This document shows, piece after piece, positions 1 through 64,000 of a stretch of 64,000 nt of DNA. Source of the DNA: a phage. The stretch lies in the sequence record PZ452611.1. One strand, 5' to 3'. The notes under the pieces are model-generated. The model worked only from the letters and a program-made list of their open reading frames with translations. It ran no database searches and had not been told where the DNA came from. A program made the translations under genes and the position numbers. The number at the start of each line of letters is the position of its first letter. The stretch's first letter is position 1.

Positions 1-16
1 GAATCCTGTAGGGGTT

Positions 17-361
17 ATGTCCACACTGTGGCGAAAACCTGATTACCGTTTTCATCCTTCGGATTATGGTGGGTATTTACCGGAGGATGATGTAAACCCC
101 TGGTTTCCTGAATTTATAGCTCCACGTGATGCCTATCCAAAAATAACTTGCGGCTGGATAGGCAATGGATTTATAATCCCGGCCACAAAACCTGTCCCGC
201 AAATAGTTGACGCGGTTAGCGGGTATTCCATGCAACACGCCAAGCTGGGTGGAAAGAGTGCAAGAACGAAGATGATCCGAAGCCTCACGCCACGTGGCTG
301 GGCAAAAGCCGTATTCTTAGCAAACGAGCCTGTAGTAAGGAGCAGAATTAATGGGAAGTAA
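17..361 (+). CDS. hypothetical protein
   Basis: 114-aa ORF; ATG at 17 after AGGGG; stop overlaps start of next gene (ATGGGAAGTAA); no motif recognised. Confidence 0.4.
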   Translation: MSTLWRKPDYRFHPSDYGGYLPEDDVNPWFPEFIAPRDAYPKITCGWIGNGFIIPATKPVPQIVDAVSGYSMQHAKLGGKSARTKMIRSLTPRGWAKAVFLANEPVVRSRINGK

Positions 362-2429
362 ATTTATGGCATCTGCATACAACCGTTTCGGTGAGCCAAA
401 CCCGAAAGCAACTAAGTATAAAAGTGGGGGAAGTGTGAAACGAGACTATCGTGATGAAAAAGAGGTTGAAACTGTAGAGACTGTTTTAGAAAATACTAAA
501 ATCGTCCCTGTCCCACAACAAAATATCGGTCTGATGGCTGCACAATATTTTGGTGTGCGATCAGCATTGTCCCAAGAAGACGGTGTGACAGTTACTGCAA
601 CATATTTCCCATATTACGACCGCTACGGGAATCTGTCCGGTTTCAAAAAGCGTGACTGGACGATCCCCAAAGAGCAACGTGGGCACTTTACGACGGTTGG
701 GATCGTAAAGGCTAACTCCCAAATGTTTGGGCAAAAGCTGTGTGCATCTTCTAACAACCGTAAGCAGATTAACGTTTGTGAGGGGGAAGGCGATGTTATT
801 GCAGCATGGCAGGCTGCATATCAGATACAAGTAAAAGGGATTCTCACCAACGCTAAAGCCCCGGCAAAGGTGAAACAGTGGGCTAAAGAGGTCCAGGACG
901 GGATCGATGCAGTTATCAACGGGGGTGATCTGGCAGGAAAACCCTGCCTGCCTTTTGTTGGAATTAACTGTGGATGTGCAAACGCAGTAGATACTTTTGC
1001 AAACAATGAGAAATTTATCCGTAGCTACGGAACAGTGGTCCTTGCAATGGACAACGATGCAGCTAACGAGGTAGAGAAGCAAAAACACGTTATCAAAGGT
1101 GTTGAAGCCACACATAATATCGCGGCATTTTTGATGGCGGATAACGTTTACCACGTGGAATACCCCAGTGAGGTAAACGACCCTGACGGTGTAAAAGATA
1201 TCCGTGACATGCTGAAGGCTAAAAAGCTGGAAGATATTGTCAACATGTTCCGTCACCCAGTCAAATATGTGCCCGATGCTGTATCTGATTTAGAAGACTT
1301 CTCCATTGAATCTCTTCGTAAGAAGACTTCTAATGGCGTAGATATCAGCGCGGAGTTCCCTAAATTGCAGAAGATGCTGAAAGGACTCCACAAAGGCACC
1401 TTGATGATGCTGACAGGCCCATCTGGCGGTGGTAAAACAACTGTAGCCAAGAAACTAGAACACTGCATTGCAAAATACTTGATGGATCCGACATGCCCTA
1501 AAGCCGATGATTATGAAGAGGATGATCGCCTGTGTCTGATTCACCTTGAAGAGGACCCTGAGGAAGCAATTAACTCTCTATACGCCAACCAGTTGGGGTT
1601 TGATGTTAAAGAGTTTGTTGAAGACCCTAGTCAGTTCCTGACTGATCAGGAGCATGCTGAGATTCACCAATCTTGGGCCAAGGCTGGAAAAATCAAAGTG
1701 TTCAAGCATTTTGGGTCTATTCCTGTAGATGAGTTGATCACTAAGCTTAAACAAATGGTGTGTCTGTATCACTGCCGTTACATTGTGCTGGATCACCTGT
1801 CCATGGTAATTTCAGGGCTTAATGTTAAGGATGAGCGCAAAGAACTTGACATGGCTATGACGCAACTAGCCGCGTTCTGCAAGCAGTTTAATGTATTTAT
1901 CTTGGTGATCGCTCACCTGAAACGCATAGAGATTGTGCCTCCAAAGGACAAGGATGGGAATCCGTTACCTTTCTGGTATCCTGTACGAAAAGAGAACCTT
2001 CGGGGTAGTGCCGGATTGGAGCAACTTAGCTGGGTAGTTGTTGGGGTGGAGGCAGAAGAGATGGTGGATCGTTCCCGTGGACGTGTCCGACTGGTAGGTC
2101 TTAAAAACCGCCCAGCAAAAACGTTAGGCATTGCGGATACCTTAGTTATGGATCCCCACACAGGTAAGTTCCATGATGCCAGCAACTGGTACTGGGACAA
2201 AGAAATGCAGATGTTCACAGACGGCGAAGGTGGGGAGGTTGTTTGGAGACCTCAAGCTATGTTTGAGGATCAAGGGCACGCAGTTGTAGAAACACCTGTA
2301 GGTAGGGTTGTGGCTGATAAGGTTGTAACTCCTACTGTTAACCCTGTTGACACACAAGAAGACCTCCCGTATGATGATCCGTCCTCTGACCATGTTCCCG
2401 GTTTTGAGGATGATGAAACACCTTTTTAA
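351..2429 (+). CDS. DNA primase/helicase (TOPRIM primase domain fused to DnaB/T7 gp4-like helicase)
   Basis: RBS AAGGAG 8 nt upstream; TOPRIM motifs VCEGEGD and LAMDNDAANE; Walker A LTGPSGGGKTTVAKK; helicase-type C-terminal half; no N-terminal Cys4 zinc finger seen. Confidence 0.85.
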   Translation: MGSKFMASAYNRFGEPNPKATKYKSGGSVKRDYRDEKEVETVETVLENTKIVPVPQQNIGLMAAQYFGVRSALSQEDGVTVTATYFPYYDRYGNLSGFKKRDWTIPKEQRGHFTTVGIVKANSQMFGQKLCASSNNRKQINVCEGEGDVIAAWQAAYQIQVKGILTNAKAPAKVKQWAKEVQDGIDAVINGGDLAGKPCLPFVGINCGCANAVDTFANNEKFIRSYGTVVLAMDNDAANEVEKQKHVIKGVEATHNIAAFLMADNVYHVEYPSEVNDPDGVKDIRDMLKAKKLEDIVNMFRHPVKYVPDAVSDLEDFSIESLRKKTSNGVDISAEFPKLQKMLKGLHKGTLMMLTGPSGGGKTTVAKKLEHCIAKYLMDPTCPKADDYEEDDRLCLIHLEEDPEEAINSLYANQLGFDVKEFVEDPSQFLTDQEHAEIHQSWAKAGKIKVFKHFGSIPVDELITKLKQMVCLYHCRYIVLDHLSMVISGLNVKDERKELDMAMTQLAAFCKQFNVFILVIAHLKRIEIVPPKDKDGNPLPFWYPVRKENLRGSAGLEQLSWVVVGVEAEEMVDRSRGRVRLVGLKNRPAKTLGIADTLVMDPHTGKFHDASNWYWDKEMQMFTDGEGGEVVWRPQAMFEDQGHAVVETPVGRVVADKVVTPTVNPVDTQEDLPYDDPSSDHVPGFEDDETPF

Positions 2430-2487
2430 TGTTTAACCAAGAGTGGGAGGGGTAGTACAACCGCCTCCCCTTTAAGGAGAACTGTAT

Positions 2488-4911
2488 ATGAGCATGTGGT
2501 CTTTCGATTTTGAGTCATCCGGTTTGCTGGAAGACCCAGATCTTTATTATCACTGCGGCCTGTTTAAAGAGTTGAATAAGAACCGTTTTATGCTGTTCCT
2601 TCCTCTGAATGACCGCACACACTACTCCGAGGAGGATATAGAGAAGGCTAAGAACTTTATTCTGGCAAAGAAAACTCTTTATAAGGATTTTGAAGTTCGC
2701 ATAGCAGATTTTTCAGAGTTGGAAGGTTGGCTTACAGGCAATTCTGACTGGTCACCCACAGCTTTGAACTGCCACAACTGCTACAGCTACGACTTTATGC
2801 TGATGGAGAGATTGTCCGGTATTCATTTTGATATGTTCCGTGATCCTAAGTGCATGGGGACTATCAACGACCACCAGGTTAATCTGTTTGATACGTTGGC
2901 GATGAGCCGAATCTTGTGGCCTGATCGCCCTTTACCAAAAGGTTGTCCGGACTCTGTATTCAACCCGGTTACTAAGAAAATGCAGCCTGTTGGTCCTCAC
3001 GGCCTTATGGCATGGGGCTACGCCCTTGGTAACCAGAAAGTTCAAATTGATGACTGGCGCGATCTTCCGTTGTGGAAGTATGTGGATCGTGTATTCGAGG
3101 ACGTTATCATCCAGGAGCTGCTCTGGAAAGAGCTGGTAGCGGAATCAAAAGGTGTATTCTACGGCAAATCTGACATGCAGAACTTTATGTACGATCCAGC
3201 CAAAGAGAAGCCGAAAGGGTTCAAGAAGATCACCTGGAAGAACGCATTACGTCGAGGCATGCTGCAGCACTTCCTGATGGAGCTGCAGGCCCGTCAGGGT
3301 GTATACTTCGACATAGATGGAGCTATTGCTTTACGTGACCGTTGCGATGCGTGGATGAAAGAAATCGCTGATCGTGTTGAACCACAACTACCTTTAAAAG
3401 AGCTGTCAATGTCTCAGCGGCCCAAGTTCCCTGAAAAGCCGTTTAACCAAGACGGGACAATCTCTAATAATGGTTGGAAATGGTTAAAAGATAAGCTTGG
3501 CTATCCTGTAGACATGAGTGCTTTAGAGTTCAAAGCCCCGCCTAAGCGAGCATTTACCTCTACAGGAGATGTCAGCAAGATGGGGATAAAATGGTGTGAA
3601 GAGATGGGCTGCAAAGACCCCGATAAGATGGCTGATTTCTTGAGAGGCTATATTAAGGGCACCTCCACACCACAACCCTTACCTAAAGAGCTGATGGATC
3701 AGGCAATAAGTGATCTGCAGCAGAAGCGAATGCCTGACTGCAAGATACCTATGAAAATCAGCAATCAGGACGACATCAAGCGATACCTAATCAGTGCTGG
3801 TTGGCTCCCAACAATGTGGAGAACTAAAGATGTAACTAAAGACAGCAAGAAGAAAGCTTTACCTGATGCAGATGTTGATGCACGAGTATATGCATATATG
3901 GACGAGCTTTTGGAGTCAGAGTATTGTGACCTAATTATCAACTTCTGGAACAAAACTGATGCTAAGTTCCAGACAACCGTGCACAAGTTCCGAAGCTTTC
4001 CTAACTCCGAAAGGATTAAAAAGGAAGTATTCGGGAAAATACGTAGAAAAGCCAGGGCACTTATTACTTCTCCGCAACTGAAAGATACGTTTGGACACCT
4101 GTGTCCGAATCTTGAAAAATTGAACGGAGAGATGGCTAAAGATATCGTCTTGTGGTTATCATTGCGAAACCGCAGATCGGTCCTTGATCCAATCAAGGAG
4201 GATAAGGTTGATACTGGTCTTCTTAATCACCCACGTTTGAAGATTGACCATAAGCTTCCTGCTAAAAGCTCTGGATTAACAAACACTTCCAGACAGAAAC
4301 ACAGTATTTGTGCAAACATGCCTAAACCATCTCCTAAAGTGGTTATGGGTAAAGAGATGCGTAGTCTGTGGGGTGTTCCTCCGGGATACTTTGAGATCGG
4401 TATTGACGGGTCCAACTTAGAGCAGCTTATCGGGGCTTGGGGTGCCTTTGAGTTCGACAACGGCTTGTATTATGATGTTGTAAGTAACGGAGACGCACAC
4501 CAAAACAATGCTGAGGCATATACAAAAGTAGCAGGCAGAGAGGTGTCCCGTAACGACGGTAAACCTATCACGTATGGGGTTATGTACGGGGCACAAAAAG
4601 ATAAAGTTGCAGATATGCTGGACATCTCCCCAGAGTTGGGACAAAGGGTAATCGATGCACTCTGGGATGCCAACCCAGGTCTTAAGGGGCGCAAAGAGGA
4701 TCTGGAGAAATTCTGGGAAGCAACAGGTAAGAAGTTTATCTACTCTTTTGATGGTCATGCTATCTGGACCCGATCTAAACACTCTTTACTTAATGCATAC
4801 CAACAAAATGGCGGTGCATCGTTGTGTGACTTAGTTGGAATACTCATGCACCACCAGATGGTGAAGCGTGGGTGGTACGATGAAGGTGTTCGTCGTATTA
4901 TTTATTACCAT
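2488..4911 (+). CDS. DNA polymerase, family A (T7 gp5-like), exon 1: 3'-5' exo domain plus polymerase motifs A and B
   Basis: RBS AAGGAGA; exo I motif FDFESSG; motif A EIGIDGSNLEQL...FEFDNG (T7 GADASGLELR...FDNG); motif B ITYGVMYGAQ; frame stops right after His of motif C (IIYYH-K-stop). Confidence 0.85.
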
Positions 4912-5187
4912 AAATAACATTGTGGCTTCATAGAGTAATCTATGTCGAATAACCTCTTTAACTGCGGGAAGCCTAAACCTTATGGCAAGGTAATCCGCAA
5001 CGAAGCGCTCAAAAGAGCGAACGCTCAGAGGCCATTCCGAAAGGAAGTAGACCAGCAAGTGCGGTCGAAATGGGAGGATTCCTGTGGTTGCTTATCATAG
5101 GAATATGAGATGGTCCGATCCTACGTGAAAACGTATGGCTATGCACGTAATGGTGCGGGGTAGCTTAACGACCTACCTGAACTATTG
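4912..5187 (+). ncRNA. putative group I self-splicing intron (ORF-less) interrupting the DNA polymerase gene
   Basis: 276-nt insert exactly within motif C; follows a U (4911) and ends with G (5187); GUGG 4922-4925 can pair with exon CCAU (P1); P/Q/R/S-like elements aactgcgggaag (4960-4971), aatccgcaac (4992-5001), gtagaccagc, gagatggtcc; stops in polymerase frame. Confidence 0.55.
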
Positions 5188-5541
5188 GATGAGTACCAAC
5201 TTCAAGTGCCTGACACACCGAAGTATAAGACTGTGTACACCTTCGACACAATTGAAGAACTGGAAGCATTTAAGGCAGAGCAGGAAGCCAAACTTCATGT
5301 GTTCGACGGTCATAAGTACAAAAAGGCACGCAAGGATGAGGACGGAAACGAAGTGGTTGACAGAGACGGAAACACGGTGTACGATCCTATCCTGAACGAT
5401 AACGGAAAGCTTGAACTTATCTGGAGCCCTGTGGGTGAAATGGTGGTGCATTGCTTCTGGCAAGCTTCTAAAATGATGGGAGTCCCGTTCCAGATCACAG
5501 GTGAATACTTGTGTGGTAGTAACTGGGGTGATTGTCACTAA
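5188..5541 (+). CDS. DNA polymerase, family A, exon 2: rest of motif C (DEYQLQV) and C-terminus
   Basis: Same frame as exon 1; no ATG/RBS of its own (frame opens after stop at 5161-5163); ends GSNWGDCH, matching Pol I-type C-terminus (E. coli GENWDQAH). Confidence 0.75.
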   Translation, partial: DEYQLQVPDTPKYKTVYTFDTIEELEAFKAEQEAKLHVFDGHKYKKARKDEDGNEVVDRDGNTVYDPILNDNGKLELIWSPVGEMVVHCFWQASKMMGVPFQITGEYLCGSNWGDCH

Positions 5542-5590
5542 TGTAAACTATCAGCACAAGGAGGTGCTGTTGAGCAAAGAGGAGACTTTT

Positions 5591-5875
5591 ATGGTAGTAG
5601 AGCCAACAAAAACATTTACATCCATGACCATTCCTGTTATTATGCAGGTGGAGTGTGTTCAGGTATCTCAAGTGTGGCCTGGCACCAAAATCCCAACAGG
5701 GCCTGATTTCTTTCAGGTTGGGAAAGTGTACAATGTCTGGAAGGCACCAGATTGTTACCCTTTCATTAAAGATGAACGTGGGATGCTGTGGTATCTTGGA
5801 AATGACTTGACACTGCACCTTGGGAATGCTATTATTGCAGTATTCAGATTTAACAAGAAGGAGACCGATCAATGA
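5591..5875 (+). CDS. hypothetical protein
   Basis: ATG with GAGGAG RBS 6 nt upstream; track ORF 5501-5875 trimmed to this start. Confidence 0.45.
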   Translation: MVVEPTKTFTSMTIPVIMQVECVQVSQVWPGTKIPTGPDFFQVGKVYNVWKAPDCYPFIKDERGMLWYLGNDLTLHLGNAIIAVFRFNKKETDQ

Positions 5876-6099
5876 CGACTTTGGTTAAAGCTACCTTTGT
5901 AGAAGAAAAGATGACAGACATGTCATTCTTTAAAGAAGGAAAGACCTACGAGGTTTATTACGATAAAGCTCGTGCAAACAAAATGATTAAAGACGAGGAA
6001 GGGGTTGACTGGTATATCTCTCACCTGGCAAACGGTGAGTATCATATCTACGGAACCACTTTGCTTGCCAAGTTTGTAGTTGTTGAAGAGGACCTATGA
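5872..6099 (+). CDS. hypothetical protein
   Basis: RBS AAGGAGA; ATGA start/stop overlap with upstream gene. Confidence 0.45.
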   Translation: MTTLVKATFVEEKMTDMSFFKEGKTYEVYYDKARANKMIKDEEGVDWYISHLANGEYHIYGTTLLAKFVVVEEDL

Positions 6100-6290
6100 A
6101 AGTAAAGTATCTTGCTGAAGGTATGAATAGGTATTTTACCCTTGGTGAAGAATATTGGCCCTTTACAAACAACGGCGATGTCTACGTGAAAGATAATTTC
6201 GGCACGCCGTGGTTTCTGCACTCTAATGGGCTGGGATACTCCATTTACTGCGGTGCAGTGAACAACACAACTCTTGCAGAGTTCGTTTAG
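6096..6290 (+). CDS. hypothetical protein
   Basis: RBS GAAGAGGA; coupled to upstream gene. Confidence 0.4.
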   Translation: MKVKYLAEGMNRYFTLGEEYWPFTNNGDVYVKDNFGTPWFLHSNGLGYSIYCGAVNNTTLAEFV

Positions 6291-6300
6291 AGGAGGTAGG

Positions 6301-6672
6301 ATGTTAGTAAAAGGTACCCACACAGTCAAACAACGTATTGAAGTTGAGATTGATGATTGTGAGCTGAAGCATATTTTACGGTCATGCTCCAACGTTTTGC
6401 TCCTTAGTATTCTTCAGGAGCGAGCGGAGAATGAGTTCTTAAATGCATTGGCAGGCCGTCCCGGTGACTTCTGTGTGCGTAAGCGTGGTGACAACAAGTC
6501 ATGGTTGTGGGAAATCGATGCCGACTGGGATTACCACAAAAATGAGGGTATAGATGAGCCTATTCGTGAACTGACTGAAAACGAAGTTCAGATGTACGAA
6601 GATGTTTGCCAGTGGGCAAAAAGTCAACAAACCTACCTTGATCCTTGGTGGATGATTGAAAATAGTCGTTGA
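6301..6672 (+). CDS. hypothetical protein
   Basis: ATG 6301 after GAGGAGG; track ORF 6274-6672 trimmed. Confidence 0.45.
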   Translation: MLVKGTHTVKQRIEVEIDDCELKHILRSCSNVLLLSILQERAENEFLNALAGRPGDFCVRKRGDNKSWLWEIDADWDYHKNEGIDEPIRELTENEVQMYEDVCQWAKSQQTYLDPWWMIENSR

Positions 6673-6697
6673 CAAGAAGTAAGGTTAGATGTAAGAT
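6669..6697 (+). promoter_or_regulatory. sigma70-like promoter
   Basis: TTGACA-17-TAAGAT. Confidence 0.45.
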
Positions 6698-6748
6698 ACT
6701 CCTCACAAACAGAGTATTGATTGTTAAATAATTAAGGAGACCTCTAAG

Positions 6749-7003
6749 ATGAAAATCATGTTGAAACCAGAATGCGTTGCAAACGACCGAGCTTTTAAAG
6801 ATTGCACACTTGGCGCTACTTATGAAGCAGAGTTTTGTGAGAACCCTTTGGTAAAAGCCCTTTTGGAAGAAGGGGCCCCTCTATCACAAGAAGAGCTTGA
6901 TGAGCTGGAAAACTCAGCACAGTGCCTTACCTTTAAAGATGATGAAGGAGACTCTGTCTGGTGCACTGTTAACGAAGTAGTTTTTGTAAAAACTGAACAT
7001 TAA
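6749..7003 (+). CDS. hypothetical protein (tandem paralogue 1)
   Basis: RBS TAAGGAGA; shares KPE..NDRAFKDCT and GDSVWCT motifs with 7067-7327. Confidence 0.5.
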   Translation: MKIMLKPECVANDRAFKDCTLGATYEAEFCENPLVKALLEEGAPLSQEELDELENSAQCLTFKDDEGDSVWCTVNEVVFVKTEH

Positions 7004-7006
7004 TAC

Positions 7007-7044
7007 TTGACAACAGCGATAGGACCTAATACAATGGTCCTATC
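7007..7044 (+). promoter_or_regulatory. sigma70-like promoter overlapped by 9-bp inverted repeat (operator-like)
   Basis: TTGACA-17-TACAAT; GATAGGACC (7018-7026) / GGTCCTATC (7036-7044) flank the -10. Confidence 0.45.
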
Positions 7045-7066
7045 AAAACGAAAGGGGACCACAGCA

Positions 7067-7327
7067 ATGACCAAACAATATCAACGAATTAAAGCCAAGG
7101 TTAAGCCAGACTACCTAGAGAAGGACTCTGCTTTTCGGGACTGCACAGCTGACAAAGTTTACACAGGGGCCGTCCTGTTGAACGATGAACTTGAAGTAGA
7201 TATTCTGGGTAAAGAGGCCGTTATCGAGGATGACAACGGTGACTGTGTTTTCTGCACCACACGGGAGCTAGAAGTCTTAGAATACTTCGGTGAAATCTTC
7301 AACTCCTTAGACGACGAGGAAGCGTGA
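7067..7327 (+). CDS. hypothetical protein (tandem paralogue 2)
   Basis: ATG 7067 after AAAGGGGA; KPDYLEKDSAFRDCT and GDCVFCT similar to 6749-7003. Confidence 0.5.
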   Translation: MTKQYQRIKAKVKPDYLEKDSAFRDCTADKVYTGAVLLNDELEVDILGKEAVIEDDNGDCVFCTTRELEVLEYFGEIFNSLDDEEA

Positions 7328-7716
7328 TGAAAAATATTTGGGATATTGATATCTTTGAAGCCTCTAAGCTTGACGGTGCTGATGGAGTGATTATGGTGTC
7401 TGATGGCAAGGCAACACTAACTTCCGGAGACATCATCTATGCCTTGGACGAGCTGGCGCTTCTGAAATCTACCGGTAACACTTTAGAGGAGCGTCTTCAA
7501 GGCTTCGCCTTCAAAGAAGGCACAAATACCGCCATGATGTGCACCACACGGACAGTTCAGGTGGGTAACGGTGTCTATATGATCATTGCTGTGTGTCCTA
7601 AATTCAGCAACGTCAACAAAGATGATACTGACGCTGTCAACGATGTGGTTGTTCTCTTCGTTGGTGACGCTATGGCAGATCTGATGAATGCAGGAGAGGC
7701 AGCAAATGAAGACTGA
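7327..7716 (+). CDS. hypothetical protein
   Basis: ATG overlapping upstream TGA; 129 aa. Confidence 0.4.
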   Translation: MKNIWDIDIFEASKLDGADGVIMVSDGKATLTSGDIIYALDELALLKSTGNTLEERLQGFAFKEGTNTAMMCTTRTVQVGNGVYMIIAVCPKFSNVNKDDTDAVNDVVVLFVGDAMADLMNAGEAANED

Positions 7717-8008
7717 AAACATCACCCCCGCAGGGTTCTTAAAAGTATACCGTGAACTGCTATACACTACAGAGGACAGTGTTCTAGAGTATCCAGAATA
7801 TCTTTTGCTGTATAAGTATCTGCAGGAGGCTGGTGAAAATCTGCCAGTTAGTGCAGAAGGTGGTCCGAACTGGATATACAGCGCATGGAGAAAGGTTGAC
7901 ATTCTCCCAGACCCAGGTAAAGATATGGTAGTTTGGCAGCTTATCAACAACATCGGGATTCCAATCTTTGATGAAGCTGTTAAAATCTATTTTGAACTTG
8001 ACGATTAA
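7706..8008 (+). CDS. hypothetical protein
   Basis: ATG 7706 after GGAGAGG; overlaps 3' end of upstream gene. Confidence 0.4.
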   Translation: MKTENITPAGFLKVYRELLYTTEDSVLEYPEYLLLYKYLQEAGENLPVSAEGGPNWIYSAWRKVDILPDPGKDMVVWQLINNIGIPIFDEAVKIYFELDD

Positions 8009-8025
8009 TATCAGGAGACCTTAAG

Positions 8026-8271
8026 ATGGCTGAAGTAGTTGCTCGCGCAGGACAGAAAGTACGTTGTGTGGAAGTAGGTTTTGGTGGCAAAGGGTGTCAA
8101 AACTTGACTCAAGGTAAGGAATACGCTGTTATTTCTGGTGGTGGCGACGAGAGTATTGTGTTCGAGGGCCACATCCTGGATGCTGAAAACTTTGAAATCT
8201 TTGACGACGATGGAGATCCGATCACCTGCCTGCTGGACGGGAATTGGGGAACTTTCGAAGTGATTGGCTAA
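8026..8271 (+). CDS. hypothetical protein
   Basis: RBS AGGAGA; 81 aa. Confidence 0.45.
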   Translation: MAEVVARAGQKVRCVEVGFGGKGCQNLTQGKEYAVISGGGDESIVFEGHILDAENFEIFDDDGDPITCLLDGNWGTFEVIG

Positions 8272-8354
8272 CAAATACCTATTGTAATTTACAGAAGGGG
8301 ATGCTAAAATAGTGTCTCCTTCTATGTTGTTCAAATAAAATCGGAGATTCCATA

Positions 8355-8720
8355 ATGGAACAAATGAACGATCAAGCGTCGGTTGCGATGAACGAGCAAG
8401 AACAACCTCAAGAATTTTTCTTAGGGTTAAGTAAAGATCAAGTGTCTCTTCTGCTAGTGCTTTCTTCTTTCATGGGAAGACTTCAGGAGCTCACACAACA
8501 GCCAGAGGCTGAACAATTATTCCAAGCTTTGCGTGAAGAAGAAAAATATCGTCGTTTGGACTATGCCTTAGGTTGGGTAGCTCAACAACGGGATATGCTG
8601 ATGGCCCTCTCTGGGACCACAAGTTTTGCAATGGGCCTGTTGGCTCAAGTTCAGGACAAATTAATTCAAGCAGGGTTCGCACACACGGCAAGCACTAACG
8701 AAGAACAAGGAGACAAATAA
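8355..8720 (+). CDS. hypothetical protein
   Basis: RBS GGAGA; 121 aa; stop overlaps next start. Confidence 0.45.
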   Translation: MEQMNDQASVAMNEQEQPQEFFLGLSKDQVSLLLVLSSFMGRLQELTQQPEAEQLFQALREEEKYRRLDYALGWVAQQRDMLMALSGTTSFAMGLLAQVQDKLIQAGFAHTASTNEEQGDK

Positions 8721-9991
8721 TGAGCGTTATTCAACAATTCGCTAACCCAATGAATCCGCGTGAAACTGTTTTACTGGCTCACGGCATGATTAAACGTGTT
8801 AGCATCAAGCCTATCAAAGGTGCTGATCCTACAACAGGTATTAAAACCACTGTGTGGCAAGGTAAGAAAATTGAATCCAGCCACACCATCTCTTTACTGA
8901 TTTCTGAACTGGATTCCTCTGATAACCTGCTTCAAGGTGGTGAAGAGGTCTGGATCAGCATGGGTGATAAGCTGCTTAAACCAGGTCATCAAGACTCTGT
9001 CTCTGTTAAGATTGATGACAAGTGGGAAACCGTAACGCCAGGATGGATCGTAAATATCCCTTTGAAGGCAAACGAGCATAACGGTAAGACCTATTACAAA
9101 GGCTCACTGGCTAAGATGGTTAAGCTGGGCGCAGGAGAGGCTCCAGCAGCGACTCAGCAGCAAAAACAGCAACAAGGTGCACAATCACAAGGCCAGAAGC
9201 AGAAACCTCAGCAGAATGCCAATCAGGACGTTTTACGCATCTATGGCGATGTGACTCAGATTGTTGGCAACGTGGTTACTGTTAATGACCACAAGATTGG
9301 CGAAGGTGCCATGGTTGTCACTGATGAGCAGCTTAAAGACCTGGTGGTAGGTGGTCGTGTTGCAGCCATTGTTGACAAAGACACTGGAAACATTATCAGT
9401 GGTTTCAAAGCCTATCCACCTAAGGCAGAGAACGGCACTCAAGGCTCTGGTGGCAAGCGTAAATCCTCTTACGACCCTATCGGTGTGGAAACGGGGCATA
9501 GCATCAATGCGTTGCAAATCATCCTGGATCGCGGGTTTAAGGTAGACGACCCACTAGGAGTGGCTAAAACACTGCACGTAGTCACCATTGAGCTTAAGAA
9601 AGAGTATGCTCAAGCCACCAACCGAACTGAAGATGAAGTAGGTGCCAGTGTCGGTAATGCGGTGTTGAACGCTTGTCGCCGTATTGACAAGAAAACGAAA
9701 GTTGATGATTTTGCAGCGGCAATTACTGCAGAAGCAAAAGATGTCTTGACTAATCTGGCTGAGCCGTTGTACGATTGGATCAAGAACGGTGCTGGGTCAA
9801 CCGACCATCAAGAACCTCAGGCTGCCAAACAGGAAGCAGCTCCACAGCAAAACACTGTAGACGCTCCTCCTGTAAATGATGAGGAAGATGACCCGATGGA
9901 TCAGAATCCGGCGCAGTATGACTTCTGTGATGACATACCTTTCGCTCCGGTAGGTTTGCAATATGGCAAAAGTAGAATCCACGCATTGTAA
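8720..9991 (+). CDS. putative ssDNA-binding protein (SSB-like acidic tail)
   Basis: RBS AAGGAGA; Gln-rich linker; acidic C-terminal region with DDIPF (E. coli SSB ends DDDIPF), here followed by 15 extra residues; located in replication module. Confidence 0.4.
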
Positions 9992-10586
9992 GAGGTGCAT
10001 CAAGTGCGGGGAGGTGAAAGACCTCTCCGAGTTCTACAAACACCAAAAGATGTCTGACGGTCATCTTAATAAGTGCAAAGAGTGTTGCAAGAAGGCCAGT
10101 AGGGAGGCTGACCAATTTTCCTACGACTCTTCAGAAAAAGGTGTAATACGCGTGCTGTACAAGGCTCAAAAGTGCAACAGCAAGCAAAGAGGTCACCCGC
10201 CTCCGACTTACACCAAAAAAGAGTTTAAGGAGTGGCTATACCTAAACGGTTACAAAGAGTTGTATGATCAATGGGTAGCCAGCGGATACGACAAAAGGAA
10301 AAAGCCTTCTTGTGATAGGATAGATGATTTCAAAGGGTACTCTTTTGATAATATCCGTTTAACTACCTGGGGAGAAAATAAAGACAAGCAGACGGAGGAT
10401 ATTCTGTTGCATAGAAGCACCAGCGGTAGACGGTGTAAAAATGTAAGGAGACTGGACATGAATGGCAACGTTCTTAAAGAATGGGTATCCCACAATTCTT
10501 GTAGAAGAGAAACCGGAATATGTGTTGATTACTACATTCATGAAAAAATTCCAGCTCCCGATGGATACCTCTATGAATACTTTTAG
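9963..10586 (+). CDS. putative HNH-family (homing) endonuclease-like protein, possibly degenerate
   Basis: N-terminal zinc finger [19 protein letters not shown]...[10 protein letters not shown]; C-terminal [20 protein letters not shown] resembles HNH_3-type motif but lacks the His; overlaps 3' end of SSB-like gene. Confidence 0.4.
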
Positions 10587-10648
10587 CACCTAACTGACAT
10601 AGCCCTGCCCGAAAGGGTGGGGCATTTTTGTATAAGGAGATCTGAAAA

Positions 10649-11065
10649 ATGACATTAGAAGATATCATTGTTAAACCTGAGAACTATGACCAATACAACC
10701 TGTCAACTCAATCTGTAGACCTCGGATGCGCCACAGTCAGTGCATGGCTGGTTAACGGAAAAGAGCTTGACGAGTGCCTGGAAGCACACATGTCGGTGAA
10801 TAAATTTCTTGATGAAAATACCCACTGGCTAGAGGGTGCAGGAGTATATGCTTCATGGTTGGAGAGTATGGGATTCGACTACCAATCTGAAGAGGGGTGG
10901 TGGAGCTATTTAGCTATCTGCCCAGAGACGCTGCAATGCTTCATGAAATATTCTGAAGATTTGGAGTACCGGGCGGTGGTTGATAGTGCCATTGCCCGTT
11001 ATAGCCGTAAACCTTTTTCCCACGACATTAAAACTGTGGAAGAGTTTGTTGAAGTTTTCTGTTGA
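10649..11065 (+). CDS. hypothetical protein
   Basis: RBS TAAGGAGA; 138 aa. Confidence 0.45.
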   Translation: MTLEDIIVKPENYDQYNLSTQSVDLGCATVSAWLVNGKELDECLEAHMSVNKFLDENTHWLEGAGVYASWLESMGFDYQSEEGWWSYLAICPETLQCFMKYSEDLEYRAVVDSAIARYSRKPFSHDIKTVEEFVEVFC

Positions 11066-11161
11066 CACAGGTTGAAAGGTGTGCAATTATAACTTCATAG
11101 AACGGGAGGACGTGATGAACGAAGAAAACTGGGATGTATAACTAACAGGAGGCCACTGCCC

Positions 11162-11359
11162 ATGATTTATCGAATCCGTGTAAGAGAAGATGCACCAGGC
11201 TGTTACTTTGACTGGCGTGGGTGGTGGTTTCTCCACCCGATGGATGGACTCACAGATAGAATGCTGGATGCTGCCCTTTATACAGATACCGACATAGAAT
11301 ATAATCTCTATCTGAAGGACGGTATAGATAACGGTCTATTTGAAGCAATTCCTGTGTAA
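11162..11359 (+). CDS. hypothetical protein
   Basis: RBS AGGAGG; promoter-like TTGACA at 11062. Confidence 0.45.
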   Translation: MIYRIRVREDAPGCYFDWRGWWFLHPMDGLTDRMLDAALYTDTDIEYNLYLKDGIDNGLFEAIPV

Positions 11360-11427
11360 GAGACTGTGATAGCCATGTTTTATGATCTTCCTGTAGCACC
11401 ACCACCTGTTGAACCTGGAGAACTAAG

Positions 11428-11853
11428 ATGATCTATGAAATTCCAAAACTGATTCGCGACGATGCCCAAAACGCCCACACCTTTATCATGGGCAAGCGCA
11501 TGGATATTATTTGTCATAAAGATTTCTGGGAAAGTAGTTACTTCACAGAGTATTTTGGTAAACTGGACAATGGTCTGCTGATCCAGTTCTACACCGACGA
11601 GGAAAACAATATCTGCTGGGAGTTCGAAACTGAAGATATCCATAAACTTCTCACCTTCCTCGGTATTAAGGTTGAGGCCAAGTTTGAAGAAGGTGAGTGC
11701 GACGATTGTGGATTCTACGAGGTAACAGATTTCTATCTTCCGAGTGGTGAGAACCTTTACTATGAAAGCCACTTCGGTAACTCCAATATGCCACAGTGCT
11801 GGACTGAGTTTTTTGAAATTGCGGAAGAGGAGCTGGCATACCGTGATTATTGA
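11428..11853 (+). CDS. hypothetical protein
   Basis: RBS GGAGAA; Cys-containing (CDDCG) 141 aa. Confidence 0.45.
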   Translation: MIYEIPKLIRDDAQNAHTFIMGKRMDIICHKDFWESSYFTEYFGKLDNGLLIQFYTDEENNICWEFETEDIHKLLTFLGIKVEAKFEEGECDDCGFYEVTDFYLPSGENLYYESHFGNSNMPQCWTEFFEIAEEELAYRDY

Positions 11854-12301
11854 TACTGTAGAGGGAGATCTAATCTCTCTTTTCAAGAAAGGGTCGGGCC
11901 ACATGATCCACGGTTGTAACTGCTTTCACACAATGGGTGCAGGCATAGCGAAAGATATTGCCCGTGAGTTCCCTCAAGCACTGGCAGCCGACAAAGAGAC
12001 TGCCTATGGTAATCTGGACAAGCTGGGTATGTTTTCTTGTTGGGAGCATTTTGCCAAGAACAGGGTCGTATATGGAATCAACCTGTATACCCAGTTCTAC
12101 CCAGGGCCCAATGCTGAATACTTCTCAATAATGAAAGGTTTTGAGCGAGTCAACGAGGTATTCAAAGGTGTGTCATTGCCGTTCTACATTCCTAAAATTG
12201 GATGCGGTATTGGCGGTCTAAAGTGGGAACATGTAGAAGATGTAATTAATCTTGCAACCACAGATATTGATGTGGTTGTAGTAGAGTACAAAAAGTGTTG
12301 A
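11843..12301 (+). CDS. macro-domain-like protein (ADP-ribose binding/processing family)
   Basis: GDL...HGCNCFHTMGAGIAKDIAREFPQ motif typical of one macro-domain subgroup; probable GTG start 11843 after GAGGAG (start uncertain; longest ORF from 11744). Confidence 0.5.
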   Translation: MIIDTVEGDLISLFKKGSGHMIHGCNCFHTMGAGIAKDIAREFPQALAADKETAYGNLDKLGMFSCWEHFAKNRVVYGINLYTQFYPGPNAEYFSIMKGFERVNEVFKGVSLPFYIPKIGCGIGGLKWEHVEDVINLATTDIDVVVVEYKKC

Positions 12302-12355
12302 CGACCATCTTCTGAGGTGATATAGTTTCCACAACAACTAAGAGAGGAGAGCACT

Positions 12356-12526
12356 GTGGAGACTAAAATCTTAATTCTTGCTGTGGTAGATACAACCGAA
12401 GGAGCTATATTCGAATCTGCAGGAGGGTATTTCTACCTACCCTACGGAAAAAGAACTGCCGAACCGGGTAAAGATTCAATCATCAAAGTGTTCCCGTGTG
12501 CTTTCTGGCTGGAGATTCTGGCATGA
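12356..12526 (+). CDS. hypothetical small protein
   Basis: GTG after AGAGAGGAGAG; 56 aa (below track cutoff); ATGA overlap with next gene; downstream of promoter 12298-12326. Confidence 0.3.
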   Translation: METKILILAVVDTTEGAIFESAGGYFYLPYGKRTAEPGKDSIIKVFPCAFWLEILA

Positions 12527-12735
12527 AAACCTGCATGTGTGTGTCCACGCAATCGGATAATCAAGGGCTGTTTGAAGAATATCCAGTAATAGATGGGCCT
12601 AGCATATCCTTGTGCGACTTCCTGACTGGGACACGTGGTGGCTGTACAAAAGTGATGAATATTCAGGCTATTACTTTGCAAAAACATTTACCGGAGAGTT
12701 GGTATTTGTTCTGGAGGACTGAGGAGGGCTTATGA
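12523..12735 (+). CDS. hypothetical protein
   Basis: ATG overlapping upstream stop; Cys-rich N-terminus. Confidence 0.35.
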   Translation: MKTCMCVSTQSDNQGLFEEYPVIDGPSISLCDFLTGTRGGCTKVMNIQAITLQKHLPESWYLFWRTEEGL

Positions 12736-12926
12736 GAAACAAGAAAGAACTTTACTCTGGCGAGTGGATCAACGATCAACAGATTGGAGAGGTAACCTGC
12801 TTCCGATGTTTTACCAGGTACAATATTAAAACTGCACCAAAAAGTGTTCCAAAGACTGATGGTTATTACATAAAAGAACCTTATTGCCCAAAATGTAAAT
12901 GCCGATTATATTGGAGTAACCTGTAA
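12732..12926 (+). CDS. small zinc-ribbon protein
   Basis: CxxC...CxxC (CFRCF...CPKCKC); ATGA overlap. Confidence 0.4.
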   Translation: MRNKKELYSGEWINDQQIGEVTCFRCFTRYNIKTAPKSVPKTDGYYIKEPYCPKCKCRLYWSNL

Positions 12927-12930
12927 AAGA

Positions 12931-12958
12931 TTGACATCTGAAAACTGCAGTGTATAAT
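12931..12958 (+). promoter_or_regulatory. sigma70-like promoter
   Basis: TTGACA-16-TGTATAAT. Confidence 0.55.
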
Positions 12959-12989
12959 ATATGCATAAACTAACAGAGAGTGATGTATT

Positions 12990-13181
12990 ATGGTAATTTT
13001 TAACCGGGATGGTATCATAGTTAGACAGCACCCGTTCCTTGAATACTATCAAATTGAGCAATGGTGCTACGGGGATTGCAGTCACTCCTATGGGCAAAGT
13101 TGGGGATATCGTACAGTTTTTGAATCCACAGACCTTGACAAAGTAAGACAGAAAGTTTTAGAACTTATTAACAACAAGTGA
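12990..13181 (+). CDS. hypothetical protein
   Basis: downstream of strong promoter 12931-12958. Confidence 0.4.
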   Translation: MVIFNRDGIIVRQHPFLEYYQIEQWCYGDCSHSYGQSWGYRTVFESTDLDKVRQKVLELINNK

Positions 13182-13188
13182 GTATGAT

Positions 13189-13521
13189 ATGGTAACATTA
13201 GAAAGACGTAAAGCTATCGCCGCCACACTGGCAGACATCTTTTGGGAGTGCAATTTAAAAGATACTAGATATTGTGGCGCATCTGTAGATGCATTGTTCC
13301 CACGGCCCACTATTGTTGCAATGGGGAACCTGTTAAACGTAGTGTATGGAGCGTGGGACAAAGAAGGTGGATTTTATATCTGGCAACCTGACTACGGGAC
13401 CTGGAAAGAGGTAAGGGGTGCGGATGACTTTGGGCCTGCAGTTGCTAAGATGGATGGCTGGGAAATCTATGTTGGAAACGACATGAAGCTGAAGGGCGAG
13501 ATTGTTTACTGGTTACCTTAA
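13189..13521 (+). CDS. hypothetical protein
   Basis: RBS GTGAG; 110 aa. Confidence 0.4.
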   Translation: MVTLERRKAIAATLADIFWECNLKDTRYCGASVDALFPRPTIVAMGNLLNVVYGAWDKEGGFYIWQPDYGTWKEVRGADDFGPAVAKMDGWEIYVGNDMKLKGEIVYWLP

Positions 13522-13541
13522 GAAAGTGCAGGAGATAAAGT

Positions 13542-13787
13542 ATGAACAAAGGGTGGACATTTGTAGACGGCGTTAAAAACATGCCTCTAGGAAAGTATAT
13601 TGTAGCCATGGCTGATGAGGATGGCAATGTAGATTTCGGAGCTTGCGAGGTTGTTCTTGCAGGATCTGGTAACTATGTGAGTAAAACCGGGATAATTAAC
13701 GGTCAGTTCTACTTTGATCACAACCCTGTTGTAGCGTATATGGCTATGCCAGAGTTTAAGTTCCCAAAGGAGGATGCAGATGTTTAA
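13542..13787 (+). CDS. hypothetical protein
   Basis: RBS CAGGAGA; 81 aa. Confidence 0.45.
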   Translation: MNKGWTFVDGVKNMPLGKYIVAMADEDGNVDFGACEVVLAGSGNYVSKTGIINGQFYFDHNPVVAYMAMPEFKFPKEDADV

Positions 13788-13977
13788 GCTTAAATCTGCA
13801 TGGAACATCGCTGTGGGTGATGAGATCCGTATCCCCGGTGGGAAGACCATTATGAAGATATCTCGTATTGAGTACGAAGGTGACCGTGTATTCCACATCT
13901 TCGCAGAAGATGGTCGAGAAATTTATATACAGGCAGGTTCTCACATTTATATCCGTAAGAAAGGGGACGACAAATGA
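13780..13977 (+). CDS. hypothetical protein
   Basis: ATG 13780 6 nt after AAGGAGG. Confidence 0.4.
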   Translation: MFKLKSAWNIAVGDEIRIPGGKTIMKISRIEYEGDRVFHIFAEDGREIYIQAGSHIYIRKKGDDK

Positions 13978-14303
13978 CAGAGATCATCATTTCAACTGCA
14001 GGGTATGTGTTCCTGACAATCATTGCACTGACTATTTTGGTGACAGTGTATGGGTTTGTTATCCTTCCTATCCTTGAGACATTTAGTTTGTGTCGGTGTT
14101 GGAGAAAAGCTTACGGTCCACAACCATGGAAGGACTGGCCCCACCTAGTGCGCTTAGCGTTCTCTTATGCTTACGATCACTCCAGCAGTGCATGCATAAC
14201 CGGATACCACGCCCACAACTGGAGCTGGGAAGGGTTGAGGAAATGGAATGTTACAAAGACCATACCTCTGCGCATGTACAAACCTAAAAACAAAGACAGC
14301 TGA
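13974..14303 (+). CDS. hypothetical membrane protein
   Basis: RBS AAAGGGGA; N-terminal hydrophobic helix; last gene before repeat region. Confidence 0.45.
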   Translation: MTEIIISTAGYVFLTIIALTILVTVYGFVILPILETFSLCRCWRKAYGPQPWKDWPHLVRLAFSYAYDHSSSACITGYHAHNWSWEGLRKWNVTKTIPLRMYKPKNKDS

Positions 14304-14610
14304 TACTTGAAAATTCCTGGCATATCAAGTATAAGGGGGATTTCTAAAATGGATTTCCTCCTTTTGATATTTCACCGGGCTGGATATTTTAAAATTCTTA
14401 GAAAATCAGAAAATGGATCGAAAACTAAAATGGATTTTTTCAGCACAGGCGCGGAAAATTGTGCCAATCTATCTAGCCGTTTGCACCATATTCGAGATCA
14501 CCGTTCCAGATTTCCCACACATACACACCTCTCCACCATACCTTTCTCCACTCACTCTTAGTGATTTATGACGGAAAACCCATCGCTATCAGTGAGTTGC
14601 GGTACAATTT

Positions 14611-14795
14611 TTCCAGTACTCGATCTACTTTTCATCTCATGGCTTGGATTTTCTGAAAATTTTTCTCGATAAATTTCTCAGTACTCGATCTGTTTTTCGT
14701 TTTCTGAATCGGATTTTCTGGAAATCGTTCCGGAGCTCGACCTGAAATTTTTGGGGACGAAATCGATTTTTCGTTTTCAGAAATGGATTTTTAAA
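14611..14795. repeat. three imperfect tandem ~60-bp repeats in AT-rich non-coding region
   Basis: cagtactcgatct at 14614 and 14679; ggattttctg recurring; third diverged unit to 14795. Confidence 0.5.
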
Positions 14796-15078
14796 ATTTC
14801 TATATGGGAATATTTTATGGGATACTGTTTTATAGGAAATTGTTACGGAGGGTAATTAGCATGCTAACTAAATTTATGAAATGCGAAAAGTTCTCATTTA
14901 GAATTTTGAATGATAATCATTCTCGTTTGCAGAATAACGGGCACCCCCGGTGATTGTCTCCCGGCCCCTACTGCCCCGGCTTGTTATTATAGTAACACAC
15001 AGGACAAAGAAAGCAAGAAGTTTTTGCATAAATTTTTAGACGATAATGATAATCGTTCTCATTTTATGCAGCGCCCAT

Positions 15079-15114
15079 CCCCGGTGGTTGTCTCCCCCGT
15101 CACCGGTGCCTGCC
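15079..15114. repeat. GC-rich ~36-bp element, copy in forward orientation (partial copy 14944-14962)
   Basis: ccccggtggttgtctcccccgtcaccggtgcctgcc; about 33 of 37 positions match reverse complement of 23739-23786. Confidence 0.55.
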
Positions 15115-15318
15115 GTCCTTTCGATAGGTATATTGTGCCACCTGGCGGGGCCGCTGTCAACACTTTTCAAAAAATTTTTCTAACCTGATGCGCTAACCGC
15201 TGCAACCTGGCGGGGCCAGCCTGGCAGGACCTAACTGACCAGGTAGGAGAGAATGAAGGCTTATAATCTGGTGGGCCTGTGCTATAGGATAGGTAACAAT
15301 TGAAGAGGAGGTACAAAA

Positions 15319-15501
15319 ATGAAAGGTAATATGATCCCCCTGGAAAATGTAGCGATTAATGACGCTGAGGCTATCGCCCTGGTTGAAAAGGCTATGGCGG
15401 GAGCGTTGGAACATAAAGAAGAGTACGAAAAATGGTGGTTAACCTGGCGGGGGCGGCGGCTGGAGAATTCTGCCCAAAAAATAATTTTAACTAATGGTTG
15501 A
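15319..15501 (+). CDS. hypothetical protein
   Basis: perfect RBS GAGGAGG; 60 aa. Confidence 0.45.
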   Translation: MKGNMIPLENVAINDAEAIALVEKAMAGALEHKEEYEKWWLTWRGRRLENSAQKIILTNG

Positions 15502-15580
15502 CAGCTCGGACAGTTCTTGTTATTCTTATCCTCGCAAGGTGAACAACACCACACTAATTAACAGAGAGGATAAAAAAATC

Positions 15581-15778
15581 ATGAACGCCTACGGAATCAA
15601 AGTACGTCGCAGCACTCGCCAGGTGGTCACCGATCAAATGGTTTGCCAGGTGGACGTAACCATCAACAACGGGCAAGGCCTTTATAAATTTCGTCGCGGT
15701 CATAGCTATACCCTGCAACAGCTTAATCGTTGCGCCCTGACAAAAGGTCAGATCAACCACTGGTTTAATAAAAAATAA
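15581..15778 (+). CDS. hypothetical protein
   Basis: ATG after AGAGGATAAAAAAATC; promoter-like TTGACA at 15498. Confidence 0.45.
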   Translation: MNAYGIKVRRSTRQVVTDQMVCQVDVTINNGQGLYKFRRGHSYTLQQLNRCALTKGQINHWFNKK

Positions 15779-15782
15779 GTAT

Positions 15783-15811
15783 TGACATATAGTCCGACAC
15801 CAAATACACTA
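15783..15811 (+). promoter_or_regulatory. sigma70-like promoter
   Basis: TTGACA-17-TACACT. Confidence 0.45.
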
Positions 15812-15842
15812 AAAGCACAAAAGACACTAAGAGGATAAAATC

Positions 15843-16241
15843 ATGAAAACCACTACCTTTAATTTTGATAATGCAGACTTTTCTTTTTCTGATGTCAAGA
15901 ACTGCCGCCGTGATCGTGGATTTTACAAGGCTTATAATCTGGTGGGCCTGGACGATGACAATAATTTGCACGAAGTAGCTGAGATCCGGTATTATGCCGC
16001 CGCCAGTGGGAACACTTACTACTGCGTTTTTTGGATACACGACAACAAGAACAATAAGTACGGCTATACTGGCGGCAAGGCAAGCGGTCACGGTTATGAT
16101 AAAGCTAACGCAGCACTTGAGAGCGCATTAAATGCCATGGGGATCACTGCCGACGGCTGGATCTACGAAGAAGAGTTTTTGTCGGCACTTGCTGACCACC
16201 TAGGCTATAAAAAGCACATTGTAACATGCGCCCACGAATAA
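15843..16241 (+). CDS. hypothetical protein
   Basis: promoter 15783-15811; RBS AAGAGGA; contains 24-nt segment duplicated at 15256-15279. Confidence 0.5.
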   Translation: MKTTTFNFDNADFSFSDVKNCRRDRGFYKAYNLVGLDDDNNLHEVAEIRYYAAASGNTYYCVFWIHDNKNNKYGYTGGKASGHGYDKANAALESALNAMGITADGWIYEEEFLSALADHLGYKKHIVTCAHE

Positions 16242-16323
16242 AAATCATTGACACGCTGCAAAATTTAAGTAAACTAGACACAAAAGGCGGGAATGTTTCC
16301 CGCCAGCACAAAGGAAAAAGATC

Positions 16324-16728
16324 ATGAATAAGAACGTACGCCGCATCATGAACGAGTTGGCAAACGATGAAAAAATTATTGACATGCATTTGATCAACAT
16401 TTGCCGCCGTTGTGTAACATATAACAACCGCGCCGCAAAAGCGCGTGAGATGAACGCAAAAGGCACCTTAAAGCCATTCCAGGTGGTGGTAAAGGCCATT
16501 AAAGATGTAACTAATACGGCAAACCAGGTACAGGGGAACACCAACGAGAGTACCAATATTGATCCGGCTTACATCATGAAACGGATCCGGACCTGCAAGA
16601 ACAAAGAGCAAGTGTATAATGTCATAGACTGGTTGGATTCTATGGGCGATGTGGTTTACAATAGGTTTTCTGCAGCTATCGAGATCCAGCTTGACAGGTT
16701 GGACGGTAAAGTACTAAAAACTTACTAA
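16324..16728 (+). CDS. hypothetical protein
   Basis: TTGACA 16248; 5'-UTR hairpin 16286-16304; RBS AAAGGAAAAAG. Confidence 0.5.
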   Translation: MNKNVRRIMNELANDEKIIDMHLINICRRCVTYNNRAAKAREMNAKGTLKPFQVVVKAIKDVTNTANQVQGNTNESTNIDPAYIMKRIRTCKNKEQVYNVIDWLDSMGDVVYNRFSAAIEIQLDRLDGKVLKTY

Positions 16729-16776
16729 GTTTATTTTTAGATGGCCTTGACTCCAGGGCCATCGATAAAGTAAACT
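16729..16776. repeat. ~48-bp intergenic palindromic element, copy 1
   Basis: tttatttttagatggccttgactccagggccatcgataaagtaaac directly after stop codon. Confidence 0.6.
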
Positions 16777-16808
16777 AATCCCAGTTAAGCGAAAAAGGAG
16801 GCTTGAAG

Positions 16809-16927
16809 ATGAGCACTACACGCCAACACACAAAGGTAACGATTATCGTTTGCATCATTGGTTACATCCTGGCGCAAATGTTGATGGGTAGCGCCAATGA
16901 TTTCGCAAAATTTTTCTTAGACTTTTA
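16809..16927 (+). CDS. small hydrophobic (single-TM) peptide
   Basis: 39-aa ORF after AAAAGGAGG; hydrophobic core VTIIVCIIGYILAQMLMG; below track cutoff. Confidence 0.35.
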
Positions 16928-16928
16928 A

Positions 16929-16956
16929 TTGACAAGCTAACTTAAATCAGTATAAT
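16929..16956 (+). promoter_or_regulatory. sigma70 consensus promoter
   Basis: TTGACA-16-TATAAT. Confidence 0.6.
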
Positions 16957-17008
16957 ACTAAGCACATAAACGGGAAAACTTCCCAGAACACCAAAAGGAG
17001 AAAACATT

Positions 17009-17359
17009 ATGAATACTTCCATCACTATGACCGCCGAAGAAAAAGCCCTGCAGATCGCCGCTCTGAAAAAACAGATTGCAGAACTTGAAGACAAGATCGA
17101 CAATTTTGAAATCGACGAAGACAAATACGACGATAAATATGATGAATGGTTGGACGAGATCTACGGCGAAATTATGATCGGAAACATTTCTTTTCTTCCG
17201 TCGCGTATCCTCAAGGAGCTAGATCCTATCGCTTACCGCTGCGGATTTAGCGACTACATCGACAGCCTGGATATTGAGGACGATGAAGAATACCAGGAAT
17301 TACAGACAGAGCTTGAAGAAGTGAAAGAAGAGCTTGCAGAACTGGAAGAAAACGAGTAA
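17009..17359 (+). CDS. acidic coiled-coil protein
   Basis: consensus promoter 16929-16956; RBS AAAAGGAGAAAACATT; very acidic D/E-rich sequence. Confidence 0.5.
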   Translation: MNTSITMTAEEKALQIAALKKQIAELEDKIDNFEIDEDKYDDKYDEWLDEIYGEIMIGNISFLPSRILKELDPIAYRCGFSDYIDSLDIEDDEEYQELQTELEEVKEELAELEENE

Positions 17360-17408
17360 ATTTATTTTTAGATGGCCTTGACTTCAGGGCCATCAATAAA
17401 GTAAACTT
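17359..17408. repeat. intergenic palindromic element, copy 2
   Basis: aatttatttttagatggccttgacttcagggccatcaataaagtaaac after stop codon. Confidence 0.6.
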
Positions 17409-17448
17409 TAGACTGTTAACACTTAACCAATACAGAGGAGTTAAAACC

Positions 17449-17694
17449 ATGGCCGCACTAATTACCAAATATTATGCCCCTACCAACACCAAAAGCGCCC
17501 GTATCATGGTAAAAGGCTTCGGACGTAAAAAGGTGTACACCTGGGATTATTCCCTAGACATGGAAGACAACTACACCAACGCGATGACAGATTTTATTAA
17601 TGAGCTGAACACGCGGATCTTGACAAATTATAAAATTACCGATATTGCCTATATAGGGGAAGGCGGGATCTGTTTTGTCGGTATCGTCAAATAA
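17449..17694 (+). CDS. hypothetical protein
   Basis: RBS AGAGGAG; 81 aa. Confidence 0.45.
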   Translation: MAALITKYYAPTNTKSARIMVKGFGRKKVYTWDYSLDMEDNYTNAMTDFINELNTRILTNYKITDIAYIGEGGICFVGIVK

Positions 17695-17770
17695 ACTGTT
17701 TTTTCGGTGGTCCTGGTAGCAGGGCCATCTATAAAGATAGTTTATCAGCACAATGAAAGGAGAAAGTAAC

Positions 17771-18124
17771 ATGATCAGCGGGGCAAGTTTTATTATTGGC
17801 GCTATTGCTACGGCTTTAATTGTAAACAAGATCCAATCCAAAAACGAAAAAGAGAGCAACGCGCTTACAGAATACCCATTTTGGGTATTCAACGACAATG
17901 AAGACTACATTATCAAGTACAAGGATGAGAAAGGGGACCAGGTAACACCGAGACCGATCCCAGCTTACAAGATGCAAGAAACATTATACCGCTTAAAGGC
18001 TGGCGGCGCAAAAATCGTAGACTTTTGGGGATATGATTGCAAGGATCAGGAGACTATAAAACGTCGTATCCGGGCGATTCAGGCAAATATTGAGATCAGT
18101 AAAGGGGGCGTTTATGAAAATTAA
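17771..18124 (+). CDS. membrane-anchored hypothetical protein
   Basis: ATG 17771 after AAAGGAGAAAG; N-terminal TM helix. Confidence 0.45.
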   Translation: MISGASFIIGAIATALIVNKIQSKNEKESNALTEYPFWVFNDNEDYIIKYKDEKGDQVTPRPIPAYKMQETLYRLKAGGAKIVDFWGYDCKDQETIKRRIRAIQANIEISKGGVYEN

Positions 18125-18311
18125 TTTCGAAAAAATTGTAAAGCGCCCCCACGATTCCGAAGAGCTGCCGGAACGCCGCCAGCGTAACAATAAACTGAAT
18201 AAACCGAAAAGGTTCGGGAAGATCTGGAGAAATCACTATGATCGCAAATTACCGGGCCTGCTTTTGGAACGTGAACGACAGGCGGAACGATACCGCCACA
18301 AAGACAAATAG
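18114..18311 (+). CDS. small basic protein
   Basis: ATG after AAAGGGGG; Arg/Lys-rich; followed by terminator. Confidence 0.35.
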   Translation: MKINFEKIVKRPHDSEELPERRQRNNKLNKPKRFGKIWRNHYDRKLPGLLLERERQAERYRHKDK

Positions 18312-18319
18312 CAACCAAC

Positions 18320-18348
18320 GCCCCGCCATTGTGCGGGGCTTTTTATTT
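18320..18348 (+). terminator. rho-independent terminator
   Basis: GCCCCGC-cattgt-GCGGGGC followed by TTTTTATTT. Confidence 0.6.
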
Positions 18349-18492
18349 CTATCCCGCCGATAGCGCCCCTGGTTGGCCCTACAAGCGCCATAAAGGCCCC
18401 TACCTATGCAATCCCCTTTCTTAACCTGAAAACAGCGTCTAGGGCCGTTTTATGGCGTTAAAAATATTATTGACAGTAATTCTATTTAAAGC

Positions 18493-18521
18493 TTGACACC
18501 TTGGGATAGTCCGGATATACT
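18493..18521 (+). promoter_or_regulatory. sigma70-like promoter (second TTGACA at 18470)
   Basis: TTGACA-17-TATACT. Confidence 0.5.
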
Positions 18522-18556
18522 AACCACATCAAAGCAAGAAGGAAGGAGTAAACGCC

Positions 18557-18817
18557 ATGCGTAAATTAAAAAATTTTGATAAAGTAGATGTTGTCCTGAA
18601 TAATTTTTACTACTGCAATAATAAAGCCGTTTGGTGGCGTGATAGTTCCACCGATAAAGTTAAAGCGCGCTTTCTCCAAGGGCACTGGCAAGGCCGCCCA
18701 GTGATTAAAATCTCGGGGCAATTGGTAGCGTTTAAAAATTGCCGCCGTGTTGATGACGTTGAAGAGATTCTAAACATTTTACGCCACAATAATTTAAAAA
18801 ATAGTGTTGACAAGTAA
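18557..18817 (+). CDS. hypothetical protein
   Basis: promoter 18493-18521; RBS AAGGAAGGAG. Confidence 0.5.
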   Translation: MRKLKNFDKVDVVLNNFYYCNNKAVWWRDSSTDKVKARFLQGHWQGRPVIKISGQLVAFKNCRRVDDVEEILNILRHNNLKNSVDK

Positions 18818-18834
18818 GTCTCAATAAGTATACT
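18807..18834 (+). promoter_or_regulatory. sigma70-like promoter
   Basis: TTGACA-16-TATACT. Confidence 0.5.
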
Positions 18835-18891
18835 TAAACACACAGGCGGGAAAACTTCCCGCCACTAACAAAGAAAATAGGAGAAAATATC

Positions 18892-19515
18892 ATGACCACC
18901 GTTAACATTACCACAGGTTACAATTTAGCTTTCGACGTGCTGACCGACGAACAAAAAGAAAAAGCCGTTGAAATGGTCCGAGAAAGAGAAGAACACAGCG
19001 GGGATAACTTTTTTGCAGAAAGTGTAATTGAAGACTATAAAGAATATGTCTTTCCAGAGTATGGCCTTGAAGATACCAAGGTACATTGGTCCGGCTTTTG
19101 GTGCCAGGGTGACGGCGCGTCAATCAGTGCGGAAAACGTGGATTTAGAAAAATTCTTGCGTAAAGTAAAGGCCCTGACCAAGTTCCGATCAATTCGTCAC
19201 TTGTTCGGCACAATGCACGATGGCGAGCTATCCGCAAGTGTTGAGCGTGATCCATATAGCCGCTATAGTCACGAAAACACTGTAAGCGGGTACATCGATA
19301 CTACATGGCTAGACCTGACCGCCAAACAAGAAAATAAAGTGGAAGATCTGGAAGAGCTGATCACCGAGACGGTACGGGAGCTATCCCGCAAGGTTTACGT
19401 AGACCTGGAGGAGGCCTATCTAGAACAGTTCACTACCGAAAACCTGATCGGCCTTATTGAGGCCAATGATTGGCGGTTTGATGTGGATGAATATGGAGAG
19501 ATGAGTTTTTCATAA
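18892..19515 (+). CDS. hypothetical protein
   Basis: promoter 18807-18834; 5'-UTR hairpin; RBS; 207 aa acidic. Confidence 0.5.
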   Translation: MTTVNITTGYNLAFDVLTDEQKEKAVEMVREREEHSGDNFFAESVIEDYKEYVFPEYGLEDTKVHWSGFWCQGDGASISAENVDLEKFLRKVKALTKFRSIRHLFGTMHDGELSASVERDPYSRYSHENTVSGYIDTTWLDLTAKQENKVEDLEELITETVRELSRKVYVDLEEAYLEQFTTENLIGLIEANDWRFDVDEYGEMSFS

Positions 19516-19523
19516 ATAAAGTG

Positions 19524-19552
19524 TTGCAATAATCTAAAAACCTGCTATATTA
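19524..19552 (+). promoter_or_regulatory. sigma70-like promoter
   Basis: TTGCAA-16-TATATT. Confidence 0.45.
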
Positions 19553-19604
19553 AAACTCAAGGGGCAAGACGTTTGCCCCCACACAAAACAAAGAGGAAAA
19601 CATC

Positions 19605-19985
19605 ATGAAAAACACTACCAAAGCTATTTACACCGTTATGTTTAACCTGGTTACCTTTCGCGAGGATATGAAAGATCTTCCGCGTGAAACAGTGTGCGAC
19701 CATATCGAAAACTATCGCAAACTAATCAAAGAGTTGCCTTTAAAACGTGATCAGTATGCGGCTAACGCCATGCTTAATGCCATGATCAAAAAGATGATCC
19801 AGTGTGATTTAATTCTAGCCTATGATTATGCGGGTGGTCGTTTTGCAGTATACAATCAGCCCGTGCCCGGTATGGGCACCATCGAAGAATTGCACGCGCT
19901 CAATCTAAAACAAGATGTGTGGGATAGTATGCCCCGCGTGGTGGTGTGGGCAGAAAGCGGGAAGATTTACGGCGATAGTTTTTAA
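19605..19985 (+). CDS. hypothetical protein
   Basis: promoter 19524-19552; hairpin; RBS AAAGAGGAAAACATC. Confidence 0.5.
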   Translation: MKNTTKAIYTVMFNLVTFREDMKDLPRETVCDHIENYRKLIKELPLKRDQYAANAMLNAMIKKMIQCDLILAYDYAGGRFAVYNQPVPGMGTIEELHALNLKQDVWDSMPRVVVWAESGKIYGDSF

Positions 19986-20049
19986 TCAGGTAACAGGCGG
20001 CATATTTGCCGCCTTATTGTTAAACAAAACTGCAAAAGAGGTACATAGA

Positions 20050-20421
20050 ATGGAATTTATTATTTTGGCTGTATTGGTTGCCTTGTTTAACGCCTGGATC
20101 GCTGGCAAGATGGGCAGATCCGCCTTTTTATGGTTTATTATATCTATTTTCCTGGGGGTGGTTGCAACTATTGTATTGGTTATCCTTGCAATTGTTGACA
20201 AGGGGAATAATAGAAAGGGTAAAGTATTTTCAGACCTGTACGACGCTCAAACGTTTGTCAACGCCTATTATAGTGATCTTCCAGTCTCCCTACGCTGCAG
20301 CTTGGCACAACAGGTTTTTGATGAGGCTAAAACCAGAGATCAAGCCCATGAGATATGTTTAACTGAGGCGGATCGCCTATTTGAGAGGAATAGAAAATAT
20401 GTGGGCCAACCGTTTAAATAA
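20050..20421 (+). CDS. hypothetical membrane protein (2 predicted TM helices)
   Basis: ATG after AAAAGAGG; hydrophobic segments. Confidence 0.45.
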   Translation: MEFIILAVLVALFNAWIAGKMGRSAFLWFIISIFLGVVATIVLVILAIVDKGNNRKGKVFSDLYDAQTFVNAYYSDLPVSLRCSLAQQVFDEAKTRDQAHEICLTEADRLFERNRKYVGQPFK

Positions 20422-20531
20422 TGCCACGTTAATTAATCCCTTTAGTGAAGATTTGAAGCCAGCCGCCTGGCGTGACGGATTCAATAACGAACGCTTTATT
20501 TTCAGGCCTGATCTTGAGGAATTTTATAACA

Positions 20532-20657
20532 ATGGATCGAACAACAGCGGAGATAATTTTTCTTGTGGTGTGTGTCGTGATAGGACTCCTGGGGGCCATT
20601 GTAGATCGCGTCACTACTACCAGAAGGAAAGGGGGAGACGATGACAACCAAGGATAA
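20532..20657 (+). CDS. small single-TM peptide
   Basis: 41-aa ORF; competing overlapping frame from 20399 exists. Confidence 0.25.
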   Translation: MDRTTAEIIFLVVCVVIGLLGAIVDRVTTTRRKGGDDDNQG

Positions 20658-20760
20658 GCCATGCACCGATAAGGTGCGCCGCGTTATGGTATGGCTTGAG
20701 ATTATCGCCCTTGAAATATTGCTAGGCGTAGGGATGTACTTTATCGCTGTAAGTAACTAA
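20641..20760 (+). CDS. small single-TM peptide
   Basis: 39-aa ORF after AAAGGGGGAGACG; followed by terminator. Confidence 0.3.
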   Translation: MTTKDKPCTDKVRRVMVWLEIIALEILLGVGMYFIAVSN

Positions 20761-20764
20761 GAAC

Positions 20765-20792
20765 GGCCCCCGATCATGGGGGCCTATCTTTT
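20765..20792. terminator. rho-independent terminator (possibly bidirectional)
   Basis: GGCCCCC-gatcat-GGGGGCC then TATCTTTT; A-run follows. Confidence 0.55.
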
Positions 20793-20816
20793 AAAAAAAA
20801 ATTTTCTTCCGGGGTG

Positions 20817-20845
20817 TTGCAATCCGGTCCGGAATGTGGATAATA
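20817..20845 (+). promoter_or_regulatory. sigma70-like promoter
   Basis: TTGCAA-17-ATAATA. Confidence 0.4.
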
Positions 20846-20900
20846 ACAATCAACGGGGAGCTAATCCCCACCACCACAAAAACCAGAAAGGAGAAACAAA

Positions 20901-21101
20901 ATGAGCAACAATATCCGCGTTATTAACTTCAAAAAAGAAGAAAAAATTGCCGTGCTGATTGACGGTCAAGAAATCTTCAAGGGCGACTATGAAGATCATC
21001 AAACGGCGATTAGTATCACTCGCGTGATTGGTTACCATAATTTCTACCCCCAAGGCGCTGAGGCAGCAGTTAAACGAATCAAAGAGATTGTAGGCCTGTA
21101 A
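20901..21101 (+). CDS. hypothetical protein
   Basis: promoter-like 20817-20845; hairpin; RBS AAAGGAG. Confidence 0.5.
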   Translation: MSNNIRVINFKKEEKIAVLIDGQEIFKGDYEDHQTAISITRVIGYHNFYPQGAEAAVKRIKEIVGL

Positions 21102-21150
21102 AATTTATTTTTAGATGGCCTTGACTTCAGGGCCATCAATAAAGTAAATT
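21100..21150. repeat. intergenic palindromic element, copy 3
   Basis: identical core to copy 2; after stop codon. Confidence 0.6.
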
Positions 21151-21192
21151 TAAACCCTGTTAAAATAATCAGTGCAAAAAGGAGTAATGATC

Positions 21193-21492
21193 ATGTTTAT
21201 ACCCGCCAATAATCTTTATTTCTTTGATGGTCAGATCGTAGACGGTGTGGAAGTGGAGATCACTGGGTGCCCTGGTGGTCAGGCTATGACTTTTCGGAAT
21301 AATGCCTTTGATGATTCTCGTATCGTTATGAGAATGGAAGTTACAAAGCTGGACGACAAGAAAACGCTCATTGACTATTCCGTGAAAGATCATCCAGACT
21401 ACCACATGATCTATGGTGATTTGTGTATTGTTGACCGTGACAAGGTGGGCGGCATTGTGATCGCTATTGTGAACGATGTTTTCTCTGAATAA
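21193..21492 (+). CDS. hypothetical protein
   Basis: ATG 8 nt after AAAAGGAG. Confidence 0.45.
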   Translation: MFIPANNLYFFDGQIVDGVEVEITGCPGGQAMTFRNNAFDDSRIVMRMEVTKLDDKKTLIDYSVKDHPDYHMIYGDLCIVDRDKVGGIVIAIVNDVFSE

Positions 21493-21631
21493 TTCCGGCA
21501 AATGATGCAAAATAAGGCCCCTAGCAGGGCCTGCAGCGATATAATCACATAAAGGCTATGCGGTTGCATGGCCTTTATTATTTTAGCGTTACAGCGTCCC
21601 CAAGGCGCTTAAAAAATTTTTAAAGAAGTAC

Positions 21632-21660
21632 TTGCATCAAGTCCTACAATATGGATAATA
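21632..21660 (+). promoter_or_regulatory. sigma70-like promoter
   Basis: TTGCAT-17-ATAATA. Confidence 0.4.
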
Positions 21661-21716
21661 GGACGTGTCAGGGGGGCGGCCCCCAATCATTAACCGGATA
21701 GATAGGAGTTAAAATC

Positions 21717-22001
21717 ATGGCTATTGTCACCGTTGGCGATGTAGTGGAAATGGAAGCAAAATACTTAAAAGCGGGTATGCATATCCTACGGAATGATCAA
21801 GAATTGTTATTAACGATGGTAGACTATAATCCCGGCCAGGATTATCCAAGCATCGACATACTTTTTGAGTATGTTGATGAAGAATTGAAAGAGGATGAGG
21901 CTTATCAGGGTGAATTCTGCAATTTCTTTTGCCCTGATGAGGTTGTAAAAGTTATCTATCAACCTGGCGTACCTTTCCCGCTGCACGCTATCAATAAATA
22001 A
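21717..22001 (+). CDS. hypothetical protein
   Basis: promoter 21632-21660; hairpin GGGGGCGGCCCCC; RBS ATAGGAG. Confidence 0.5.
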   Translation: MAIVTVGDVVEMEAKYLKAGMHILRNDQELLLTMVDYNPGQDYPSIDILFEYVDEELKEDEAYQGEFCNFFCPDEVVKVIYQPGVPFPLHAINK

Positions 22002-22055
22002 ACCTGGCGGGGCCGAAAAGGCCCCAATTATGAAAATAAAGAGAGGTAAATCATC

Positions 22056-22289
22056 ATGATGGAACAAATTAAACGCGCTGAGGCTATTAATGGCAATGTG
22101 ATCTATTTTGTCAGCAAAAACGAAAAAGGCGTACCATATGCGGCGGTAATAGTACAACCTGACGGCGATTATTGGTTTACTGTATACGGATCTTATTCTT
22201 TCGGGCGTCCGGTTCATGATAGAATTTTGAAAGTAGCGAATCCGACCGGGAAAAATATCACAGCAGAAAAATTTTTTGAAAATAGTTGA
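22056..22289 (+). CDS. hypothetical protein
   Basis: hairpin; RBS AAAGAGAGG. Confidence 0.45.
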   Translation: MMEQIKRAEAINGNVIYFVSKNEKGVPYAAVIVQPDGDYWFTVYGSYSFGRPVHDRILKVANPTGKNITAEKFFENS

Positions 22290-22314
22290 CATGACCATAT
22301 AAGACTGTAATATA
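22286..22314 (+). promoter_or_regulatory. sigma70-like promoter
   Basis: TTGACA-16-TAATAT. Confidence 0.5.
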
Positions 22315-22365
22315 TAAATCAAAGGGGGGCAACAAGCCCCACCAACCACAAAGAGGATAAAAATC

Positions 22366-22545
22366 ATGGCTATTATTGCAAAGACTGAGATCGTAGGCTT
22401 AGATTCTATTCTCCTCGCATATGAGGAAGCTATAGAAATGTATGTGGTTTCCTATGGTGAATATATCCGTGAATATAAATCTATTGATCTGGCTTTTGAA
22501 TGTTATATTCGCCAGGTTAATAAAGCGTACGATGATTATCGTTAA
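22366..22545 (+). CDS. hypothetical protein
   Basis: promoter 22286-22314; hairpin; RBS AAAGAGGA; 59 aa. Confidence 0.4.
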   Translation: MAIIAKTEIVGLDSILLAYEEAIEMYVVSYGEYIREYKSIDLAFECYIRQVNKAYDDYR

Positions 22546-22635
22546 AATAGCTTGACAACAAACAACCATCTAACAAAGCATAATACATAAGGCGGTGGAA
22601 TGGTCCGCCACCTGGAACAAGAAGAGGAAAACAAG

Positions 22636-22740
22636 ATGAAACAGAAATTAATTGATGCGGTGATCCTGGTTATTGCCCTGGGTATTGGCCTGATTGCAAC
22701 CATGTCTAATATGATCTTGTCTTCCAACGGTATCGGGTGA
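22636..22740 (+). CDS. small single-TM peptide
   Basis: 34-aa ORF after hairpin and AAGAAGAGGAAAACAAG. Confidence 0.3.
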   Translation: MKQKLIDAVILVIALGIGLIATMSNMILSSNGIG

Positions 22741-22749
22741 GGTTGGCAA

Positions 22750-22965
22750 ATGATCACTAACAAAACAGGCAAAACAGAATTTTTACGCAACTTACAGATC
22801 GGCAAGCCTGAGATCTGGTATTGCACTAAAACACCACGTGACGAAATGAAAGACTTCACCGCCACGCTGCAACGGGTAAAGATATCCATCACGCAGAAAA
22901 AGGCCTTATTAGTGGTGGAAGGTGAGATCCCCCAAACCGTTGTTATAGTTGAGCGTACAGCATAG
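22750..22965 (+). CDS. hypothetical protein
   Basis: ATG after GAGG; 71 aa. Confidence 0.4.
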   Translation: MITNKTGKTEFLRNLQIGKPEIWYCTKTPRDEMKDFTATLQRVKISITQKKALLVVEGEIPQTVVIVERTA

Positions 22966-23056
22966 TTTAATTTATACCGATACCCGAAAATTAACCAACA
23001 AAGCATAAACAGGCGGTTACCGCCGCCTTAAACGTAGCAGAAAGAGGATAGACACA

Positions 23057-23341
23057 ATGAAAAAGATGATCGCAGTGGTTGCCCTGGTTGTTGGACTTAA
23101 TGCGCCTGTAATGGCTAAAGAGCTGGCAAAAGAGGTTAATCTAACGGATATTCATGCCGTCAATCAAATCGGGGTTACTTATCGCTTATGCCTTGCCGCT
23201 AAAACTTTTAATGACGGTACAACAGAGTACTACGGATTCGAGGGTATCCGGTGCGGTGAGCTTGCTCGCGACCTTAAGGAAGATTCAGACCTGGAGGATC
23301 TGCCCATAACCGTGAACGGGAAAACTTACGTGAACCGTTAA
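23057..23341 (+). CDS. secreted/periplasmic small protein
   Basis: Sec-type signal peptide MKKMIAVVALVVGLNAPVMA; RBS AAAGAGGA. Confidence 0.5.
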   Translation: MKKMIAVVALVVGLNAPVMAKELAKEVNLTDIHAVNQIGVTYRLCLAAKTFNDGTTEYYGFEGIRCGELARDLKEDSDLEDLPITVNGKTYVNR

Positions 23342-23343
23342 CC

Positions 23344-23478
23344 ATGAAAAAGATAATCATCACCTTGGGGATTGTGGTGGCAATATTGGCGCTCTTCCCC
23401 CTTATGGTTAGGTATGTGCTGATCAGTGTTATTCTAGTGGTCAGCGATCTGGTGTTATATATTAACTCATTGTTTTAG
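23344..23478 (+). CDS. small membrane protein
   Basis: 44-aa hydrophobic ORF right after upstream stop. Confidence 0.3.
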   Translation: MKKIIITLGIVVAILALFPLMVRYVLISVILVVSDLVLYINSLF

Positions 23479-23486
23479 GTGCGATA

Positions 23487-23678
23487 ATGACCACTGATGA
23501 AGCTGTAAAAGTGTTGGCGGTATTGAGATATCATAATCAAACAAAGGTTATAAACGATCCTGATTATGTTGACTCAAAGCGTGAAGATGAGACATTGACC
23601 GCAATATGGATTATTCAAGAATTGCTAAAGCGCATGACAGAGAAAAACCGACCGGACTACATAGGCGAAAAAATATAA
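23487..23678 (+). CDS. hypothetical protein
   Basis: 63 aa; followed by terminator-like hairpin. Confidence 0.4.
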   Translation: MTTDEAVKVLAVLRYHNQTKVINDPDYVDSKREDETLTAIWIIQELLKRMTEKNRPDYIGEKI

Positions 23679-23738
23679 TATTTATAAACTACAAAACAGG
23701 GCTTGCAATGGTCCTGTTTTTTGTTATACTTATTCCAC

Positions 23739-23786
23739 GGCAGGCACCTGGCGACGGGGGGAGACAATCACCGGGGGGTGCCTGTC
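23739..23786. repeat. GC-rich element, inverted copy with internal 8-bp stem
   Basis: ggcaggcacctggcgacggggggagacaatcaccggggggtgcctgtc. Confidence 0.55.
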
Positions 23787-23807
23787 ATATAAGAACTATA
23801 AAAACCG

Positions 23808-23836
23808 TTGACATCTGCCAGGGGGTGGGGTAACAT
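23808..23836 (+). promoter_or_regulatory. sigma70-like promoter
   Basis: TTGACA-17-TAACAT. Confidence 0.45.
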
Positions 23837-23890
23837 TTATCTTGAAGGGGCAAAAGTGCCCACACAACAACCAGAAGAGAGGAAAACATT

Positions 23891-24163
23891 ATGTCAAGCT
23901 GGATTAATCAAGAAGTCGAATCACGTTTTAATGCTATTTGGGATCTCATCGAAAAAGAGGACGGAACATCAAGCCCTTACCTCAATAATCTTGAATTCCA
24001 TTTTGTGGAAGCGATGAACGCAGAACATGATCACGAAGGTGGTGCGGACGAGTTCGCTAAAAGGTATGGCTTCAACAATGCCAACGAAATGATCGAGGCG
24101 GTTGTACTCCAGGCTGAGGAAGATTATCAATTAAAAACGCTTGAATTCTGCCGCCGCAAGTAA
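23891..24163 (+). CDS. hypothetical protein
   Basis: promoter 23808-23836; hairpin; RBS GAGAGGAAAACATT. Confidence 0.5.
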   Translation: MSSWINQEVESRFNAIWDLIEKEDGTSSPYLNNLEFHFVEAMNAEHDHEGGADEFAKRYGFNNANEMIEAVVLQAEEDYQLKTLEFCRRK

Positions 24164-24223
24164 TAAGATAATGACACGGGCCAAAAGGCCCACTAATCAG
24201 AACCACACAAAGAGAGAAAGAAA

Positions 24224-24442
24224 ATGACAACCCGTAAAATTAAAGTTGTTTGCATTGAATCTACTGGGGGCGCTTTTGTAGTTGGTCAGGAATATAATGC
24301 GGTTTTAATGGGTACGGATTGGAAGGTTAAAGGCCTTAATGGTTACGAGTACGGCACTACTTGCGGCTTGCGTGGTCGAATCGGATACGTGAGTTTAGAC
24401 AATAAAGAAAAATTTGTTTTCGACACCCTTGTGAGTAAATAG
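24224..24442 (+). CDS. hypothetical protein
   Basis: hairpin GGGCCAAAAGGCCC; RBS. Confidence 0.45.
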   Translation: MTTRKIKVVCIESTGGAFVVGQEYNAVLMGTDWKVKGLNGYEYGTTCGLRGRIGYVSLDNKEKFVFDTLVSK

Positions 24443-24519
24443 CATGAATTGCTAAAGACTGATCTGCGAACTGCTGTATTATCAACTAATCAAAACGAAC
24501 CACATAAAGAGGAAACATC

Positions 24520-24783
24520 ATGAAACGTCTGGATCAGCTTAAATTAGTTCAGTACATGGCCTACAGAATTCTTGAAGTCCAAAAAGGTAGCAAAAAAGAG
24601 GTTTGCGAGAAAGCTTATAAGATCTTTACCCGCAAAAAAGATGACTGGATGCTACGCCAGACCAAAAAGGCTGACATCTTGGGGTACCTGGAAGAAGAGA
24701 TCCGACTTGAAGAGCAAGAAGAGATCCGCCGCAGTGAGGCAGATTATCAGGCAGCTTGGGAAAACTGGATGAGTAACAAATAA
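24520..24783 (+). CDS. hypothetical protein
   Basis: RBS AAAGAGGAAACATC. Confidence 0.45.
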   Translation: MKRLDQLKLVQYMAYRILEVQKGSKKEVCEKAYKIFTRKKDDWMLRQTKKADILGYLEEEIRLEEQEEIRRSEADYQAAWENWMSNK

Positions 24784-24851
24784 TACAACAAGTTGCACGA
24801 TCAGGGGGGCAATAAAGCCCCTTGATCACATAAAAATTATGCTATCCTTGG

Positions 24852-24880
24852 TTGACAAGGATCGGCAGTTTTGCTATATT
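24852..24880 (+). promoter_or_regulatory. sigma70-like promoter
   Basis: TTGACA-17-TATATT. Confidence 0.55.
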
Positions 24881-24929
24881 CTTTTTTGAAGGGAAGTTGT
24901 AAGAAAATTAACTAAGAGGTAAAAACACC

Positions 24930-25349
24930 ATGAACATTAAATCTAATAATCCGGCATATAGCTTTGATAACGCTTTTTGTCACGGTCCGGCGGCGAAAGG
25001 ATTCGAAATCGATGGTAAACTAATTATTGTCAATGTTGACGGGGAAGAGGTTGCAGTATATCCGGTGGCAGACGTTAAAAGCCGTTTGCAATGCCGCATG
25101 GATGTTACCGCCTACCAGCTTGATCCGGTCCGCATAGTTGCCCTGGTCCTGGAGGAAGAGATCAAAGCCATGCATCATAGCAATAAGTTTATCGGTGACG
25201 CGCAAGATAATATGAAGGTATGCCGCTATAAAGTTAATGAAGTGCTTAAAGAATACGGCTTCAAAGATCTGATGATCAAGCGTGATGAAAAATTCCGTTA
25301 TCGTAACGACCTGGCAAATCGAATCTATGAAATATACGAATCATTATAA
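24930..25349 (+). CDS. hypothetical protein
   Basis: promoter 24852-24880; RBS AAGAGG; last plus-strand gene, followed by terminator. Confidence 0.5.
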   Translation: MNIKSNNPAYSFDNAFCHGPAAKGFEIDGKLIIVNVDGEEVAVYPVADVKSRLQCRMDVTAYQLDPVRIVALVLEEEIKAMHHSNKFIGDAQDNMKVCRYKVNEVLKEYGFKDLMIKRDEKFRYRNDLANRIYEIYESL

Positions 25350-25367
25350 TTTCTTAACTAAACTATC

Positions 25368-25395
25368 AGGGGCTTTAAAAGGCCCCTTTCTTTTG
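25368..25395 (+). terminator. rho-independent terminator ending plus-strand arm
   Basis: AGGGGC-tttaaaag-GCCCCT then TTCTTTTG. Confidence 0.55.
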
Positions 25396-26347
25396 TCTGT
25401 ATTTCTCCTACCACAAACGGCCCAGCCTGGCAAGTGGAATAATTGACTAGCCAGCAATTACCAACACTGTACAAATATACATATAAAATAACTATTGCAT
25501 AATCTTTCATCTTGTGGTAGCAGGGCCATTTTTACACGTTTTCCTTCCAAAATTGCACGTAATGCAGCTATTGCATAAAATTTAACCTGATGCACATCTT
25601 CAATAGCTTGTCAACAACTAAAAATCTTTATAAGTCATACACTTACATAACCACAAAAGCGTGTTCTACGTGAAAAATCGAGTATAACTATAGCCGCCAG
25701 ATCTCAGAATTTACGTACGCTCACCATTCTATAGTCTGCTAAGTATTTATTCCAACCATAGAATAACAGAATAGTCAATACCTGCATAAAATAATTATTC
25801 GTGTAAACTGCATAACATAAATCAGCCGGGGTGTCAACATTTTTCGTAAACGGCTCGAAATTATCACTGTGAGCTATCATAAACAGAGAAATCTTTAGTC
25901 GTCTAATGTTTACTGTACGTTACTATACTAACTGGAATCATTAGATGACTAATAAAAAGATAAGAAATCATTAACAATGCAATTGTTTTATTCATAACAA
26001 TAAGGCAACTATGCAAACGAATGGCATGGCGCGACGGAGTCGCGACATAATATAAAAGCAGTAACCATCACCCCCGTGATAGTTTGTCTGCAAACTATTA
26101 ATCAGATCATAGTTGCCTTGTATTTAGTTAATCATGACATAAACTCAGGCATAGCCTTCGTCTCGAGGATGTTAACAAGCAAGGCAACTATAGATCTTCT
26201 AATAGTTGCCCTGCTTTTATATTATGTCATAGAAACACCCGAAGGGGTGACCAAAGGTCACCTGGCATAGCCAGTGAAATATTGTAAACAAGTTAATTAT
26301 TATCATGCAAACGAATGGCATGGCTTATCATCTCTGTGTAAATAGTT

Positions 26348-26511
26348 TGTTTGTAAACAGTTTATACGTGAACAGTTAGCTGTGTAAACTATCAGGCATG
26401 TAAGCTATTGAGCATGTAAACAGTAAAGGTCGTGAACAGTAAGCGAGCGAATAGTAATGGCGTGAACAATGACAGCGTAAACAGTCAGGCATGTCAATTA
26501 TGTTCAGTGTG
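26348..26511. repeat. tandem array of 11 units, 15-16 bp period, consensus n6-GTRAACAGT (iteron-like)
   Basis: 9-mers start at 26348, 26363, 26378, 26394, 26410, 26426, 26442, 26457, 26472, 26487, 26503. Confidence 0.7.
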
Positions 26512-27953
26512 TCACCATTATGTCATATTGTGTCAGACAAGTTTTTCTCCTCTTTGTCAAGTGCTGCATGAAAAATTTACAATCTGGTATGGTAGCATTT
26601 TTGCGGCCCTGTTTACATTCAGTACTGTATGTATAAGCCTTGTTGTGTGGGCGCTTAGACGTCTAGACGGTTGGAAGTCTGCAGGTCAATATCTAATCTA
26701 TTGGTTGCTAACTATATCCCACACAAATAGTAAGAAATGCAATTGTTATATGCGTAAACTGTAACTCATGTTATCAATCCCTGTATGGATCGCCAGTGGT
26801 GCGCATAATAGGTATTATGTTAAATTGCCAGTAATGATAACTATTCTCACAGTGATAGGTATTCTCATTCAACCCCACAAGATAGGTTGCAAATGTTGTG
26901 CCACTGTGTGAACGGCCTCGCCTATTAATTTGCCTCACTGCCTCGATATTTGAGAATTATTATAAGAATGAGAAGTATTCCCATTTCGTCCGCCTGGCAG
27001 CACTCCTGTAGGTCAGGTCAAAATCGGGAGAGAACTGGACCTGTTCAGATATTTCTGGCTGGCTCTTCAGGTCTGTGTGGGAAAAGCCGACCCCTCCGGC
27101 GGCGGGGAGGGGGTCAATTAAAAAATTTACGGGGCATATGAAGCGCTCTTCAGGTAAGGCATGTATTATGGGATGAAACCCTCTTCAGGAAATGATATTT
27201 GTGGGTGTGATATTTGCTGGAAAGCTAGATATGACTGGACTCCTGGCGGGGCAGGGGTAGTACAGACAGGGGAAATATGGGGGATGTAGTTGGGTAAATT
27301 GATCAGGCAGGTAGAGTATGGAATATGTTACGAGTATGTTAAATATGGAGGGTGAATATCTGCAGGATTTGTGTGTAAAATCAAAGACTTAAGTGGTGTT
27401 GTGGTATTTTCTATAAATAATTCAAGTTTAATAGGTGATATTTGTCCCTATCCACTTTGTGTGGTAAACAGATTCAGATGAGATTGGTTTACGAGTGTAT
27501 ACATAATATACAAATTAAAGATACAAGAAACCCCCCTCCCCCTTCGGCTACCATTCACCTTTTCCTCTGACTGGTACTTAAACACTTATTCAGACTCTTC
27601 AGGTTATCACCCATATATCATATGGCAGTGACTGGTGTCCTCCGGCCCCTCTTTCGTCACCCGTCCGCTTCGCCATGCTAATGCCATAGCCAATGGTTCG
27701 GTTGTTCACCCTGTTCACTCAGGTGTATCTCCATACCCCTTCAAACCGAAGAGAACAGAAAACCCGAATTACTCGGTAAAAGAAAAGAGAAGAACTTAAT
27801 TTTATCAGGATAAGCAAGAATGTCAAGGCATGACTGCTCACTAAACAAGCAAACAGTCATGTGTGGGAGGTAAGTGATTGTGGTGGTAGGAAATTTAGTT
27901 GAAAGATGTGTTATAGGTGCTCCCAGCACTTTAGCCGGGTAGCTAATTGTGTG

Positions 27954-28169
27954 TCAGTCCAGCGGTTCATCCTCTACTTCACTGAAATCAATGTTCATGG
28001 TCTCTTCCCAACCATCGATCTCAGCACAAGAGTGAAGTTCTTTAGGGTTTACTCCCAAAGCCTCAGCAACAGAGTCTATATTTAACACCTCTGGCAGGTA
28101 TGATTCATCGAATTCAAGGTAAATCAGGCCACGAGTGTTGTCAGCCCCACCAAATATTTCTATCTTCAT
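27954..28169 (-). CDS. hypothetical protein
   Basis: ATG (MKIEIFGG) 5 nt after GAGGAG; track ORF trimmed. Confidence 0.4.
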   Translation of the reverse strand: MKIEIFGGADNTRGLIYLEFDESYLPEVLNIDSVAEALGVNPKELHSCAEIDGWEETMNIDFSEVEDEPLD

Positions 28170-28289
28170 GAAATCTCCTCTGGAAATGAGAGTGTGAACA
28201 GGGTTTATACGTTCCAATGCACTGGAATTATGCACGTTTGCCTCTTCAGGCCATGCTTTAGCATGAGGAACCTGTGTGGGCTCGGTGCT

Positions 28290-28595
28290 TCATAGTCTAC
28301 CACCCCTGAACTCTTCGTGCTCAGGCATAATAGAGAACCAGATATCTACGATGTCCTCCCACGTCAGGTCATCAGCCTCAGGATCTATCTGGAGCGAAGA
28401 TGGAGAATCTTCAGAATCGAAGTTTTCCTCTTTCGCTGGCTCAGCCAAGGGACATATAGTCACTCCTTTGGATGTCTCTTCAGATGCATGTGTGTTTATC
28501 ATGTTCCACCCGTGAGTATTCCTGCAACAGCTGCTATGGACGTAATGATCATCAGGATCACCACCAAAACTTCGGACAATGTTTTCATTGTGCAC
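28290..28595 (-). CDS. hypothetical protein
   Basis: ORF only; start uncertain. Confidence 0.35.
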   Translation of the reverse strand: MHNENIVRSFGGDPDDHYVHSSCCRNTHGWNMINTHASEETSKGVTICPLAEPAKEENFDSEDSPSSLQIDPEADDLTWEDIVDIWFSIMPEHEEFRGGRL

Positions 28596-28862
28596 TCCAT
28601 ATTCTCTAGACTATGTGTTGATACTATCACTGGAGCGGTAATGTGTCAACAGAAACGCCGCGAGGGTTTGGTTAAAATCCGAGCGTATGGTGATTTGGGT
28701 CAAAACGGACGTGCGTTCTCGCTACGCTCGAAAGAGAGATTTGTTTGTAGACCGTCCTTAAACGCTCTGTAACGAGATTATCTGTCCAAGGTATGCAATC
28801 GTGCACCAGATAAAGAAAAGGACGCCACAGAGCGTCCTAGGTGTCTTAAATTTGATATTTTG

Positions 28863-29174
28863 CTATACCCATGAGGGTTTATCAAGGTTGGAGTAGCTGA
28901 AAGGTGTCAAAAGGTGATTGTCAAAATCTCTCAAACTATCCAGATCTTTTTCCTCGTCCTGGCACCATCTGTGCCTACATTTATTGTTGTAGTGCATAGA
29001 ATGCATAGCGTTCTGCAACTTAACAGGTACAAGTGATTCAGGAGTAGATAGTATTGTTGGGTATGCCAGAACCACCTCAAACAGTGGAAACACATCGAAA
29101 CTAAAGTCTACCTCTGCAGAGGTTGATGGCATATAGGAGTATTTAGCCGCCTTTGTAGACATAATCCACCTCAC
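28863..29174 (-). CDS. hypothetical protein
   Basis: ORF; coupled to upstream gene. Confidence 0.4.
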   Translation of the reverse strand: MRWIMSTKAAKYSYMPSTSAEVDFSFDVFPLFEVVLAYPTILSTPESLVPVKLQNAMHSMHYNNKCRHRWCQDEEKDLDSLRDFDNHLLTPFSYSNLDKPSWV

Positions 29175-29503
29175 ACAGGTTTGATAATACCTTTACCGAA
29201 TAACTCTTCGTATCTAATCCTATCCGGATCCCACTCCTGGATAATTTCGAAGACAATATCCAACCCTGGGATGATCACTTCTCCAGTGTCAAGCTTAGCA
29301 AGAACAAAACCGGAAGGTTGAATGGTTTCCCAGTTACGGCGATCAGAGTAGAGTACTTCGAAAATATCACCAACCTCAACCCGTTTCTGTTGCTCAAGAT
29401 GCTCCAGGTTCTCTTTCATGCGGATGCAGCGGATTTTTCGTGCAGGCCATAGACCGCCTGCATCACGTTCATTTAGCTCTTTTACAGTAATCGGTATACC
29501 CAT
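29171..29503 (-). CDS. hypothetical protein
   Basis: RBS GAAGGAG; preceded by terminator hairpin. Confidence 0.45.
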   Translation of the reverse strand: MGIPITVKELNERDAGGLWPARKIRCIRMKENLEHLEQQKRVEVGDIFEVLYSDRRNWETIQPSGFVLAKLDTGEVIIPGLDIVFEIIQEWDPDRIRYEELFGKGIIKPV

Positions 29504-29523
29504 CCCAAATCTCCTTCATAGAT

Positions 29524-29552
29524 AGTAAAAAGAGGGGCCCAAGCCCCCCTCT
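29524..29552 (-). terminator. rho-independent terminator (minus strand)
   Basis: AGAGGGG/CCCCTCT stem; T-run on minus strand. Confidence 0.5.
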
Positions 29553-29558
29553 TTGTCA

Positions 29559-29864
29559 TTATTCTACAGAGCGTTTGAACAGAATGTCTGCCTCGGACAT
29601 GTGCTCAACCTCTTCTTCGATTTTAGCTCGACGTTTTTCAGCCTCATAGCGAATATCGAACTCAGTAGCCACCAGAGATTTGATGAATTTAGGAGAATAC
29701 AGATGATCCTGCTTCTCAACGAGAATGATATCCTTAATGGCATCTTTCAGATCTTTAATCTGAAGTTGGAGTTCCACCAGTTCTTCGATTGTTTTGCGAA
29801 GGCGATCACGCTCTGCAGTGTCAGAAGGAAGAGAGGTGAACAGTTCAACTTTAGATTTAGCCAT
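29559..29864 (-). CDS. coiled-coil protein
   Basis: charged helical sequence; terminator downstream. Confidence 0.45.
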   Translation of the reverse strand: MAKSKVELFTSLPSDTAERDRLRKTIEELVELQLQIKDLKDAIKDIILVEKQDHLYSPKFIKSLVATEFDIRYEAEKRRAKIEEEVEHMSEADILFKRSVE

Positions 29865-29892
29865 AGTAAGAGTCTCCTTATGTTGTTTTAAA

Positions 29893-30144
29893 TTAACGTT
29901 CTACAAAAATACCGTTCAGTTCAATAACCAGGAATTTCTGGTCTTCACTATCGTCTCGTGCCAGCACCTCACAGACGTATCGGTCATCTCCATCATCATC
30001 GCAGTCAAATACAAGACTGAGAACTTTATCATGATAAACCTTCGCCACTACCGCCTCGTAAGTATTGCCGATTGTGAATCCAAGATAATCTCCAATGCAT
30101 TTGACAACAACATGATCGCCAGCATTCAAGTCAATCTTCGTCAT
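29893..30144 (-). CDS. hypothetical protein
   Basis: ATG (MTKIDL) 7 nt after AAGGAG; track ORF trimmed. Confidence 0.4.
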   Translation of the reverse strand: MTKIDLNAGDHVVVKCIGDYLGFTIGNTYEAVVAKVYHDKVLSLVFDCDDDGDDRYVCEVLARDDSEDQKFLVIELNGIFVER

Positions 30145-30299
30145 TACTGCGCTCCTTGGGTAATAATATTGTATGTAAAACTTTAACCAGAGATGTGAAT
30201 AACGCCCCAAAACACACCGATAGCGCTAAAACAGACAAGGCCATCATTAAAGCTTCAGTAAAATCAGTCACTCCTCACCTCTTGTTAGTCACTATACTG

Positions 30300-30563
30300 T
30301 CATTTATCCTTGCCGTCAAGAACTTTTTTAAATCTTTCAGGGATATCGCCTGTTCTTAGATAGCTCATGACCTCACAAGGTTCCCACTTGAATTTCTTAC
30401 AAAGCAGGGCGGCTGAGATTGTTTCATTGCGAAAAGAAAGGATATTAATATCCCATTCTGAGAACCCCAACTTCCGAAGGGTAGCTACAGAAATCCTCAC
30501 CGCAACCCAGCAGCAAAAACATGCAACAAACGCCACTGCTATAACCCACATCAGGATGTTCAT
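30300..30563 (-). CDS. membrane protein
   Basis: N-terminal TM helix. Confidence 0.4.
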   Translation of the reverse strand: MNILMWVIAVAFVACFCCWVAVRISVATLRKLGFSEWDINILSFRNETISAALLCKKFKWEPCEVMSYLRTGDIPERFKKVLDGKDK

Positions 30564-30652
30564 ATAAGCACCTTACTGAAATACAAGACACAGTGTTAAG
30601 GTTACTGACCAGCAAATAATTAATAGTGCCGTTGCAACCTTGGCAAGATTTA

Positions 30653-30940
30653 TCATAGTGCCTCTAAGATTTCATATCCTTCTGGTCGGAATACAAGCCA
30701 CTCCGTGGCTCCGTTTGGTCGATACGCTTTATACAGAACAACCTGATCTCGGCACATGCACATGGCTACATAGTTTTCATCCACACCTGCAGCCTGCATT
30801 GCATCTTCTTCTCCGGCAACTGCTTTGCTTACAACTTCCTTGGTAGGCAGGTGTGCGATCAGCTCGTCACCATCATTAATTCCAAAATGGCGGAGTTCTC
30901 CATTGGTATCTTTAATCTTAATCTTAACCAGATCTTTCAT
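30653..30940 (-). CDS. hypothetical protein
   Basis: ORF in tightly packed array. Confidence 0.4.
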   Translation of the reverse strand: MKDLVKIKIKDTNGELRHFGINDGDELIAHLPTKEVVSKAVAGEEDAMQAAGVDENYVAMCMCRDQVVLYKAYRPNGATEWLVFRPEGYEILEAL

Positions 30941-31269
30941 TAGTCTTCCTCCAGGTTCAAAGGCCCTAAGATTTCATATGCCAGATTAGAAGTTACCAGA
31001 GGGTCTTCTGCATCTTTAGTATTATACCACCCGTGGATAACTAGAGCTCCACCACGCTGCATGTCAAACTGGAACTGTTTTGCCATGTACTCATCAATCT
31101 CTAGGATTTCCATGAGGTATTTAATGTTTGGAAGATACGCAGTCACTACAGTTCCTTCCACCAATCCTTCAGGCCAACCCACGTCCGGATGACAATCTGG
31201 AACTAGAGTGGTCAGCTTAATGGTGTACGCTTTTTCTGCACGAGCCTTCAGTAACGGGTCAATCTTCAT
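30940..31269 (-). CDS. hypothetical protein
   Basis: ORF; start/stop overlaps. Confidence 0.4.
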   Translation of the reverse strand: MKIDPLLKARAEKAYTIKLTTLVPDCHPDVGWPEGLVEGTVVTAYLPNIKYLMEILEIDEYMAKQFQFDMQRGGALVIHGWYNTKDAEDPLVTSNLAYEILGPLNLEED

Positions 31270-31619
31270 TATTCGTCCTCCTCTTCGGTGCCTGCTTCCA
31301 GTAATAAGTTAAGAATATCTTCTGCACAAGGCTCATAGAACTCTTGACCTTCATTATCGATGATTTTGTAGTCATCCCCGCGAATAATCAGAGGATCACT
31401 CTCAAAATTATCGAGACCTTTAACAACGACAACACGATCGATTGCCATCATTGTAAGAACTTTATCGACATCTTCCTCTGCTACACCATACTGCAGTAGA
31501 ATGTCTTTGGTAGGAGGAACAGCATCTACCACAACACCGTTACCAAAACCTTCCGGCAAGTTAGCTAAAATATCTTCCGGAACCACACTAACATCAAAAC
31601 CAGTAATTTCTACTTTCAT
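31269..31619 (-). CDS. hypothetical acidic protein
   Basis: ORF; acidic. Confidence 0.4.
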   Translation of the reverse strand: MKVEITGFDVSVVPEDILANLPEGFGNGVVVDAVPPTKDILLQYGVAEEDVDKVLTMMAIDRVVVVKGLDNFESDPLIIRGDDYKIIDNEGQEFYEPCAEDILNLLLEAGTEEEDE

Positions 31620-31880
31620 TTACAGCACCTCTTCGTCAACTACTTCATAAAAATGGCCTGGGATTGCAATAGCGTTCTCACCTTCACCTACAAACACAGT
31701 TCCGTCAAGAATCAACATCATAAGAATTTCTGGAATATCCTCTTCCGGAACGTTGCCAAAACCTTTAATCAGTGTGTAGGTTGGAAGATTTACCTCTAAG
31801 ATGTCACCATCTTTAGAGCGGAAATCAACACCATCCTGAATCTCTGCCATTTCAAGGTTTTTCAGTTTAATCTTCATCAA
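31620..31880 (-). CDS. hypothetical protein
   Basis: ORF. Confidence 0.4.
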   Translation of the reverse strand: MMKIKLKNLEMAEIQDGVDFRSKDGDILEVNLPTYTLIKGFGNVPEEDIPEILMMLILDGTVFVGEGENAIAIPGHFYEVVDEEVL

Positions 31881-31956
31881 TCAGTCTCCCGTCTTGTTAA
31901 GATGAAGGTATTATTTCACACAGGGTTGGTGTTGTCAACACCTGTGTGCAAGAAAA

Positions 31957-32352
31957 TTACTGAAACAGTGCAGATAAATTACCTTCTGGTGGGAACTTAT
32001 CTGCCAAAAACGGTGTTAGCACAGTAGCCTTCTGAAGATCTGGGGTCCACTCGTTGTTCAGAACATCCCAGTAGTACGCAATGTTGCTGTGTGGGTGCCG
32101 CATTACGAACTTTTTCCCTTCGTAGTCATCTGAAACCTCTACAGAAGAAATAACAACAGAATCTTCAAGGGTTTCTTCATAGAAAGATCCGCCTTCAAAT
32201 TTCCAACGAGATGCAAGAGCCCCTGCCTTGAACGCTGCAGATAACGGACTGTCGGCAAGAACATACATTTCTTGCACTCTGTCGCTGCGATCTTTGCTTC
32301 TTACGTTGTACACAGTATCTGAGCTATACTCAACACGGTATAGGCTTACCAT
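31957..32352 (-). CDS. hypothetical protein (paralogue of 34159-34557)
   Basis: shares HP.S...YW....N.WTP......PL motif with 34159-34557. Confidence 0.45.
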   Translation of the reverse strand: MVSLYRVEYSSDTVYNVRSKDRSDRVQEMYVLADSPLSAAFKAGALASRWKFEGGSFYEETLEDSVVISSVEVSDDYEGKKFVMRHPHSNIAYYWDVLNNEWTPDLQKATVLTPFLADKFPPEGNLSALFQ

Positions 32353-32684
32353 TACCGCACCTCCTCAATAACTTCCACATCTGAACCCACCACAAATGCA
32401 AAAGGACAGGTTTCATGAAAGACATCCGGATCGCCGCCAAGCTTGCTAACAATTTCTCCACCACTAATAAACACAAGCTCACCGATATTCATCAGATTGC
32501 TGAAATAGTATCCATAATGATTAAAGAATGCAGCAGGGTCAGGTAGACTAGTAGCCTCAAGTTCTACATCGGTTGAGATTACTTTCTTATCATAACCTCT
32601 CGCCTTCTGAGATGCAAGATCTGCAGAATCTTCAGGCGACCGGAGATGCACAGGAATTGTTTCACCAATAAAGCGTACTTTCAT
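32352..32684 (-). CDS. hypothetical protein
   Basis: ATG (MKVRFIGE); track ORF trimmed. Confidence 0.35.
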   Translation of the reverse strand: MKVRFIGETIPVHLRSPEDSADLASQKARGYDKKVISTDVELEATSLPDPAAFFNHYGYYFSNLMNIGELVFISGGEIVSKLGGDPDVFHETCPFAFVVGSDVEVIEEVR

Positions 32685-32688
32685 ATTA

Positions 32689-32952
32689 TCACCCAACAAC
32701 CATAGCTTCAAAAGGGGTCATGAACGAATAAACGGCATCATCATCTGCTTCAGGGAATGCTCCCAAAGACTTCATGTCCGAGCCCTTGACAAATACAAGG
32801 TTTTGATCAAAAGCTTCTTGGGGGTCAATCCGATACATATTTCGTAGAATATCACCTACCTCTTCATCAAGAGGTGAGTATGCTGTGCACGTTTTTCCGA
32901 TCAAGCTTTGAGAATCAGGGTATCCACCTGAAGTTTTAAAATAAACAATCAT
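32689..32952 (-). CDS. hypothetical protein
   Basis: ORF. Confidence 0.35.
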   Translation of the reverse strand: MIVYFKTSGGYPDSQSLIGKTCTAYSPLDEEVGDILRNMYRIDPQEAFDQNLVFVKGSDMKSLGAFPEADDDAVYSFMTPFEAMVVG

Positions 32953-33043
32953 ATAGTATCACCTCTGGTAAGAGATTGGGATTCCTTTCCCACAAATAAT
33001 TACAAATCTTCCTTATCGAGGAAGTATGCTAATCCAAGCAGGA

Positions 33044-33313
33044 TTATTCCTCTACAATCTCATACACATCAGGAGTTACAATCAACTCTTCTCCGTTACC
33101 CGGTGCAACAAACACCACCAAACCTTCAGGTGTGTGCTTTTTAGCCATCTCGATAACATCTTCGCGCAGAGCTGGCTCCATCAGATCAAAACCTTCACCC
33201 AGGGCATCACGAACCACCTTCATATAGTCCACTGGTTGTGCTTCAACAATCATGCCTTCAACCAGTCCACAGTTTTTGTCTGCCAGCTCAGTTTTGAATA
33301 ATTTAATTTTCAT
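33044..33313 (-). CDS. hypothetical protein
   Basis: ORF. Confidence 0.4.
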   Translation of the reverse strand: MKIKLFKTELADKNCGLVEGMIVEAQPVDYMKVVRDALGEGFDLMEPALREDVIEMAKKHTPEGLVVFVAPGNGEELIVTPDVYEIVEE

Positions 33314-33450
33314 TTAGAGGTCTCCTCAATTATTTGATATTAATAGCCGTAACCTAACACATTAACTACAATTGCGATTGCAAACATAATTTCAAAGCAT
33401 GCAATCTCTACATTTGGGACTAATTTCTTAATCACACCCATTGTAGCACC

Positions 33451-33768
33451 TCATTCTCCAAAGTCAATCTTTACTTTGCCTTTCCCCTTACCTTTCTTTC
33501 CACCACATTTAGCCAGCTGACGTGCTGCAACATCTACCATACGGTCAGTTGCCTCGTAAGCATCACTGCCTTTAGCTTTGGCAATAACTTCTTTTCCAGA
33601 ATTGTCAAAAATGAACGCCATAACTTCCTGGTGATCATTTTCAACTTTTACACTCACACGTGCATAGTTGGCAGAGGGGTGCAAACGCTCCAGCTTAGAC
33701 ATTTTGTGGGAAATGAAAGACACCATACCTTCAGTGATTTCTACGTTGCCAGTGATTTCAATTTGCAT
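33451..33768 (-). CDS. hpf: ribosome hibernation promoting factor / RaiA (YfiA) family homologue
   Basis: MQIEITGNVEITEGM...KLERL...VKVEN...GKEVIAKAKGSDAYEATDRMVDVAARQLAK aligns along its length with E. coli HPF (MQLNITGNNVEITEA...KLEQY...KVEK...GGEIHASAEGQDMYAAIDGLIDKLARQLTK); own promoter 33816-33844 and 5'-UTR hairpin. Confidence 0.7.
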   Translation of the reverse strand: MQIEITGNVEITEGMVSFISHKMSKLERLHPSANYARVSVKVENDHQEVMAFIFDNSGKEVIAKAKGSDAYEATDRMVDVAARQLAKCGGKKGKGKGKVKIDFGE

Positions 33769-33815
33769 AACGTGTTCCTTTTAAAGAAGAGGGAACCAAA
33801 CCCTCTTTGAAAACA

Positions 33816-33844
33816 ATGATACTAAATCTGAAGCGTTGTGTCAA
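33816..33844 (-). promoter_or_regulatory. sigma70-like promoter upstream of hpf-like gene
   Basis: minus strand TTGACA-17-TATCAT, then hairpin AAAGAGGG...CCCTCTTT and RBS. Confidence 0.5.
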
Positions 33845-33850
33845 CAGTTT

Positions 33851-34141
33851 TTACAGCTTGTTGTCGATAGTTTTTAAAATATCTACAGCAAGATCTGCCA
33901 TTTTTCGAACATACTCTGCAAACTCAACAGGATCCTTGATCAAAGAATTCACAGGGTCGTACCCTAGAGCGTTCAAAATGGCTGCAGCATCTACAACCTT
34001 CTCATCATTTGCGAAGATCTCTCCGTCAAACTTGTAGGTCCATTTTGAGTCAACCTTAGCAGAGCAGGGTTTGTCCATGCTTGTTACACCATCGTCTTTA
34101 AACTCTCCTGCGTTATCAATATTCAGAACTAAATCCATCAT
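33851..34141 (-). CDS. hypothetical protein
   Basis: ORF. Confidence 0.4.
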   Translation of the reverse strand: MMDLVLNIDNAGEFKDDGVTSMDKPCSAKVDSKWTYKFDGEIFANDEKVVDAAAILNALGYDPVNSLIKDPVEFAEYVRKMADLAVDILKTIDNKL

Positions 34142-34158
34142 AGTGGTACCTCACTGTT

Positions 34159-34557
34159 TCAGTTTAGCTTTTCTTCAACAACCCCATAGCTTGGGACAGA
34201 ATCAAGAGCTTTCTGGTTTAAAAGTGGTGTAGCAGAATCTGCAAACGGTGTCCAAGTTTTTGTTCTGGAATTCCAGTAATGCTTCACTCTGGAATCTGGA
34301 TGCACTATAACAAAAACTTTTTCACTTGTCAACACATTAATTTCTTCTACACCCTTGCTGATAATTTCTCCGTCATAGCCCCCAGTCTGGTATCCTTCGT
34401 ACCAGGTTCTTGCATAGGCATAGCCAGCCTGCCAGCATGCAGCCTCCTCCGAGGTGGAGATTACGTAGAAGTCCTTCTCAAATTCCGGAATACGCCCTTG
34501 CTTTACGCTCCAAGCTCCGCGAATTTTCATTGTAACTTTGAACAGTTTATTTTTCAC
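34159..34557 (-). CDS. hypothetical protein (paralogue of 31957-32352)
   Basis: sequence similarity to 31957-32352. Confidence 0.45.
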   Translation of the reverse strand: MKNKLFKVTMKIRGAWSVKQGRIPEFEKDFYVISTSEEAACWQAGYAYARTWYEGYQTGGYDGEIISKGVEEINVLTSEKVFVIVHPDSRVKHYWNSRTKTWTPFADSATPLLNQKALDSVPSYGVVEEKLN

Positions 34558-34569
34558 AACGGTTACCCA

Positions 34570-34824
34570 TCACAGCTCTGCAATATCTGCATCTGACCCT
34601 ACCCCAAAGGCATAATAGGACTCTTCCCCGAAATAATATTCAGGTGCACCAGCGGTGATCAGGTCTGATCCTAAGATAAACACCACGTTGTGGCCTACAT
34701 AACTGTGATGTTGCCGCACAGGATCATCCCACGGCAACCCTTCAAAGTATACCGCAGGAACGACCTTTCCCTTCAGGAAGGATTGTCCCAAGTAGACGTT
34801 AGAATCAAGAATTTTAACCTTCAT
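34570..34824 (-). CDS. hypothetical protein (MKVK.LD family paralogue)
   Basis: MKVKILDSNVYLGQ...DLITAGAPE shared with 34814-35041 and 38469-38702. Confidence 0.45.
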   Translation of the reverse strand: MKVKILDSNVYLGQSFLKGKVVPAVYFEGLPWDDPVRQHHSYVGHNVVFILGSDLITAGAPEYYFGEESYYAFGVGSDADIAEL

Positions 34825-35041
34825 GATCGTCCTCCACTACCTCTACATCCTCGCCTAGGGCAAAGTTGTAGGTCCACTGACTGTCAAAGCAGTCCTGAGG
34901 TGCACCAGCGGCAATAAGATCTGCTCCTTTTATTTTTAAAAGGTCAGGGTAATCTTCGTTAGGGACAGCAGTAAACACTTTTCCTACTAAAGGCTCCTGA
35001 CCAATATAGAAGCTTGAATCTAAAACTTTAACTTTCATCAA
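34814..35041 (-). CDS. hypothetical protein (MKVK.LD family paralogue)
   Basis: MKVKVLDSSFYIGQ...DLIAAGAPQ. Confidence 0.45.
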   Translation of the reverse strand: MMKVKVLDSSFYIGQEPLVGKVFTAVPNEDYPDLLKIKGADLIAAGAPQDCFDSQWTYNFALGEDVEVVEDDHEG

Positions 35042-35325
35042 CGGTCTCCATCAGGTGGTTGTGGGACGTAAACACTGTTACGAATATCGTCCGCAGTATA
35101 GTAATAAGTGTCTCCAACCCTATCTCTGGCTGCAATGTACTCTGCTATGCCAATAAGTGCCATTGATTTGGTGGCGTATCTTCCCAACTCGTTAGCTCCC
35201 CAGTAGAATTTAGACCAATAGGGAATAAGACCGAACAAATATACCTTTTGACGAACTTCCCAGTAAGTGCCTTTCCCGACAAGTTTAAACTCGACTTCAC
35301 CACTGTTAATCTTTTTCATTATCAA
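35038..35325 (-). CDS. hypothetical protein
   Basis: ORF. Confidence 0.4.
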   Translation of the reverse strand: MIMKKINSGEVEFKLVGKGTYWEVRQKVYLFGLIPYWSKFYWGANELGRYATKSMALIGIAEYIAARDRVGDTYYYTADDIRNSVYVPQPPDGDR

Positions 35326-35618
35326 TCTCCCTCCACCGTGGTCGGATTGTCAGTAAGAAATTGAGCATTAGCTGGAGGCACACCTGACATTTTCCACACA
35401 ACCATAAGTTTGTAACCAGGCACTCTATTAAGTGCAGATCGAGTAGAGTTTGTGCACGTATATTTTCGCTTTCCAAACCCGTTCTCAAGCATGATCCAGT
35501 ATCCCGTGTCTTTATCACCTGGAATTGGTAATCCCTCATCGTCCACCCATTGAATGGACCATGGCACGATGGCTACAGCTTTATATTTAAACTTTTTAAA
35601 CCACTCAAAAAGTTTCAT
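35322..35618 (-). CDS. hypothetical protein
   Basis: ORF. Confidence 0.4.
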   Translation of the reverse strand: MKLFEWFKKFKYKAVAIVPWSIQWVDDEGLPIPGDKDTGYWIMLENGFGKRKYTCTNSTRSALNRVPGYKLMVVWKMSGVPPANAQFLTDNPTTVEGD

Positions 35619-35713
35619 AATTCAGCCTCGCATAGACATAATCACTATAAACAGGCAAACAATGAATCCGAATGCCACGCCACCCATAAACGTTAATATT
35701 GATGCAATCATAG

Positions 35714-35899
35714 TCAATCAGCCTCGCTTGGCAACTCTTCCACCTTAACATGCCGAAAAGTGTTACCGTAATGGTTGATCCATGACATCAGCTCACTTTC
35801 TTGCTCTTCCTCTGGGATGAACTCTCGAATACTGACAAGTTTTAAGAAAACCCAATCACAATCTGCACCCATTCTACCAGACAGACAATAGTGCTTCAT
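35714..35899 (-). CDS. hypothetical protein
   Basis: ORF. Confidence 0.3.
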   Translation of the reverse strand: MKHYCLSGRMGADCDWVFLKLVSIREFIPEEEQESELMSWINHYGNTFRHVKVEELPSEAD

Positions 35900-35918
35900 A
35901 AAAACCCTCCATCCTGGT

Positions 35919-36119
35919 TTAGAATACTGCCTCTTTTAATGATCCAAGGAGCAGCAGGTGTGAAATCTGATCCACATCCATGGTAGATTCAATCTCCTCT
36001 TTTTTGAAAGGTTCTCGGCAAAACAGTACTACATTTGGGTTTTCGCTACGCACTATATAATACAGATCGTTCAAATCATTCTCATAGTAGGTATTAAATT
36101 TAAGAATTTTGTCACTCAT
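35919..36119 (-). CDS. hypothetical protein
   Basis: ORF. Confidence 0.35.
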   Translation of the reverse strand: MSDKILKFNTYYENDLNDLYYIVRSENPNVVLFCREPFKKEEIESTMDVDQISHLLLLGSLKEAVF

Positions 36120-36403
36120 TTTCTAATCCTCTTCTTAGATTTTTGTGCAGAAACGCTTTCTGCAATACGAGACAGGCGTTCTTCTGAAGCTTTACCTACC
36201 CCAGGTTTCTTGAGCGGGTTATCTTTATGACCGCAATCCAATTGGATGCTAGATACCTCCCCAACCTTGTAAGTCAATTCTAACAAAAGGTTGTCGTCCT
36301 TGTCAAATGTTTTTACGATAAATTTTTTATCGTCCTCCTGAACTTCATACCTAGTACCTGCAGTATACAGCATGGTGCCATCAGTGTAGGATATCCAAAT
36401 CAT
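36116..36403 (-). CDS. hypothetical protein
   Basis: ORF. Confidence 0.4.
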   Translation of the reverse strand: MIWISYTDGTMLYTAGTRYEVQEDDKKFIVKTFDKDDNLLLELTYKVGEVSSIQLDCGHKDNPLKKPGVGKASEERLSRIAESVSAQKSKKRIRK

Positions 36404-36747
36404 TGCACCTCCTTCTGCTGCAACAGCATTAACTCTTTGTTGGAAATCTTTACTGCTGTCTTTATTGTTCCATCTTCACGGAACCACGACCAGAATTCTA
36501 CAGTGTCACCACTATCAAGCAAGGCATGACCATGGTAAAAATCCTTGTCCTTAGACAGTTTCTCATCTATATCTGCATCGACACATTCGTGATCCATAGC
36601 ATTTTGCCTGAATGCATCGGTTATGCCAATGCATGCCTTGCTCTCAAGACTGGTATATCCGATATCTTTTAATTCAGTTTCCCAAGTCCAGTATCCTACA
36701 AAAGCCACAACAGCTACCCACATTAATATCGATTTAATCTTTGACAT
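36400..36747 (-). CDS. membrane-anchored/secreted protein
   Basis: N-terminal hydrophobic segment MSKIKSILMWVAVVAFVGYWTW. Confidence 0.4.
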   Translation of the reverse strand: MSKIKSILMWVAVVAFVGYWTWETELKDIGYTSLESKACIGITDAFRQNAMDHECVDADIDEKLSKDKDFYHGHALLDSGDTVEFWSWFREDGTIKTAVKISNKELMLLQQKEVQ

Positions 36748-36807
36748 TCTCTCTACCTCTTTCTTAATTTGTTTAATTATGGCACATCCTTTGTGCCTTG
36801 TTGCACA

Positions 36808-37269
36808 CTACTTAAACAACAGTTCAAAATAGTGCAAAATTAACAGAAGTTGAATTACGCCTAGCACAACAGCAAGTATGTTAATCTTAGAATCAAAAAA
36901 CTTCTTAACTTTTACCCTAAAAGGTTCCTTAATGTCCTTTACGATCCTATCTATAGATGACCTCATATCCCTGATTACCATCCTGAACATTAAAGACGGA
37001 TGATCCCTCTCTGTAACGGAATCGAAAACATACTCTCTTTGATCACAAGGGCCGCCAGCTCTGCGTATTAACCTCTCCACAGAGACCTCGTACGACACAC
37101 CTGTAACGTAATCATCTATGACAAGGAGTGACGGGTCTTTATCGTCCAAGGGTATCAAAGTTATCTTTCCAGATTTTGTTAAAATTTCTCCTTTTTCAAG
37201 TAAGGTGTACCAATGCTCTCTGCCAAGACTGTTGAGGCACGTTTTTACATATTTAACAAACATCGTCAC
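36808..37269 (-). CDS. hypothetical protein
   Basis: ORF; C-terminal hydrophobic segment. Confidence 0.4.
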   Translation of the reverse strand: MTMFVKYVKTCLNSLGREHWYTLLEKGEILTKSGKITLIPLDDKDPSLLVIDDYVTGVSYEVSVERLIRRAGGPCDQREYVFDSVTERDHPSLMFRMVIRDMRSSIDRIVKDIKEPFRVKVKKFFDSKINILAVVLGVIQLLLILHYFELLFK

Positions 37270-37469
37270 CCCTCATCGCACGTCTGATATAACCACTCTA
37301 TAAAATCTTGATACCATTCGCCCTCTGAGCGCTCCGTAGGCCAATAATCTTCACCCTCTCGTGCATTAAAATCTGAGTATTCAACTTTCCACTCCTTTAC
37401 CAGCTCGTGGAGAAGGTTTTCAGCCTGCTCTAAAGATTTATTTTTTGCCATTGCTGTCTCCTTTTTCAA
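37266..37469 (-). CDS. hypothetical protein
   Basis: ORF. Confidence 0.35.
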   Translation of the reverse strand: MKKETAMAKNKSLEQAENLLHELVKEWKVEYSDFNAREGEDYWPTERSEGEWYQDFIEWLYQTCDEG

Positions 37470-37670
37470 GATAGTTATACATCAGAACTGCACCACCTAA
37501 GATGGCTACCAGTAACAATACCCCAGATAGCATCTCAATAAACATGGCTTGAAACACTGGAAGGTCTCCCTAAATTAACGCACCATTTTAAATACATGCT
37601 CTTTTCCCATAAAGGTGCCTGGCTAAGATCTGCGTAGAACGCAATCTCTTTAAGAACAGTATAAACAGTT

Positions 37671-37907
37671 TTAGGTGCGGTCTCCATCCCTACTCTCCTT
37701 TTTCTCCTTACGGATATTCTTGTAGTAATCAACTAGGCACATTATTACAATGAAGATAACAATAGGCCAAAAAGGTGCAGCAGTGATGATGGTGATAAAA
37801 TCATCAAACTTCACCTTTCGTCTAGCTACGATGCATACACCTGTCAAGAATACCGCTGTTATAACGGCTATTACCAGGTAACCTATTAGCACAGCATTTA
37901 TACTCAT
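37671..37907 (-). CDS. membrane protein (2 TM)
   Basis: two hydrophobic helices. Confidence 0.4.
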   Translation of the reverse strand: MSINAVLIGYLVIAVITAVFLTGVCIVARRKVKFDDFITIITAAPFWPIVIFIVIMCLVDYYKNIRKEKKESRDGDRT

Positions 37908-37938
37908 TAGTCCTCCCTTTTGTAGGTTAAATTATATA

Positions 37939-38472
37939 CTACAGATGGTTGCTTATGGTGTCAAGAAAATTATCTCGTTCTTTCTCGGAGTTTTCACAGG
38001 TGTAGCTGAAAAACATATCTAGAATAACCTTATTGATATATTCCAGCTCCTCTGTGTTCAGGTACTTAGCAGGATCTACAATGACATCCCAAATATCATA
38101 CAGACCACACTCATGATATCCATAACGCCACTCAATTGTCAAGCTGAGCGGCAAATCTTTACCGTCACAAACAACCTTCCATCTACATATGTTGGTATCT
38201 GGGCGTATCTGTGCACGGTATACCTGTACAAAATCCAATTTGAATTTGAGGTATTCGTCATGCAATTTAAGCACAAAGCTCTCGATTTGTGGAGACACTT
38301 TTGCAGCAAACTGTGCGTATTTGTATTTGCACTGGATGATCTTTCTGCGTTTTGCAGTTAAATTTTTTGCCGCCAGTTGTTCTTCAGTGTATCTCCACCT
38401 ACGATCAACAAACGCAACAGGGTCTTTGTCCCCATAGAGGTCTTCCCAGTTAATCAGAAGCATACCTGTCAC
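37939..38472 (-). CDS. hypothetical protein
   Basis: 177-aa ORF. Confidence 0.45.
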   Translation of the reverse strand: MTGMLLINWEDLYGDKDPVAFVDRRWRYTEEQLAAKNLTAKRRKIIQCKYKYAQFAAKVSPQIESFVLKLHDEYLKFKLDFVQVYRAQIRPDTNICRWKVVCDGKDLPLSLTIEWRYGYHECGLYDIWDVIVDPAKYLNTEELEYINKVILDMFFSYTCENSEKERDNFLDTISNHL

Positions 38473-38702
38473 TCCTCCACAACTTCAAGGCCTTTGCCGC
38501 CTCGTTCTGGTAGATTACTTAAAGACAGGTAATACGTATAGTCAGGAGAGATCCTGCCAGACTCTGCACCTGCAGCTAATAAATCTTTTCCCTTAACCAT
38601 GACAACATTATCGTTTGCAGATAACCGTTTTGCTTCCACAATTTTACCAATGCAGTCAACCAAGGAAGGGTATCCTAAATCTGTAAGAAATTTAACTTTC
38701 AT
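38469..38702 (-). CDS. hypothetical protein (MKVK.LD family paralogue)
   Basis: MKVKFLTDLGY...DLLAAGAESG. Confidence 0.45.
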   Translation of the reverse strand: MKVKFLTDLGYPSLVDCIGKIVEAKRLSANDNVVMVKGKDLLAAGAESGRISPDYTYYLSLSNLPERGGKGLEVVEE

Positions 38703-38741
38703 GCTACCTCCTACTTCTACCGTCCCTGGTAAGATAAATTA

Positions 38742-39140
38742 TTACTGAACAGAGCGCGGAGCTGGGAAGGATAACTCTTCTAAAGAGAAGATTTCATTTC
38801 CCACAATCCATGTTGCCGGATCATCTGGGTTGACTGGATAGATAATCATCACCTCGTCCGTGTTACATACCCGCTTTTTACCTGTGAGGTTATCAGCAAC
38901 CCGCATGCGCGGTTCTTCAGAAATACACAGGTAGCCTCCTCGGCCCACTGTTCCTTCCACAGGATCCTGCCCTTTGATTACAATGATTATCTTCTCCCCT
39001 GTGGCGATATTGCCTTGCACACTAACAGTTTGACCAACTTTAGATGTGCCGAACTTGGTGGTTTCAAACATTAAATCTCGAATTACTGTTGCATAGTCTC
39101 CAGACACTTTCTTACCTTCTTTAGTGATCTCAATCTTCAT
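38742..39140 (-). CDS. hypothetical protein
   Basis: ORF. Confidence 0.4.
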   Translation of the reverse strand: MKIEITKEGKKVSGDYATVIRDLMFETTKFGTSKVGQTVSVQGNIATGEKIIIVIKGQDPVEGTVGRGGYLCISEEPRMRVADNLTGKKRVCNTDEVMIIYPVNPDDPATWIVGNEIFSLEELSFPAPRSVQ

Positions 39141-39409
39141 ACACTGGGCTCCTTAAATGAATCTATGTAATCAATTAAATCCCAAGCATCCCTATGACCT
39201 GTCAGAGGGTATACTTCTCCAAGAGGGATCATAGCAATAAGTCTATCAAAAACCCAATCTGGACGCAACATTTTATGGTGATACTCCCACTCACCTTCTA
39301 CAGACTTTTTCTGAGTGATCAGGATCTCTGTGTAGTGTTTCGCCTGTCTTGAGTAGATTGAGAATGACTTGTACATAAATGACCCCCTCTTGTTGAAAAC
39401 AAAATACAC
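39137..39409 (-). CDS. hypothetical protein
   Basis: ORF. Confidence 0.4.
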   Translation of the reverse strand: MYFVFNKRGSFMYKSFSIYSRQAKHYTEILITQKKSVEGEWEYHHKMLRPDWVFDRLIAMIPLGEVYPLTGHRDAWDLIDYIDSFKEPSV

Positions 39410-39411
39410 TA

Positions 39412-39726
39412 CTACCAGGTCACTGTCAAGTAGGCAACTGTGTTATTTTTCTCCGGAGAGATGCCAACAACATCCACCTGCAGACCTCCTGCCCTCAAAT
39501 CCCCAACAATGTGCGGGAAGTAATCTGAGAGATGCGAGGGTAGATTTATCGAAAATCCGCATCCCAGAAAGCCTGCTAACGCTTTATTTTGTATCTCCCC
39601 TACAATCGCATCATAAATGGAGTTAAGCTCGTCAGGGAGCGTTACAGGACGTTTTAGCGCTAACTGGTGTAATTTGTCCTTAGCACTCATTTTCATTTCA
39701 GGTCTACCTCTGGTGGTGCCAACCAC
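39412..39726 (-). CDS. hypothetical protein
   Basis: ORF; overlaps methyltransferase 3' end. Confidence 0.35.
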   Translation of the reverse strand: MVGTTRGRPEMKMSAKDKLHQLALKRPVTLPDELNSIYDAIVGEIQNKALAGFLGCGFSINLPSHLSDYFPHIVGDLRAGGLQVDVVGISPEKNNTVAYLTVTW

Positions 39727-40226
39727 ATAAATGGCGGCAAGCCTAAACGGTTTTTCTTATCCCACACAAAATATGCATATGCTTGCCCGTCAGTTCTGCC
39801 ATTTGATTGAAATGACGGACGCTTAGATATTGTGATCACAGTGGTAGGTGCATTATCAAGCCACCATTCAAATCTGGCTTTGCTTTCCAGAAAATTAAGA
39901 CGTAAAAGCATAATAACTACGTCAGCATCTTTCAACGCCTTGTCTACAAACTCACGAGCCAAGCTGTATGGTGGGTTGGTGATAATACAGTCAACATGGT
40001 TGTATTCTGTATTCAGATAGTCAACACCTTCTTGGATTTCTCCCCATGCAGATCCTAACGGCATACGGGAGTAGAACACACCTGAGGCACTATTCCTGCA
40101 AGGCTCTAAGTAGGTCCAGTCTTCTGGGAACGGAATAAGGTCATACAGCCCTTCTGCACACCACTCCGGTGTCACATACTCATCGTAGGCGTTACGTTGT
40201 TCATCAGGTTTTCTAGCACAAGTCAT
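39693..40226 (-). CDS. N6-adenine methyltransferase-like protein (probably DNA)
   Basis: motif IV DCIITNPPY; 177 aa. Confidence 0.6.
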   Translation of the reverse strand: MTCARKPDEQRNAYDEYVTPEWCAEGLYDLIPFPEDWTYLEPCRNSASGVFYSRMPLGSAWGEIQEGVDYLNTEYNHVDCIITNPPYSLAREFVDKALKDADVVIMLLRLNFLESKARFEWWLDNAPTTVITISKRPSFQSNGRTDGQAYAYFVWDKKNRLGLPPFMWLAPPEVDLK

Positions 40227-40277
40227 GCAAATCTCCAGATCATAAAAGCCCTCCGAAGAGGGCTTTAGAATTAATGT

Positions 40278-41327
40278 TTAAACTTCTTCGACAATTCCTG
40301 CACCCAGGATTTTTTCATTGAGCTCTTTTGCTGTTTTAATAATATTATCTACCAGACGCTTGCGAGTCTTATCTTTCACCTTAACCTCTTCACCGCCGTT
40401 CAGAGTAGTCTTCAATTGAGACAGAATATCCTGAAGTTCAACGACAGAGAATCTCTGCAGATCTTCTGAAGTAATCTCACCCAGGGCAATTCGGACGGTC
40501 TCGCCACTTTCCATCTGCAGATTCAGGAACACAGTGTGAACATCACCTTTCGAACCACCCGCTTTTGCAGATTCAACAGCATGAACTAACTCATCTAAAG
40601 ATGTGCACTGGTGAATCTCCGGAAGACCTGCTTCACCTAACACGCCTTCTTCATCACCTTTTGCCAGAAGCTTTTTCGGTTTTTGTCCGTTCTGGATGCG
40701 TTGTATGTTGCCTTCATCCAGAATAATAGCTCCAGTGCGTGCTGCCAGCTCTTCTCCGTCCAACCACACTTCGCCACCAGCTGTGATGGATGCGATCTCA
40801 TCTTCTGTCAGCACCCCACCGTAGTATTTTTCGATTAAGCGTTCGAAACGTTTTTTCCAGTAGCTGACCTGAGTATTCATGTTCACACCGTTACCATAAG
40901 TGCCACCTTGGTAGTAGTGGAACATAAACTCTGTGTCCGGAGCCACAGTGCGTTCTTTGCAACCCAGCCATAAGATTGTTCCCGCAGAGCAGCACATCCC
41001 TTCAGCATGTGCAACAACGCTTGCCTGAGACTCGCGGAATGCCTGCAGATAAGCCATTGCAATGTGCACGCAACCCCCAGGACTATTGATGATCACCCGA
41101 ATGCTTTCTTCCGGCTGAGCCATACGGATCGTCTGCAGACGAGACATATGATCTTGTAAGTCTTCCAAATCGTCGATATAAAGAACGTGGTCAACAACTG
41201 GTGTTGGGTAGCTGTATGTTTCCATAATACCACCCGGCATACCGAACATTTTATTACTCATAGGTTCGAAACCGTTCTGTTTTTCTTTCATGCCGTGTAC
41301 CATGGTGCTACGAGGTGTTAAATTCAT
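40278..41327 (-). CDS. ClpP-like serine protease (S14 family) with ~150-aa C-terminal extension
   Basis: VIINSPGGCV...GMCCSAGTILWLGC...FMFHYYQGG parallels ClpP YINSPGG...GQAASMGAFLL...VMIHQPLGG (catalytic Ser/His context). Confidence 0.6.
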   Translation of the reverse strand: MNLTPRSTMVHGMKEKQNGFEPMSNKMFGMPGGIMETYSYPTPVVDHVLYIDDLEDLQDHMSRLQTIRMAQPEESIRVIINSPGGCVHIAMAYLQAFRESQASVVAHAEGMCCSAGTILWLGCKERTVAPDTEFMFHYYQGGTYGNGVNMNTQVSYWKKRFERLIEKYYGGVLTEDEIASITAGGEVWLDGEELAARTGAIILDEGNIQRIQNGQKPKKLLAKGDEEGVLGEAGLPEIHQCTSLDELVHAVESAKAGGSKGDVHTVFLNLQMESGETVRIALGEITSEDLQRFSVVELQDILSQLKTTLNGGEEVKVKDKTRKRLVDNIIKTAKELNEKILGAGIVEEV

Positions 41328-41387
41328 GAGAAATCCTTAATATTGGAAGTTGAAAGCTATTTATTTAAACCTGATTCACATTTACCT

Positions 41388-41699
41388 TTATTTAGCAATC
41401 ACTATAGAGTACTTACGATTGTCAGAAGCATCGCAGCTCAATGATTGCCAGTCTACCACATACCACGTATCATTGTCAACAATCACTTTATCGCCTGTTC
41501 TGTAGCAGGTGCTGCTTTCAATAATCCGAGACTCGATAAAGAATCTGTGTCGGCGCTCACGTAGCAACGCTAAGTTGATTATATTGCCACCACTGTCCTT
41601 GATCCATACATTCTTGGATCCTTTATATGCCAGAATTGTCTCGCCGTTATAGACAAACAGGCAGTATATTTTATTTAGTTTCTCTTGTATTGTGGCCAT
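41388..41699 (-). CDS. hypothetical protein
   Basis: ORF. Confidence 0.4.
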   Translation of the reverse strand: MATIQEKLNKIYCLFVYNGETILAYKGSKNVWIKDSGGNIINLALLRERRHRFFIESRIIESSTCYRTGDKVIVDNDTWYVVDWQSLSCDASDNRKYSIVIAK

Positions 41700-41802
41700 A
41701 CTATCTCCTTCTCCTTGTCTTGTCCGATAATAATATCTAAAGCTTACCTGTTTGTCAACAACTGTTTTAGATATTTAAGGGTGGAATAACCACCCTTCTG
41801 TA

Positions 41803-42591
41803 TTACTCGGAAACAGGGGTCCAAATATGATTTGCACGATCCTCTATAAGATTGAGAGCAATCTGACGACCCAACCCGGAACGAACGACATCGTCTGGAC
41901 TATCAAAGCTGATCATTCCAACCTCGGGATCTGGATGACGAGTAAAGAAATCCGTCACCCATGCAAGGCCAGATTTACCAGGGATGTCACGTTGACTATT
42001 ATCGCCCATAATTACAAGGGTGGCCTGATCAGAGATCCTTGTAATAATTGACAACATTTCTTCAGGGTTAGTTTGCTGTGCCTCGTCAATCAGGACAAAG
42101 CATCGCTCATCGAAACTACGACCACGAATGCTTTCAACTTCACAAATCTCGATACGGCTGTTCTGACCATCTCCCAGCATTGCGGCAAAAGCACCTTTGC
42201 CAACACGACGACAAATAGTGTCCATCATGCTTCGAAGATAGGGCCACAGTTTTTGCATTGCATTCCCTGGTTTAAATCCTGAAGTCTTTCCTGTCTGAAC
42301 GTAAGGACGTGCAACAATGATCTTATCAATCTCGTTCTTACGCAGAAGATCACCTGCATATGCAGATGCCATGAATGTCTTACCGGATCCAAACACACCG
42401 TTTACAATAATAATCTTACGTGACCCTAGATAATCAAGATACTTTTGCTGCTTCTTATTCATTGGTCGGAGAGCTGGAGCAGTGTGCTCTCTTTCGTCAG
42501 CAAATTTCTCAGCAGCCTTACGCAGGCGATCAGATTTGCGAGCCTCTCTAGCTTCATCACGCATGCGTTTTGTTTCTTTAGCTCGACCCAT
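41803..42591 (-). CDS. phoH: PhoH-like ATPase
   Basis: Walker A GVFGSGKTFMASAYA; PhoH-like length and layout. Confidence 0.7.
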   Translation of the reverse strand: MGRAKETKRMRDEAREARKSDRLRKAAEKFADEREHTAPALRPMNKKQQKYLDYLGSRKIIIVNGVFGSGKTFMASAYAGDLLRKNEIDKIIVARPYVQTGKTSGFKPGNAMQKLWPYLRSMMDTICRRVGKGAFAAMLGDGQNSRIEICEVESIRGRSFDERCFVLIDEAQQTNPEEMLSIITRISDQATLVIMGDNSQRDIPGKSGLAWVTDFFTRHPDPEVGMISFDSPDDVVRSGLGRQIALNLIEDRANHIWTPVSE

Positions 42592-42629
42592 GTTGGGACT
42601 CCTTTCAGATTGAGATGTGCCAAGTACTT

Positions 42630-42980
42630 TTACTGCAACAGTTTTTCAATAGCCGCTTCCATGCTGCTTGCAACAGCCTGAACTCGGATATTCATCTCTT
42701 CTTGGTGGATCAGCTCCTTAAGCTCTTTAACGGTAAATTCTTTAGAGAAACCTTCCACCATGATCTTGTGCAAGGCTTCTTGCGTGTCCACTTGCAAGAA
42801 CTTTTCCAGTTTGTTGGCAGAGGCTTCTAAATCAGCCCGAATACGAGGGTCATCTGTGCGATTCAGCATTAGACGTAAGCCATCAAGATTAGTAGAAATA
42901 GCATCTGCATGTTGAGTAACTAACCGTGGCAAAATGAGATCTACAAACTTATTAGCCAAATCGATACGTTCTTGTGTCAC
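42630..42980 (-). CDS. hypothetical protein
   Basis: GTG start overlapping stop of a 37-aa Lys-rich ORF (42977-43090). Confidence 0.35.
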   Translation of the reverse strand: MTQERIDLANKFVDLILPRLVTQHADAISTNLDGLRLMLNRTDDPRIRADLEASANKLEKFLQVDTQEALHKIMVEGFSKEFTVKELKELIHQEEMNIRVQAVASSMEAAIEKLLQ

Positions 42981-43152
42981 TGTTGCACCCCCTCTTCATC
43001 CTCATGATATTTCTTTTCACGCTTGTGTTTTTTCTTAAGCTCAAGCGCAATCTCTTTTTTGTACGCCTTCTTCAAGGCTTTTTTAGCCATTTGGCACCTC
43101 CTCTGCTTTCATTACGACAATTATAACCAACTTAACAAAGCTTTGTCAACGA

Positions 43153-43626
43153 TTAGTCAACCTGAACCCAACCACCTGCTACCTTTTTAAACATTCTTTG
43201 GTTATCACTGCCTCTAAAGGGTTTTTTGGTGGGGTTATCTTTTTCGTACTTACCATCCATAATGTAATCAACACTATCTTTAATGTGATCAGGGACTTCT
43301 TCAAACAAATACCCTGTGTACACCCAGATAGTTTTTGTGTTGCCGAAGCGTTCACGGATAGCACAAATGATTGAATACATACCATCAATATTGTAAGGCG
43401 CTAAAGGCTCGCCACCGCATAATGTAACGCCGGTAATATGGTTTGGTTCTATAGAGCTAAGTATGCTCTCAATTGTGTCATTTGTTAACGGTTCCCCTTT
43501 AGCTGGGGACCAAACACTTTTGTTTTGGCAACCTACGCAGTGATGTGGACAACCAGAACAGAACACTGTTGTCCTAATACCTGGGCCGTCAACCATGCTA
43601 CACTCTATAATATTAACAACATTCAT
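43153..43626 (-). CDS. nrdG: anaerobic ribonucleotide reductase activating protein (radical SAM)
   Basis: CSGCPHHCVGC radical-SAM cluster motif; adjacent to nrdD. Confidence 0.8.
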   Translation of the reverse strand: MNVVNIIECSMVDGPGIRTTVFCSGCPHHCVGCQNKSVWSPAKGEPLTNDTIESILSSIEPNHITGVTLCGGEPLAPYNIDGMYSIICAIRERFGNTKTIWVYTGYLFEEVPDHIKDSVDYIMDGKYEKDNPTKKPFRGSDNQRMFKKVAGGWVQVD

Positions 43627-43859
43627 TCCTTGCCCTCTTTGAGGTAGGGATATTCAGGCCCACAATAATCTCTATCTAAGAAAACAGCTTCTTCCCCTCT
43701 GGAATCAGTAGATTTATAATACCCATCACCCTGGTAACTAACGAACCAGTAGCACCCATCATCGCTTTCTACTGTTGTGGCTCTGTCCGAATGAAAGATA
43801 ATTTCGTAATCCTTACCGAATGTAAACCATCTGTTAGCTTTTACACAGACACCTATCAT
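43623..43859 (-). CDS. hypothetical protein
   Basis: ORF coupled to nrdG. Confidence 0.4.
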   Translation of the reverse strand: MIGVCVKANRWFTFGKDYEIIFHSDRATTVESDDGCYWFVSYQGDGYYKSTDSRGEEAVFLDRDYCGPEYPYLKEGKE

Positions 43860-44188
43860 AAGGAACCTCTCTTCTGTGGTGTGCTTCTATTCAAGATAAG
43901 CTTATAAAAGTCCATTTGATGAAGCCGTATAACTTTTTATACTTACGCTTCAATGCTAACAATTTTATCTTGATTTTCTTGATAGATTTCCGCATTTCGA
44001 CCCCTTATGCTTATAAGTACTCCGCGTCGCATTCAGGACAATGCCAAATAAAATCGTCCAGTGCCTTGCACCAACGAAGATTGCAACGACAACCACACTT
44101 GCAAATTTTATAAATACCTTTAGACATACTGTACCTCCTAGTTCACTGTGCCAACAATATGCCACATCCTTGTGGCTTTTGTCAAGTA

Positions 44189-46312
44189 TCAGCAACCACA
44201 ACTTCCGTAGTGCTTAACCCGTTCTATAACTTCCGCTTGCTTACCTTTATTGTAAGGACGGGAGTTAGGACTGGAAAGGTATCCAGACACACGTCGAATT
44301 ACGCTGATCGTTCCCTCTTCATGGTTTCCACACTCTGGACATACAAAGCCTTTAGCTGTTGCACTGAACTCACCAGAGAAACCACACTTGAGACATTTAT
44401 CCACAGGCTGGTTGATACCAAAATACATAATGTGTTTATATCCGAAATCAACAAGAGCTTCCAAAGCATCTAAGTTGTTTTTCAGATTTGGTGTCTCTAC
44501 GTATCCGATGTTGCCACCAGAAGAGATCATAGCAAAACCTTCCTCATACTCCCACTTATCAAAAGGAGAGCTATTGATCCATACTGGCTGATGGAAACTG
44601 TTGGTGAGATATTCATGCTCGTGCTTCAACACTTCAGGATATTCACGATCCAGACAGGTTGCAGCTTTATAGCATAGACTCTCAGAAGGGGTGCCGTACA
44701 AGCTAAACGCTAGTCTACTTTCCTTCTTGTATCGCTCACAAGCATCTCTCATGTGCTGAAGTATTCCAAGAGCTAAAGCCTTGTCACCCTCCCTGCCCAA
44801 AATCTGACAGGTTTCATACACACCAATATACCCAATACTGATGGAAGCGTACCCGTCATAGAAGAGTTTATCAATACTCTCTTCAGGATCCAGGCGAGCA
44901 AGAGCGCCTTCACACCACATGATAGGGTTCTGCCCTGCCTTTGTTCCTTTTAGACGGTTAACCCTTACAAGGTGAGCTTCATACGCCAAATCCAGATACT
45001 CGTCAAGAACTGCAAAGAAATCAACACCTTCCGTTTTAGCTTTTGCCGCAATCATTGGCAGGTTAAGGCTAACAACGCCTAAGTTAAATCTGCCAAGGTA
45101 TTTCTCCTCGCCTGTTTCCAAGTCATTGTATTTGCTAAGAAAACTCCGGCAACCCATGCTCGTTACTTTACCATCTGTCGAGCCTGTCACTTTACGATTT
45201 AGTGGAACAGAAACAAAGTCAGGATAAATCCGCTCTGCAGAGCATTCCAGAGCTAATCGTTTCAAATCATAGTTAGGATCTCCAGGGTTCATGTTGACAC
45301 CCTCTTCTAGGAAGAACAGCACTTTAGGGAACACAGGTGTGATACGTTCTTCACCAAGACCCATTTTGTGGACTTTCAAGTAGTTTTTGGTAATCATTCT
45401 ACCAAAGACCGAGGTATCCAGTCCTAAACTTAATGTTATGAATGGAGTTTGCCCGTTGACAGAAGTTAACGTATTGATTTGATAGAGCAAAGTCTGCATG
45501 CTGTCAAATACGTCTTTATCTGTCATTTGCATTGCAACAGTCTCAGCATCTGGCAACCAATGTTCCTGGCAAAATTTAAGGTTCTTCTCATAGGTCGCTT
45601 CAGCATACTGTGCCAGATAATGATCAATATGGCTCATAGTCTGACCCCCATATTGAGCACTAGCTACTGCACTAGAGATTTGGCTAAGGATTGTTGTTGC
45701 AACCCCTATTGACTTAGGCTTACTGACATGGGCGTTACCAATGTTGAATCCGTTTTCCAACATATCTGGATAATTTACCAAACAACAGTTTGTTAACGGA
45801 CTGATCAAGTAGTCAAGATCATGCACATGGATGAAGCCTCTATTGTGCTCTTCTGAGACACGGTCTGGCAGGATCTGTGTTGATGCAAGGTGTTTGCTAA
45901 GGATGCCTGCAAGCAGGTCACGATGAGTGTGTACATGATTGGTAGGCTTATTTGCGTTTTCTTTTGTAAATTCATCACAAGTGCGATCCAAGAAGCCACT
46001 AATATCTGCAAGCAGTTTTCCACCTGCCTCTCTGTTATTATCTCTTGTCTGCCTATACTGGATGTATTCTCTGGCTGCACATTTTAAACCCATATCCATA
46101 AGAGCGTCTTCAACAAGGATATGGATATTTTTTACAGAGATCGTGCACTGGTCGGTTGGTAGATTGTTAGCAACAACTTCATTAACCGCGCAGGCGATCC
46201 GGTAAGCTTCTTCTTCAGTATGTCCAGACTCAAGTAAGGCGGACTCTGCCGCCTTGATCACCTTAATTCCGTTATAGAACTCTTCTCTACCGTCCCGTTT
46301 TACAACTTTCAC
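44189..46312 (-). CDS. nrdD: anaerobic ribonucleoside-triphosphate reductase (class III)
   Basis: 707 aa; C-terminal zinc ribbon CLKCG...CPECG and glycyl-radical region RRVSGYL. Confidence 0.8.
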   Translation of the reverse strand: MKVVKRDGREEFYNGIKVIKAAESALLESGHTEEEAYRIACAVNEVVANNLPTDQCTISVKNIHILVEDALMDMGLKCAAREYIQYRQTRDNNREAGGKLLADISGFLDRTCDEFTKENANKPTNHVHTHRDLLAGILSKHLASTQILPDRVSEEHNRGFIHVHDLDYLISPLTNCCLVNYPDMLENGFNIGNAHVSKPKSIGVATTILSQISSAVASAQYGGQTMSHIDHYLAQYAEATYEKNLKFCQEHWLPDAETVAMQMTDKDVFDSMQTLLYQINTLTSVNGQTPFITLSLGLDTSVFGRMITKNYLKVHKMGLGEERITPVFPKVLFFLEEGVNMNPGDPNYDLKRLALECSAERIYPDFVSVPLNRKVTGSTDGKVTSMGCRSFLSKYNDLETGEEKYLGRFNLGVVSLNLPMIAAKAKTEGVDFFAVLDEYLDLAYEAHLVRVNRLKGTKAGQNPIMWCEGALARLDPEESIDKLFYDGYASISIGYIGVYETCQILGREGDKALALGILQHMRDACERYKKESRLAFSLYGTPSESLCYKAATCLDREYPEVLKHEHEYLTNSFHQPVWINSSPFDKWEYEEGFAMISSGGNIGYVETPNLKNNLDALEALVDFGYKHIMYFGINQPVDKCLKCGFSGEFSATAKGFVCPECGNHEEGTISVIRRVSGYLSSPNSRPYNKGKQAEVIERVKHYGSCGC

Positions 46313-46587
46313 TTTTTCTCTCCAAAACCATTTTTAACAAAAGAGATGAAATCGTCGGCACCGCCTATATGGACACTTTCAAGATTGCTTTCTAAGAAGA
46401 TCTGCGGCAACGTTCTGGGTACGATTGGACTGCACTTCTCAATAAGCTCTTCTTTTGTGTAACCCTCGCCAAGTGTCTTATATACAAAAGGCAGACCTTT
46501 ACTGACTGCAAATTCTTTTGCTCTTACACAATGTGGGCAGTTATCTTTACCGTAAATAATAAAGAAAAAAGATTTTTCACAGCTCAT
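46309..46587 (-). CDS. glutaredoxin-like protein
   Basis: CPHC active site, TLPQIF, IGGADD; between nrdB and nrdD. Confidence 0.75.
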   Translation of the reverse strand: MSCEKSFFFIIYGKDNCPHCVRAKEFAVSKGLPFVYKTLGEGYTKEELIEKCSPIVPRTLPQIFLESNLESVHIGGADDFISFVKNGFGEKK

Positions 46588-46590
46588 GTA

Positions 46591-47679
46591 TTAAAACTCC
46601 CAAATTTCTTCTTCAGCGTCGTTAACAGTTGTGTTGACGCGGTAGTCAGTGTTCGACATTTCTTGGTTCGCCGTCTGTTGCAATGAAGGTTTCATCCACA
46701 CCTGCATAAACGGTAGAGGGTCCTTTGTTGGCGGCACAAAGTCTTTGTCGATGCCATAGTAATCATAAATTGGTGAGCAGTTATAGTCAACCCATTCTTT
46801 AAGCAACGGTGAGTTAAGACCTATAATCGCTCTTCCCTCGCTGAAAATATAGTCACTCCAACCGTACTCTTTGGTTCGTACTTCATCAAGAATCTCTTTT
46901 AACTCCCCTTTTATCTCAAGGAAGCTTTTCTCCCATGCCGGATCATTAAGCAGGATATCAATGATGGCAAAATCACCTTTCGAGTGTAGCATTTCGTCAA
47001 GCATGATTTTTTGAACAAGCTGCGCCACCTGAACAAAAATACCCTGTTCAGCTACTGCGAAAGTGCATGCAAAACTTGCAATAAACTCAATACTTTCCAG
47101 GGCTAAAAGTGCAAAAAGCGCTCTAAGAATGCATTTCCGCACAATATCTTCTTTAACACTAGAAGGATCCAGTCGGTATTTTGCACCAATAACCTCAAGC
47201 TCTTGCATGTATTTGACAATAACGCCAGATCTGCTCAGAACGTTTTGGTTTTCCTGAATCTCTTCTATAATCTCACGGGCATTGGGGAGGCATTGTCTAA
47301 CAATCTCTGAGTAAGTTAGTGCGTGAAGAACTTCAATCTCTGACTGTTTCATCAATAGAGTGAAAAGCTCACTATTAGTGATGAATGGTGAAAAGAGGCA
47401 GATGATCGATCTTGCCGCAACGCTATCAGCCTCCCATTGCCACATCAAGGTCTGCACCATCACATCATAAGTTGACTTGGAGCATGTTACAAAATCTGAA
47501 ATAGATTGCGACAAATCAACTTCATCCTCTGCCCAGTCTTGTTCTTTTTGTTTTTTGTATAGTTCAAACAGTTGTGGATATTTTTTGTTGATAGAGTCGT
47601 ACATACCCATTTGCTGTCCTAGAAACAGCGGATAGTCACCAGTTTTATGAGCGGTGTTCTCAGCATTAAATACAGCCAT
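46591..47679 (-). CDS. nrdB: ribonucleotide reductase class Ia beta subunit
   Basis: 362 aa immediately downstream of nrdA; R2-like helical protein. Confidence 0.75.
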   Translation of the reverse strand: MAVFNAENTAHKTGDYPLFLGQQMGMYDSINKKYPQLFELYKKQKEQDWAEDEVDLSQSISDFVTCSKSTYDVMVQTLMWQWEADSVAARSIICLFSPFITNSELFTLLMKQSEIEVLHALTYSEIVRQCLPNAREIIEEIQENQNVLSRSGVIVKYMQELEVIGAKYRLDPSSVKEDIVRKCILRALFALLALESIEFIASFACTFAVAEQGIFVQVAQLVQKIMLDEMLHSKGDFAIIDILLNDPAWEKSFLEIKGELKEILDEVRTKEYGWSDYIFSEGRAIIGLNSPLLKEWVDYNCSPIYDYYGIDKDFVPPTKDPLPFMQVWMKPSLQQTANQEMSNTDYRVNTTVNDAEEEIWEF

Positions 47680-47718
47680 TATTCTAACCTCTAAAATGGG
47701 GCCGAAGCCCCTTTAAAA

Positions 47719-50034
47719 TTATAGTGCACAACTTTCGCAATACGGATCTTCAACTGAACTATCTGCAATCAAAGGATAGTTCTTTCTGGTTTCATCTTCA
47801 GCCTGCTTCTTGGCATGAAGTTCCTCTGCCAAGGAGTCACCAGCACCAACCCTGGAGTTTAAATAATACCATGTCTTCATCCCGAATTTAGTGGCACGGA
47901 TAAGGTACCCTAGCTGCTCCTTCATTGAAATTTTACCATCTTTCAACTTGGTGTAGTCTATGTATAAATCCGCGCTGATTGCCTGACCTGTGAATTTTTG
48001 AATCACAGCATACATATCGATCATGTCGTTAGTATCAACGTCCCAAGCCGAGGTGTAATACTCTTTCAACTCATCATAGTCAGGAACGATAAACAGCACC
48101 TGCCCTTGTGGCGATTTTTTAAAGATAATGTGCTCACGGACAGGATAAACCCCATTAGTGGTGTTTGTTGCCAGCGAAGAGCTTTCATTAGGCATATATG
48201 CTTCAAGAACGCTATTACGTAGCCCACCATTTTCAATGATTTCTTTACGTAACCCTTCCCAATCCTGTTTAAGAGAAGGATCTTTCACCACGCTATCGAC
48301 CTCTTTGTTATAGGTGTCGATTGGTAACCAACCTTCTGGATATTTTGTTTTATGCATCCACTCGCAGACACCACGCTCTTTTGCCAACCGTAAACTTGCC
48401 TTATGCAAGCTGTAGCTGTGAAGTTCTGCAAGATCGTGAACAAGCTGTTTACTTTCAGGAGATCCGTAAGTAACCTTGTGGCTGGCAATAAAATGTGCAA
48501 CATTGGTAAGGCCAACTCCGATGGATCTGCGTTTTTTAACAGTGCTCTCCATATTTTCATACGGATATGTCATGATTTCCATAACATTGTCAATCATAAG
48601 CACCGTGTAATATGCAACATCCTCATACTCCTCTGGGGTAACCCTTCCAGCTACAAGTGATGACAGGAAGCACAATGCAACTTCGCCATCATCAACATCG
48701 TGCTTGAAGATATTACGCATATCTGAATAGCCTTTTGTCGGGAGGGCTATTTCTGCACACAGGTTACTTGAATAGATCACATCTTTAAAAGGTGTATGTC
48801 TATTCATCTCGTCTGTCCAGTATACGAACAGCCTTCCAACCTCAATACGCTGCGTGAGCAGTTCAACAGCAAGATCTCTAGCTCGGATCCATGTTTTAGG
48901 AATACTGTCATCTTTAGCGATACGATCAACCTCTGCATCAAACTCCTCCATAGACATGGTGAAGATACCTTCATGCAGTTGAGGCGCGTGCTTATAAGAA
49001 ACAAGCATCCAATCTAAATTCTTAGCCACACGGTTGATAAACGACCTATTAATACCTATAGAGTAGTCCATGGTGTTGATTCTTTTTGAAGCAACAGTCA
49101 TAGGGTTTCTCAAACGGATTAGCTCATCAATCTGCGGGTCTAGTGCAAGGAATGATACTGTTGCAGAACCGCCACGTGATTGTTGTCTGTTCTCCTTAAC
49201 CCCAGCATCAATACCTCGATAATATGGAATCTTACCCATGTGTTTAATAGTGTTACCACGAACACCATCGCCTGCAGATCTTGATGATAAATAGTAGCCG
49301 ATACCTGCTTGGTTAACCGTCATTGTGTACGCAACTTCACGTGCCACACCAATAGATTTTGCTGTATCATCAGCTTTTATTACACAACAAGATGCATACC
49401 CTGTCTTACCTGTGCGCAGCCCGTTTAAGTACGGTGTCGGGGCATTGATCTTTAAGTCGGACAGATAAGTGTATAATTTTACAACATCGTTGATACGACG
49501 TTCTTTCGGCATATTCTTCATGACAGCCATTGCTATCCCCATAAACATCATCTGGGGAGATTCAAACAAGGTGTCTTTAAGAGTATCCTTGATCCCGTAT
49601 TTGTCGCGAAACTGTTTAAGGACTGCATAGCCATAACCGAGATCTTTACTGTGGTCAATAACAGCGTCTAAAGTGTTTAGCTCGGTAAAGCTATAGCCCA
49701 TATCCTCCCAATACCCTTTCTCAACCATGGTATTGTAAAATGATGGTAAGGAAGGGATCTTTGTAAACCCTCCAAAAGCCTCTTTATAAATCTGACCAAT
49801 AAGAACACGACCAGCCATACGGGAATGTTCTTCGTCTTTACGGCTAACACAGGAGTCTATGATAGCTTGGTTAACTTCTTTGGTTGTACATCCATCATAC
49901 AGTCGTTTGTATGCATCCAGTGCAATATGTGACCAATTGCCGTTACCGTCGTCACCGAAAATAGCTGCCTTATTTAAACGTTCTGGATCGAATGCCACTT
50001 CACATCCGTTGCTTTTAATTACCTTGGTGATCAA
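47719..50034 (-). CDS. nrdA: ribonucleotide reductase class Ia alpha subunit
   Basis: 771 aa; N-terminal ATP-cone; NLCAEI active-site motif; C-terminal CESC tail. Confidence 0.9.
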   Translation of the reverse strand: MITKVIKSNGCEVAFDPERLNKAAIFGDDGNGNWSHIALDAYKRLYDGCTTKEVNQAIIDSCVSRKDEEHSRMAGRVLIGQIYKEAFGGFTKIPSLPSFYNTMVEKGYWEDMGYSFTELNTLDAVIDHSKDLGYGYAVLKQFRDKYGIKDTLKDTLFESPQMMFMGIAMAVMKNMPKERRINDVVKLYTYLSDLKINAPTPYLNGLRTGKTGYASCCVIKADDTAKSIGVAREVAYTMTVNQAGIGYYLSSRSAGDGVRGNTIKHMGKIPYYRGIDAGVKENRQQSRGGSATVSFLALDPQIDELIRLRNPMTVASKRINTMDYSIGINRSFINRVAKNLDWMLVSYKHAPQLHEGIFTMSMEEFDAEVDRIAKDDSIPKTWIRARDLAVELLTQRIEVGRLFVYWTDEMNRHTPFKDVIYSSNLCAEIALPTKGYSDMRNIFKHDVDDGEVALCFLSSLVAGRVTPEEYEDVAYYTVLMIDNVMEIMTYPYENMESTVKKRRSIGVGLTNVAHFIASHKVTYGSPESKQLVHDLAELHSYSLHKASLRLAKERGVCEWMHKTKYPEGWLPIDTYNKEVDSVVKDPSLKQDWEGLRKEIIENGGLRNSVLEAYMPNESSSLATNTTNGVYPVREHIIFKKSPQGQVLFIVPDYDELKEYYTSAWDVDTNDMIDMYAVIQKFTGQAISADLYIDYTKLKDGKISMKEQLGYLIRATKFGMKTWYYLNSRVGAGDSLAEELHAKKQAEDETRKNYPLIADSSVEDPYCESCAL

Positions 50035-50282
50035 TTTGCTTCCTCCACTTCATTAACGTATTTATCAAGGCAGGTATCAGTATCTTGCTGGATAAAGGTA
50101 TCCTCTTCTACAGAGATATTTATAATTTTACCTGTATACTCGTCATAATAAACATCATCATACATTTTAATATCGTTTGTCAGGCCGTTGAACCAAAGCC
50201 AGCCAACATATTCTGCCCGACTTGCAAAACCAAGATCCTTCCACTTGGAGTTATGACTCATCTTCACCACCTTAGCTTTCAA
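50031..50282 (-). CDS. hypothetical protein
   Basis: ORF coupled to nrdA. Confidence 0.4.
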   Translation of the reverse strand: MKAKVVKMSHNSKWKDLGFASRAEYVGWLWFNGLTNDIKMYDDVYYDEYTGKIINISVEEDTFIQQDTDTCLDKYVNEVEEAN

Positions 50283-50772
50283 TACCGAATAATTTTTCTA
50301 GGCGATGCAGATCTTCAAAATTGAAAGGTTCATCAACAATATGAATATCTTCAGCCTTTTCAGATTGTTTTGTATATTTTCTTACATTAACACGATCCTC
50401 TACAGGGATATCATACGGAAGATCTTGAACAAGCATTGCCTCACCAGGTGCTTTATCTACATCTAAAATATCTACACCGTTATACATTTGTGGGTATCTA
50501 AAGTCTGCACGCATGACACCAGCAAATACATCTGCCTTTCGATAATGGGTTGGCTTATTTTTGCATCTAACGTTTTTTCCACGAAGAACATCAATATTTT
50601 TTAAATCAAACCCTACGGCGAAGAGTGCAGCTCGGAGACCGTTTCGTGTGCGAACGTTAAACCCAGGTACGGTAGCTAGGAAATCTAAAGTAACTGAAAT
50701 AAATGTCTTTTTAGGAATCATAACATTACTCATATCTGTCTCCATTTCTGGCTCACCAACAAAGTGAGCCAT
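50272..50772 (-). CDS. hypothetical protein
   Basis: 166-aa ORF. Confidence 0.4.
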   Translation of the reverse strand: MAHFVGEPEMETDMSNVMIPKKTFISVTLDFLATVPGFNVRTRNGLRAALFAVGFDLKNIDVLRGKNVRCKNKPTHYRKADVFAGVMRADFRYPQMYNGVDILDVDKAPGEAMLVQDLPYDIPVEDRVNVRKYTKQSEKAEDIHIVDEPFNFEDLHRLEKLFGIES

Positions 50773-50831
50773 TATTATAGATTATCTGATACTATTAGTC
50801 AACACAAAAGTTACCTATCGCTGTGATAGGA

Positions 50832-51815
50832 TTAACCTTTCACGAAGTGGTTATTAAGCAGTTGTCTGTGCTGAACCCACCCACAAAAGTTGGCAGACCA
50901 GAATTTACCATCACGGTCTTGATGGGTTACACCTTCCTGCCAAGTACTAATGTCTTGTGTGATTTCACATGAAGACAGGTAGTAGTTTAAACGTTCCATT
51001 GCGTTATCGTGATCCATAGGTGTTGCCTGGTGTTCGTAAGGGCTTGCATGAATACGATCCCCACCAATCAATTTTTTAGCCACACTGTCTGCCTTTTCAA
51101 ACGTACTGTCAATATTTCGATAAGATACTTGTGCACAGCAACTAGCACTAATAGACAGAGCTTCTTTAGTATCAAGAATGCAGAGCTTTCCTTCTGTGTC
51201 ACGTACAGCGTAGTTAAACTCTCCGTCCAAATAAACGTGCTCTACATATGGAGTGTGCCATTGACCTGGTTTAAGGATTTCAGGAGTGCTATTCACAAGA
51301 GCTTCCCACATACAATTAGCCAACATCTGAATCGTAGGATCCGCATCGTGCCAGCAACGGAGATGGAAAAAATTATTCCACTCTGTGCTTGTTACAACTG
51401 TTTTCATGCGTTGGAACGGCTCTACTAAGCGGTTACATACTTGTTTATGGTAACCAGCAAGGGCGAACTTCTCTGCATGCCAAGCGGCGTTTTTTGCAGC
51501 TTCTTTCCAAAACTCTTCAGGGGTTAGCTCCATGTCAGTGTACTCTACACGGATCTTTTGATCGTGTTCCCCACCATCTTCCATCCCTTGCTTATTTACA
51601 CCGAAGCGAACTGGCATTGCCGGATTCTCCACAATCTGCTGCAGCATCTTGCCGACAGGCACTGCACGGGAAGACATGGCGTTTCGGCTGAATACTCGAT
51701 GCGTCATAAGCTCTGAGTGAATAATTCGAGGATACTCTAGCTCAAAAGTGGTGATGCGCTTACCTTTCTCGGAAATGCTGTCAGCAATGATCTTTGCAGT
51801 GCACAGTTTTAGCAT
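50832..51815 (-). CDS. thyX: flavin-dependent thymidylate synthase
   Basis: ThyX motif in ELEYPRIIHSELMTHRVFSRNAMSSRA; 327 aa. Confidence 0.8.
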   Translation of the reverse strand: MLKLCTAKIIADSISEKGKRITTFELEYPRIIHSELMTHRVFSRNAMSSRAVPVGKMLQQIVENPAMPVRFGVNKQGMEDGGEHDQKIRVEYTDMELTPEEFWKEAAKNAAWHAEKFALAGYHKQVCNRLVEPFQRMKTVVTSTEWNNFFHLRCWHDADPTIQMLANCMWEALVNSTPEILKPGQWHTPYVEHVYLDGEFNYAVRDTEGKLCILDTKEALSISASCCAQVSYRNIDSTFEKADSVAKKLIGGDRIHASPYEHQATPMDHDNAMERLNYYLSSCEITQDISTWQEGVTHQDRDGKFWSANFCGWVQHRQLLNNHFVKG

Positions 51816-52015
51816 TATTTAGCTCTCCTTGTTTTAATTTTGGAAATTTCGTCTGGGTTTATATTGGCCTTAAATGCAAGGTATCTGTTAAACATATCAG
51901 AGCACATGTCTTGGGTGATCCTGGAGGCATACACTAGCTTACCCCCCAGATCATATACCTCCAGCCAGTCACCGTATCTGACTACAGGATCTCCACCTTT
52001 AGAACATCTGCCCAT
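51815..52015 (-). CDS. hypothetical protein
   Basis: 66-aa ORF. Confidence 0.35.
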   Translation of the reverse strand: MGRCSKGGDPVVRYGDWLEVYDLGGKLVYASRITQDMCSDMFNRYLAFKANINPDEISKIKTRRAK

Positions 52016-52016
52016 T

Positions 52017-52610
52017 TCAAATACCTTCTAAAAACTTTCCTATTTTATACCAACTATTAGCGGTATAGTCAACACTGACCTTTAACTCCTCGAATTGCTC
52101 ATAAGGCGTATCTTTTAGGATTTTAATAACTTCAGGTCGTGAAGCGAATTGGTTAAGGTATTCATGCCTGTCGTCAATTATAACATCTACAGCCACATTT
52201 CCTTTGAAATGTGTGGCGTAGAAGCCGTGACCCTGGGTGTGATCGTCCAGATCCATAAAATCACTGGTCCAACGCTTTAAGAACCTTGATTTAGATGCAA
52301 GGTGACCTTTCTTGCATACCGAGATAAATGCAAGCTTGTGACCACGAGCCACCAAATCTTTCATAACCTCAATAGCCCCCTCTTCAGGCTTAAGAAAGTC
52401 GTAGAGGAATGGGTCACTCCAGAAATCAAAAGGCCCTATGATGTTTTCTTTGGGGCGATCAGGCCAATACTTTGGCAGATCGTAATACATCAGCCCATTA
52501 GAAGGTTTAACGACTGTCTTACTGGCTGGACCATACAAACGCTCCAACCACTCCCACCATGCTGTTCCTGAATCTACCAGTGTCAAATCTACATCAATTC
52601 CGATTAACAT
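52017..52610 (-). CDS. HAD-superfamily phosphatase (putative 5'-deoxyribonucleotidase)
   Basis: motif I GIDVDLTLVD (DxDxT); DD in DVIIDDRHEY. Confidence 0.55.
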   Translation of the reverse strand: MLIGIDVDLTLVDSGTAWWEWLERLYGPASKTVVKPSNGLMYYDLPKYWPDRPKENIIGPFDFWSDPFLYDFLKPEEGAIEVMKDLVARGHKLAFISVCKKGHLASKSRFLKRWTSDFMDLDDHTQGHGFYATHFKGNVAVDVIIDDRHEYLNQFASRPEVIKILKDTPYEQFEELKVSVDYTANSWYKIGKFLEGI

Positions 52611-53221
52611 TCTTCTTGGGCCTCTTTAGCATCAATATACTTGCACACAATCTCCGATGCACATTCCCAAGGTGCACCTTCAGGATTTACAACATCGAAC
52701 TCAATCCCTTTTATTCCGTTCTTTTCCAGACTTAGATAGGTTCTGGAATCATTTCCCCAGTCATATCCGACACGGTGAATACGGAACAACAACAGATCTC
52801 CACCTGTGCTGTATGCGTACTCACTAAGGCATGCCAGCTCCTCTTTGAATCCACCATCGGAGTAAACAACAACCCCTTTACCTTTAGGGAAATCTTTCTT
52901 CAAGGATGTGACTGCGGCCTTACCGAAAGCATCTTCACCAAAGATAGGTTTAATCAGATTTTCACTACAATGGATCATCCATTCTCGCGGAGAAACATGC
53001 TTGCCGTCTATCATTAAGAAAGGGCAAGGCTCTTCTTTGTAGTGGCGGTCATAAAGTGCATTCCAGAGTTGAGGAGTTACACCAGCTGCCTTAATTGCCA
53101 CGCTGAAGAGCATCTCCTTAACCTCACGGTGGTGTGAGTTAGGAATAGCTTCCAACAAGAGATCTGCAATGTGATCCTTACCACTGCTGGGTGGGGCGTT
53201 AAGAACAATAATATCCATCAA
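52604..53221 (-). CDS. deoxynucleoside monophosphate kinase-like protein
   Basis: N-terminus MMDIIVLNAPPSSGKDHIAD resembles T4 gp1 dNMP kinase (MKLIFLSGVKRSGKDTTADF). Confidence 0.55.
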   Translation of the reverse strand: MMDIIVLNAPPSSGKDHIADLLLEAIPNSHHREVKEMLFSVAIKAAGVTPQLWNALYDRHYKEEPCPFLMIDGKHVSPREWMIHCSENLIKPIFGEDAFGKAAVTSLKKDFPKGKGVVVYSDGGFKEELACLSEYAYSTGGDLLLFRIHRVGYDWGNDSRTYLSLEKNGIKGIEFDVVNPEGAPWECASEIVCKYIDAKEAQEEC

Positions 53222-53421
53222 AAACCTCCGTGGTATTCTTCAACTGCATCAATAATACTTTTACACTTATCTACCAGCTCGTTAGCCACTACAGCATCGT
53301 CTTCCCAAACAGCTTCCTCAATCTGATCAAGCAATGATCGCATCTTGCCCATCATTTCTGGGATAAAGTTTTCTGAAAAGCTGTCTGGAATTGTTAACTT
53401 TAGTGTCATTGCGGTCTCCAA
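53218..53421 (-). CDS. hypothetical protein
   Basis: 67-aa acidic ORF. Confidence 0.35.
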   Translation of the reverse strand: METAMTLKLTIPDSFSENFIPEMMGKMRSLLDQIEEAVWEDDAVVANELVDKCKSIIDAVEEYHGGF

Positions 53422-53436
53422 CCATACTATGCGTTA

Positions 53437-53895
53437 TTAGAAGTTTGTTTTTACACGTCCCTTTTCATCGACCTCGTTATTAGCTAAAAGCGTTACAAAG
53501 TCTGTGAAACGGACATGAAGAACTCTTTTCTTATCAAGGTATCCTAAAGCCACCCCTGAGAAATTTAGCATCAAAGGGGCTAAAGAAGCTCTGGCACTGA
53601 AATGCTGTTGTTCTACCCTTCCAACACCCTTAGTGTAGGATGGGTTAAGATTGTAAGTTCTGAATCCTAGTTTTGTTGGAGCTTTAGAATTAAAAACAAC
53701 TTTATAGCGTTTCTTACTCAACTTATGCTCCAGGATAAGCATTCCCTTATCACCCTTGATAAGTTGAAAATCTGTAAAGTGCTCTTTTAAGACGAAAGGT
53801 AGTGCCAGCCCCATCGCCTGCCCCCTTTGTACCGCTGTCTCACCAAAAGCTTTTGCATCAGTAAGTTCTTTGGTCAAGTCTATGCTTTTGATCAT
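53437..53895 (-). CDS. hypothetical protein
   Basis: 152-aa ORF. Confidence 0.4.
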   Translation of the reverse strand: MIKSIDLTKELTDAKAFGETAVQRGQAMGLALPFVLKEHFTDFQLIKGDKGMLILEHKLSKKRYKVVFNSKAPTKLGFRTYNLNPSYTKGVGRVEQQHFSARASLAPLMLNFSGVALGYLDKKRVLHVRFTDFVTLLANNEVDEKGRVKTNF

Positions 53896-54706
53896 ACCTA
53901 GTCTCCAAAATGTATTGTAGTTCTTTCTTACCTATACTCTTCATTCCGGCAGTCTTACCTGCTTCTTCTTGAAAAGAAGAATAGCATTCAGCAAACACTC
54001 TGTCAACACCGTCAACTAAAGATTTTATGAAATATGTTGATTCTTCAGATTTTGGGTCATCATCCCCCAATACTTTTCCAGCATTATACCCAACACGTCT
54101 TACACAGAAGTCGTAGTCATCTGGTGTGCTAAAAGAAAATAACTTATTCTCTCCAATCTTTACAGGATCCCTATTGCACTCCTTTTTCTCCCAAATTTGG
54201 AAAACACATGGCACGTCATAAGGTTTGCCATTAAGTAAAAACGAGTTCTTAGGGCACCTTTCGCTGTAGACAAGGTGCATCGACATGTCCAATTTGTTTG
54301 CAAAAAATATTTTTTCAAATGTCCTCGGCAAGATGAAGGCTATGGCCCCTCCAAGCTCTAGCAATGATGCACAATGGTTGAAGAATTTGCAAGCTAAAGA
54401 TGAATTCTTGCCAAATGGTGGGTTACCTATGAAGACATCTGCCTTGGGGTGCACCTCCAAGAAGTTTGCCTGAATGCACGGTGTTGGCCCTTCAAATTCA
54501 GGATCTGGTACTAAATCGTACGACAGTATCTCTGAAAATAGTTTTGAAAAAGAACCCCTTCCAGCAGAGGGCTCAACGTATGCACAATTCCCATACTTAT
54601 CTTTTACTTTACCAACAAGATATTCTGCATACTCAGGGTTTGTGTAATATTTGTCGTTGGACTCTTTCTTGCTCAAAGTGCCTCCAAAAGGAAAAGGGAG
54701 GCGCAA
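53858..54706 (-). CDS. N6-adenine methyltransferase-like protein
   Basis: AdoMet motif I VEPSAGRGSF and motif IV FIGNPPFG. Confidence 0.6.
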   Translation of the reverse strand: MRLPFPFGGTLSKKESNDKYYTNPEYAEYLVGKVKDKYGNCAYVEPSAGRGSFSKLFSEILSYDLVPDPEFEGPTPCIQANFLEVHPKADVFIGNPPFGKNSSLACKFFNHCASLLELGGAIAFILPRTFEKIFFANKLDMSMHLVYSERCPKNSFLLNGKPYDVPCVFQIWEKKECNRDPVKIGENKLFSFSTPDDYDFCVRRVGYNAGKVLGDDDPKSEESTYFIKSLVDGVDRVFAECYSSFQEEAGKTAGMKSIGKKELQYILETRYDQKHRLDQRTY

Positions 54707-54721
54707 GCCTCCCCATAATTG

Positions 54722-55711
54722 TTAGATTATCTGAATCAGGGTGTTTTTCATTTCTTCTCTGGTACGGATGTTGTTACGGTCACGAACAACAGATCCACAA
54801 CCTTCGCAGCGGTATGTTTTAAATGCACTCAGCTGAGTATATGCCAAAGCTTCTTCCTCGTGAAGGTGTTCTCCACCACAGCGTGGGCAACGAACCTTTG
54901 GCTCCTCGTCCTGGTAGTACAATGACATGTTTGGGTGCTGCTTAGCAAACGGGCGAGCCAGCAAATACAGTCCTTCCAGAGACAGGATATCACCAACATT
55001 ATACTCCCGCATCTGTTTAAATGCCTCAAGATCGCCATGGACACACTTGATCCACATTTCAAATGTGTGGTCAATCAGTTTCTGCCGGGCTAGTTGGAAG
55101 TATTTGCATGCATACTCCAAAGTGTTTGCATTCAAACGAAATGCCTTCTTGATCATTTTAAGGGTGTCAACCTCTTTGTAGGGGCTTGTTGGAGGCAACC
55201 CGTGAAATGCAAATCGTTGGTTGGCCCACCCGCAGTCAAAACCTGAATTGTGGGCTACTGCGACATCGCATTTATCCAGATAATACCACAAATCCTGAAT
55301 CAATTCGAGATCATTGTGAATATCCTCATCCCACATTTTGTAATCGGGAAGAGCGCAGTCAACCACACTAGGGCTGTCTAACCACTTACCTGCGAAAGTT
55401 AGCATATAAGGCATAACTTCAATACCACAGGTTTGAATGTTGGTCTTATAGTGCCCAAAGAACCAGCCGTTTGTTGGGGATGTCTCTGTATCATACACCC
55501 AAACTTTAGCGCCTTTGTGCTCTTCAAGGAAGCGCTCCGTTGCTTCTCCTACAATCTCTGACATATTCTCTTGTGCACGTTTAAGCTGTAGTCGGATCCA
55601 ACTCTCACGTGACTCACGGCCTAAAAATTCACGAGCGATTTGTCTATTAGTGTATCCTTGTTGCTTTAGTGTTAAAATTTGCTCAAGAGTTAACTTTGTC
55701 ATCATCGTCAA
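54722..55711 (-). CDS. DnaQ-like 3'-5' exonuclease (DEDDy) with N-terminal HTH and C-terminal zinc ribbon
   Basis: Exo I VYDTETS, Exo II AHNSGFDCGW, Exo III YNVGD; HTH GYTNRQIAREF; CPRCG...CEGCG. Confidence 0.55.
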   Translation of the reverse strand: MTMMTKLTLEQILTLKQQGYTNRQIAREFLGRESRESWIRLQLKRAQENMSEIVGEATERFLEEHKGAKVWVYDTETSPTNGWFFGHYKTNIQTCGIEVMPYMLTFAGKWLDSPSVVDCALPDYKMWDEDIHNDLELIQDLWYYLDKCDVAVAHNSGFDCGWANQRFAFHGLPPTSPYKEVDTLKMIKKAFRLNANTLEYACKYFQLARQKLIDHTFEMWIKCVHGDLEAFKQMREYNVGDILSLEGLYLLARPFAKQHPNMSLYYQDEEPKVRCPRCGGEHLHEEEALAYTQLSAFKTYRCEGCGSVVRDRNNIRTREEMKNTLIQII

Positions 55712-55717
55712 GATTCC

Positions 55718-55939
55718 TTAGTAAAACTGAAGAATGTCTTTTAAAGCGAAGTCACGATATTCGCCCTTGTCTACATCGAAGGCATGCATCAACCACTGCT
55801 CTTCTTTATGATATTCTGTAGAGCCAAACCATAAATTAGGCTCAGTAACGCAGCGATCTGCAACAACACCTTTCCAGTTACGGTATTTCATCCTGATCAG
55901 AACTGAATCGCAAGGATTGAATACCTTTTTCATCCCCAT
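55718..55939 (-). CDS. hypothetical protein
   Basis: ORF; start uncertain (overlaps upstream gene). Confidence 0.3.
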   Translation of the reverse strand: MGMKKVFNPCDSVLIRMKYRNWKGVVADRCVTEPNLWFGSTEYHKEEQWLMHAFDVDKGEYRDFALKDILQFY

Positions 55940-56483
55940 AGAAATCTCTCTCCTCAGTTTTCTTTATAAACTCCTGCATGTAGAACTCAATAGCCTCATG
56001 CTTGGTGCACTCTGGATTAATGACAAGATTGAGATCTGATTCTGCTCGTGCAATGATCGTAGCTTTAGAGCATCTCCTCAAGAACTTTGTCATATCATCT
56101 CTGTAGTTTTTGTGGAGCGGGAAGTCGCTGTAGTCTTTCTCCAGATAGTCAGCCATCCGGCGCAACGCCTCTGATAAACTGCAATCTGTATACTCGTTAC
56201 AGTATTTCATCCAGTATTTAAGCACATACCCCTCAAAGGTATTAGTGCACTGAGACAAAACACCCCTGCAACGACCAGTCAGATGATCATGATCTAGACA
56301 AGGCTTACGAAGTGGCTCGCACAAGATAGGATCAAGACCATCCTGCTCCTCTGACAATTCTTTTCGAAAGTTGGCTATGTCTTTAGAATCTTTTAGCCAC
56401 CCGTTATGAACGGGTGCTTTGACAGCTTTCTTTCTTATTTTACGCTTTGCGATAATCCCTCCAGATGCGCCCTGCCTATCCAA
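55878..56483 (-). CDS. endonuclease VII-like (T4 gp49-type) nuclease
   Basis: LDHDHLTGRCRGVLSQCTN motif (DHDH.TG..RG.LC..CN). Confidence 0.6.
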   Translation of the reverse strand: MDRQGASGGIIAKRKIRKKAVKAPVHNGWLKDSKDIANFRKELSEEQDGLDPILCEPLRKPCLDHDHLTGRCRGVLSQCTNTFEGYVLKYWMKYCNEYTDCSLSEALRRMADYLEKDYSDFPLHKNYRDDMTKFLRRCSKATIIARAESDLNLVINPECTKHEAIEFYMQEFIKKTEERDFYGDEKGIQSLRFSSDQDEIP

Positions 56484-57064
56484 TAAGCATCTGCAAGATC
56501 GGCCTTACCTTGTACCAAATTGATCCCATCTAGGAACCCAGGTTCAGATACTTCACAGGCCTTAACCATCAACTTTTTATCCATCGTAACAGGTTTCTTC
56601 ACAGTATGCTCTTTACCTGTCTTTTTGTCAAGCTTTTTCTTCTCCTCGAAAGCAAGTTCCTCAGGAAGATGACTACGAGCAAACTTTTTGGCAGTTGTTG
56701 GTGTCACTGTGTGGACCTTAAATAGGCCGTCATTTTCACAATCAGCTAAAGCATCCCAAAGCATAACTTCAAGACCGTAAAACAATCCAGCCAGTTCACG
56801 TGTGGCATCCCCGCGTGATCCAAAGGAAAGCCCTTCCATAACTACGGTGTCAACGCCGTGCGTGTGGATATAATATCTGACCTGTTTGCAGATCCAGTCA
56901 ATACGCTCAGCAGCTGTTGCAAAAGAAACCGTCCCTGGTTTCTTCTCTTTTGCAGATGAGCTTTGAGTTCGTAACACAACCTTATGAACAGGCTTTCCAT
57001 CGTCCCATACAACGCAAGCTGTGTGTGTCAACGACTGGTCTATGGATAATAGACGCTCTCTCAT
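56435..57064 (-). CDS. RuvC-like Holliday junction resolvase
   Basis: LLSIDQSLTHTACVV (RuvC ILGIDPGSRVTGYGV-like), VVMEG, DLADAYWIGRAHL acidic residues. Confidence 0.5.
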   Translation of the reverse strand: MRERLLSIDQSLTHTACVVWDDGKPVHKVVLRTQSSSAKEKKPGTVSFATAAERIDWICKQVRYYIHTHGVDTVVMEGLSFGSRGDATRELAGLFYGLEVMLWDALADCENDGLFKVHTVTPTTAKKFARSHLPEELAFEEKKKLDKKTGKEHTVKKPVTMDKKLMVKACEVSEPGFLDGINLVQGKADLADAYWIGRAHLEGLSQSVK

Positions 57065-57393
57065 ACTTCCTCATCCTCCTCTCCTTCATCAGGAGCATAA
57101 GCCTTATCTTTGAACAAGACGAGAGAGCAAAGCTTAACATCTGTTTCCACACTGGTGAACATGCATAACCGCTCGCCCTCAATCAGTTCACAATCCTCTT
57201 TTAAAACAGCAGACCATACACGGTCATCTGCGTAATCATCCGTGTACAGGATGTATGAAATGGTGTCATCTTCATACAACCGCCACATACCTGTGGCAAC
57301 AACGAATGTATTTTTTGTTTTAAGTGTCCCTGTTGTATGATCATCCTCAAAAACAGCTTCCATAATTGCGTTATCTACAGCATTTTTAGTCAT
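57061..57393 (-). CDS. hypothetical protein
   Basis: 110-aa ORF. Confidence 0.4.
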   Translation of the reverse strand: MTKNAVDNAIMEAVFEDDHTTGTLKTKNTFVVATGMWRLYEDDTISYILYTDDYADDRVWSAVLKEDCELIEGERLCMFTSVETDVKLCSLVLFKDKAYAPDEGEEDEEV

Positions 57394-58532
57394 CAGATTG
57401 CTCCAACATTTCTAAGAACGTTAACAAGTTTTGTCTGGTCATTAAATGTCCGCTTCATATACAAACAGTCAAAAATTATACTCATCCATTGACCTACGGA
57501 AATTCTACGATCAATACCATTGAAGTCAGTATACTTAACAACACCTTTCGGGAACCACTTCTTGTACTGATCAATAATAGCCACCCACATCTCCTTTGGA
57601 GTGCTGCACTGAGACAGTAGGTAGAATGCTGAGGCATCCCCAAACTTACCCTTACCGATAAGTCCTTGATACGGCTTGATGTTGTCAGCAGAGTCACCAC
57701 ACAGCATTTGGTATCCGAAGAACAGCATTCCGTAACCACCAACCTCTCCATTAGGCTTCATGAAGATGTTACCCATACCGTTATCGATCAGCATAGGGGT
57801 TTCCCTTACAAAATCTCCCTTATCGTTTCGCATAGGATCGAACACAAGCCCTGGTAGTGTTCTTTGGTCCTTATCAATAGAGATAATAAACTTGTTGAAC
57901 TTACCTGTTTTTTGGTAGTGGTTCCAACCTTCAAATTGCTGGATAGCTAACCAGTCGTCAGCCTCGATACCGTTGATCACTTGAGCATTATACTGCTTTT
58001 GGAGATACTGTCTTGCATCTCCAAGCAGCAGTGGTCGAAGAGTATTGTTACGGTTGGCTTTATATCTTTCCGGCATTGGAAGATCTAGCCTGAAGTTACC
58101 TGTGCCTCCAAGTACCCCAACGCACCGATCTTCCGGAATACCGAGATAATTAAGGACTGCATTAGCTTTACACTTAATTGTGTGCAAGCAGTTCTCTACA
58201 GGATCAGGGGTTTGGATATCCAAGACATCGAAATCCTCTCGTGTCCACGGAATAAACTCCTTGCCAGCCTTTTTACATGCAGCTTCACGGTTGGTATTCT
58301 CAGCTTTTAACCAACCACCAACGGTGTTCTTCTGCCGCCCCCAGAACTCTGTTCGTGTTTTAAACATCTTCTTACGTCCGGAGGCTTTGTGTGTTACCTC
58401 AATTGTCCTTTTTTCACAACTTGCTGCAGCTTGATATGCAACCTGATCGAAGTCATAATAAACTATAGCGTCAGGTTCAAGAAGATCAGCCAGACAATCT
58501 ATGGACTCAATAAGTGGATATTCTCTACTCAA
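57393..58532 (-). CDS. 5'-3' exonuclease / flap endonuclease (T5 D15 / RNase H family)
   Basis: GIEADDWLA motif (FEN G.EADD); 379 aa. Confidence 0.6.
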   Translation of the reverse strand: MSREYPLIESIDCLADLLEPDAIVYYDFDQVAYQAAASCEKRTIEVTHKASGRKKMFKTRTEFWGRQKNTVGGWLKAENTNREAACKKAGKEFIPWTREDFDVLDIQTPDPVENCLHTIKCKANAVLNYLGIPEDRCVGVLGGTGNFRLDLPMPERYKANRNNTLRPLLLGDARQYLQKQYNAQVINGIEADDWLAIQQFEGWNHYQKTGKFNKFIISIDKDQRTLPGLVFDPMRNDKGDFVRETPMLIDNGMGNIFMKPNGEVGGYGMLFFGYQMLCGDSADNIKPYQGLIGKGKFGDASAFYLLSQCSTPKEMWVAIIDQYKKWFPKGVVKYTDFNGIDRRISVGQWMSIIFDCLYMKRTFNDQTKLVNVLRNVGAI

Positions 58533-58833
58533 AGACCCTCCTGTTAGTTATTCTGCAAGATGGTTGGATGCTGTAATGGAATGCATCATCACTTTCTGCA
58601 ATAAGTGACTCAACATCCCAATACTTTTCAAAAAGGAACGGATTAGAACCCCAGTGATGAGTTATTTTCATCAAGGAGTCTGGTATCAGATAACCAGAGA
58701 TCTTAACTACATCGCCAGGTTGAATTGTGTTTTCATGAAGGTTGCTTGCCTTCTTCAGGATCATACCTTTATGATTCTCGTTTGCATACAACTGGACAAT
58801 ATCTTTATCTTCAACAATAAAAATTTTAAGCAT
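58525..58833 (-). CDS. hypothetical protein
   Basis: ORF. Confidence 0.4.
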   Translation of the reverse strand: MLKIFIVEDKDIVQLYANENHKGMILKKASNLHENTIQPGDVVKISGYLIPDSLMKITHHWGSNPFLFEKYWDVESLIAESDDAFHYSIQPSCRITNRRVFE

Positions 58834-58892
58834 ATCTAGTTCTCCTGGTTTATAAATATCTGAACGATAATATCAGATTAATAACACTTTTG

Positions 58893-59186
58893 TCAAGACT
58901 TTTTAGTCTTTCTTGGAGAGCTTTTTGTTGATCTTTTCCTTTTGTGGTAGATTCCAAGTGCAGCGTTTTCTTGGGCGCACGTTTTAACAGTTCTCAGACA
59001 AGAACTTTCAGCTTTAGGCAGGTTTAACTCCCACCAACCAAGCCAGTAAAGTTCTGATTCAGACAACTGCTCAGATTCAGCCTTCCGATACAAGGTTCGC
59101 ATACCTCTGATGATATCGTCCAGAGGTGTATCGAATACAAAAGCTGTCTTATCGAATTTCTCTTTTACAGGTCTCTTAGCCATCAA
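58893..59186 (-). CDS. hypothetical protein
   Basis: ORF; basic C-terminus. Confidence 0.4.
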   Translation of the reverse strand: MMAKRPVKEKFDKTAFVFDTPLDDIIRGMRTLYRKAESEQLSESELYWLGWWELNLPKAESSCLRTVKTCAQENAALGIYHKRKRSTKSSPRKTKKS

Positions 59187-59640
59187 GGTAACCCTCTATC
59201 CACGAAAAGTCAGTCTTCCATTCTGGAACTTTACTAAGCTCACGCCACTCTGCAAAGCAGTCTCGGTAATACGCCTCTGCCATACCTTTGGTGATCTTAT
59301 TCACCTTAGCCAACTGATTAACTGCCTGAGCATACTTTCCACGGATATTTGCTAACCCAGGATGCACCGATGTGTGACAATCTGGGCACAACGCTATCAG
59401 TCCGACAAGCCGGATCACTCCCTCTTCGAAAGTGTAAAGTTCATGGCACTCCACTGGATGTTTGCTACCTTTACCGCCGCACACCTCACAAGTGTAGTTG
59501 GCTTCTCTATAGCACTTCTTACGGATCTTATCCCACTCACTCTTCTTCACAGCGTTTCGGAGGTTATTATACCAAGCTGTTTCTGGGATCAGTTGCACAA
59601 TAAGCCTGCGTTCAGACTTCATTAAACGTCCGTCTTCCAC
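59176..59640 (-). CDS. zinc-finger HNH-like nuclease-domain protein
   Basis: CEVCG...HPVECHELY...CPDCH pattern. Confidence 0.35.
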   Translation of the reverse strand: MEDGRLMKSERRLIVQLIPETAWYNNLRNAVKKSEWDKIRKKCYREANYTCEVCGGKGSKHPVECHELYTFEEGVIRLVGLIALCPDCHTSVHPGLANIRGKYAQAVNQLAKVNKITKGMAEAYYRDCFAEWRELSKVPEWKTDFSWIEGYLDG

Positions 59641-59649
59641 GTATCCTCC

Positions 59650-59856
59650 TCATTCAAAGAAATGGGTGCGAGGGCAGGAACCTGCCTCACCTTGTTTCAC
59701 AAGTTCGTAGAGCTCACCTTGGCTTGTCTCATAAAGGCAAATACGTTTACCATTGTCCCGATATACATCGACAAGATACGCTGTTTCACCTGCAAACACG
59801 ACACCACAGGCCAGACATGCTGCCATGAACAAAATTGCCAACAGAAAATCTTTCAT
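59650..59856 (-). CDS. small secreted protein, possible lipoprotein/spanin-like
   Basis: N-terminal signal-like MKDFLLAILFMAACLACG (imperfect lipobox); immediately downstream of endolysin. Confidence 0.35.
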   Translation of the reverse strand: MKDFLLAILFMAACLACGVVFAGETAYLVDVYRDNGKRICLYETSQGELYELVKQGEAGSCPRTHFFE

Positions 59857-59919
59857 GGTTAAACCCTCCTAAACATTTTATGAGGTAAAAATACCACGTC
59901 CGTGTGGTTATGTCAATGA

Positions 59920-60390
59920 TCAATCAAGGACAACACCGCCTGCCTTTTTAAACACCTCGATCAACTTCTCAATCTTCTGTTCATGCTGACCATATCCAGC
60001 ACCAGGTAACGAAGCCCAGCGGGAACGGCATTTATGGATAGCCTCGTGGATACGCCCTTCGTCAATGTCAGCGAGAGCCTTGCACTCACGGATCAGTTGC
60101 AACGCAATCTTGTCCTGACTGGCAGGGCCAAAATCTGGTAATCCTAACTGTTTCATATAGTGTTTAGCAAACTTCTCCAAAACCTGGTAACGCCCAGCAG
60201 CGGAGGAGGTAAGTTTAGCATTTAGCTTAACGTAAACACCGGGGTGCTTGCTGTAATCGCTGAACAGCTTGCCGCCGACTATGACATCGTACCCCCGATC
60301 CTTGGTAGGTTGTCTACCATTATCTGTGCCTTCCGAATATGCGATCATATCCAAGAAAGCTTTTCGTTGAACATTTTTATCAAGTTTCAT
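59920..60390 (-). CDS. endolysin, lambda R-like lytic transglycosylase
   Basis: NVQRKAFLDMIAYSEGTDNGRQPTKDRGYDVIVGG...WASLPGAGYGQ nearly co-linear with lambda R (NQRKAFLDMLAWSEGTDNGRQ...GYDVIVGG...WASLPGAGYGQ). Confidence 0.85.
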   Translation of the reverse strand: MKLDKNVQRKAFLDMIAYSEGTDNGRQPTKDRGYDVIVGGKLFSDYSKHPGVYVKLNAKLTSSAAGRYQVLEKFAKHYMKQLGLPDFGPASQDKIALQLIRECKALADIDEGRIHEAIHKCRSRWASLPGAGYGQHEQKIEKLIEVFKKAGGVVLD

Positions 60391-60513
60391 TTTTCATACT
60401 CTCCAGTTTACTCATAACTAACCCGATCAACAACACTGCATAGTGTGGTTATGTAGGTGCCAATTGAAAACCATCATTCAATTGGTTACCGTTACCTACT
60501 AGACCTTCCTACA

Positions 60514-61779
60514 TTATTCCAGCACCTCCCAAGTTTCTGGATTAAGATTGCGGAATGCGATACCCACAGGGAATTGAGGCACACCGTCCACCGTACGCTG
60601 TTGGAATTTTATCGTGATAAATTTGCCAACATATGAGCAGCATTTTTCGTAGTTCCTTACGGCAAAAGTGCCTTTCATTTTGCATTTGCATTGTGTCCCA
60701 TCTTTCTCTTCGCAGATAAGAACACCTTCCCCGTTTTTATCTTTTTCAACACCGATCACTTTTGCTTCAACATCGGTGAACAGTTTCCACTTGAGCAGAT
60801 CAGTAGAGCGTTGACCGTATTCGTAGGTGCCACGGAAGTTACGAATAATAGATCCTTCATAACCTTCCTGCATGTACTGTCCGATGGAGTTGCGAACCTC
60901 TTCCTCGTTGTAGGAGATCTTGAAAGGAACACCCTCGACGTTGGTGAGATGGTTAACTTCACAATAATCAATAACTTCCTGAAGATTTGTGGCCCGATCT
61001 TCCCAGCGATGGATGCAATCAGGAACATCGAACACCATCAGTTTCAGGTCATAAGAGCAGTAACCTCCATACCGATCAGAATCACGGACAGGTTCTTCAT
61101 AAACCGGATGATCAACCTTGTTGAAGTCTTTCCATGTCTCCTCTCCGGCCTTGATCGCTTTCTCACGGCGTTTTATGTCTGCCATGAAATCCTTATCAAT
61201 TTCTTTCTCAATGTCTTCCAGACTACGCCATTTCTTAACGAGGGAGGTTATTTTCTGCAACGGTAAACCGTGAATGTAGAACTCCCCATCAAATTCATCA
61301 AAGCCTGTTTCTTCATGCAGGTCTTGTAGCTCACGGAGGATGTTACCTTTCGGCTCATACACTTTGTTACCGCGAGAGATGAATTTAGGTACACCGTCTA
61401 CGAATTTGACAAAGCAACGGTTCCCGTCAAGTTTGTGTTGCAGGTGGCATGGATACACAATAGCGTGTGGTTTTTTCGAAGCATCTTGCGCCAGCATAGG
61501 TGAAATGTCAATGGCCTCAAGGTCTTCGACATTTTCTTTGTAACCCAGCCGGACTTGCTTTTCCCATTTAGACTGCGCCTCTAAAACAGCTTGTTCTTCT
61601 GCTGTAGTTTCGTTGGATCGCCCGATGTTTTTGGCTTCACATTTTGTGGTTTTTGATTGTACAGCGCCACCAACCCTGCCGAACACAACAATAACCTCGT
61701 TGCCGCTTGTATCTACTTTCCACATCTGGATGGACCCGTCTTTATTGCGAGCATAAAGTGTTGTTTTGAATTGATGCAT
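60514..61779 (-). CDS. ATP-dependent DNA ligase
   Basis: motif I KLDGNR; 421 aa. Confidence 0.8.
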   Translation of the reverse strand: MHQFKTTLYARNKDGSIQMWKVDTSGNEVIVVFGRVGGAVQSKTTKCEAKNIGRSNETTAEEQAVLEAQSKWEKQVRLGYKENVEDLEAIDISPMLAQDASKKPHAIVYPCHLQHKLDGNRCFVKFVDGVPKFISRGNKVYEPKGNILRELQDLHEETGFDEFDGEFYIHGLPLQKITSLVKKWRSLEDIEKEIDKDFMADIKRREKAIKAGEETWKDFNKVDHPVYEEPVRDSDRYGGYCSYDLKLMVFDVPDCIHRWEDRATNLQEVIDYCEVNHLTNVEGVPFKISYNEEEVRNSIGQYMQEGYEGSIIRNFRGTYEYGQRSTDLLKWKLFTDVEAKVIGVEKDKNGEGVLICEEKDGTQCKCKMKGTFAVRNYEKCCSYVGKFITIKFQQRTVDGVPQFPVGIAFRNLNPETWEVLE

Positions 61780-62048
61780 TACTCTACCTCTTCCTTAAAA
61801 ATTTTAAACATCTCTTCTTTACTCATTACCAACCAGTCACCCATAAAATCAACAAGCCAATCACCCTGGTACAAGACTAGGTTACCAAACGGCTCTACAA
61901 GCTCACACATACGACGAAGATCTCTGGTCCGAACAGGTGACGATGTAAACACACCTGTATCAATCCACCGTTGCAGATCAGATACTGATGAAGAGCTTCC
62001 GTCAAACTGGTGTGCTTCTACAGGTTTAGCAAGATTAAATAACGGCAT
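61779..62048 (-). CDS. hypothetical protein
   Basis: ORF coupled to ligase. Confidence 0.4.
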   Translation of the reverse strand: MPLFNLAKPVEAHQFDGSSSSVSDLQRWIDTGVFTSSPVRTRDLRRMCELVEPFGNLVLYQGDWLVDFMGDWLVMSKEEMFKIFKEEVE

Positions 62049-62343
62049 TGCAGTCCTCCTTCTCTAATAGGTCTTTTATCGGGTAAACAAGCAGGTGTGG
62101 ATCGTAATAATTTATAGTTTTATTCTGCCACACTATGAACTTAATTACAACTAAATTTACCACATCTTTATCTCCATGTAGTCCAACACACAGATTTGTC
62201 CATATTTTGTGGTTGAATACTTTGCTGTCGATGTAGATCTTAGTGTCAAACTTATCCTCTATCCTACCTATAAGTTTAACCAATTCTTTCATCTGATCTC
62301 CAAACACAGCATCGTTTTCAAGATCTCTGGAGTGCTTGTACAT
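62035..62343 (-). CDS. hypothetical protein
   Basis: ORF. Confidence 0.4.
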   Translation of the reverse strand: MYKHSRDLENDAVFGDQMKELVKLIGRIEDKFDTKIYIDSKVFNHKIWTNLCVGLHGDKDVVNLVVIKFIVWQNKTINYYDPHLLVYPIKDLLEKEDCNAVI

Positions 62344-62406
62344 AACTTTCTACCTCACTTGCATACTTTCCGAAACAAGTAAAGCCGGGTAATCCCGGCT
62401 ATGTTG

Positions 62407-63120
62407 TTAAATATACTCTGTTACATCCTTGAAGCTCGAAGGCTTCATGATCTTACCTTTACTGTCAAGGAATATGATAACTTTATTACCGTTGTAGAAT
62501 TCTTCCTTGGCAACAAAACCTTCATATCGACCATCAAAGCGTCGTTCAAGATCTTTAATCTCCAACTCGATTAGTTGTTCAGCAGGCATATCTGCACTGG
62601 CACCGTGTGAATACCGTAGATGGTTGACCCGTGCAAACTTGCTGTCATTCGATTTGAGAACCTTACGCATCATCCCGCACACATCGCCGCGAAGCTGGAA
62701 CAGCAAAGCTGTTGACAACTCTGCTAAGCGGTAAGCAGACGCTCTTTGCTTAGAGGTGTTTTTCGCAGCGATCAGTGTATCATAGAACTCGCCGATCTTG
62801 AACTTAAGACCTCGCGGATTATCAAACAGGTTTGACCACTTTTCGTGATTATCATTAACAAGATAAGCGGCATAACTTGTGACAACGTGAAGATCGCAGG
62901 CCTCTTTTAGCAGGTGATCTCCACCATCACCTTTCTCCAGCTCTTCCAAAACCTCATTGAACTCTTCCTCAATGAAGCTAAGCTGTAATTCGAATGGTGT
63001 GTATGATTTTTTCACTTTAGCTGCCACACGGTTCCAGTTTTCCACCCAATTGGCAGACCAAAGGTAGTTTTCAGGCTGAGACAGTTTTTCCAGGTTGTCG
63101 ATCAGTTTAGTATTCAGCAT
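62407..63120 (-). CDS. MazG-like nucleotide pyrophosphohydrolase domain protein
   Basis: FIEEEFNEVLEELEKGD...LLKEACDLHVV resembles MazG E..E..E...D motif. Confidence 0.4.
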   Translation of the reverse strand: MLNTKLIDNLEKLSQPENYLWSANWVENWNRVAAKVKKSYTPFELQLSFIEEEFNEVLEELEKGDGGDHLLKEACDLHVVTSYAAYLVNDNHEKWSNLFDNPRGLKFKIGEFYDTLIAAKNTSKQRASAYRLAELSTALLFQLRGDVCGMMRKVLKSNDSKFARVNHLRYSHGASADMPAEQLIELEIKDLERRFDGRYEGFVAKEEFYNGNKVIIFLDSKGKIMKPSSFKDVTEYI

Positions 63121-63133
63121 TAAAGGTCTCCTT

Positions 63134-63895
63134 TTAAAGTTCCATAAAGTTTTCTACAGTTTCAATAAATGCTTTATCAGAGAAAGCGTCAACAGCACCG
63201 TTAAACCATACAGGGATCCCGCGATCCTCATATTGATAAAGGTCGCTACGTGAAATGCCACTTCCATCTGCACTCTGCGAATCATACTTGTTTACAATCA
63301 GCAGTTTTGTTCCTTTACAAGTAGCAGGAAACAATTCCCAGTTAAAATTAATAACTGTGTTAGAACAACCCACTAGGATCACCATATCATTGCTGGTGAG
63401 AGATGTCAACAGGTCATACATGTCTGTATACTTAGGAGCAACCTCGCCGAAGAACACTACATTGGGCTTAACCCAGGTATACTTGCCTGTATCTACCTCC
63501 GTGTATCCGATATTTTTAATTACATCATTACCTTCAGCATCTTCGTAGGTGATTTCAGGCAAATACCCGTGGACATGTAAAATATCTTCATGTTTTACAC
63601 CAGCACGCTCCAGCAAATCATCTACATTGGTGGTAAGGTTGATCACACGACCAGACCAGCGGGAATACCACTCAGCGATCCGAAGATGTGCAAGGTTAGG
63701 ATCAACACTGCCCAGAGCTACACGACGTGCATTGTAAAAGTCATGCACCTTATAGTAGTTCTTGGCAAAGGTGTGGATGTTGCACACCTCATCGATGCTG
63801 AAATTCTCCCACATTGCAGTGCTACCAGATCGGAAGGTGGGAATACCAGATTCTGCGCTCAAACCAGCACCAGAAATAACAATAAGTCGTCGCAT
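63134..63895 (-). CDS. Sir2-family NAD-dependent deacylase/ADP-ribosyltransferase-like protein
   Basis: GAGLSAESGIPTFR, TTNVDDLLERAG, HG, VVFFGE, VGCSNTV motifs; no Zn-ribbon cysteines. Confidence 0.7.
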   Translation of the reverse strand: MRRLIVISGAGLSAESGIPTFRSGSTAMWENFSIDEVCNIHTFAKNYYKVHDFYNARRVALGSVDPNLAHLRIAEWYSRWSGRVINLTTNVDDLLERAGVKHEDILHVHGYLPEITYEDAEGNDVIKNIGYTEVDTGKYTWVKPNVVFFGEVAPKYTDMYDLLTSLTSNDMVILVGCSNTVINFNWELFPATCKGTKLLIVNKYDSQSADGSGISRSDLYQYEDRGIPVWFNGAVDAFSDKAFIETVENFMEL

Positions 63896-63904
63896 AAATG
63901 TCCT

Positions 63905-64000
63905 TAGTAGATGTTTTGTTTGATCTCTATTCCAAACTTCTTGAATGAGTCAGCAGCAAGCATAAATTTACGAGCTGCCGATGGATTAGAAGTATGCACG
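63905..64000 (-). CDS. hypothetical protein, 3' end only (gene continues beyond window)
   Basis: open frame to window edge ending ...FKKFGIEIKQNIY-stop; AAGGAC RBS of Sir2 follows. Confidence 0.35.

Follow-up and report, generated by a model that had tools for sequence, protein, structure and literature searches.

Group I introns are removed from RNA by a guanosine-initiated transesterification reaction that proceeds in two steps. Self-splicing introns of subgroup IA2 have been found in highly conserved catalytic regions of the family A DNA polymerase genes of the phages SPO1, SP82, Bastille, and Pf-WMP3, where a peripheral loop carries the genes of the HNH nicking endonucleases I-HmuI, I-HmuII, I-BasI, and I-PfoP3I. 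Their insertion site corresponds to position 674 of E. coli DNA polymerase I (Pol I), and not to position 881, at which the T7-like phages ΦI and W31 (2004) carry IA2 introns with an HNH gene in P6a (PMC3428280). In Pectobacterium phage CB7, which belongs to the same subfamily as Escherichia phage rV5, RT-PCR and Sanger sequencing showed that an intron at the same site as the one described below is spliced in infected cells (PMC7344957, Table 3).

The rV5 polymerase intron is itself already known. An identical 276-nt copy is present at the same position in phage LL12 (MH491969, 2018), in which the CDS is a two-part join annotated as 'intron-interrupted gene; intron splice site predicted based on homology', and in phage RudolfGeigy (MZ501102, BASEL, 2021), also with a joined CDS. 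Phage MaxTheCat (MZ501094, BASEL) has an identical 276-nt intron as well; both BASEL phages were reportedly described by Maffei et al. in 2021. The intron annotations of LL12 and RudolfGeigy rest on homology, not on RNA. The novelty of the intron had been left undecided in an earlier reading made from the letters of the DNA (the sequence-only reading). The intron is not new, and the finding is an ordinary one, because identical copies were already annotated in these sister phages.

The DNA analyzed here, a stretch of 64,000 nucleotides (the window), is that of Escherichia phage rV5. Over 2488-5541, its polymerase region, it agrees in every base with Escherichia phage rV5/V5 (NC_011041, DQ832317) and O157 typing phage 5 (100% identity), and about 110 further Vequintavirus genomes match it at 94-98%. 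The sequence-only reading had placed the stop of the polymerase frame at 4915-4917, directly after the motif C His, and had the frame reopen after a stop at 5161-5163 and continue from 5188 as DEYQLQV... to GSNWGDCH. Both placements were confirmed, with the upstream ORF ending in ...RRIIYYHK and the downstream frame stopping at 5541. Its proposal that joining 4911 to 5188 recreates motif C was also borne out. The join gave a 925-aa protein that reads ...IIYYH/DEYQLQV... (the slash marks the junction here and below), with ...IIYYHDEYQLQVPDTPK as the predicted junction peptide, and this product equals RudolfGeigy QXV84155.1 residue for residue. Exon 1 aligned to T7 gp5 as far as ...WVH653, and in the spliced product YYH/DEYQL of rV5 aligned with WVH653-D654-E655-IQV of T7 (E 1.5e-13). 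Motif C is therefore interrupted between its His and its catalytic Asp (T7 gp5 H653/D654). The Pfam DNA_pol_A match ended at residue 742 in the unspliced protein and at residue 822 in the spliced one, crossing the junction only after splicing. Both scores, 31.8 spliced and 27.9 unspliced, were under the curated cut-off of 34.3, and the T7 gp5 alignment is the better evidence.

Comparison with intron-less relatives defined the ends of the insert. In phage JeffSchatz the two exon flanks are contiguous at 4911/5188, with zero extra bases (...TATTACCAT/GATGAGTAC...), and both boundaries are thereby fixed to the base. A 400-nt query, made of both exon flanks fused at 4911/5188, was matched in one piece with 90-98% identity by at least 14 relatives besides JeffSchatz, among the matches listed. 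Relatives with an uninterrupted junction include JeffSchatz, EdH4, A51.2, JohannBauhin, slur16, V18, and JES2013. Removal of the insert regained a continuous frame in agreement with these intron-less homologues.

The insert at 4912-5187 is almost certainly a group I intron of subgroup IA2, placed in the polymerase gene between the His and Asp codons of motif C. A covariance search with the Rfam group I model RF00028 (Intron_gpI) matched 4902-5137 with 64.7 bits (E 4e-14), above the gathering score of 50 bits and over model positions 1-253 of 253. It remained the sole Rfam match of the 64-kb window when the limit was relaxed to E ≤ 0.05, and ARAGORN detected no tRNA genes there. The helices P9.1 and P9.2 are regarded as extra peripheral helices, since the Rfam match ends at 5137. 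The mark of subgroup IA2 is a pair of additional helices, P7.1 and P7.2, that lie between P7 and P3' and are linked by G-U-A (PMC3428280). The rV5 intron has both, with an invariant GUA connecting them, and is therefore assigned to IA2.

The features of the locus are collected in Table 1. At the in-frame stop, 9/10 homologues have AAAUAA, AAGUAA, or AGGUGA, and the wobble U4911·G4922, which marks the 5' splice site, is a U·G in all ten. P1 is otherwise invariant, except for one wobble change at one pair, and the internal guide CAUUGUGG (4918-4925) can pair without interruption with the ligated exons CCAU/GAUG to form P1 and P10. Compensatory substitutions maintain the conserved core P3-P8, with its P3/P7 pseudoknot. 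The P7 pseudoknot constitutes the guanosine-binding core; in this alignment P7 showed a compensatory change from U-A to C-G, with both-side changes in 1/5 pairs. The loop of P6 is the site of the HNH endonuclease gene in relatives.

Table 1. Positions of the polymerase exons, the intron, and its predicted RNA elements in the window (cells are pair positions in the alignment of homologues)
Feature	Position	Strand	Description
Primase-helicase	351-2429		upstream of polymerase
Polymerase ORF	2488..4917	+	ends ...RRIIYYHK, then TAA at 4915-4917
Exon 1, family A DNA polymerase	2488..4911	+	808 codons; last codon CAT 4909-4911, motif C His
Intron	4912..5187	+	276 nt, no ORF; follows T4911, last base G5187
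In-frame UAA	4915..4917	+	one codon inside intron
P1	4908..4925	+	exon/intron CCAU/AA 4908-4913 with internal guide UUGUGG 4920-4925; helix 1, 100% paired
P10 guide part	4918..4921	+	CAUU, can pair with exon-2 GAUG 5188-5191; 37/40 cells paired
P2 hairpin	4929..4944	+	6 bp, GUAA tetraloop; both-side changes in 5/6 pairs, 100% paired
P3	4953..4958 with 5072-5077	+	CCUCUU with GGGAGG; 3/6 pairs compensatory, 100% paired
P4-P5 domain	4963..4999	+	
P4	4963-4968 with 4994-4999		UGCGGG with UCCGCA
P5	4972-4974 with 4988-4990		short
P6 hairpin	5006..5019	+	CGCUC AAAA GAGCG; both-side changes in 5/5 pairs
P7	5030..5034 with 5111-5115	+	GGCCA (R element) with UGGUC (S element); 50/50 cells paired
P7.1	5035-5046	+	UUCC-GAAA-GGAA
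GUA linker	5047-5049	+	invariant (alignment columns G144 T145 A146)
P7.2	5050-5056 with 5061-5066	+	57/60 cells paired; compensatory changes
P8 hairpin	5078..5104	+	9 bp; 5/6 counted pairs compensatory
P9	5120-5126 with 5131-5138	+	GAAA loop; 4 compensatory pairs
P9.1	5143-5146 with 5153-5156	+	2 compensatory pairs
P9.2	5159-5163 with 5173-5177	+	3 compensatory pairs
Omega G	5187	+	terminal guanosine, 3' splice site; invariant in 10/10 homologues (column G284)
Exon 2, polymerase	5188..5541	+	117 codons and stop; first codons are the catalytic Asp-Glu of motif C; ends GSNWGDCH

The candidate group I intron proposed by the sequence-only reading is thus upheld by the RF00028 match, the intron-less alleles, the T7 gp5 alignment, and the covariation among ten homologues presented below. 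Its description of a 276-nt insert that follows a U and ends in G was correct (T4911, G5187), as was the pairing of GUGG 4922-4925 with exon CCAU in P1, with U4911 in the wobble with G4922. Also correct was its statement that ORFs of 60 aa or more are absent from the insert: the largest one wholly inside has 52 aa (4942..5100) and gave no match to Pfam or PHROG. The P/Q/R/S-like blocks were right in part: P and Q are the two strands of P4, whereas the R/S assignment failed, since 'gtagaccagc' belongs to P7.2 and not to P7. This block (5047-5056), considered as the R element, instead comprises the GUA linker and the 5' strand of P7.2, and in its pairing with 'gatggtcc' the fourth pair fails in 8/10 homologues with no compensation.

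Covariation was evaluated in ten introns inserted at the same site in six phage groups, which aligned well in MAFFT after removal of internal ORFs: rV5 (276 nt), HMD-6 (328 nt), JLBYU08 (329 nt), I29 (842 nt), SSE-121 (771 nt), PVP-SE1 (919 nt), Avunavirus 18-1-2 (317 nt), Vibrio phage K470 (254 nt), Pseudomonas phage SPA01 (792 nt), and Aeromonas phage phiA009 (843 nt). The scored structure consisted of 60 pairs in 14 helices. Standard pairs occupied 98.4% of the cells, compared with 33-43% in controls in which the 3' partners were slid by 1-3 columns, an agreement somewhat inflated by the derivation of the structure from the rV5 sequence and by the relatedness of the ten homologues. Both sides had changed in 33/60 pairs, versus 4-13 in the slid controls, and the covariation score was 0.495 versus 0.206 in shuffles, with 0/500 shuffles reaching as high a value. 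The slid controls speak strongly against an artifact. Most compensatory changes were located in P2, P3, P6, P7.2, P8, P9, and P9.2. P1 and the two counted pairs of P4 gave no covariation information because they are essentially invariant; the count for P4 was limited to its two outer pairs, since MAFFT misplaces a one-base bulge of this helix in six homologues. The minimum free energy fold of the rV5 sequence alone contained all nested helices (P1-P6, P7.1, P7.2, P8, P9, P9.1, and P9.2; z = -2.58). Rfam scores of endonuclease-bearing homologues fell under the gathering score (I29, 41.1 bits; SSE-121, 39.3 bits; CB7, 46.6 bits), and SPA01 and phiA009 had no Rfam match at E ≤ 0.001, presumably because ORF inserts of 400-600 nt break the model. 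These ORF-bearing introns were assigned by their exon junctions and by alignment after excision of the ORF.

All sequence elements needed for the group I reaction are present and conserved in the rV5 intron. In the proposed mechanism, one pre-mRNA would be transcribed from the whole polymerase gene, and the intron would fold into the P1-P9.2 ribozyme. An external guanosine bound in P7 would attack the phosphodiester 3' of U4911, which P1 would present as a wobble with G4922. The guide would next position exon 2 through P10, and the 3'-OH of U4911, once free, would attack after G5187, ligating the exons. The predicted product is an mRNA for the 925-aa polymerase, with motif C (...YYHDEYQ...) intact. 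Ribosomes on unspliced RNA would halt at the UAA at 4915-4917, giving an 809-aa product without the catalytic Asp and Glu, and translation would stop before the ribozyme core; by analogy with T4 introns, this stop may help the RNA to fold. The analysis establishes the fold, exact boundaries, restored frame, and homology to spliced relatives; we infer catalysis and splicing in rV5 itself, for which the splicing of the CB7 intron at the same site provides good support.

Other explanations of the interrupted gene were considered. If the insert stayed in the RNA, the two polymerase parts could be translated separately and assemble non-covalently, and split proteins are known, as exemplified by NrdA of Aeromonas phage Aeh1, which is split by mobE. 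Such an arrangement would agree with the two separate CDSs of RefSeq and several GenBank records, and TTG 5185-5187 and GTG 5207 could in principle start exon 2, although no purine-rich Shine-Dalgarno-like sequence was seen by eye just before it. One HNH-associated insert in another CB7 gene did not splice, but the CB7 homologue at the same site did (PMC7344957). A complete group I ribozyme score, with every helix kept by compensatory changes, would be unexpected if the fold were unused, and the break would separate the adjacent motif C residues, His and the catalytic Asp-Glu. A split polymerase is therefore considered very improbable. Much the same low probability is given to a decayed intron or pseudogene, in which the ribozyme would have become inactive after losing peripheral helices along with its endonuclease gene, with the polymerase gene non-functional or rescued otherwise. 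The core helices, the U·G wobble, the omega G, and the GUA are all intact, and 24 records, from phages that form plaques and were isolated independently, retain the 276 nt at 97.5-100% identity. At 276 nt this is the smallest form among the E. coli-infecting relatives examined (the others have 328, 329, and 842 nt), with P5 and P7.1 shortened and no ORF; yet the smaller 254-nt K470 homologue has a higher Rfam score (77.3 versus 64.7 bits). One family A polymerase gene was found in the part of the window that was scanned, and the published rV5 description also gives one (PMC3606486).

A chance resemblance, or an insertion of another kind (an intein, a transposon remnant, or a sequencing or assembly artifact), has the smallest probability of the three, and is effectively already refuted. 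The length of 276 is divisible by three, as for an intein, but the insert contains four in-frame stops, of which the last is TAG 5161-5163, and it is therefore no intein. An E value of 4e-14 in Rfam argues against chance, and the presence of the identical sequence in many independent assemblies against an artifact. Inspection of the junction by eye revealed neither terminal repeats nor a target duplication, and the intron-less alleles are seamless. The group I intron thus remains the preferred explanation by a wide measure.

The rV5 intron is one of a family found at this site in Vequintavirinae and in other phages. Among E. coli vequintaviruses, at least five states of the site were found: empty, and occupied by 276, 328, 329, or 842 nt. 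The 842-nt form (I29, 2925-3766 of the examined locus) is the 328-nt form enlarged by an HNH gene that occupies the loop of P6, and in SSE-121, SPA01, and phiA009, P6 likewise holds a gene of HNH_3 type. The ORFs of I29, SSE-121, SPA01, and phiA009 matched HNH_3 in Pfam, those of SSE-121 and phiA009 only being above the curated cut-off. In PVP-SE1 (of the related genus Seunavirus; intron at 601-1519 of the examined locus), a LAGLIDADG gene (Pfam 1.4e-16) adjoins P7.1. The position of HNH genes in P6 and of the LAGLIDADG gene at P7.1 suggests that one ribozyme core was invaded independently by different endonuclease genes; such invasions of different loops are predicted by the endonuclease-invasion and collaborative-homing models (PMC3984707).

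Not one base of the 276-nt form differs among rV5, RudolfGeigy, D1, and LL12 (100% identity), while their polymerase exons differ by 2.3-4.8%; between rV5 and D1, 96/105 exon differences fall on third codon positions. Had the intron changed as fast as the exons, a complete lack of differences from rV5 would have a probability of 2e-3 to 3e-5 in each comparison. The closest exon relative of RudolfGeigy is I29, the bearer of the 842-nt HNH form, and intron presence does not track exon similarity. These sequence comparisons suggest a recent horizontal spread of the ORF-less intron, by recombination or by homing in trans; tighter constraint on the intron, or mosaicism of the exons, may also play a part. 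The exon mismatch nearest to the junction relative to rV5 lies 54 nt upstream, alike in the intron-plus phages and in the intron-less phage, and no co-conversion tract was detectable in the exon comparison.

A homing-endonuclease ORF, by which a mobile intron is recognized, is lacking from the rV5 intron. A tblastn search with seven homologue endonucleases found no relatives of the homologues' HNH or LAGLIDADG genes in the 64-kb window, and the downstream ORFs in 5501-7000 gave no Pfam match (three scanned) and only PHROGs of unknown function (five scanned). With no endonuclease of its own, the rV5 intron is therefore not autonomously mobile, and any mobility would be in trans. That the ORF-less 276-nt form is an actively spreading element, and not a passive relic, is a tentative idea that we consider rather doubtful; if true, it would provide a natural, tractable system for an endonuclease-less intron mobilized in trans ('collaborative homing'). 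Mobilization could be due to a free-standing enzyme or to the HNH enzyme of a sibling intron; another possibility is that the intron is favored because it shields the target site from cleavage. In Vibrio phage K470, the ORF-less same-site intron (801-1054 of the examined locus) is without P7.1, and a free-standing gene annotated as an HNH endonuclease (1294-1839) follows directly after the polymerase stop, a layout that resembles the collaborative homing set-ups of other phages. Outside the window, the terminase intron of rV5 encodes an HNH endonuclease (NC_011041 59178-59570) that shares about 40% identity with the HNH of the I29-type polymerase intron. The same endonuclease family is therefore present elsewhere in the rV5 genome, and nothing suggests that this enzyme targets the polymerase site.

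The intron is unrecognized only in the records of rV5 itself (NC_011041, DQ832317, and KP869103) and in the 2013 genome paper, which gives a 775-aa polymerase and mentions introns in the terminase gene only (PMC3606486). In the intron region (rv5_gp220-gp224), the RefSeq annotation has two CDSs named 'DNA polymerase' and two hypothetical proteins. Here rv5_gp220 is the truncated exon 2, labeled as a separate 'DNA polymerase'; rv5_gp222 (4942-5100) lies within the intron and rv5_gp221 (5135-5395) across its end, and both are artifacts; and rv5_gp224 (2496-2576) overlaps the N-terminus of the polymerase. The RefSeq polymerase CDS starts at 2591 (775 aa) versus 2488 here. The start is probably 103 nt further upstream, which would add an N-terminal DxE exonuclease motif. 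The 34 residues left out by RefSeq begin MSMWSFDFESSG, and their D-x-E resembles what we take to be the Exo I motif at the extreme N-terminus of T7 gp5 (D5, E7). The correct polymerase CDS is a single join of 2488-4911 and 5188-5541, encoding 925 aa; the exact spliced rV5 protein was absent from a collection of 15 billion proteins. The correction matters for RefSeq in that rV5 is the type phage of Vequintavirus. An 86-aa ORF (5135..5395, + strand) starts in the intron, enters exon 2 out of frame, and matched phrog_31536 (E 5e-60). It was rejected as a real gene, phrog_31536 (of unknown function) being read as the same mis-called ORF in rV5-like genomes. This family was probably built from that ORF; if so, it illustrates how an unrecognized intron can seed a spurious protein family.

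The element is a textbook case of a phage group I intron, its site is a well-known hotspot, and its scientific weight is therefore small. The series of states at the site (empty, ORF-less, with HNH in P6, and with LAGLIDADG near P7.1) offers a clean natural example of the endonuclease gain and loss cycle, which could be used in mixed-infection experiments and might serve as a model of the spread of endonuclease-less introns.

The CB7 insertion separates CB7_51 (...RRIIYYH/K, followed by a stop) from CB7_49 (...LLDEYQLEV), as in rV5. Its P1 guide is the same as that of rV5 (CCAT/AAGTAACATTGTGGC), and the 3' ends are similar, with AAACTTTTG/GATGAA in CB7 and GAACTATTG/GATGAG in rV5. Unlike the rV5 intron, the CB7 intron, of about 690 nt, contains an HNH endonuclease gene, CB7_50. 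The CB7 polymerase gene holds a further group I intron, at an upstream position that is unoccupied in rV5. This upstream intron was seen, in coordinates of the examined loci, at 20865-21535 in CB7, 214-417 in 18-1-2, and 51-199 in SSE-121. In CB7 it lies in the motif B region, between ...GKGVTYG and MYGAQ..., and the matching rV5 site (about 4500, ...KPITYG/VMYGAQ...) is uninterrupted. The motif B-region site is outside the three sites described earlier (674, 676, and 881; PMC3428280). In an unrelated 43-kb Escherichia phage, ECO104 4-5-2, the family A polymerase gene is interrupted by a group I intron (1850-2536 of the examined locus, 51 bits). Its site, ...TGRLSASNP/N..., equals site 674 of SPO1, Bastille, and Pf-WMP3, and over some 80 nt its 3' end shares about 79% identity with that of the related I29 (rV5-type) intron. 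Such sequence similarity suggests that peripheral modules are common to introns at different sites.

Among the described introns, those of ΦI and W31 share the insertion site of the rV5 intron: as judged by the published site description (PMC3428280), the rV5 insertion is at site 881, exactly between His and Asp. Position 881 of Pol I is taken here to be the motif C His (H881-D882-E883). In both cases a family A polymerase gene of phages of enteric bacteria is interrupted by an IA2 intron, and the HNH gene lies in P6 in the relatives of the rV5 intron and in P6a in ΦI and W31. The rV5 intron differs from those of ΦI and W31 in having no ORF, and in residing in a 138-kb myovirus rather than in a T7-like podovirus.

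What the first reader, a model, noticed from the sequence alone, without database searches (positions are those of the whole stretch)
8720..10586. SSB-like protein carries an internal DDIPF motif where an HNH-like endonuclease gene overlaps its 3' end
The 423-aa protein has a Gln-rich linker and an acidic tail with DDIPF, the partner-binding C-terminus of bacterial SSB. Here it is followed by 15 extra residues encoded by sequence overlapping the start of the HNH-like gene (9963). One reading is that a free-standing homing-endonuclease gene inserted at the 3' end of the SSB gene and displaced the original stop. The SSB assignment itself rests only on the linker and tail.
Basis: inference. Interest (0 to 1): 0.5.

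Follow-up and report, generated by a model that had tools for sequence, protein, structure and literature searches.

The report
Homing endonuclease at capped SSB-like tail
In coliphage rV5 a mobile homing-endonuclease gene sits exactly at the end of the phage's SSB-like replication gene, and the 15 extra residues after DDIPF are not read-through junk but a conserved, so far undescribed "cap" found on many phage SSB tails.

Summary
The window is phage rV5. ORF 8720-9991 (gp209, 423 aa) carries DDIPF at residues 404-408, followed by [18 protein letters not shown] 9963-10586 (gp208) overlaps it by 29 nt.

gp208 is a PacI/I-HmuI-like HNH protein that behaves as a free-standing homing endonuclease. 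Among about 112 near-identical phages, 62 have an empty site (protein ends DDIPF-stop). 18 carry the gene 9 nt after that stop, and 32 have the rV5 arrangement. Its 10 closest relatives elsewhere all sit behind genes with ..IPF tails; five of seven tested are Pfam SSB.

The extension is not accidental. The same 15-residue cap occurs on HNH-free orthologues, canonical SSBs, a primase-helicase and prophage SSBs in 411 E. coli genomes. Its function is unknown.

The parts
8720..9991 (+). rV5 gp209 (ORF 214), a 423-aa SSB-like protein of PHROG 4477
   Evidence: ORF and translation. 100% identity to the rV5 record. PHROG 4477 E=4.8e-174, with the profile ending at residue 408. No Pfam hit.
8720..9139 (+). 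N-terminal all-beta domain (residues 1-140), predicted OB fold
9143..9223 (+). Gln-rich disordered linker (residues 142-168)
   Evidence: pLDDT below 50. The sequence itself.
9227..9427 (+). Small beta domain (residues 170-236), absent from the shorter phapecoctavirus-type relatives
9476..9784 (+). Four-helix bundle (residues 253-355), the best conserved part of the family
   Evidence: pLDDT 85-95. Conserved GVETGH..N and [12 protein letters not shown] motifs.
9794..9943 (+). Acidic disordered tail (residues 359-408) ending in the SSB-Ct-like DFCDDIPF; DDIPF is nt 9929-9943
   Evidence: Relatives end AFDDDIPF*, EFDDSIPF* or DFDDDIPF*.
9910..9937 (+). Cluster of substitutions between HNH-plus and HNH-minus alleles just upstream of the insertion point; candidate target or co-conversion tract
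   Evidence: 7 differences in 18 nt (rV5 vs FFH2) and 9 in 19 nt (FFH2 vs bov22_2), against roughly one per 60-70 nt elsewhere in the gene.
9944..9991 (+). 15-residue cap [15 protein letters not shown] plus stop, a member of a conserved post-DDIPF cap family
9963..10586 (+). rV5 gp208 (ORF 213), a 207-aa PacI/I-HmuI-like HNH homing-endonuclease-type protein
   Evidence: PHROG 1035 E=7e-41. Family profile against PDB: PacI E=0.009, I-HmuI E=0.068. AF2 pLDDT 92. Foldseek top two hits I-HmuI (prob 0.99) and PacI (prob 0.98). Present/absent polymorphism.
9996..10085 (+). N-terminal four-Cys zinc ribbon of gp208 (C12, C15, C38, C41, all invariant)
   Evidence: The same module heads the classical-HNH enzymes that sit behind other DDIPF tails.
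10008..10028 (+). Hairpin GGGGAGGT-GAAAG-ACCTCTCC inside the first zinc-knuckle codons
   Evidence: MFE -16.7 kcal/mol for the 57-nt segment. An equivalent stem with compensatory changes occurs in Mt1B1_P17, morffagbaw, PsgM04F, SalP219 and KE23; it is absent in the bov22_2 type. Function not tested.
10305..10379 (+). Putative beta-beta-alpha-metal core of gp208 (residues 115-139: [25 protein letters not shown])
   Evidence: Invariant P115, S116, R119, Y126, L133 and N139. Aligns to PacI VDRSDSFEGYSPQNARLACFICN.
10434..10580 (+). C-terminal I-HmuI/NUMOD-like DNA-binding region of gp208
   Evidence: Relatives hit PF22083 or PF07453 at the equivalent position. The profile aligns to I-HmuI residues 74-171.
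10602..10633 (+). Intrinsic terminator shared by the gp209/gp208 unit; in empty-site phages it directly follows gp209
351..2429 (+). Primase-helicase (rv5_gp225), which also ends in an acidic ...GFEDDETPF* tail; the T7-like DNA polymerase follows at 2488-4917
   Evidence: In Seunavirus KE23 and SalP219 the orthologue ends DMDDDTPF+APIGLQYANHAIYVL* with an overlapping zinc-ribbon HNH gene.

Best explanation
gp209 is most likely rV5's functional single-strand-DNA-binding protein. It is non-canonical: an OB fold, a small beta domain and a four-helix bundle, joined by disordered linkers, ending in an acidic tail that copies the bacterial SSB tip (DFxDDIPF).

gp208 is a free-standing homing endonuclease gene of a PacI/I-HmuI-like HNH clade. 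That clade lives specifically at the 3' ends of genes with DD-x-PF tails. It lies exactly between the last sense codon of gp209 and that gene's terminator. It is transcribed with gp209 and is probably translated from an ATG with a weak AGG Shine-Dalgarno 8 nt upstream (inferred).

In mixed infections it presumably cuts HNH-less genomes near the tail-coding DNA. Repair then copies the gene together with flanking tail codons (inferred from the allele pattern, not shown).

The 15 residues after DDIPF belong to a widespread, selected C-terminal cap of phage SSB tails: A-P-[IV]-[GT]-L-x-[YF]-x4-[IL]-[HY]-x-[LIF]-COOH. In the rV5 allele the cap travelled with, or was retained beside, the endonuclease gene, whose start codon lies in cap codons 7-8.

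The cap turns the normally C-terminal Phe into an internal residue. It should therefore change which partners the tail binds. Its actual function is unknown.
For: Identity and alleles.
- The window is rV5.
- Junction-specific searches of about 112 Vequintavirus records give 62 empty sites, 18 with a short tail plus HNH, and 32 of the rV5 type.
- The insertion boundaries are exact...CCN TTY | cassette | TAA CATCTAGTTAAC ATAGCCC (terminator).
- Substitutions cluster at 9910-9937.

HNH nature.
- PHROG 1035.
- Family profile against PDB: PacI E=0.009 and I-HmuI E=0.068.
- Model pLDDT 92, and the only two confident Foldseek hits are I-HmuI and PacI.
- NUMOD-like domains in relatives.
- No intron: no Rfam hit at E<=1, and the insert is almost all ORF.

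Site specificity.
- The 10 closest IMG/VR relatives of gp208 (at least 46% identity), retrieved without reference to neighbours, all lie directly after a gene ending ..[DE][DE](x)IPF. Five of seven tested are Pfam SSB (E 1e-21 to 1e-41).
- Zinc-ribbon HNH genes also follow the capped tails of a canonical SSB, phapecoctavirus SSB-like proteins and the Seunavirus primase-helicase. The primase-helicase shows the same three states.

SSB-like nature.
- Disordered linkers and tail.
- No canonical SSB anywhere in the rV5 genome by profile or phmmer.
- None is listed among the replication proteins in the rV5 paper (PMC3606486).

Cap.
- Present in about 30 of 70 family clusters retrieved independently of the tail.
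- Present without HNH in PVP-SE1, L035, L038 and L249.
- Over 100 IMG/VR SSBs carry related caps with unrelated downstream genes.
- One such SSB gene is found in 411 of 5426 complete E. coli genomes, where PGAP annotates it as ssb.
- Leu is kept through 5 different codons, and Ser through both AGY and TCA.
- pN/pS is about 0.49 for cap codons 8-15 in the SSB frame, against 0.8-1.0 for the same bases in the HNH frame. The result is the same in the HNH-free subset.
Against: - No biochemical result exists for either protein.
- gp208 lacks the canonical catalytic His. The family's invariant residues are R119, Y126, N130 and N139. Activity therefore rests on analogy with PacI's tyrosine mechanism, which I recall from the PacI structure paper and did not check here.
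- The direction of events is not resolved. Empty sites could be deletions rather than naive targets.
- Three HNH-free capped alleles are plainly HNH-deletion remnants (L052, L248, L252). Some cap-only alleles are therefore scars of former occupancy.
- The pN/pS value for cap codons 1-7 is inflated, because the search pattern fixed those residues.
- A capped Phe conflicts with the established need for a free C-terminal carboxylate in SSB-Ct binding. It is thus unclear whether the DDIPF in rV5 gp209 still works as an SSB tip.
Confidence: 0.7

Rival explanations
1. One reading: the 15 residues are accidental read-through, created when the endonuclease gene landed on the stop codon. They have no function of their own.
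For: The closest HNH-free relatives end at DDIPF-stop, and the PHROG profile ends at residue 408. The extension overlaps the HNH start. The AF2 model gives it no structure.
Against: The same peptide family and length occur on HNH-free orthologues and on unrelated SSBs and a helicase. Synonymous-type codon variation is in the SSB frame, not the HNH frame. An HNH-positive allele keeps the original stop.
Confidence: 0.07
2. The direction is reversed. The capped tail with its endonuclease gene is the older state in this family. The 'empty' DDIPF-stop alleles arose by loss of both, through deletion or recombination with short-tailed relatives. On this view rV5 shows retention rather than a recent invasion.
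For: Cap-plus-HNH alleles occur at 100%, 76% and 44% protein identity to rV5 gp209. Deletion remnants show that HNH loss is frequent. The bov22_2 cassette is flanked by TTC-TGA and TTC-TAA, a microhomology that could mediate precise excision.
Against: All recognisable deletion remnants keep the cap. None regenerates DDIPF-stop. Short tails are the majority at every divergence level. The short-tail-plus-HNH allele shows the gene can occupy an uncapped site.
Confidence: 0.25
3. gp209 is not the replicative SSB. It is another OB-fold factor, for example a RecO-like mediator or a decoy, that uses an SSB-tip mimic to compete with host SSB for host partner proteins.
Against: rV5 has no other SSB candidate. 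The gene lies in the early/replication arm, near the primase-helicase and polymerase. The HNH clade that targets it otherwise targets bona fide SSB genes. Some database records already call the orthologues SSB.
Confidence: 0.15
4. gp208 is a domesticated or inactive HNH-like DNA-binding protein, for example a regulator of the gp209 operon, rather than an active homing nuclease.
For: There is no conserved catalytic His. The matches to solved nucleases are weak (E 0.009-0.07). Domesticated phage endonucleases are known (for example PMC8096241, listed).
Against: It is dispensable: 62 of 112 near-identical phages lack it. The boundaries are precise, remnants decay, and the nearest relatives share a strict site. 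These are hallmarks of a selfish element. The residues that align with the PacI core motif are invariant.
Confidence: 0.12

Closest known systems
Bacterial SSB (Pfam PF00436) and its SSB-Ct tip (..DFDDDIPF-COOH), which recruits partner proteins
   Same: An OB fold at the N-terminus (fold level), a disordered low-complexity linker, and an acidic tail whose last eight residues in sister phages equal the E. coli tip.
   Different: There is no sequence homology to the SSB OB domain. Two extra folded domains are present. In rV5 the Phe is internal, capped by 15 residues, whereas canonical binding uses the free C-terminal carboxylate (established SSB-Ct literature, from memory).
Phage T7 gp2.5 SSB and gp4 primase-helicase, whose acidic C-terminal tails end in Phe and both dock on the T7 DNA polymerase
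   Same: rV5 has a T7-like family A polymerase. Both its primase-helicase (..EDDETPF*) and its SSB-like protein carry acidic ..PF tails. The same cap/HNH cassette is found on either gene in the subfamily.
I-HmuI (SPO1 intron HNH homing endonuclease, 1u3e) and PacI (HNH restriction enzyme, 3ldy)
   Same: The zinc-ribbon and beta-beta-alpha-metal region aligns with PacI. The core and C-terminal NUMOD-like DNA-binding region align with I-HmuI.
   Different: The gene is free-standing, not intron-encoded. There is no catalytic His. Its target preference is the 3' end of SSB-type genes.
Free-standing homing endonucleases of T-even phages (Seg and Mob families), which spread with co-conversion of flanking markers
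   Same: An intergenic or gene-end position in a replication gene cluster, present/absent polymorphism among close relatives, and sequence divergence concentrated next to the insertion. The review PMC2988022 is listed.
   Different: Here the start codon lies inside the upstream gene's coding sequence, in a conserved tail module. The same clade recurs behind one protein motif in unrelated genes.
HK620 SSB, whose C-terminal NDYPPF is required to recruit the phage annealase Sak4 (PMC5928155)
   Same: It shows that phage SSB tails ending in ..PF-COOH recruit phage partners.
   Different: That tail is uncapped. No study found here addresses residues beyond the PF.

Membership tests
Bacterial-type SSB (PF00436) | SSB OB domain recognisable by sequence profile | tested here: not met
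   Pfam gives no hit at E<=1. hhalign of the family's N-terminal domain against seven canonical SSB OB domains gives probability 0.5%.
Bacterial-type SSB (PF00436) | OB fold of the SSB/PriB/RPA type | tested here: met
Bacterial-type SSB (PF00436) | Disordered linker followed by an acidic tip ending ..D-D-x-P-F at the free C-terminus | tested here: inconclusive
   The linker and the DFCDDIPF motif are present. In rV5 the Phe is followed by 15 residues. In 80 of about 112 sister phages it is the true C-terminus.
Bacterial-type SSB (PF00436) | Cooperative ssDNA binding and oligomerisation | not testable with these tools
   Needs purified protein.
Free-standing HNH homing endonuclease | Beta-beta-alpha-metal nuclease core | tested here: met
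   Family profile against PDB: PacI E=0.009, I-HmuI E=0.068. Foldseek probabilities 0.98-0.99 for the same two entries and nothing else. Pfam's HNH models do not hit.
Free-standing HNH homing endonuclease | Catalytic His general base | tested here: not met
   There is no invariant His in the core. The invariant residues are R119, Y126 and N139. PacI is a precedent for a Tyr-based variant (from memory).
Free-standing HNH homing endonuclease | Present/absent polymorphism with exact boundaries among near-identical genomes | tested here: met
   62 empty, 18 plus 32 occupied sites. Boundaries.
Free-standing HNH homing endonuclease | Not embedded in an intron or intein | tested here: met
   No Rfam family at E<=1 in 9500-11000. 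The roughly 640-nt insert is 624 nt of ORF.
Free-standing HNH homing endonuclease | Cleavage of the HEG-less allele and super-Mendelian inheritance | not testable with these tools
   Needs a cleavage assay and phage crosses.
Post-DDIPF 15-residue cap of phage SSB tails (defined here) | Exactly 14-17 residues after ..PF, with the pattern A-P-[IVM]-[GT]-L-x-[YF]-x4-[ILM]-[HY]-x-[LIFV]-COOH | tested here: met
   [15 protein letters not shown] fits 10 of 10 constrained positions. Compare APVGLPFPRHAIHAV, APVTLPFPRHAIHAI and APIGLQYGRNFLHCF.
T7-type replisome with shared acidic C-terminal docking tails | Both SSB and primase-helicase end in acidic tails with a terminal aromatic residue, alongside a family A polymerase | tested here: met
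   Window 351-2429 ends EDDETPF*. The polymerase at 2488-4917 hits DNA_pol_A and is annotated T7-like. Docking itself was not tested.

The most novel reading that the evidence does not exclude
The 15-residue cap is a functional module that masks or re-purposes the SSB tip. It might switch the tail from host SSB-partner binding to another partner, or make it conditionally exposed. It would be spread between unrelated replisome genes (canonical SSB, gp209-type SSB-like proteins, primase-helicase) by an HNH homing-endonuclease clade that uses DNA encoding the DD-x-PF tail as a near-universal homing site.
Probability: 0.35. Interest if true: 0.75.

Novelty: new variant of a known kind. Interest (0 to 1): 0.55.

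Why it matters
The SSB C-terminal tip is a textbook protein-interaction hub. Its function is thought to need the free terminal Phe. I found a conserved cap that buries that Phe on rV5 gp209, many phage SSBs, a primase-helicase and prophage SSBs in about 8% of complete E. coli genomes. No paper in the searchable library mentions it. If the cap is functional, it points to an unstudied way for phages to tune or hide their SSB tails.

The endonuclease side is more ordinary. It still gives a clean natural three-allele system (empty, occupied, occupied plus cap) in easily grown coliphages. It also defines a clade whose target is a protein motif shared by otherwise unrelated genes. Finally, it assigns a likely SSB role to a 'hypothetical' protein conserved across Vequintavirinae and Stephanstirmvirinae.

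Tried and rejected
- **Group I intron or intein around the HNH gene.** Rejected. There is no Rfam hit at E<=1, and the insert is almost entirely ORF.
- **Sequence-level SSB assignment.** Pfam gives nothing. Only fold-level evidence remains.
- **Pfam HNH models** on gp208 and on the morffagbaw, KE23 and PsgM04F enzymes give no hits. The assignment had to come from the family profile against PDB and from the predicted structure.
- **Codon-level selection test.** For cap codons 1-7 the low pN/pS is partly an artefact, because the DNA search pattern fixed those residues. I rely instead on codons 8-15, on the frame comparison and on the pattern-independent protein set.
- **Programmed frameshift making an SSB-HNH fusion.** The HNH frame is +1. 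I considered this, but there is no slippery site in 9944-9991 and nothing supports it. I did not pursue it.
- **'Cap is always an HNH scar'.** Three clear deletion remnants fit this. More than 100 capped SSBs with unrelated neighbours do not.
- **Literature.** Full-text searches for the peptide strings and for phage SSB tail extensions found nothing relevant.
- **Structure of the cap.** The AF2 monomer model leaves it disordered. Complex prediction was not possible with the tools.
- **BFVD fold search.** It returned mostly uncharacterised orthologues and only weak ssDNA-binding or DUF2815 hits.
Full report
**What is there.** The window is Escherichia phage rV5 (V5), reverse strand of DQ832317/NC_011041 (100% identity). 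The + strand ORF 8720-9991 is rv5_gp209 (ORF 214, annotated 'hypothetical'). It ends ...[10 protein letters not shown](408)[15 protein letters not shown]. ORF 9963-10586 is rv5_gp208 (ORF 213, annotated 'endonuclease'). It lies in the +1 frame and overlaps gp209 by 29 nt, with its ATG inside the CAA-TAT-GGC codons. An intrinsic terminator follows at 10602-10623. The one correction is that the Gln-rich linker (residues 142-168) separates the first two folded domains and is not adjacent to the tail.

**Is gp209 an SSB?** Sequence methods say nothing. There is no Pfam hit. PHROG 4477 has 'unknown function'. hhalign of the family's N-terminal domain against canonical SSB OB domains gives probability 0.5%. 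An AlphaFold2 model built on 37 relatives shows five regions:
- an all-beta domain (residues 1-140);
- a disordered Q-rich linker;
- a small beta domain (170-236);
- a confident four-helix bundle (253-355);
- a disordered acidic tail (359-423).

**Is gp208 a homing endonuclease?** It matches PHROG 1035 ('endonuclease VII', E=7e-41). A profile of 41 relatives hits PacI (E=0.009) and I-HmuI (E=0.068) in PDB. The PacI match covers the motif vDRiDdykgYS.dN.rL..w..N. The I-HmuI match covers the core and the C-terminal DNA-binding part. The AF2 model (pLDDT 92) has exactly these two entries as its only confident Foldseek hits. Relatives carry I-HmuI-NUMOD-like or NUMOD1 domains. Four Cys residues of an N-terminal zinc ribbon are invariant. 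No His is conserved in the core. The invariant core residues are R119, Y126 and N139, a PacI-like variant.

**Population evidence for mobility.** Junction-specific megablast searches of Vequintavirus records give three alleles:

| Allele | Records |
|---|---|
| Empty site | 62 |
| HNH gene 9 nt after an intact DDSIPF-stop (bov22_2 type) | 18 |
| rV5 arrangement | 32 |

The cassette sits exactly between the Phe codon and the sequence TAA-CATCTAGTTAAC-terminator. Substitutions between alleles pile up in the 30 nt before the junction, at 9910-9937. No intron model fits.

**Site specificity.** I retrieved IMG/VR relatives of gp208 by an internal motif only. The ten closest (at least 46% identity) all lie immediately downstream of a gene ending ..[DE][DE](x)IPF. 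More distant relatives lie in other contexts. Five of seven upstream genes tested are Pfam SSB, with E from 1e-21 to 1e-41. Enzymes with the same zinc-ribbon N-terminus but a classical Cys/His HNH core also follow DDIPF-type tails. The examples are a canonical SSB (morffagbaw), phapecoctavirus SSB-like proteins (Mt1B1_P17, PsgM04F) and the Seunavirus primase-helicase (KE23, SalP219). At that helicase, close relatives again show a short ..DDDTPF-stop, a cap plus HNH, or a cap alone. rV5's own primase-helicase (351-2429) ends ..EDDETPF* and precedes a T7-like polymerase. This recalls the shared acidic tails of T7 gp4 and gp2.5 (knowledge from memory).

**The 15 extra residues.**
- **HNH-free orthologues have them.** PVP-SE1 gp038 ends DFDDDIPFAPIGLQYGRNFIHCI* in front of a terminator. 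L035, L038 and L249 are similar.
- **They are common in the family.** Among 70 family clusters retrieved by overall similarity, about 30 end ..PF + A-P-[IV]-G-L-Q-Y-x4-[IL]-[HY]-x-[LIF]. The rest end at ..PF. Both states occur at every divergence level.
- **Canonical SSBs and the helicase carry the same cap.** A pattern scan found it on SSBs of about 160 aa and on a 691-aa primase-helicase in viral and metagenomic contigs. Roughly a third have a zinc-ribbon HNH gene immediately downstream.
- **Related caps are widespread.** It showed recurrent cap families on SSB-sized proteins with unrelated downstream genes:
  - a 15-residue family (APVTLPFPRHAIHAI, APVGLPFPRHAIHAV, APIGLMYPRHLINVI...), to which rV5's [15 protein letters not shown] clearly belongs;
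  - a 9-residue family (APLHHLAGA);
  - a 12-residue family (ADPYRGARSLLI).
- **Prophages carry them too.** One such SSB gene occurs in 411 of 5426 complete E. coli genomes, where PGAP annotates it simply as ssb.

**Selection on the cap.** In 30 distinct cap-coding sequences, Gly uses all four codons, Leu uses five, and Ser is kept through both AGY and TCA. For cap codons 8-15, pN/pS is about 0.49 in the SSB frame. The same nucleotides read in the HNH frame give 0.8-1.0. The HNH-free subset gives the same result. The still lower value for codons 1-7 is partly forced by my search pattern, so I do not lean on it. The pattern-independent protein set shows the same invariance.

**How the pieces fit.** The cap is an older, selected tail module of phage SSB-type proteins. 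The HNH clade inserts at the stop codon of DD-x-PF-tailed genes, whether capped or not. Where the tail is capped, the enzyme uses an ATG inside cap codons 7-8, or 13-14 in the MPCK.. variants. That gives it an unconstrained 8-residue leader. Most family members start directly at the first Cys.

Because the start codon lies in the cap, cap and gene move together in gene conversion. This explains why rV5 differs from its short-tailed sisters by cap plus gene. Loss of the gene leaves the cap behind, as three remnants show:
- L052 keeps about 60 nt of the 5' end of the gene.
- L248 (83% identical to gp209) keeps about 25 nt.
- L252 fuses the first 30 codons to the last 9.

Which state is ancestral in the rV5 lineage is not settled.

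**What is shown and what is inferred.** Shown: the coordinates, the allele states and their counts, the exact junctions, the fold similarities, the distribution of the cap and its codon pattern, and the neighbourhood preference of the HNH clade. Inferred: ssDNA binding by gp209, nuclease activity and homing by gp208, co-conversion as the route by which rV5 acquired the cap, and any function of the cap.

Canonical SSB-Ct recognition uses the free carboxylate of the last Phe (established literature, from memory). The cap should therefore weaken host-partner binding unless it is removed. It also ends in its own hydrophobic [IL]-[HY]-x-[LIF]-COOH. Masking, partner switching or regulated exposure are the hypotheses worth testing.

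**Verdict.** The finding is real. The endonuclease part is a well-supported but ordinary new member of the free-standing HNH homing endonucleases, with an unusually clear site preference. The extension is the more interesting part. It is a conserved cap on SSB tips for which I found no description in the searchable literature.

Noticed in passing
L088-L206 (IMG/VR contigs); E. coli genomes H176-H181: Many phage and prophage SSBs continue past FDDDIPF with short conserved caps in at least three families. These are the 15-residue AP[VI][GT]L[PQM][FY][PG]xHxI[HY]x[ILV], the 9-residue AP[LM]HHLAGx and the 12-residue A[DN]PYRGAxxL[LA][IV]. One capped SSB gene is in 411 of 5426 complete E. coli genomes, next to a phage anti-RecBCD gene. 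No paper in the library mentions these peptides.
   Followed up: partly
window 351-2429 (tail codons 2406-2426): rV5's primase-helicase also ends in an acidic ..GFEDDETPF* tail, just upstream of the T7-like polymerase (2488-4917). In Seunavirus the orthologue carries the same 15-residue cap and an overlapping zinc-ribbon HNH gene. Close relatives show short, cap-only and cap-plus-HNH states.
   Followed up: partly
window 10008-10028: A stable hairpin (GGGGAGGT-GAAAG-ACCTCTCC) lies in the first zinc-knuckle codons of gp208. It is about 45 nt after the start codon and about 17 nt after the gp209 stop. Equivalent stems with compensatory changes occur in five other 'leader-type' HNH genes, but not in the bov22_2 allele. 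It could be an attenuator or translational control element.
   Followed up: partly
L052, L248, L252 (also possibly L081): These are independent internal deletions of the HNH gene. Each leaves the cap and a short 5' (and in L252 also 3') fragment of the gene. They are snapshots of the decay phase of the homing-endonuclease cycle.
   Followed up: yes
L004-L008, L251 versus window 9963-10586: Two different nuclease bodies share the same N-terminal zinc-ribbon module ([23 protein letters not shown]) at the same kind of site. One is PacI-like (rV5 type, about 200 aa). The other is a classical CxxC..HH..H HNH (about 146-164 aa). This suggests domain shuffling, or that the ribbon is the site-recognition module.
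   Followed up: no
L017, L019, L078: A canonical SSB ends ..[22 protein letters not shown]. It is followed by an overlapping 97-aa ORF that keeps the HNH leader (MEKAESTHY...) and then continues as an unrelated protein. The endonuclease body appears to have been replaced while the overlap was kept.
   Followed up: no
window 8355-8720: gp210 (121 aa, PHROG 7310, unknown function) ends with its stop overlapping the gp209 start (TAATG). It is conserved directly upstream of gp209 orthologues in all relatives examined. It may be a translationally coupled partner.
   Followed up: no
search hits (MG0656xx records): Sixteen to twenty GenBank records named 'Campylobacter phage' (host C. jejuni) are 97-98% identical to rV5-like coliphages across this locus. 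This looks like mislabelling or contamination in that submission series.
   Followed up: no
L045-L047 (metagenome contigs): An HNH-free allele ends DFCDDIPF*. It combines the rV5-type upstream polymorphisms, including the odd Cys, with the empty-site downstream sequence. It is a recombinant whose crossover lies within the last two codons.
   Followed up: partly

Follow-up and report, generated by a model that had tools for sequence, protein, structure and literature searches.

A stand-alone macrodomain of the T4 Tk.4 (AdfM) family in an rV5-type phage, with a predicted role against the DarTG2 defence

The 64,000-nucleotide stretch of phage DNA analysed in this study, referred to here as the window, is the reverse complement of positions 67972-131971 of NC_011041, and over bases 10500-13500 it shows 100% identity with Escherichia coli O157 typing phage 5 and 99.9% with the Vequintavirus rV5. 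Its genes are arranged in two convergent arms, the first on the + strand from position 1 to about 25.3 kb and the second on the - strand from about 28 to 64 kb. The macrodomain gene is situated in the first arm, and the Sir2 and MazG-like genes are found in the second, as follows:

11062..11090, + strand: promoter-like sigma-70 site, TTGACA-17-AATTAT with TG, a consensus match only
11428..11853, + strand: upstream ORF gp205, 141 aa, without a Pfam match, translationally overlapped with the macrodomain gene
11843..12301, + strand: macrodomain gene rv5_gp204, 'tk.4', 152 aa, GTG start, 11-nt overlap with the upstream ORF
62407..63120, - strand: MazG/HisE-superfamily-like gene rv5_gp081, all-alpha NTP pyrophosphohydrolase-like, in the same module as the Sir2 gene
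63134..63895, - strand: Sir2 gene rv5_gp080, CobB-like class III, in a module separate from the macrodomain gene

The arm of the macrodomain gene consists of small genes with sigma-70-type promoter matches. A strong terminator-like hairpin was detected at 10602-10623, and downstream of it the sigma-70-like site at 11062-11090 is a candidate promoter for the unit in which the macrodomain gene is transcribed. With reference to the translation start, GTG-11843 has an AGGAG-like site some 10 nt before it, corresponds to the RefSeq start and falls in the alignment column where the homologues open with 'MI'; in addition, the longer ORF from GTG-11744 would run into the upstream gene. The encoded protein contains 'GDL...HGCNCFHTMGAGIA'. 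Its neighbours are small ORFs of unassigned function, and no darT was found among the 90 other ORFs of the window. Moreover, a Pfam scan of these 90 further ORFs (>=75 aa) disclosed no NADAR, ART, Nudix, NAMPT, DarT or NAD-salvage domain. Some Vequintavirinae (Bas60-62) carry the NADAR protein AdfN, and no protein of that type was found in the 64-kb window. The gene and its domain had already been annotated before this analysis; the RefSeq name is tk.4, and public records call the product 'tk.4: phosphatase', 'macro domain protein' or 'Poa1p-like'.

The sequence-only reading that preceded this study had called a macrodomain protein at 11843-12301 and a Sir2-family enzyme at 63134-63895, and both calls held when HMM classification was run. 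The macrodomain ORF exists and its product matches Pfam Macro (PF01661) above the cut-off (25.9 bits against 22, E 1e-5), while its best profile is DarG, both in NCBIfam (E 6e-12, residues 5-147) and in PADLOC (E 8.6e-13), DarG being the sole defence-related or antitoxin model that it matches in these two collections. The match to PHROG 335 is strong as well (E 4e-60). The AlphaFold2 model, obtained from an input alignment from which the T4 sequence was left out, displays a three-layer alpha/beta/alpha macro fold with a pLDDT of 96.5. Foldseek returned 182 PDB matches at E <= 1e-3 for this model, and each of the best 50 is either a macrodomain or a protein built by engineering on such a scaffold. 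Among solved structures, TARG1, Poa1p and DarG are closest in fold (E 2e-10 to 1e-8), together with SCO6735, and the top 24 matches comprise this set and designed hydrolases on a related scaffold. A sequence search against the PDB ranked SCO6735 (5e3b) best, followed by Mycobacterium tuberculosis DarG, with Poa1p and TARG1 also present, and hhalign gave probabilities of 98.3% for SCO6735 and 98.2% for DarG. By sequence and fold together, the closest relatives therefore belong to the TARG1/DarG/SCO6735 class and not to MacroD, PARG or viral Mac1. We conclude that rv5_gp204 belongs to the T4 Tk.4 (AdfM) family and consists of a single macrodomain of this ALC1-like class, with no further domain attached.

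Three segments of the gene encode the elements of the active site:

11909..11944, + strand: first ADP-ribose-binding loop, H23-G-C-N26-C-F-H-T-M-G32-A-G34, with N26 invariant
12080..12094, + strand: N80-L-Y-T-Q84 motif, found in 117 of 117 homologues
12191..12217, + strand: Gly-rich phosphate-binding loop, P117-K-I-G-C-G-I-G-G125, placed by alignment with reference macrodomains

Among the 117 homologues, G24, N26, C27, G34, D50, N80, Y82, T83, Q84, P117, G120 and G122 are 100% invariant. Column equivalences were established by three methods, namely MAFFT with the reference sequences, L-INS-i on 122 sequences and hhalign, and the TARG1 reference sequence used is an exact match to PDB 2LGR. In these alignments, N26 corresponds to N22 of DarG and N27 of SCO6735, and H23 to H24 of SCO6735, whereas the column of Q84 holds K80 in DarG, K84 in TARG1 and Q85 in SCO6735. 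The catalytic Lys of DarG and TARG1 is thus missing in both rv5_gp204 and T4 Tk.4, where Gln stands instead, so these two proteins are not of the Lys-type represented by DarG, TARG1 and PhiKZ AdfM. The second member of the Lys84/Asp125 dyad of TARG1 is also absent, as G124 stands where TARG1 has D125, and it is likewise replaced in DarG and SCO6735. Judged from these aligned residues, the rV5 and T4 proteins have the Gln-type site of SCO6735.

SCO6735 of Streptomyces coelicolor (PDB 5E3B) outpaces both DarG and TARG1 in cleaving ADP-ribose from thymidines of DNA and loses its activity upon the mutations Q85A, Q85E and N27S; it shields Streptomyces from DarT and strongly prefers DNA over protein (PMC9411070). 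The chemistry of the rV5 enzyme is probably of the lysine-free kind proposed for SCO6735. Both are orphan macrodomains that lack a DarT-binding domain and carry neither residue of the TARG1 dyad, and they share the Gly-rich loop in addition to the equivalent Gln, Asn and His. The two differ in that their identity is about 27%, and in that SCO6735 has a longer mobile loop and DNA-positioning residues, K34 and K89, which are not conserved in rv5_gp204 (counterparts A33 and G88); SCO6735 is moreover encoded on a bacterial chromosome and is linked with antibiotic production and the DNA-damage response rather than with counter-defence in phages. The DarG2 macrodomain of Thermus aquaticus and M. tuberculosis (5M31, 5M3E, 5M3I) is of the same class and fold (Foldseek E 2e-9) and likewise keeps the Asn and the G-x-G-x-G-G loop. 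However, DarG possesses a C-terminal DarT-binding domain and an adjacent darT, and rv5_gp204 has neither; it covers only positions 3-144 of the 338-position NCBIfam DarG model, scoring 45.4 bits against a cut-off of 250. DarG and PhiKZ AdfM use Lys (K80 and K78, respectively) where rv5_gp204 has Gln, and the expected substrate of all three would be the same, DarT2-modified thymidine. Human TARG1/OARD1 and yeast Poa1p, which supply the closest solved folds, are not known to be involved in phage counter-defence, and the substrate of Poa1p is a soluble phosphate ester.

Full-length homology links rv5_gp204 to T4 Tk.4, with an identity of 39% (E 6e-44), and tblastn against the T4 record gave 99% coverage at E 2e-33. 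Both are stand-alone proteins of similar size (155 aa in T4, 152 aa here) with the common motifs HGCNCFHTMG, NLYTQ and P-x-IG-x-G and with Gln at the position of the catalytic Lys; they differ in that Tk.4 belongs to Straboviridae and rv5_gp204 to Vequintavirinae, and in that the T4 gene is found in the neighbourhood vs / tk.4 / tk.3-tk.1 / tk. The small ORFs downstream of the rV5 gene were compared with T4 tk.3, tk.2 and tk.1 (DUF7202, DUF7438) and are unrelated to them. In a preprint of November 2025, tk.4 was the single significant gene depleted when transposon mutants were screened by HIDEN-SEQ on hosts with DarTG2, its clean deletion made T4 sensitive to DarTG2, and the gene was named adfM; the evidence is genetic and the mechanism was inferred there (10.1101/2025.11.20.689424). 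The Vequintavirinae phage Bas54 was screened in the same preprint against defences other than DarTG2. The general idea of the sequence-only reading, that the macrodomain counters an ADP-ribosylating host defence, thus gains support from the requirement for Tk.4/AdfM on DarTG2 hosts. [quoted passage not shown]

On this basis, and by analogy with T4 Tk.4, we consider it likely that rv5_gp204 strips ADP-ribose from thymidines of the phage DNA and so defeats DarTG2. A DarTG2-carrying E. coli would sense the infection, after which DarT2 would ADP-ribosylate thymidines in single-stranded phage DNA and replication would be blocked. The phage protein, which may be regarded as an orphan copy of the enzymatic half of DarG without its DarT-binding domain, would bind ADP-ribose between its two Gly-rich loops and hydrolyse the thymidine-ribose bond, thereby restoring a replicable template; Gln84, held by Asn26, is predicted to orient the substrate so that an activated water can attack it. 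ICP1 AdfB was rejected as a comparator for this protein, as it has no macrodomain and binds DarT. The identities on which the comparison is built are low, at 39% with T4 Tk.4 and 24-27% with SCO6735 and DarG. O-acyl-ADP-ribose is deacylated by TARG1, whereas Poa1p dephosphorylates ADP-ribose-1''-phosphate. Both TARG1 and SCO6735 also remove Glu/Asp-linked ADP-ribose from protein (PMC9411070). As the enzymes of this class are promiscuous, the fold and motifs do not fix the substrate of rv5_gp204. The neighbourhoods of non-phage homologues are uninformative in this respect, since no DarT neighbour was found at the Pelagimonas chromosomal copy or at P0118, which lies in a large phage-like contig. 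The Pelagimonas copy was observed to stand alone among unrelated genes.

The sequence-only reading had further joined the macrodomain to the Sir2 and MazG-like genes as one manipulation of NAD/ADP-ribose signalling, and we therefore investigated these two genes and their distribution. The Sir2 protein matches Pfam SIR2 with 98.2 bits, and its closest solved relatives are E. coli CobB and SIRT5. It displays the motifs GAGLS (9-13), FYNARR (53-58) and TTNVD (88-92), the catalytic H109 and the class III Y-x-x-R acyl-recognition motif. The four-Cys zinc ribbon expected ahead of the FGE motif, after the catalytic His, was not found; Cys occurs only at 38, 177 and 193, with none in 110-150, and the Sir2 of T5, which is 58% identical, likewise has none there. 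All scores against the NCBIfam CobB equivalogs were below cut-off, and no defence-type Sir2 model of PADLOC was matched. The MazG-like call at 62407-63120 stood at superfamily level only. The window protein alone matches Pfam PRA-PH at E 0.084, below the cut-off, but its family is consistent, with PRA-PH matched by 17 of 17 members (best 4.8e-6) and MazG by 15 of 17, and the protein matches PHROG 671 'nucleotide pyrophosphohydrolase' at E 5e-22; the classification rests on these family-level Pfam and PHROG matches. A metal-binding type motif, EEExxExxEE...ExxD, at residues 50-77 (62890-62973) is invariant among the homologues. AlphaFold2 reached a pLDDT of only 74, and just one of its five models was good; Foldseek returned nothing significant against the PDB for this protein (the best matches, dimeric dUTPases, have E about 1), and nor did the PDB profile search.

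With regard to linkage, the macrodomain gene (11.8 kb, + strand) and the Sir2 gene (63.1 kb, - strand) are separated by approximately 50 kb and lie on opposite strands of the convergent arms; a sirtuin and macrodomain operon of the SirTM type requires adjacency, which the rV5 genes do not show. Among 50,697 phage records, tblastn detected homologues of the macrodomain in 2836, of Sir2 in 1022 and of the MazG-like protein in 324, so at least 1814 macrodomain-bearing phages are without Sir2. Phage types were read from evenly spaced sample rows, 60 for the macrodomain and 50 for Sir2: T4-like genomes are a major component of the macrodomain rows and are absent from the 50 Sir2 rows, whereas T5-like genomes account for about half of the Sir2 rows and none of the 60 macrodomain rows. 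A direct search of positions 1-51,676 of T5 st0 with the rV5, T4, SCO6735, DarG and TARG1 proteins as tblastn queries gave only noise for the macrodomain (E >= 0.24); that T5-like phages lack it rests on this search together with the evenly spaced rows, the remainder of T5 and the st0 deletion region lying outside the direct search. T5 is strongly restricted by DarTG2. In Phapecoctavirus-like genomes, Sir2 and MazG are themselves far apart. The three families are distributed independently, and the presence of all three as core genes of Vequintavirus is lineage inheritance and no evidence of coupling.

An RnlA-type RNA ligase gene and a small ORF immediately precede the Sir2 and MazG-like genes, and divergent genes for an ATPase and a phosphoesterase follow just past the right end of the window. 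Exactly this Sir2 neighbourhood was described by Iyer, Burroughs and Aravind in 2022 for Escherichia phage V5, where the sirtuin forms a distinct clade with a predicted KptA-like RNA-repair function, is not coupled to a macrodomain gene, and sits in a neighbourhood whose function is predicted only (PMC9503650, section 3.7.3). The functional link between the macrodomain, Sir2 and MazG was consequently not borne out, given the distance, the opposite strands, the independent distribution and the separate RNA-ligase neighbourhood.

The strongest rival to the anti-DarTG2 function is the one implied by legacy annotation, in which the macrodomain is a Poa1p-like ADP-ribose-1''-phosphate phosphatase or processes another soluble ADP-ribose derivative. 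In rV5 it would clear the ADP-ribose>p or ADP-ribose-1''-phosphate left by the sirtuin-centred KptA-like RNA repair, which would link it indirectly to Sir2. Poa1p is among the best fold (E 2e-9) and sequence matches, the family bears the label 'Poa1p-like' or 'A1pp phosphatase' in several records, and the RNA ligase/Sir2/MazG neighbourhood is present in rV5; furthermore, phage macrodomains are considered to target mostly soluble ADP-ribose derivatives, and the V5-type sirtuin has been argued to remove RNA 2'-phosphates with generation of ADP-ribose>p (PMC9503650). However, the gene is 50 kb from the RNA-repair module, on the other strand, with neither positional nor phyletic support for a connection; and Iyer et al. 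saw no macrodomain gene coupled to this sirtuin clade, the RNA-repair role of which is itself predicted only (PMC9503650). T4-like phages are absent from the sampled Sir2 matches, yet Tk.4 has a specific DarTG2 phenotype, and T5-like phages keep the sirtuin, with no macrodomain found in the sampled rows or in T5 1-51,676. We therefore regard a phosphatase function as unlikely. A dual role, in which the anti-DarT2 enzyme would additionally perform ADP-ribose-1''-phosphate clean-up for the RNA-repair module, appears similarly improbable, in contrast to the Gln-type mechanism by itself, which has a much higher probability; if the dual role were true, the macrodomain and Sir2 genes would be functionally connected, though indirectly.

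Reversal of protein or RNA ADP-ribosylation, imposed by host defences such as CmdTAC-like systems and protein-targeting toxins or by a phage transferase, is about as doubtful. It would fit the protein-directed side activity of SCO6735 and TARG1 noted above, and ADP-ribosylation of mRNA has been described as a mechanism of phage defence (PMC11618068). Nevertheless, no transferase domain was found among the 90 other ORFs of the window, SCO6735 itself strongly prefers DNA (PMC9411070), and the T4 homologue scored specifically with DarTG2 (10.1101/2025.11.20.689424), while T4 bearing Tk.4 is still robustly restricted by CmdTAC; the CmdTAC paper contains no Tk.4 data.

The NAD-centred proposal, in which the macrodomain hydrolyses O-acyl-ADP-ribose made by Sir2 and forms with MazG one NAD/ADP-ribose system, for example against NAD-depleting defences, is very improbable. 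In its favour, the best fold match is the O-acyl-ADP-ribose deacylase TARG1 (OARD1), the rV5 Sir2 retains its catalytic His and the class III motif, and all three genes are core to Vequintavirus. Against this, the genes are unlinked and their phyletic patterns independent; co-presence in a single lineage is inherited and not independent evidence; a MacroD-type deacetylase is absent from the best 50 of the 182 fold matches; and no NAD-salvage, NADAR, Nudix or ART domain accompanies them in the 90 other ORFs. Nothing points to a counter to NAD-depleting defences, and the Sir2 protein matches no defence-type model. Least probable of all is a role without catalysis, either as a binder or sponge of immune signals derived from ADP-ribose or as a DarT inhibitor acting by binding alone, for although SCO6735 deprived of catalytic activity can still inhibit DarT through interaction (PMC9411070) and some macrodomains are readers only, N26 and the residue at position 84, which are essential in SCO6735 and DarG catalysis, are strictly invariant in the 117 homologues, the pattern expected for an enzyme.

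Returning to removal of DarT2 marks from phage DNA as the likely function, it should be acknowledged that the function of the T4 homologue (2025 preprint) and the Sir2/MazG neighbourhood of this phage (2022) had already been described. What is corrected here is the legacy 'phosphatase' annotation and the idea of a single NAD-centred macrodomain/Sir2/MazG system. What may be useful to specialists is the invariant Gln of the T4/rV5-type AdfM, as in SCO6735, against the Lys of DarG2 and chimallivirus AdfM, which implies that two mechanistic flavours of phage anti-DarT2 macrodomain may exist, a Lys-type in chimalliviruses and a Gln-type in T4-like and rV5-like phages. The conserved Gln in place of the DarG/TARG1 Lys also provides a concrete testable point on the catalysis of DNA de-ADP-ribosylation. 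Phages of the rV5 type infect a broad range of hosts and serve in the typing of O157 strains. If the proposed function is true, the AdfM family would reach beyond the T-even phages, with a homologue in approximately 5.6% of the phage genomes searched (2836/50,697), and Vequintavirinae would carry a ready-made counter to DarTG2, which would help to predict the E. coli strains that they can infect.

It was observed that, across about 120 Vequintavirus genomes, the macrodomain protein (rv5_gp204, 11843-12301, a homologue of T4 Tk.4) is far more divergent than the Sir2-family protein (rv5_gp080) or the MazG-like protein (rv5_gp081). The macro protein shares at least 95% identity in 44 records and 80-90% in 75, while the Sir2 protein keeps at least 90% and the MazG-like protein at least 95% identity in nearly all records. 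The divergence of the macro protein is consistent with a faster turnover of a counter-defence gene; an exchange of alleles within the early region would fit as well.

The following features, all on the plus strand, were recorded around the macro gene.

Features flanking the macro gene
10602-10623, +, strong terminator-like hairpin (9 bp, 7 of them GC, followed by a T-run), 3' of the endonuclease gene
11062-11090, +, promoter-like site
12732-12926, +, rv5_gp201, 64 aa, Pfam Phage_zn_bind_2 (E 8e-22)
12931-12958, +, perfect sigma-70 consensus (12/12), P205 in the RefSeq annotation

The hairpin and the two promoter-type sites may be the brackets of a short transcription unit containing the macro gene. 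The zinc-binding protein rv5_gp201 is encoded by the third gene downstream of the macro gene, and according to the RefSeq notes it resembles NP_891661 of phage RB49. Since NP_891661 and the Tk.4 protein of RB49 (NP_891662) bear consecutive accessions, there is a hint that the pairing of Tk.4 with a zinc-binding protein recurs across unrelated phages. In T4, tk.3, tk.2 and tk.1 are members of other families. Beyond phages, the best viral structure match retrieved from BFVD with the macro model was a 302-aa 'SNF2 subfamily protein' of Marseillevirus, whose macro domain is 40% identical to that of rV5 with a TM of 0.93; a close relative of the phage macro family is therefore present in a giant eukaryotic virus.

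The Sir2 protein (63134-63895, minus strand) retains the NAD-binding and catalytic motifs, and also displays the class III Y-x-x-R motif, in the form FYNARR. No cysteine was found in the segment that holds the four-Cys zinc ribbon of sirtuins. The Sir2 of phage T5, 58% identical to that of rV5, likewise lacks these cysteines, so that the loss is a trait common to both proteins and not a sequencing artefact.

With reference to the public records, the MazG-like ORF (62407-63120, minus strand) is named 'putative Sir2-like protein' in several GenBank entries (phages navn, ime, pangalan and nimi), which looks like an annotation displaced by one gene. Additionally, approximately 16-25 'Campylobacter phage' records (MG0656xx), with C. 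jejuni as the stated host, match the sequence of rV5-like coliphages at 97-100% identity, suggesting that the dataset either assigns the wrong hosts or includes coliphage contaminants.

At the junction of the two arms, whose transcription converges, lies a stretch of about 2.6 kb with few ORFs (25354-27956), in which no tRNA or Rfam match was detected. It harbors iteron-like direct repeats of GTAAAC-containing units, spaced by 16 nt at 26368-26424 and with further copies besides; 12 of the 46 GTAAAC sites in the whole window are located in 25803-27492. In the Vequintavirinae phage Bas54, the equivalent intergenic region is reported to take no transposon insertions (HIDEN-SEQ preprint, 10.1101/2025.11.20.689424). 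This stretch is a candidate for an origin of replication or for another cis element that is essential.
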